Positions 1 through 16,947 are shown, numbered from the stretch's first letter. The stretch is 16,947 nt of DNA from an uncultured archaeon (GCA_964388035.1 CAYLZE010000038.1:1-16947), one strand, 5' to 3'. Program-made: numbers and translations. Notes: generated by a model not told the origin, from the sequence alone.

Positions 1-1
1 A

Positions 2-1318
2 TCCCAATTCCTTTTAATTAACGGAGAAGAACAAGTAGCTTTAGAAAAGGCAGAAGATGATAATTGGTATGAATTGTCATTAATTATTTCAACCCAAAAT
101 TTTTCATTAGGAATCAATCATCTTTATCTTCATTTTCAAAAAGCTGGGTATTCTACCACGATTTTTTCCTTTCAAATTGATGTTAATCAAATTGAATTTA
201 ATGTGAATCCTATTAATTTTAAAGATTCTGTTCAAGCATACATGGGTGAATCAATTAATGTCACTTTGCAAATAACAGATAGTAAAAATAAGTACGTCAA
301 GGATGCAAATATCACTTATTCTTGGGATTATGGTGTGGGCTCCTTTTCAAATGTAGGGAATGGAACCTACTTTTTGTTTCTAAATCTTCCACAAAACGTT
401 CAAGGAAATTATAAATTAACTTTAATTATCATTAAAGCAAGTAACATATATAAAACGAAAGAATATTCTACTATATTAACCATCTCCCAAAGACAATTAC
501 CTTCCTATTGGATATGGATCATTATCGGTGGAGGATTAGCAGCTTTAGGGGCATTTGGTGTTTTGGTCACGAGAGAATACGTGTTGAAACCCAGAGCGGA
601 AAGAAAGAAGATGGCATTATTGTCTAAAACTCAGAATTACAAGGACATGAGAAATATACAGTCCATAATTTTTCTGCATAAATCATCAGGTCTTCCCCTC
701 GAGTATAAAACTTACTCATACCTAAAAGATACTGATCCTCAAATCTTTTCGGGCTTTGTGCAAGCCATTATTGCTATCGGAACAAAACTTATGGAAAGGG
801 ATACGGATCATCAGCCTGTTAAAGATGAAACTAATATTGAGCGTACCATGATGGAAATTGATTTTAAATACTTTTATGCTTTAATCTATGATTATCAATA
901 TTTAAGAACTGTAATGATTCTTAACGAAAAAAGTTCTGAACGATTAAAAGACAAAATTAAAATTTTATCGGAGAAAATTTCCATGGATCTGCAACAAGAA
1001 TTAGAAAAATTTAAGGGAAATTTAATTCCTTTCAGGAAAAAAATACCTCCCCTCTTAGATGAGTATCTTGATCTCTATTATAAAGGATTCTTTTCGCTCA
1101 ATAAAAATCAAATTCAGCTACAAAAATTAACTCCTGAATTATCGACCATGGAACTGAGAATCATGAACATCTTGAAGTCCTATAGTAAAGAACACCCACA
1201 ATTTAAATTAGAAATTATTCTTGAATTGATTGCAGAAAAAAATGAAGATATCGTAATCGAAGCAATTGAATCTTTATTGGAAAAAGAGATTATTGTTCCC
1301 GAGCTTGATGAAACTTAA
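2..1318 (+). CDS. 5'-truncated single-pass membrane protein: beta-rich (Ig-like) ectodomain, TM helix, cytoplasmic longin-like domain, C-terminal winged-helix-like domain
   Basis: The frame of ORF 74..1318 is open back to base 2 (SQFLLINGEEQVALEKAEDDNWYEL), so TTG74 is probably not the start. Ectodomain has alternating beta patterns and N-x-S/T sequons (NFS, NVT, NIT, NGT). Hydrophobic WIWIIIGGGLAALGAFGVLV (509-568) is followed by basic KPRAERKK. The tail has IIFLHKSSGLPL..FSGFVQAI, a longin-like pattern. Confidence 0.75.
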   Translation, partial: SQFLLINGEEQVALEKAEDDNWYELSLIISTQNFSLGINHLYLHFQKAGYSTTIFSFQIDVNQIEFNVNPINFKDSVQAYMGESINVTLQITDSKNKYVKDANITYSWDYGVGSFSNVGNGTYFLFLNLPQNVQGNYKLTLIIIKASNIYKTKEYSTILTISQRQLPSYWIWIIIGGGLAALGAFGVLVTREYVLKPRAERKKMALLSKTQNYKDMRNIQSIIFLHKSSGLPLEYKTYSYLKDTDPQIFSGFVQAIIAIGTKLMERDTDHQPVKDETNIERTMMEIDFKYFYALIYDYQYLRTVMILNEKSSERLKDKIKILSEKISMDLQQELEKFKGNLIPFRKKIPPLLDEYLDLYYKGFFSLNKNQIQLQKLTPELSTMELRIMNILKSYSKEHPQFKLEIILELIAEKNEDIVIEAIESLLEKEIIVPELDET

Positions 1319-1392
1319 TTATTATTTAATATTGCTCTAAATATTTTAATTATTTAAGCTAAATAACTTAATAAAATACCATTTATTTGAAA

Positions 1393-2193
1393 TTATATAG
1401 AATTTAATCTTTTCTGGCATATCTCAACTGCTTTTGGGTTGATATCGCAACCGATATAATTTCTTTGCAAATTTTTTGCGGCTACTAAGGTAGATCCCGA
1501 GCCACAAAAAAAATCCGAAATTAAATCTCCCGCATTTGAAGAAGCTGAAATTATCCTCTCTACTAATTTTACAGGTTTCTGCGTGGGGTATCCATGATAT
1601 TCTCTAGACCGTGTGGTTGTCTGAAAAGAGTAAATATCGTTCCATGTATCTCCTAAGGGTGTTCCGGGATTTTCATCTAAATATTGCTTTCCTCCCCTTC
1701 TTTTTCTGTATAACCTACCATCTAGATCTCGATATCTAAACATCTTTTTCACATATTCTTTACGATAGGGCAAATATTGTTTATTAAAAGTATATTCATT
1801 GGATTTAGTATAAAATAGAATTGTATCATGTTGGCGAATCCATCCTTTCACTTGACTTTTAAAGCCGGATATACTGCCCACGTTCCAAATAATATCCCTT
1901 CGAAAATTTTCTTTTCCAAATATTTCATCACATAACAACTTAAGTTCAAAAAGGGCATTCTGATCGCAATGCAAGTAGAAGCTCCCCGTTTTCTTTAGCA
2001 CGCGATGCATTTCTTTAATGCGCGATCCCATAAATTTAAGGTAAGCAGCGATAGAATTCCATTTATCGTTAAATTCATCATAATCAACTTGAGAAAAGAA
2101 GGGAGGATCAATGTATATCAAGTCAATTTTCTCTGATTCGAATTCTGATAACAATTCTTTATTATCTCTCAGATATACGTGATCCAATTTCAT
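1393..2193 (-). CDS. DNA adenine-N6/cytosine-N4 methyltransferase, beta class (N6_N4_Mtase family)
   Basis: Catalytic motif IV IDLIYIDPPF near the N-terminus, YPTQKP, and SAM-binding motif I DFFCGSGST near the C-terminus followed by YIGCDIN. This motif order defines the beta class. Confidence 0.93.
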   Translation of the reverse strand: MKLDHVYLRDNKELLSEFESEKIDLIYIDPPFFSQVDYDEFNDKWNSIAAYLKFMGSRIKEMHRVLKKTGSFYLHCDQNALFELKLLCDEIFGKENFRRDIIWNVGSISGFKSQVKGWIRQHDTILFYTKSNEYTFNKQYLPYRKEYVKKMFRYRDLDGRLYRKRRGGKQYLDENPGTPLGDTWNDIYSFQTTTRSREYHGYPTQKPVKLVERIISASSNAGDLISDFFCGSGSTLVAAKNLQRNYIGCDINPKAVEICQKRLNSI

Positions 2194-2228
2194 TTCAGAA
2201 TAAATAGAATGTAATATTAATAAATATT

Positions 2229-2630
2229 ATGGAAAGGATACGATTAAATAAAACTTTACTACAAAAATATGAAAAGGTTGATTTTTCCCATATTAAGGAA
2301 GAGAAAATTTATCTCGTTGGTTCTATTACCAAGGCAAAGGAATATTTTATAGAAATTGAGACAATATTGCAAATATTGTACCATAAACTGGTCTCAATAT
2401 GTTCCGTGGACGGATTATTAAACAAAGAAGCTTTTTCTAATAAAGAGTGGTTAGAATTACAGCAAATTGCTTTAAAAAAATTGCATTATCAAGATGCCAT
2501 TTTAGTACTTGATGTGGATGGATATTTAGGTAAAGAATCCCGGGAAGAAATAGAGATTTTTGAAAAAACCATCGGAAAACCCATCTATTATTTATCGCGA
2601 TTGAGTAATTCAGATGAAAAAAGTACTTAA
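2229..2630 (+). CDS. Nucleoside 2-deoxyribosyltransferase-like (NDT/DUF4406-like) small protein
   Basis: KIYLVGS first strand and DAILVLDVDGYLGKESREEIE..GKPIYYL C-terminal half match the NDT-superfamily pattern, including a candidate nucleophile Glu. Confidence 0.65.
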   Translation: MERIRLNKTLLQKYEKVDFSHIKEEKIYLVGSITKAKEYFIEIETILQILYHKLVSICSVDGLLNKEAFSNKEWLELQQIALKKLHYQDAILVLDVDGYLGKESREEIEIFEKTIGKPIYYLSRLSNSDEKST

Positions 2631-2649
2631 TCTTTTTAATTAAAGATTA
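2628..2649. repeat. Inverted repeat at the NDT-like stop codon, possible terminator hairpin
   Basis: TAATCTTT-ttaatt-AAAGATTA followed by a T run. Confidence 0.35.
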
Positions 2650-2661
2650 TTTTAAGCATTC

Positions 2662-2677
2662 ATTAAATCGATTTAAT
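2662..2677. promoter_or_regulatory. Perfect 16-bp palindrome upstream of the GPN GTPase gene, candidate operator
   Basis: ATTAAATCGATTTAAT is its own reverse complement. Confidence 0.35.
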
Positions 2678-2690
2678 TTGAAATCAATTT

Positions 2691-3482
2691 TTGAGGTCGA
2701 ATGTTATTTTATTAAATTATTTTATTGGAACTGCAGGGTCAGGCAAATCCACCCTCACGGGTGCTTTAAAGAATTATTTGATCAATCGGGACCCGGAAAT
2801 TTCTGCAATCACCTTGAATTTAGATCCTGGTGCAGAAATATTACCTTATGATCCTGATATAGATATTAGAGATTTCATCGTTTTAAGAGAAGTAATGGAA
2901 GAGTATGGCTTGGGACCTAATGGTGCCATGATCCTTTCCTCAGATCTCATGGTAAACTATTTAGATGATCTTAAAGAAGAGATTGATGAGTTTAATCCCG
3001 ATTGGATTTTAGTGGATACTGCCGGGCAATTAGAATTATTTGCCTTCCGAGATACGGGGCCCTTAATAGCAAGTTCATTAGGTTTTGGAGATATTCAAAG
3101 ATCGGTATCCTTTCTATTTGATTCAAACTTGGTGCTTAGACCCAATGGCTTCATTTCCACGCTTTTACTGGCAGCTTCCGTGCAGTTTCGCTTCCAGAAA
3201 ATTCCTCAAATTAATATCCTTTCCAAGATCGATTTATTAGATGAGGATCAAATTGATATGATTATAAATTGGAGCACGGATTTTGTGGCATTGGAGGAAT
3301 ATACGAGCGAGAGAGAAATGGGATTGATCAGGGAATTATCCATGCTGCTTTCAGATGTGTTTGTCCAATTAGGATCGACCTCAGAATTAACTCCTTGTTC
3401 TATTAAGGAGGAAAATGGGTTGGATTTACTCTTTGCATACCTTCAAAGAATCTTCGATGAAGATAAGAGTAAATATTATTGA
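2691..3482 (+). CDS. GPN-loop GTPase (ATP_bind_1 family)
   Basis: G1 GTAGSGKS, G2 NLDPG, signature GLGPNG, G3 DTAGQLE, G4 SKID. The start codon is uncertain (TTG 2691). Confidence 0.95.
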   Translation: MRSNVILLNYFIGTAGSGKSTLTGALKNYLINRDPEISAITLNLDPGAEILPYDPDIDIRDFIVLREVMEEYGLGPNGAMILSSDLMVNYLDDLKEEIDEFNPDWILVDTAGQLELFAFRDTGPLIASSLGFGDIQRSVSFLFDSNLVLRPNGFISTLLLAASVQFRFQKIPQINILSKIDLLDEDQIDMIINWSTDFVALEEYTSEREMGLIRELSMLLSDVFVQLGSTSELTPCSIKEENGLDLLFAYLQRIFDEDKSKYY

Positions 3483-3542
3483 TAGTGTAATTTTTAACTA
3501 AATATCACTATTGAAACAAAATTCAAGAAGTTCTCATAAATT

Positions 3543-4640
3543 ATGAAAATAATTGGACCTATTGCTGGAATTGGAAGCCGTCTCAGACCTTTCACCTTTA
3601 GCAAACCCAAGGCATTCATAAGCGTGGCAGGTAAAACCGTTTTAGACCATATTTTAGAAAAATTCACCAATACCTTCGATTCGAATACGGAATTAATCTT
3701 GATCGTGGGTTATAAAAAACGACAAATTATGAATTATGTGAAAAAGCACTATCAAAATAGGTTTAAACTTACATTTATTGAGCAAATACCCCGGGGATAT
3801 CTTGATAATATTCCATATTATTGGGGTTTGGGACAAGCAATTTACTTGGCTCATGACCGATTCGAAGATGAAATTATTGAAAATGCCGAACAAGACAAGA
3901 GGGAGGGGGCACTCATTTTTTTGGGAGATATGATACCTCTAGATGAATATTCTTACATCATGTATAAATATTTTGGGTCAGAGGTGGATGGAATTATTAC
4001 AGTGATGAAAGTGCCTAAAGAAAATGCCAGTTCTTATGGAGTTGTAGAGATTGATGAGAACGGGATGATAAAAAGATTAATCGAAAAACCCAAAGAATTT
4101 ATTTCAGATTTAGCTATCGCAGGAATATATGCTTTTTCAAATACAGCTACGCGGGCTTTATTTAAAAATCTTGAGGTCTATTTGAATCAAAGAAATGAAA
4201 ACTCTGGTGAGATTTACATGACAGAAAGTCTACAAGATTTGGTTGATCAGGGGTTTAAAATTGCCGCAGTTCTTCTAAAACAAGGGATTTTGGATTTTGG
4301 ACGTCCTTCAGAGTTATTGAAGGGAAATAGATATTTATTAGAACAAAATGGCAGTAAAAAAGAGGATTTTGAACGATTAAATATTACTATCGAAAGATCT
4401 TTTTTGAAAAATCCAATTTATATTGGGAAAAATACCAGAATCATAAATTCAGTGGTTGGTCCGAATGTATCTGTAGGAGATAATTCAATCATAGAAAACT
4501 CAATACTGAACGATTGTCTCATTGAGAGAAATACATTCTTAAAAAATATGATTTCGGAAAAATCCATCATTGGAAGTAATGTGAAAATTGAAAATATCTC
4601 GAAAAATTACTTAATTATAGGAGATAAAAGTCAATATTAA
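3543..4640 (+). CDS. Sugar-1-phosphate nucleotidyltransferase (glucose-1-P thymidylyltransferase-like) with C-terminal left-handed beta-helix
   Basis: AGIGSRLRPFTFSKPK, GLGQA, LGD, YGVV, EKP, GIY, GEIYMT, DFG motifs, and hexapeptide-like repeats (IGKNTRIINSVVGPNVSVGDNSIIENS). Confidence 0.9.
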   Translation: MKIIGPIAGIGSRLRPFTFSKPKAFISVAGKTVLDHILEKFTNTFDSNTELILIVGYKKRQIMNYVKKHYQNRFKLTFIEQIPRGYLDNIPYYWGLGQAIYLAHDRFEDEIIENAEQDKREGALIFLGDMIPLDEYSYIMYKYFGSEVDGIITVMKVPKENASSYGVVEIDENGMIKRLIEKPKEFISDLAIAGIYAFSNTATRALFKNLEVYLNQRNENSGEIYMTESLQDLVDQGFKIAAVLLKQGILDFGRPSELLKGNRYLLEQNGSKKEDFERLNITIERSFLKNPIYIGKNTRIINSVVGPNVSVGDNSIIENSILNDCLIERNTFLKNMISEKSIIGSNVKIENISKNYLIIGDKSQY

Positions 4641-4779
4641 AAAATTTTGAAATTAATTGGTTTTTCATTCTATAGAATAATTAAAATTAAATGAAAAAAA
4701 TAATAAATATGATTCATATATTAGTTTCAGCGTAAAAAGTATCAATTCTAATATTAATTAATTTAAAAAAGGTAATAAC

Positions 4780-6246
4780 ATGCCAGACAAAGAAGATTCA
4801 GAGAAAATTTACGTAGCTTTTGATGGTAATCATAAAGATAGAGGTAAAATTAATGAAAATTATTCTACCTTAAGAGATACTTTAAATAATAATAATTTTG
4901 TTGGTTATAATTTCTTAGATCCCTTAACTTATGAAAACTTACGATCCTTCGATATTTTCGTTCTAGCTTGTCCCGATTTTTCTAAATTATCTCGACAAGA
5001 AATAAGCAGTATTGAAAGGTGGGTCTTGGAAGACGGAGGGGGATTATTATTATTATCTCATGCGGGAGGAGATAAGGGACGAAATAGTAATTTATCGGAA
5101 TTAAGCGAAAGATTTGGTATAGCATTTGAAAATGATCAGGTATTAGATGCGACAAATAATTTAGGGTTTGAAAATCTTCCCATTATCCATAATTTTAGAC
5201 CTCCACATCCTGTTTCAGAGGGAATTTCTTCGTTATGTTATCGAGCAGGGTGTTCTTTAACAATTATTGGGACTGCTTTTTCAATTACTTATTCTAATGA
5301 AACATCAGAACCTTTTTCTTGTCCATTAATATGCGTTGCGCAACCTGAAAAAGGTAAGGTTTGTGCGATTGGTAGTTATGAAATGTTTAGAAATGACATT
5401 GGTGGGGGTTTTGATTACGAAGACCATTCCCAATTAGCTTTAAATGTTTTCAATTGGTTGGTATCAGACGCGCGGCAAGAATTAAAATCAAAAGGATTAG
5501 TCGAATCTCCTGAGCTTATCGAACGTGATTTAAGTGCGGAAGCTATTCAAACAGTGCTTGATTCAACTACGAATGAATTTGAATCCACCGAACCCAATTC
5601 CGGAGCACATCATGAAATGAACATTGATTTTGATATCAAGATATCATCAAAAAGTGAATTAATTGACCTACTATATACTTTTTCAAAACAAATCGATAAG
5701 ATTCAAAAAGTAATTACTAAATTACTTAAAATTGCGGTTGCATCGGAAGATGAAATTGCAGAATTGCAAAAAACACGCATTTGCGTTCCTCCTGGAACAA
5801 CCAGCTCTCAAGATACCCTTCAACAAACTCAACAAGAGCTTTCTCCAATCCAAGAAGGTTCAGTCAACCAAGAGGATATCATCCAATCAATAGTCTCAGA
5901 TCTAGAAAAAAAAGCTATAATTAAGGATAAAGGCATTCTTAGTGAGATTAAAAAGAAAGGGGATGCAATGAATGAGGAAACTGAAAGGACCGTAGAAGAA
6001 CTCCAGAAAGATGCGGGAAAGACAGGGGATGAAAAATTAACAAGGGAAGAGCTGCAAGAGGAAAAAAAGAATTTAGAGAACCGCAAAAACTCCATTACTT
6101 ATCTCATGGATTTCATCCAAAAAAAGTTTGAATCGGAAAAGTTAGAAGAAGAATCATATAAAAGTCAATCTGAAGATCTTAAAGAAGATCTAAAGAAATT
6201 GAATAAAAGAATCAAGGAAATCGACAAGTTTCTCGAAGACCTCTAA
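4780..6246 (+). CDS. Soluble GIFT-domain (GldG/IFT52, DUF4350-like) protein with acidic linker and C-terminal coiled coil
   Basis: N-terminal ~227 aa has VAFDGNH, DIFVLACP, GGGLLLL, N.L.ERFGI.F.ND, GKVCAIGS..MF, N.FNWL. No signal peptide or TM seen. E/K-rich heptads at about 5980-6246. Confidence 0.8.
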   Translation: MPDKEDSEKIYVAFDGNHKDRGKINENYSTLRDTLNNNNFVGYNFLDPLTYENLRSFDIFVLACPDFSKLSRQEISSIERWVLEDGGGLLLLSHAGGDKGRNSNLSELSERFGIAFENDQVLDATNNLGFENLPIIHNFRPPHPVSEGISSLCYRAGCSLTIIGTAFSITYSNETSEPFSCPLICVAQPEKGKVCAIGSYEMFRNDIGGGFDYEDHSQLALNVFNWLVSDARQELKSKGLVESPELIERDLSAEAIQTVLDSTTNEFESTEPNSGAHHEMNIDFDIKISSKSELIDLLYTFSKQIDKIQKVITKLLKIAVASEDEIAELQKTRICVPPGTTSSQDTLQQTQQELSPIQEGSVNQEDIIQSIVSDLEKKAIIKDKGILSEIKKKGDAMNEETERTVEELQKDAGKTGDEKLTREELQEEKKNLENRKNSITYLMDFIQKKFESEKLEEESYKSQSEDLKEDLKKLNKRIKEIDKFLEDL

Positions 6247-6247
6247 C

Positions 6248-6253
6248 TTTTTT
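6248..6253 (+). terminator. Oligo-T tract between convergent genes, possible archaeal intrinsic terminator
   Basis: TTTTTT begins 2 nt after the stop at 6246 and overlaps the convergent stop at 6252. Confidence 0.3.
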
Positions 6254-7589
6254 AATTCTCTATTTTTGATATCTCTTGTTTCTTTTTAAGGTCTTCAGGC
6301 AAGTAGTTTTGTGCATATTTATAAAGTATGTCAAAGAAATCCTTATCGCTTACTCCTTTAGTTATTTTTTTCATTTCCTCTTTAATGATTGCGAATGATT
6401 TTCTTAGCTCTTCCTTGGAAGTGGTTTCATGTTTCGTTTTTACTTCATTTACAATCTTTTTGATGACTTCATCGGGAAGGTTTAAATCTAGTACTTCAAT
6501 TTTATTCTTAATTGCATATAAAATTGATTTTGAACCAGAAAACTTTCCTAAATAGAATTTTCTTCGTCTTCCAACCATGTGCGGGTTGATTGGCTCATAT
6601 GTTAAGGGATGTGCTAAAATAGCCGCAATATGCAGACCGCTTTCATGAGAAAAAGCATTTTCTCCTACAATTGGCTTGTAAGGGGAGAGTGGCTGGCAAA
6701 AATATTTTTCACACGTCTCGCTAAGTTCAGGTAATTTTTTCAAATTTATCCCTGTATCAATGCCCATTCTTTCCAGTATTGTAGCCACCTCTTCCAAGGC
6801 AGCATTACCTGCTCTTTCACCATAACCATTTATGCAGGTATGGGGATAGAGACATCCGTCGAATACGCCCATTATAGTATTAGCAGTAGCAAGTCCGAAA
6901 TCATTATGCGTGTGTATTCCCATGGGAATGTCTTGTTTAAGAGGTTCTAAGACTTCCTTTTTAATTCTTCTTATTAAATATGAAGTAGAAACGGGAGTTA
7001 ATACTCCAACCGTGTCCCCTAGTACAACTCTTTCAGCTCCGGATTTTATGGCCGTCTGAAACACGTTTTTTAAATGTTCAAATTCTGCCCGTGTTCCATC
7101 TTCGGATACCCAATTTACTTTAAATCCATTATCTTTGGCATAATGTAGTGCCTCTTGAATTTGATGTAATTCATCTTCTTCTCTCAATTTTAATGTTTTC
7201 ATGAAGATGGGTGAAATAGGCATGAATATTACTATCTCTTGGAGATCTGCATCAATACAGGCATCAATATCGCTTTTCTTTGGTCTCGCCACCCCTAATA
7301 TAGTTGCCTTCTTACAATTTTCATTGACAATAGTCTTAACAATTTTCTTCTCCGATTCAGATACGGCTGGAAAGCCAACGGCAATCAATTTTACCCCAAT
7401 TTCATCCATTAATTTCGCTAAATGTATTTTTTCATCTAGGGTAAGGTACACCGTGGGGCTTTGTTCCCCATCCCTTAAAGTTTCATCCCAAATGTAAGCT
7501 TTCGGGGGTAATTCGTAATCTTTTAGGGCAATTTTATTATAATCAACAAGCAGTTTTTCAAGTTCTTCCCTAGTGAATTTATAGCTCAT
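6252..7589 (-). CDS. DRE-TIM acetyl-CoA condensing enzyme (isopropylmalate/citramalate/homocitrate synthase family), no LeuA allosteric domain apparent
   Basis: DETLRDGEQ, AVGFP, DTVG, HTHNDFGLA, NGYGERAGNA, VGENAFSHESGLH, YEP, LGKFSG. Confidence 0.92.
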   Translation of the reverse strand: MSYKFTREELEKLLVDYNKIALKDYELPPKAYIWDETLRDGEQSPTVYLTLDEKIHLAKLMDEIGVKLIAVGFPAVSESEKKIVKTIVNENCKKATILGVARPKKSDIDACIDADLQEIVIFMPISPIFMKTLKLREEDELHQIQEALHYAKDNGFKVNWVSEDGTRAEFEHLKNVFQTAIKSGAERVVLGDTVGVLTPVSTSYLIRRIKKEVLEPLKQDIPMGIHTHNDFGLATANTIMGVFDGCLYPHTCINGYGERAGNAALEEVATILERMGIDTGINLKKLPELSETCEKYFCQPLSPYKPIVGENAFSHESGLHIAAILAHPLTYEPINPHMVGRRRKFYLGKFSGSKSILYAIKNKIEVLDLNLPDEVIKKIVNEVKTKHETTSKEELRKSFAIIKEEMKKITKGVSDKDFFDILYKYAQNYLPEDLKKKQEISKIEN

Positions 7590-7772
7590 TTTAAAATGGA
7601 TAAAACTTCGTAATTAAGATAATTATCAAAGTGTATAAACTTAAATAAAGTAAATTATTCATTTCTCAAATCTATAAATAGTTTAAAATTTTTCAAAAAA
7701 GGATCTGATAAAAAATATAAGAGATGGATGAATGAAACACACCTCTTTTTAGCCGTTCAAGAATTTCAAGAT

Positions 7773-8195
7773 TTACTTTATGATATCTGTAATGAAGCAC
7801 GTTTCTATTATTTTAATACCTTCAATTCGTGATATCTTATTTTCAATTAAAGGATTGAATTCTTCAATAGAGGGAATCTCTACTTTTAAAAATAATCCGC
7901 AGTCCCCTGAAAGTCGCCATATATCTGTTACTTCTTCGACTTGCCTTAGCTCATTCAAGATTCTCTTTATCTCCTTAAAATCAGGTTCGATCTTAACCGT
8001 AGCTCGCGTTTTTGGCTTACTGTTTACAGAGTAATCAATCGTAAATTTCTTAATCACCCCATCATCCATTAACTTTTTAACCCTTCTCCTTACAGTAGCT
8101 TCAGTTTTTCCCACTCTTTGACTGATTTCATTGAATGAAACTCGACTATTATTTTTTAATTCTTCCAAGATCTTAAGATCTATTACGTCCATCAT
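7773..8195 (-). CDS. Lrp/AsnC family transcriptional regulator
   Basis: D..DLKILEELKNNSRVSFNEISQRVGKTEATVRRRVKKLMDDGVIKKF HTH, plus a RAM domain with LSGDCGL. Confidence 0.95.
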   Translation of the reverse strand: MMDVIDLKILEELKNNSRVSFNEISQRVGKTEATVRRRVKKLMDDGVIKKFTIDYSVNSKPKTRATVKIEPDFKEIKRILNELRQVEEVTDIWRLSGDCGLFLKVEIPSIEEFNPLIENKISRIEGIKIIETCFITDIIK

Positions 8196-8449
8196 TTCAA
8201 TCTACAAACTTTTTTAAATTAATTATTTTTAATCAAAATGCAATTTTATATTCTCAATGTTTAAAATCATTTATTATATAATATAAAATGTGAGAATTAC
8301 TAATTAAAATTTTTTAAACCATGTTAAAAAATTAAAAACTAATTTTAAATTTCAACATTTTTATCGAAAAAAATAAAATGAATGATTAAAAAAAAATAAT
8401 TTATTGTAGTAATTCTATAAAAATTAAATATCTTTATAAAAATAAAAAA

Positions 8450-10069
8450 ATGAAAGATTTATTTTTGGGCTTAGATTGCTCCACCCAAGGAATAACGGCT
8501 CTCATCATCGAGGAAAAGTCCAATTCAATAATATTCATGTACTCTTTAAACTTTGATAACGCCCTCCCTCAATATCACACCAAAAATGGAGTTATATCCT
8601 TTAATGATAAGACGATTCATTCCAATCCCCTCATGTGGGTGGAAGCCTTGGAACTCATATTTGAAAATATTCGGAAAAAAGGAATTGAACTTGATAACAT
8701 AAAAGCCATTTCGGGTTCCGCTCAACAACATGGTACAGTATATCTAAATCGATCTTTTGAGGAAATTCTATTAAATTTAAATCCAGATCTTTCCTTAACC
8801 TCTCAATTAAAACATTGTTTCTCGAGGAAGACAAGTCCTATTTGGATGGATTCGAGTACTTCCTCGCAATGCGAGGAAATTCGACAATCATTGGGTGGAA
8901 TGGAAACCACAATTCAAATAACAGGGTCAAATACCTACGAAAGGTTTTCAGGGCCTCAAATACGGAAGTTTTTTCAAGAAGACCCTGATAACTATAGGGA
9001 TACCTTTATAATTCACCTTGTCAGTTCCTTCATGGCATCGCTTTTGATTGGAAAAAATGCACCAATCGACCATTGTGATGGATCGGGAATGAACTTGATG
9101 AACATTCACACTAAAGAATGGGACGATAAGGCGTTAAATGCAACAGCGCCCAATTTGAAAACCAAACTACCAAATTTATGTGGTGCGCAAGAAGTAATTG
9201 GAAAAATCTCTCCCTATCATGTAAAGAGACATGGATTTAACCCGGAAACTTTAATAATTGCTTGGTCCGGGGATAATCCCAATAGCTTAATAGGAATTGG
9301 ATTAATAAATAAAGGAAAAGCAGGGATTAGTTTGGGAACAAGTGATACATATTTTAGTTATTTAAAGAATCTTTATTTAGATGTGAAAGGAGAAGGACAT
9401 GTATTTGGGGCTCCTACAGGTGATTACATGAGTTTGATATGCTTTAAGAACGGATCTTTAACCCGAGAGCATCTAAAAGAATCCTGGGGATTAACTTGGA
9501 AAGAATTTTCAAACATTTTAATGAAAACCCCCCCGGGAAATCGTGGAAAAATCATGTTGCCTTATTACTTACCTGAAATTGTACCTCTTGTTTTAAATCC
9601 TCAAATTAAGCGTTTTGGATTTGATCAAACTGATAAAGAAGGAAATGTCCGAGGAATTATTGAAGCCCAATTCTTATCCATGAGATTACATTCCCAATGG
9701 ATTCAAGAACGTCCTATTGAAATTTATGTTACAGGAGGTGCCTCAGTGAACGAGGAAATAATTCAAGTCTTAGCTGATGTTTTTGGTGTAAAGATATATA
9801 TGTTTGAATTCACGAATTCAGCAGCATTAGGTGCGGCTCTCAGGAGTATATATTCATATACTCAGTTTAATAATCAAAAAAAAAGTTGGGAGTCAATTGT
9901 GAAGAGATTTTTAGAACCGCATCTTAGTAAGTCTATCATTCCCCGCCTTCAATATAAAAAAATGTATGATGATATGTTAAAACTATATGATCAATGCGAA
10001 AGCTACTTTTTACGCAATGGAGATGACCCAGAACCTTATAGAAAGCACTTCATTGATAAATATTTTTAA
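8450..10069 (+). CDS. xylB: FGGY carbohydrate kinase, xylulokinase of the eukaryote-type XYLB/XKS1 subgroup
   Basis: LGLDCSTQ, SGSAQQHG, IWMDSST, ERFSGPQIRK, LVSSF, DGSGMNL, GDNP, SLGTSDT, EGHVF, CFKNGSLTRE, TGGAS.N, NSAALGAA. Confidence 0.85.
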   Translation: MKDLFLGLDCSTQGITALIIEEKSNSIIFMYSLNFDNALPQYHTKNGVISFNDKTIHSNPLMWVEALELIFENIRKKGIELDNIKAISGSAQQHGTVYLNRSFEEILLNLNPDLSLTSQLKHCFSRKTSPIWMDSSTSSQCEEIRQSLGGMETTIQITGSNTYERFSGPQIRKFFQEDPDNYRDTFIIHLVSSFMASLLIGKNAPIDHCDGSGMNLMNIHTKEWDDKALNATAPNLKTKLPNLCGAQEVIGKISPYHVKRHGFNPETLIIAWSGDNPNSLIGIGLINKGKAGISLGTSDTYFSYLKNLYLDVKGEGHVFGAPTGDYMSLICFKNGSLTREHLKESWGLTWKEFSNILMKTPPGNRGKIMLPYYLPEIVPLVLNPQIKRFGFDQTDKEGNVRGIIEAQFLSMRLHSQWIQERPIEIYVTGGASVNEEIIQVLADVFGVKIYMFEFTNSAALGAALRSIYSYTQFNNQKKSWESIVKRFLEPHLSKSIIPRLQYKKMYDDMLKLYDQCESYFLRNGDDPEPYRKHFIDKYF

Positions 10070-10242
10070 ATATTTTGGAAAGTTTTAGTAAATTCAATTG
10101 TTTTTTTTCTTATCATTTTTTATATCACAATTTTGAGGAGAAAGATAAGTTGAAGAGAGAAGTTAAATAAAATAATAATTAATTCACGTAAAATTTAAAA
10201 TTCATGTTATAGGTTTTATTTATTTATTGCTTAAAATTATTA

Positions 10243-10255
10243 TACTAATATAGTA
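10243..10255. promoter_or_regulatory. Candidate TrmB-type operator
   Basis: TACTA-ata-TAGTA palindrome just upstream of TATA-like sequences and the trmB-like start. Confidence 0.35.
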
Positions 10256-10290
10256 CATTATAAATTTATATCACAAAAATTTTTTTAAAG

Positions 10291-11097
10291 GTGAACACGG
10301 AATTGAGCAAGGAAATCCCCGATACTGTTAAGGAATCATTAAAACAAATTGGTCTCACGGATTATGAAATATCCATTTACCTGACCTTAATAAGCAAGGG
10401 TCCAATGGATGCGAGGGAATTATCAGAATCCTCTGGGGTCCCTTATTCCCGAATATATAATATATTAACGCAATTAGAAAAGGAAAAACAATGGATCATC
10501 AAGGAAGATTCTCGACCTTCAAGATATTTCGCAAAAAGTCCGGATGAAGCCTTGATCATTGCTAAGAAACAATATAACGACATGTTTGATAATCATTCTA
10601 ATAGTATCATTCATTCTTTATCTCCCATTTATCAATCACATGATACCCCCATCAAGATTTCACTGTATGTCCATCGAGGAAGAGATGTATGCTTGAATAA
10701 AGTCTTGACTTTAATAAATATCGCAAAGACCTCAATTTATATTGTTGCAACTGATTTCGAATTTTTAGATATTTTTTATAAGGACGTCGAAAAAGCTAGA
10801 GCTCGTGGCTGTACGGATTTAAAATTATTGGTGGAAGAGACTGCACTTCAAGACAAAGAAAAAAAAGCCCTCCTCACAAAATATGATACTTTATGTGAGA
10901 TTCGCGTGAGAGACCAAATCTTTGGAGAATCAATCGTAATAGATGAGGGGGAAGACGCATTCATCATCCTTTCACAGAAATTTTTTGAAAAAATGTCATA
11001 TTTTGGGATTTTAGCGGATTACATTGCATTTGCCCCAGCAGCTAATTATTATTTCAGCTATTTATGGAAGACGGCTCAGCCAATTAAGCTTAAATAA
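10291..11097 (+). CDS. TrmB family transcriptional regulator
   Basis: LKQIGLTDYEISIYLTL..G...ARELSESSGVPYSRIYNIL..L..RPSRYFAKSP wHTH, and a C-terminal effector domain (AKTSIYI, SIVIDE, YLWKTA). Confidence 0.92.
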   Translation: MNTELSKEIPDTVKESLKQIGLTDYEISIYLTLISKGPMDARELSESSGVPYSRIYNILTQLEKEKQWIIKEDSRPSRYFAKSPDEALIIAKKQYNDMFDNHSNSIIHSLSPIYQSHDTPIKISLYVHRGRDVCLNKVLTLINIAKTSIYIVATDFEFLDIFYKDVEKARARGCTDLKLLVEETALQDKEKKALLTKYDTLCEIRVRDQIFGESIVIDEGEDAFIILSQKFFEKMSYFGILADYIAFAPAANYYFSYLWKTAQPIKLK

Positions 11098-11165
11098 ACT
11101 TCAAATTCCTTTTTTGTATAAAAATTTTCTTCTATCTCCTAAAATTTTCTTCAAAATGATTTAAT

Positions 11166-11954
11166 ATGGCAAGTAAAAATGCGCTAGTTACAGGATCTAC
11201 TCGAGGTATTGGAAAAGCAATTGCTTTTGAACTTGCCGAGTTGGGATATCATGTTATTTTTAATGGTGCTTCTACTACGAAATTACCCGAGGAGGACAAG
11301 AATCGTTTAAAAGAAATATATAATTCTGATCAAGAAAATTATTCTTTTATAAAAGCGGATATTAGCAATCCTCAAGAACGGAATAATATGATTTCAACTC
11401 TTAAAGGAAGGTTTGATCAGCTTGATGTTTTGGTCAACAATGCGGGCGTAGCCCCCAGAGAGCGTAAAGATCTTCTAGAAGCTTCAGAGCAAGAATTCGA
11501 ACGAGTGTTGCGAATTAACCTCCAAGGACCATACTTTCTAACTCAACAAATTGCAAGGTGGATGATTGAAAAAAAGAAAGAAAAACAAGAGGAATATTCT
11601 CCTTATATCATAAACATTTCTTCCTTATCAAGTTATGCCGCCTCTTCCAATCGAGGAGAATATTGTGTTTCAAAAGCTGGTTTAAGCATGATGACAAAAT
11701 TGTTCGCAATAAGACTGGCAGAATATCAAATACCGGTATATGAAATTCAACCAGGAATAATTAAAACATCCATGACAGAACCGGTAAGAGAAAAATACGA
11801 CAAATTATTCGAAGAGGGTATTACCCCCTTAAAGAGATGGGGATTACCTGAAGATGTAGCAAGAGCAGTAAAAGCCATCGTAGAAGGAAACATTCCTTAT
11901 TCCACGGGAGAGGTGATCCATATTGATGGGGGATTCCATCTCCAACATCTCTAA
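11166..11954 (+). CDS. Classical short-chain dehydrogenase/reductase (PRK12745-like subfamily)
   Basis: TGSTRGIG, NNAGVAP, catalytic S..YCVSK (NRGEYCVSKAGLSM), PGIIKT, IDGG. Confidence 0.93.
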   Translation: MASKNALVTGSTRGIGKAIAFELAELGYHVIFNGASTTKLPEEDKNRLKEIYNSDQENYSFIKADISNPQERNNMISTLKGRFDQLDVLVNNAGVAPRERKDLLEASEQEFERVLRINLQGPYFLTQQIARWMIEKKKEKQEEYSPYIINISSLSSYAASSNRGEYCVSKAGLSMMTKLFAIRLAEYQIPVYEIQPGIIKTSMTEPVREKYDKLFEEGITPLKRWGLPEDVARAVKAIVEGNIPYSTGEVIHIDGGFHLQHL

Positions 11955-11969
11955 AAGAAGTGACGCTAT

Positions 11970-14048
11970 ATGGATCTGGGAAATCTCAAATTAAGGAAAG
12001 AAAATATAATTTCTTGTAATTCATTGATTATAGGTTCTGGAGCCGCAGGATTAAACTGTTCACTTCACCTTTTAGATGAAGGGGTGGAGAGATCGGAAAT
12101 CCTAATTCTTACCGATAAATTAGGAGGAGGGACATCCTTCAATACGGGCTCCGATAAGCAAACTTATTATAAATTATCGATCCTTGGTGAAGAATTAGAT
12201 TCACCCATATCAATGGCGAATGAATTATATCAGGGCGGGGCGATGCATGGAGATATTGCACTGGTGGAAGCAACTAATTCTTTGAGAGAGTTTTTTCATT
12301 TAGTTCAGCTTGGCGTTCCTTTTCCTCACGATCGATTTGGAGGATACGTAGGATATAAAACAGATAATGATCCCCGACAAAGAGCCACTTCAATAGGGCC
12401 TTTAACCTCACGCGAAATGTGCGAATGTTTATTAAAAGAGGTTAAAGGTAAAAATATTCCCATTCATGACGGTCTATTTGCTATCCGAATATTACTTGAT
12501 AGAACTTTCGAAAAATCTCAAGCCATTGGATTATTATGTGTTAAACTAGATGAATTAGCTGATTATAAGGATCTTGAAAATTTATTAGAATGCATTAGAA
12601 TTTATCAAGCTCAGAACATCATATTAGCCACGGGAGGTCCCGCGGGCATATATAAAAATTCAGTTTATCCCCTCTCTCAATGGGGTTCGACGGGATTAGC
12701 AATAGAAGCGGGGGCAATGCTTCAAAATTTAACAGAATCCCAATTTGGCTTGGCTTCAATTGATTTTCGGTGGAACGTTTCGGGATCTTATCAACAAGTA
12801 ATTCCTCGCTACGTTTCTATTGATGAAAATGATGAGGAGAATGAATTCCTTGAACAATATTTTCCAACTTTTGAATTACTCTCCAAGGCAATATTTTTAA
12901 AAGGATATCAATGGCCCTTTAATTCTGAGAGAATTGAACAACATGGCTCCTCTTTAATTGATTTGGCTGTATATCATGAAACAGAAGATTTAAACCGACG
13001 AGTTTATTTAGATTATACTATAAATCCTAATGGTTTTGACATGAATTATTTGGATCTCGTTGCTAAAACCTACTTATCTCGTTCTGATGCAATGGAGGAT
13101 TCCCCCATTAAACGTCTTTTAAAACTAAACGAGCGAGCGTACCAACTTTATTTAAGTCACAATATTGATTTAAAGAAAGATAAGCTCCAAATTGCAGTTT
13201 GCAATCAGCATCTTAATGGAGGTATTGCTTGTGATCTTTGGTGGGAATCAATATCCGTTAAAAATTTGTTTGCTATAGGAGAAGTGAACGGAAGTCATGG
13301 AATTCATAGGCCCGGAGGAAGTGCTCTAAATGCGGGGCAAGTAGGAGGATTGAGAGCTGCTCAAAAGATAGGAAATTTTCATGTTTATTCGACAACTGAT
13401 TCACATAAATTTGAATTTATTGCATCAAATGAATTAAAAACACTTCTTTCCGAATTACTTCCCTTATTTAATAATAATAATTCATTCGATAACAAGGATC
13501 TTAAAATCATTGGTAAAAAAAAGCAGTCTCTTGAGAATTATATTGATCAAATGAGGAATAGAATGGCTAAATTTGGTGGGATTATTAGACCATATAAAGG
13601 ATTGGAACAAGAATTAAACCATCTTTTCTCTACTATAATTCACTTGAACTCGATGGTCGATATTGAAACCAATAAAAATATCATTCCTTATTTTAAATTA
13701 AAAGACTCCTTATTAATGCAATATTTTATTTTAAATTCCATAAAAGAATATCATCATTCATTCGGGAATAGTAGGGGCTCCTGTATCATTATACGGGATA
13801 CATTGAATCCTTTGTATGAGGAAAAAAGGGTAATTCTTCCTGGAAAATTACAAAAATATAATTTTATACAAAGTAATAGAAATTTGAGTGACCAGATCCT
13901 AACAATCCAATTGAAAGAAAGTAAAGGTGATTCTAAGCAACCAGTTTCAATGACTCTTGGATGGAATAAGGTGAGGGAAATTCCCAAAGTTTCCACTTGG
14001 TTTGAAAACACTTGGAAAGATTATGAAAACGGCAAAATTTATCAGTAA
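11970..14048 (+). CDS. FAD-dependent oxidoreductase, SdhA/FrdA/NadB superfamily, substrate unknown
   Basis: IIGSGAAG dinucleotide motif, ILATGG, GA.L.NL.E.QF, QHLNGGI, NLFAIGEV.GSHGIHRPGGSAL, SRG near the C-terminus. Starts 15 bp after the SDR stop. Confidence 0.85.
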   Translation: MDLGNLKLRKENIISCNSLIIGSGAAGLNCSLHLLDEGVERSEILILTDKLGGGTSFNTGSDKQTYYKLSILGEELDSPISMANELYQGGAMHGDIALVEATNSLREFFHLVQLGVPFPHDRFGGYVGYKTDNDPRQRATSIGPLTSREMCECLLKEVKGKNIPIHDGLFAIRILLDRTFEKSQAIGLLCVKLDELADYKDLENLLECIRIYQAQNIILATGGPAGIYKNSVYPLSQWGSTGLAIEAGAMLQNLTESQFGLASIDFRWNVSGSYQQVIPRYVSIDENDEENEFLEQYFPTFELLSKAIFLKGYQWPFNSERIEQHGSSLIDLAVYHETEDLNRRVYLDYTINPNGFDMNYLDLVAKTYLSRSDAMEDSPIKRLLKLNERAYQLYLSHNIDLKKDKLQIAVCNQHLNGGIACDLWWESISVKNLFAIGEVNGSHGIHRPGGSALNAGQVGGLRAAQKIGNFHVYSTTDSHKFEFIASNELKTLLSELLPLFNNNNSFDNKDLKIIGKKKQSLENYIDQMRNRMAKFGGIIRPYKGLEQELNHLFSTIIHLNSMVDIETNKNIIPYFKLKDSLLMQYFILNSIKEYHHSFGNSRGSCIIIRDTLNPLYEEKRVILPGKLQKYNFIQSNRNLSDQILTIQLKESKGDSKQPVSMTLGWNKVREIPKVSTWFENTWKDYENGKIYQ

Positions 14049-14051
14049 ATC

Positions 14052-15452
14052 TTATAACTCTTTCATGCCTCGATATCTATTTTTATAATAATCATCTCGA
14101 ATCACGCAGCCCGTGTTCAATCCTTTTCTCATTAGAGCGGTACATTTTGAACAACCAATGCAAGTCAATTTTTTATCTATTCCTCCTTCTTGAAAGATTT
14201 GCCTGGGGTAATAGGGATTGGCAATAGACATTCTCCCAAATCCGCAGATATCAATCTTGTTTTCTCGAATGAGTCCAGCACAAATCAAGGGACCATAATG
14301 TCGAAGATAAGAATATCCCGATCCTAATACCACCATGCTTTTTGGGGCATTAGTCTTAATCATGGAAGCTAATTTAATAATTCTTCCAACCCCATATAAA
14401 GGATGTTCAGAGGGATACTCTCCCCCGCTAACTGGAGTGTTAAAAGGTCTGGTTAAATATGGTTTATAATATGGATTTCCCGCTGTTATATTTATTAATT
14501 TCACGCCTAAGGAATTAAGTTCTTTTATGATCTCCACTGGTTCTGATAAATCCACGGTGTTGGTTAAAGCATGATCTTCATTATACTCCACGCCAAATCC
14601 ATTAGGATAAGGATTTTCATCATACACTCCAAGTCGGCTGGTAATTAAAAACTTATCCTTATTACTTAATTTCTTAAAAAGTTTTGAGATTATATTGAAG
14701 AAAAATTTCGTTCTATTTTTTAAACTTGACCCCCCATATTCTGAATTCAAGCGAGATTTCGAGGAAATAAGCTCACTAATCAAATATCCATGACAAGCTT
14801 TAATATCTACTCCATCGAACCCCGCTTCTATGGCCAAGATTGCCTTTTCTACCCAAAGATCTTCAAGGGCTTTTAAATTCTCATCAGAGAGCAAGATCCC
14901 ATCTTCTTGAGAAACACCCATTGCTTTATCAAGGACAGGATTTTGATACGCTTTTATTGGAAATTTATGACCATTTTTCTTGCTATATCTACCAGAATGG
15001 TTTAATTGTAAAATTAAAATCGAATTACCTTTATACCCTAATTCTTTAGATGTTTCAACACAGTGACTTTTTATTGTTGAAACAAGGGACTTAAATTTCC
15101 CTACATTCTTTTCTGAAAGATATAATTGATGTTGATTCGATTTTCCTTCAGGAGATATAGCCGTGGCTTCAAACCATATTATGCCTGCGCCCCCCTTCGC
15201 ATAACGTTCATACCTTCTTAATGTTAAATCCCCGGGACTTCCCTCAGAATCTGCATCATACCCTTCCATGGGCTGAACAGCCAAACGATTAGGCACGAGA
15301 AAGTTCCCTATTTTAATACTATCTTTTAGTATTTCACAATCTTGATCGATGGGTATATCTAATTCTAATTTCCTAAATTCGTTTCTTAAATCATCGATTG
15401 TTTTATATTTGAAGGGTTGAAAATTTTGGGCATAAAGGTTTTTCTCAATCAT
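14052..15452 (-). CDS. NADH:flavin oxidoreductase (Old Yellow Enzyme family) with C-terminal four-Cys Fe-S motif
   Basis: NRLAVQPME, YERYAKGGAGIIWFEA, QLNHSGR, AGFDGVDIKACHGYLI, YGGSSLKNR, GFGR..IANP, CIGCSKC-x11-C. ATG 15452 is preferred over the non-ATG start at 15476. Confidence 0.92.
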   Translation of the reverse strand: MIEKNLYAQNFQPFKYKTIDDLRNEFRKLELDIPIDQDCEILKDSIKIGNFLVPNRLAVQPMEGYDADSEGSPGDLTLRRYERYAKGGAGIIWFEATAISPEGKSNQHQLYLSEKNVGKFKSLVSTIKSHCVETSKELGYKGNSILILQLNHSGRYSKKNGHKFPIKAYQNPVLDKAMGVSQEDGILLSDENLKALEDLWVEKAILAIEAGFDGVDIKACHGYLISELISSKSRLNSEYGGSSLKNRTKFFFNIISKLFKKLSNKDKFLITSRLGVYDENPYPNGFGVEYNEDHALTNTVDLSEPVEIIKELNSLGVKLINITAGNPYYKPYLTRPFNTPVSGGEYPSEHPLYGVGRIIKLASMIKTNAPKSMVVLGSGYSYLRHYGPLICAGLIRENKIDICGFGRMSIANPYYPRQIFQEGGIDKKLTCIGCSKCTALMRKGLNTGCVIRDDYYKNRYRGMKEL

Positions 15453-15639
15453 TAAGTCGACCCTTATTCCTGTCAAATATTGTTAATTAAGCTTGAATTA
15501 TTTAAACAAAATATTTTTTTATTCATAAAGACATTTGATTTTACCAAGAGAATGTAGATATATTGATTAATTTAATTAAGAAATAATACATGCTACCTAC
15601 TTATAATAATTAGTATTAAAATAGCCATCGTGGAAAAAA

Positions 15640-16422
15640 TTGAAACAAATTGCTATTGCCTTAATCGCCTACAAGGAGGTTAATCTTACTTGGTTAAAGA
15701 AATTAAAAGAGAACTTCAAAGCTACCATTATTCTCTCTTTTGATGAACCAAAAAGTTGGATATTTACTAAATTTTGCGATAATTTTTTAGTTAATTCCCA
15801 ACATCTTGGATTTGGTAAAAATAGACGGATGTCCATGCTTTTAGCGAGCGAGTTTGGAGAATATTGCCTAATTACGGATGGAGATGGACAATTTCCTATG
15901 CCTTCATTGGAGAAGGTTCTGGATATATTACAGAGTGATCATTGGGACGTGGTAATTCCTCAAAGACAAAATCGGAGTCTAAAAATGGAATATAATGGAA
16001 AAATCGTGGATCGAATTAATTTTGAACGATTAGAGGCTATATGCGCCAAGAAAGTATTGAATAAAAATGATCTGGGAGATAATTTTGATGCTCAACCTGG
16101 ATTATATGGATTTAAAAGAAATTGCGTGCATTCTATTCTACCAAAAGATAAAGATTGGCTAGCTGATTTTGAAATCACTATAAATGCCATCCAAAAAACC
16201 AAACATGTTTTTACAAATGTGGAAATTGATGAAATGGTACAAGAAAAAACCACCTTTTCCATTGACAATCAACTGAAGAAATTTGAAAGAATTGCTCGGT
16301 GTTATAACATTAATATTGGAGAAATCTATGAACAGAATAGATTCTTATTTACTGAGTTTGAACAAGAAATAATGAAATTAATTCTCTCGAGATTAAAAAA
16401 AGAGTCGGATGTATCATATTAA
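15640..16422 (+). CDS. Glycosyltransferase family 2 (GT-A fold, Dol-P-Man synthase-like), divergent
   Basis: HLGFGKN, LITDGDGQFP (DxD), DVVIPQR, DAQPGLYGF, DFEI. No TM seen. Confidence 0.75.
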   Translation: MKQIAIALIAYKEVNLTWLKKLKENFKATIILSFDEPKSWIFTKFCDNFLVNSQHLGFGKNRRMSMLLASEFGEYCLITDGDGQFPMPSLEKVLDILQSDHWDVVIPQRQNRSLKMEYNGKIVDRINFERLEAICAKKVLNKNDLGDNFDAQPGLYGFKRNCVHSILPKDKDWLADFEITINAIQKTKHVFTNVEIDEMVQEKTTFSIDNQLKKFERIARCYNINIGEIYEQNRFLFTEFEQEIMKLILSRLKKESDVSY

Positions 16423-16659
16423 ATTTAAATAGAGAAAAATTAGGAATCTCCTCATCGATGAAATTCAAACGGCATGATATTAATGCTGAAACAACTAATT
16501 TATTATTCCAATCTTTTAAATATTTGAGTAGAAAATAAATATTTTTAAAAATATTTTAAAGATAACGAAGATAAACTGAACAAACTATATATTTTAAAAT
16601 CTTTAAGATTTTCTATTTTAAAGGGTATACTTTTTATAGGAAAAGGTATTTAGATAATT

Positions 16660-16947
16660 ATGGTGTTAGAACAATTATTTAGTCCTGAAAAAATTGGAAC
16701 ATTGGAAGTCAAGAATCGATTTGTACGATCAGCGACCTATATGAGAAAGGCAGAAAAATATGGGCAAATTGGTGAGAAGCATCTAAATTATTATCGCGAA
16801 TTAGCCAAAGGTGGTATGGGGCTCATCATAACTGGATTCATTTCAGTAGACATTAAAGGAACCGTTAGTCCAAATCAGCCTCTCTTGTCCGATGACTCAT
16901 TTATTTCGGGGCATCAGAAATTAGTGAAAGAAATACACGATAATGAT
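16660..16947 (+). CDS. Second NADH:flavin oxidoreductase (OYE family), 3'-truncated by the window edge; not in the ORF track
   Basis: Manual translation from ATG 16660: MVLEQLFSPEKIGTLEVKNRFVRSATYMRKAEKYGQIGEKHLNYYRELAKGGMGLIITGFISVDIKGTVSPNQPLLSDDSFISGHQKLVKEIHDND, open to the end. This is a typical OYE N-terminus. Confidence 0.92.
   Translation, partial: MVLEQLFSPEKIGTLEVKNRFVRSATYMRKAEKYGQIGEKHLNYYRELAKGGMGLIITGFISVDIKGTVSPNQPLLSDDSFISGHQKLVKEIHDND

Follow-up and report, generated by a model that had tools for sequence, protein, structure and literature searches.

A recurrent SDR, SdhA-fold flavoprotein and Fe-S OYE trio as a candidate sugar-acid redox module of Asgard archaea and anaerobic bacteria

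Introduction

Flavoproteins of the complex II type, namely SdhA/FrdA, NadB, TfrA, AprA, flavocytochrome c3 and urocanate reductase, have in common a PF00890 domain, a four-domain fold, a GxGxxG FAD site and a His/Arg pair that binds carboxylate. Fe-S OYEs, such as FadH, the clostridial 2-enoate reductases, BaiCD/BaiH and BilR, consist of an FMN TIM barrel followed by a CxxCxxC..C motif, use a Tyr proton donor, and are about 640-670 aa long with their FAD and NAD(P)H domains. In the KDG funnel, UxaC-UxuB/UxaB-UxuA/UxaA, or alternatively KduI/KduD and a DEH reductase, precede KdgK and Eda. Other routes oxidise, eliminate and reduce: the Bai route, and the 3-keto-glycoside route with its MocA/ThuB-type, ThuA and TIM-barrel proteins. 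In this paper we analyse a locus from an Asgard archaeon of salt-marsh sediment in which an SdhA-fold flavoprotein adjoins an Fe-S OYE, and we compare it with these systems.

Results

Gene layout

We refer to the whole stretch of DNA under analysis, 16,947 nucleotides in length, as the window. (The DNA sequencing runs that share the window's words are salt-marsh metagenomes, and two of them share over half of its words; the list of such runs includes none from RNA.) The features of interest are as follows.

8450-10069, + strand: FGGY kinase, predicted eukaryote-type D-xylulokinase, 539 aa (ORF call and family scan); neighbour outside the conserved core
10121-10128 and 10267-10274, + strand: two copies of TATATCAC between the kinase and TrmB genes, candidate TrmB operator half-sites
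10291-11097, + strand: TrmB-family regulator, 268 aa (PF01978 and PF11495); neighbour outside the conserved core
11166-11954, + strand: SDR, 262 aa (NF009386/PRK12745); first part of the core
11970-14048, + strand: SdhA/FrdA-fold flavoprotein (FAD_binding_2, PF00890), 692 aa, P0001; second part of the core
14052-15452, - strand: Fe-S OYE, 466 aa from the ATG at 15452 (PF00724); third part of the core

The initial annotation named these five genes, and their positions and spacings are borne out by the ORFs and family scans. The trmB gene lies 68 bp upstream of the SDR gene on the same strand, 15 bp (11955-11969) separate the SDR gene from that of the flavoprotein, and the flavoprotein and OYE genes are convergent, with 3 bp between their stops. 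For the OYE an alternative start exists, a TTG at 15476, but the family alignment favours the ATG. The convergent OYE gene of the window stands outside the SDR-flavoprotein operon.

The conserved unit

Our comparison rests on 80 independent loci drawn from species genomes (71 bacterial and 9 from other Asgard archaea), and on the subset of these with at least 3 kb on both sides, which comprises 8 archaeal and 47 bacterial loci and which we call full-flank. In most of the 80 loci the flavoprotein gene is flanked by homologues of the SDR and of the OYE, and the gaps have medians of 16 and 8 bp. Both partners are found within 7 kb of the flavoprotein gene in all 8 full-flank archaeal loci; within 5 kb, the 47 bacterial loci have the SDR in 36 cases, the OYE in 35 and both in 32. 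The SDR homologues, 42-65% identical, stand no more than 150 bp from the flavoprotein gene in 7 of the 8 archaeal and 32 of the 47 bacterial full-flank loci. The carriers of the trio are Asgard archaea and members of more than 10 bacterial phyla, and all of them are anaerobes. This arrangement is far beyond chance, and the conserved unit comprises three genes (SDR, flavoprotein and OYE), not five. The partnership is not obligatory, because 6 of the 47 full-flank bacterial loci have neither SDR nor OYE within 10 kb of the flavoprotein gene, and because one archaeal genome (G144) has kept the OYE while the flavoprotein is absent.

The initial annotation mentioned trios of SDR, FAD protein and OYE in carbohydrate loci of anaerobic bacteria, and such trios do recur there, as well as in Asgard archaea. 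A neighbourhood analysis seeded with the flavoprotein, which it had proposed, finds the SDR and OYE beside the gene again and again, with KDG kinase, GH3 and transporter genes nearby. We also agree that no characterised pathway matches: none was found in the literature, and for the flavoprotein we found neither an NCBIfam model that scores above its cut-off nor a close solved structure. The full-text literature that we searched holds no description of the trio cassette, although most subscription journals are outside its coverage and absence is thus unproven.

The flavoprotein and the OYE also occur as natural fusions, in at least seven protein clusters (P0134 and P0274-P0279). In P0134, of 1084 aa, residues 6-435 are the OYE, including its Cys motif (39% identity), and residues 443-1081 are the flavoprotein (46%). 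The six further clusters, of 1073-1159 aa, match both PF00724 and PF00890, are 51-57% identical to P0134 and come from differing sources; one of them has 11 members. The AlphaFold2 model of P0134 is confident for the domains (pLDDT 86.7) and, with a pTM of 0.62, uninformative on their interface; the stretch 422-438, which covers the Cys motif and linker, falls below pLDDT 50. Given these natural fusions, flavoprotein and OYE are most likely the two subunits of one FAD-[4Fe-4S]-FMN enzyme. We discarded further apparent fusions, ORFs of about 1100 aa in the high-GC loci L040 and L069, as ORF-calling artefacts; their OYE match lies in another frame.

The three proteins of the trio

The flavoprotein matches PF00890 with 51 bits in the Pfam scan, and no NCBIfam model scores above its cut-off. 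The SdhA/FrdA models (TIGR01812, NF005866 and others) give 40-44 bits against cut-offs of 567-819, and the nadB equivalog TIGR00551 gives 71 bits against 453. Its AlphaFold2 model (pLDDT 90.8, pTM 0.92) has the four-domain complex-II fold, and the best Foldseek matches are FrdA/SdhA, with E 1e-26, TM 0.64-0.78 and 13-17% identity. Among the solved structures searched there was no close one, and the matches in the ESM Atlas are only unnamed 'FAD-binding protein' clusters.

In the profile alignment, His414 and Arg447 of the flavoprotein line up with His351 and Arg386 of NadB; they are the equivalent of the carboxylate-binding His/Arg pair, which is thus retained. The 'QFHPT' His is replaced, with Gly260 following Q-F where NadB has His244, and the capping domain (profile positions 253-394) is unalignable to NadB. 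We looked in the loop T55-K68 for the His that would bind FAD covalently, and there is none there. The motif TGSDKQTYYKL occupies residues 59-69; its part G60-K68, the insertion GSDKQTYYK, is invariant across 60 homologues, whose alignment, spanning two domains of life, has 102 invariant columns. At 50% identity the family falls into 417 clusters (E<=1e-30), at 90% into thousands, and in an unrooted tree a split with 100% support separates the Asgard sequences from those of all bacteria. No gene for an Fe-S subunit of the SdhB/FrdB/TfrB/AprB type is present in the window or among the conserved neighbours.

The OYE matches PF00724 with 92 bits (Pfam scan). In its motif K218-A-C-H221-G-Y223, an invariant Lys (Lys218) takes the place of the first His of the substrate-binding pair, and the Tyr proton donor is kept: in the family alignment, Y223 is invariant within CHGY. 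The C-terminal motif C-x2-C-x2-C-x11-C consists of C431, C434, C437 and C449, of which C434 is found in at least 90% of 47 homologues and the other three are invariant. Neither the domain scan nor the sequence itself shows a C-terminal FAD/NAD(P)H domain: only 17 residues follow the last Cys, and the matches of the protein cover only the first part of models of 641-768 positions. Scores on the Fe-S OYE equivalogs are far below cut-off (for BaiCD, 59 bits against 825). Two loci have the OYE as a fusion with a GltD-like Fer4_20 and Pyr_redox_2 module.

The SDR scores 319 bits on NF009386 (PRK12745), for which the cut-off is 250, and it alone exceeds this cut-off among the 28 SDR matches in the genome. 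The name of that model, 3-ketoacyl-ACP reductase, is only a provisional one. The Gly motif, TGSTRGIG, and the missing Asp after beta-2 suggest, by the general rules for SDRs, that the cofactor is NADP(H).

The xylulokinase-TrmB block

To judge from its sequence, the kinase is a eukaryote-type D-xylulokinase. It aligns over its full length with human XYLB (4BC2; residues 5-522 against 12-531, E 3.6e-112), and it scores 204 bits on the bacterial XylB model TIGR01312, below the cut-off of 380. The regulator has an N-terminal HTH (PF01978, 68 bits) and a C-terminal effector domain (PF11495, 29 bits), and scores far below cut-off on all the specific NCBIfam TrmB equivalogs.

The kinase occurs in 28 of the 41 genomes of the archaeal family: in 16 of the 17 with the flavoprotein, and in 12 of the 24 without. 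Among the 16 family genomes that have both, 6 show the kinase, TrmB and trio genes side by side (genera g1, g6, g7 and g57; for example loci L086, L115 and L118), and in the other 10 kinase and trio are on different contigs. Of 9 kin loci, 5 have TrmB next to the kinase, whether the trio is present or absent; at L116 and L119 the kinase-TrmB pair persists and the trio is absent, and where the trio sits elsewhere TrmB is not beside it. In the 71 bacterial and 9 other Asgard loci, a distance of 10 kb around the flavoprotein gene is free of FGGY and TrmB homologues. The xylulokinase and TrmB genes are therefore a separate, lineage-specific block, placed beside the module in part of the archaeal family. 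Since they adjoin the trio in 6 of 16 genomes, the block and the trio may be co-regulated in this lineage.

The two copies of TATATCAC are the only matches to this word in the window, where 0.54 would be expected, and the word ATATCAC also occurs upstream of trmB in the syntenic loci L118 and L086. We take TATATCAC to resemble the Thermococcales TGM half-site TATCAC. Candidate TrmB sites were found upstream of trmB only, and none upstream of the SDR or OYE gene.

Genomic neighbourhood

Among 119 bacterial operon neighbours of the trio that were scanned, there are 10 MocA proteins, 7 KDPG aldolases, 7 PfkB kinases and 7 TIM barrels of the xylose-isomerase-like kind. A neighbouring Eda-PfkB fusion scores 951 bits on NF041633, and its PfkB resembles KDG kinase. 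At L014 a TRAP transporter adjoins a flavoprotein-IclR-KdgK-Eda cluster, in Halanaerobium TctABC and UxaE stand beside the trio, and L038 and L055 have a tripartite tricarboxylate transporter. Asgard neighbours of the trio include GH3, ThuA with MocA and, in L116, a DHDPS/NAL-type aldolase. Genes for CoA-transferase, enoyl-CoA hydratase and acyl-CoA dehydrogenase are found beside the flavoprotein gene at L021, L073 and L076, and that for CoA-transferase only at L047; two of these loci, L021 and L076, have Eda as well.

Family scans found no KDG kinase or KDPG aldolase gene in the window itself. The archaeon's own genome has a KdgK-like PfkB on contig C122 and Eda on C17, and at other loci UxaC and two altronate-dehydratase-like genes; UxuA, KduI, mannitol-dehydrogenase-type reductases and ThuA were not found in it. 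We considered whether the trio replaces the uronate pathway in this archaeon, and this is unsupported, since UxaC, both altronate-dehydratase-like genes, the KdgK-like kinase and Eda are all present. Within the archaeal family, Eda occurs in 16 of the 17 genomes with the flavoprotein and in 11 of the 24 without; these are kin genomes, not independent ones, and the association is no stronger than that of the xylulokinase. It may reflect general sugar-catabolic capacity alone.

Discussion

We propose that the trio is an undescribed sugar-acid redox module that feeds the 2-keto-3-deoxy-acid funnel, and we put the probability of this reading at about one half. The complex, the electron path, the direction of reaction, the substrate and the product would, as we infer them, be as follows. 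The FAD of the flavoprotein would be wired to the FMN of the OYE barrel via the C-terminal [4Fe-4S] cluster of the OYE, and this cluster would fill the place that SdhB/FrdB, AprB or TfrB holds for other flavoproteins of the fold. His414 and Arg447 would hold the carboxylate, with (de)hydrogenation at C-alpha/C-beta, while at the OYE site (Lys218/His221, with Tyr223 as proton donor) an activated C=C would be reduced. The NADP-type SDR would carry out a keto/hydroxy step. A carboxylated sugar derivative would thereby become a KDG-type 2-keto-3-deoxy sugar acid, to be passed in bacteria to the adjacent KDG kinase and then to KDPG aldolase; in the archaeon, the corresponding genes would be those on C122 and C17. 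Several points count against the proposal. We know of no precedent for reaching by redox steps what dehydratases ordinarily produce; in the window no funnel gene adjoins the trio and the OYE gene is convergent; the partnership is not obligatory; at four loci the flavoprotein gene has CoA-related neighbours; and the association with Eda across genomes is no stronger than that with the xylulokinase.

The initial annotation placed all five genes in one TrmB-controlled pathway, in which an unusual sugar gives rise to a ketopentose (D-xylulose) as the substrate of the kinase. We consider this unlikely. The five-gene adjacency in 6 of 16 genomes, the higher frequency of the kinase in flavoprotein genomes (16/17 against 12/24) and the position of trmB, which shares its strand with the SDR gene and lies just upstream of it, speak for it. 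Against them stand the lack of FGGY and TrmB genes within 10 kb in all 71 bacterial and 9 other Asgard loci, the separate contigs of kinase and trio in 10 of 16 genomes, the kinase-TrmB pairs that persist without the trio, and candidate TrmB sites upstream of trmB only. A ketopentose end-product is unsupported, because the kinase travels apart with TrmB and none of the 71 bacterial loci has it close to the trio; the downstream enzymes in bacteria are instead KDG kinase and KDPG aldolase.

An alternative to an assimilatory module is a fermentative electron sink. The trio could encode a soluble enoate-type reductase, comparable to the cytoplasmic fumarate, urocanate, acrylate and cinnamate reductases, that unloads reducing equivalents onto an unsaturated carboxylate, such as an acid derived from an unsaturated uronate, and does not lead toward KDG. 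Anaerobic members of both flavoprotein families reduce a C=C beside a carboxylate or carbonyl, every carrier is anaerobic, and the OYE of two loci is joined to the NAD(P)H-oxidising GltD-like module. The flavoprotein, moreover, is without the His for covalent FAD, and its absence is typical of the reductases of the family, not of succinate dehydrogenases. A pure sink, however, would need no SDR, yet an SDR is the partner in about three quarters of the loci; and the tight operon linkage to KDG kinase/KDPG aldolase, to regulators of catabolic type and to transporters fits a sink poorly, so that we regard this as quite improbable. Still less do we favour the idea that the substrates of the flavoprotein family are non-sugar organic acids or their CoA esters, with a sugar neighbourhood for only part of the family. 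It draws on the CoA-related genes at L021, L073, L076 and L047 and on the tricarboxylate transporter of L038 and L055, all of them loci in or near a separate bacterial branch whose members often lack the OYE. In the Asgard clade and in the largest clades of bacteria, however, the neighbours are glycoside hydrolase, MocA, ThuA, TIM-barrel and KDG genes, and L021 and L076 have Eda too.

Returning to the sugar-acid module, we can also phrase a bolder version of it, which we hold to be speculative and rather doubtful. Flavoprotein and OYE might form an unrecognised enzyme class, in which two different flavin sites joined by one [4Fe-4S] cluster rearrange a sugar acid with no net redox change, oxidising one C-C bond and reducing another. 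This would be a cofactor-independent route to 2-keto-3-deoxy acids that replaces isomerase/dehydratase steps, common to Asgard archaea and many anaerobic phyla.

Should the trio prove to be a sugar-acid module, it would supply a step so far unrecognised in the anaerobic turnover of carbohydrates in sediments, digesters and guts, and the metabolism reconstructed for Asgard archaea and for phyla such as Aminicenantes would have to be revised. An SdhA-fold flavoprotein with an OYE as its Fe-S partner would also be a new assembly of known redox parts. The flavoprotein family is large and strongly conserved, yet it is annotated only as 'FAD-binding protein'. Annotation of the window should be split between the xylulokinase-TrmB block and the flavoenzyme trio.

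Comparison with known systems

The flavoprotein shares with the complex II-type proteins the domain, fold, FAD site and His/Arg pair listed at the outset. It differs from them in its low identity (13-17%), in NCBIfam scores far below cut-off, in the Gly that replaces the 'QFHPT' His, in a capping domain that cannot be aligned, in the GSDKQTYYK insertion, and in having as its recurrent partner an OYE rather than an SdhB/FrdB/TfrB/AprB-type Fe-S subunit. The OYE, likewise, has the barrel, the Cys motif and the Tyr of the known Fe-S OYEs, but at about 466 aa it is without their FAD and NAD(P)H domains, it has an invariant Lys for the first His of the substrate pair, and its electron partner is apparently a separate or fused SdhA-fold flavoprotein.

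The bacterial trio operons resemble the KDG funnel in their KdgK-like PfkB and Eda, often fused, in their KduD/FabG-like SDR, and in the carboxylate transporters and UxaE that adjoin them. Unlike the funnel, they have two flavoenzymes in place of the expected isomerases/dehydratases, and in the window no funnel gene is adjacent. With the routes that oxidise, eliminate and reduce, the likeness would be one of logic only, an NAD(P) dehydrogenase together with Fe-S flavoenzymes whose target is a C=C bond; neighbours of the 3-keto-glycoside kind adjoin the trio in bacteria (MocA and TIM barrel) and in Asgard loci (MocA and ThuA), but no member of these routes is known to use an SdhA-fold flavoprotein. 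The remaining two genes have relatives of their own, the kinase in human XYLB and the regulator in the Thermococcales TrmB sugar regulon, with which it shares both TrmB domains and a TATCAC-containing word repeated upstream of trmB; neither gene belongs to the conserved module.

Gene content of the window

The window comprises the first 16,947 bases of the 42.8-kb contig C38, which belongs to a 5.5-Mb Asgard genome that is 96.7% complete. Its G+C content is about 32%, the closest relatives of its flavoprotein carry the labels Promethearchaeota or Lokiarchaeota, and DNA of the locus is contained in salt-marsh metagenomes. Its anatomy, as given by the ORF listing and family scans, is as follows.

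Genes of the window
Upstream of the five-gene stretch (family scans): DNA methylase, GPN-loop ATPase, nucleotidyl transferase, GIFT-domain protein
6252-7589, minus strand: homocitrate/isopropylmalate-synthase-like gene, upstream of the five-gene stretch
7773-8195, minus strand: Lrp/AsnC regulator, upstream of the five-gene stretch
8450-10069, plus strand: FGGY kinase
10291-11097, plus strand: TrmB
11166-11954, plus strand: SDR
11970-14048, plus strand: FAD_binding_2 flavoprotein, 692 aa
14052-15452, minus strand: old yellow enzyme (OYE), convergent to the flavoprotein gene
Downstream of this OYE: weak GT2-like gene, second short OYE, ferredoxin-domain protein, unrelated genes

From the kinase to the OYE, the intergenic gaps are 221, 68, 15 and 3 bp. 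The initial annotation had reported these five genes, the last two gaps and the flavoprotein motif TGSDKQTYYKL, all of which the ORFs and family scans reproduce; the OYE, which it called an Fe-S OYE, indeed has a cysteine cluster at its C-terminus.

The second OYE (319 aa, without the Cys motif) occupies 16660-16947 of the window and continues to about position 17620 of C38 (261-1220 of locus L103). After it, encoded on the opposite strand, come a 289-aa protein that bears a 2x[4Fe-4S] ferredoxin domain and a DUF7065 protein. The kinase and TrmB genes of a related locus, L119, have a similar ferredoxin-domain protein close by. The 488-aa protein at 4780-6246 matches the IFT52 GIFT domain (PF23355, E 1.2e-15), which is known from eukaryotic intraflagellar transport and from bacterial ABC-auxiliary proteins.

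Conservation of the SDR, flavoprotein and OYE

Relatives of the flavoprotein number in the thousands: all 8000 of 8000 scored candidates were significant, and the family forms 417 clusters at 50% identity (E<=1e-30). The best 120 of the 8000 are 52-65% identical to the window's protein and mostly Asgard. With each species represented by a single genome, scanning gave 590 confirmed flavoprotein loci, of which the best 80 (9 Asgard and 71 bacterial) encode flavoproteins of 40-55% identity. The bacterial sources include Aminicenantes/Acidobacteriota, Bacillota, Bacteroidota, Chloroflexota, Synergistota, Thermotogota, Spirochaetota, the PVC group, Fibrobacterota and KSB1, among others. Halanaerobium congolense DSM 11287, Bacillus sp. 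V3-13 and a Lawsonibacter sp. are carriers that can be cultured.

When all window proteins were compared with these loci by tblastn, SDR and OYE homologues were found adjoining the flavoprotein gene in most of them. The same search returned no kinase or TrmB homologue, save for an FGGY match (24% identity) at one end of locus L023. Unbiased clustering of all locus ORFs yielded only three widely shared families, namely the flavoprotein (75 loci), the SDR (53) and the OYE (52), with the next-commonest present in 12; median distances to the flavoprotein gene were 16 bp for the SDR and 8 bp for the OYE. Partner counts used only those loci flanked by 3 kb or more on each side (8 archaeal, 47 bacterial). 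Both partners lie within 7 kb of the flavoprotein gene in 8/8 archaeal loci, and the bacterial counts within 5 kb are 36/47 for the SDR, 35/47 for the OYE and 32/47 for both; in 6/47 neither occurs within 10 kb. The bacterial genes run on one strand, as OYE-flavoprotein-SDR or OYE-SDR-flavoprotein, while most Asgard loci share the window's arrangement of SDR-flavoprotein with a convergent OYE.

Among 151 genomes sampled evenly across the phylum, the flavoprotein is confined to the window's family (9/25) and one sister family (1/2). Because it is found in so few genomes of this sample, it is an accessory gene. In a rapid, unrooted maximum-likelihood analysis of 60 sequences, a branch with 100% SH-aLRT support separates 15 Asgard from 45 bacterial proteins.

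The flavoprotein and OYE as one proposed enzyme

Natural fusions join two members of the trio. In P0134, a flavoprotein-cluster representative of 1084 aa, residues 6-435 match the window's OYE (39% identity, Cys motif included) and residues 443-1081 match the flavoprotein, with a linker of about 8 residues. A search seeded with P0134 found six further clusters, of 1073-1159 aa and 51-57% identical to it, carrying both PF00724 and PF00890. A sequencing artefact is unlikely because the fusions recur in several clusters from different sources (NCBI, JGI, ENA and Logan assemblies), one of them with 11 member sequences.

SdhA/FrdA-fold flavoproteins are normally paired with an Fe-S subunit (SdhB, FrdB, TfrB or AprB), and we found no gene of that kind near the trio. 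Since the fusions exist, the trio OYE has no reductase domain, and the usual Fe-S subunit is missing nearby, we infer that flavoprotein and OYE would form an FAD-[4Fe-4S]-FMN heteromer. In two loci (L057:6540-9185 and L065:7027-9672) the OYE is 882 aa long and includes Fer4_20 and Pyr_redox_2 domains, which make up a GltD-like NAD(P)H module; its gene still adjoins those of the flavoprotein and SDR.

Neighbouring genes and the candidate substrate

Among the bacterial genes contiguous and co-directional with the trio, the commonest encode GFO/IDH/MocA dehydrogenases, KDPG aldolase (Eda), PfkB kinase, xylose-isomerase-like TIM barrels, GH38, Zn-dependent dehydrogenases, ABC permeases and IclR/LacI regulators. 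The PfkB kinase is KDG/KDGal-kinase-like, and a bacterial aldolase-kinase fusion matches NF041633 at 951 bits. The order in a Synergistota locus (L014) is TRAP DctPQM - flavoprotein - IclR - KdgK - Eda, and in Halanaerobium (L038) LacI - OYE - SDR - flavoprotein - TctC - Usp - TctB - TctA, with UxaE further on. Four loci carry a CoA-transferase instead, three of them also with enoyl-CoA hydratase and/or acyl-CoA dehydrogenase genes. Asgard neighbours are GH3, ThuA+MocA (divergent from the OYE in L006, L011, L115 and L116), YjeF and DUF169. In L116, from the relative G144, the kinase, TrmB and OYE are kept and a DHDPS/N-acetylneuraminate-lyase (NAL)-family aldolase (11043-11960) replaces the SDR and flavoprotein. 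The theme shared by these neighbours is carboxylated sugars and 2-keto-3-deoxy acids, with no one substrate singled out.

The best explanation, to which we assign a probability of about one half, is that the trio constitutes a two-flavin, Fe-S-linked enzyme and an SDR, which would act together on a sugar acid and direct it toward a KDG-type funnel, that is, the 2-keto-3-deoxy route via KdgK and Eda.

Eda genes were also observed in Asgard archaea. Contig C1 of the Asgard relative G168 has a KDPG aldolase gene (PF01081) about 5 kb from its flavoprotein gene (the pair lies at 279710-281686 and 287013-287567). The window's own genome encodes Eda in another sugar locus (L094; contig C17:6000-25900), together with a cupin-type glucose-6-phosphate isomerase, an MFS_2 transporter, an FGGY kinase, an Fe-ADH and a 600-aa protein in which a 2-hydroxyacid dehydrogenase is fused to a metallo-beta-lactamase-fold domain.

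The kinase and TrmB

Over its full length the kinase matches human xylulokinase (XYLB; E 3.6e-112), and by sequence it is a xylulokinase of eukaryote type. A 41-genome sample of the archaeal family, whose members are kin of one another so that counts overstate independence, contains the flavoprotein in 17 genomes, the kinase in 28, Eda in 27 and UxaC in 8. Among these kin, genomes with the flavoprotein have the kinase in 16/17 cases and Eda in 16/17, against 12/24 and 11/24 for those without it, counts that do not separate the two downstream routes, through the kinase or through Eda.

Functional coupling of the kinase-TrmB block to the trio in this lineage would be consistent with the arrangement in G000, G154, G161, G135, G155 and G158, six of the 16 genomes that carry both kinase and flavoprotein, where the two genes are within 6 kb of each other; in the other ten they are on different contigs. 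Of nine kin loci around the kinase, five have an Lrp regulator together with the kinase-TrmB block; next comes the trio in L086, L115 and L118, the aldolase plus OYE in L116, and neither of these in L119. No TrmB was found beside the trio in eight kin loci with the kinase elsewhere. The word TATATCAC, which we take to resemble a Thermococcales TGM half-site, occurs twice in the window (10121-10128 and 10267-10274), each copy within the 221 bp that precede trmB; its ATATCAC part also stands upstream of trmB in the syntenic relatives L118 and L086, and none is present upstream of the SDR or OYE. The pair suggests a candidate site of TrmB autoregulation. We consider coupling improbable, and interpret the window as two adjacent units, the kinase-TrmB block and the trio.

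The initial annotation had pointed to a bacterial trio of SDR, FAD protein and OYE, and the neighbourhoods of the best 80 of 590 loci bear this out. Its joining of all five genes into a pathway ending in a ketopentose phosphorylated by the kinase is not supported, given bacterial loci that, apart from the weak L023 match, lack both kinase and TrmB, and neighbours that are of KDG type.

Comparison with known enzymes

No description of the flavoprotein family, of its pairing with an Fe-S OYE or of the cassette was found in curated models, solved structures or the searchable literature. The SDR passes the PRK12745 model, alone among 28 SDR matches in its genome, and its TGSTRGIG motif suggests NADP(H) as cofactor. 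With residues counted from its ATG at 15452, the OYE carries a motif, K218-A-C-H221-G-Y223, that is conserved across 47 sequences. Tyr is the usual OYE proton donor; whereas usual OYEs have a His/His(Asn) pair, here an invariant Lys replaces the first His and would suit an anionic substrate.

The AlphaFold2 model of the flavoprotein is confident (pLDDT 90.8, pTM 0.92). Its nearest folds are those of E. coli FrdA and of SdhA from mycobacteria and mitochondria, followed by AprA, PAPS reductase and NadB, with sequence identities of 13-17%. Among solved structures none comes close in sequence; NadB scores best (E 1.5e-7). By profile alignment with NadB, C411-x-Q-H414-x-N-G-G pairs with AAHYTCGG, placing His414 at NadB His351, and SHGxxRPGGSALN pairs with HGANRMASNSL, placing Arg447 at Arg386. 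These His and Arg residues hold the substrate carboxylate in the SdhA/FrdA-NadB family, and both are invariant here. Where NadB has Q-F-His244, these proteins carry Q258-F-G260; their capping domain cannot be aligned with that of NadB; and an invariant G60-S-D-K-Q-T-Y-Y-K68 replaces the SdhA/FrdA loop that carries the covalent-FAD His. Because His414 and Arg447 are kept while G260, the capping domain and the G60-K68 loop differ, the site probably binds a carboxylate as in these known enzymes but is otherwise rebuilt.
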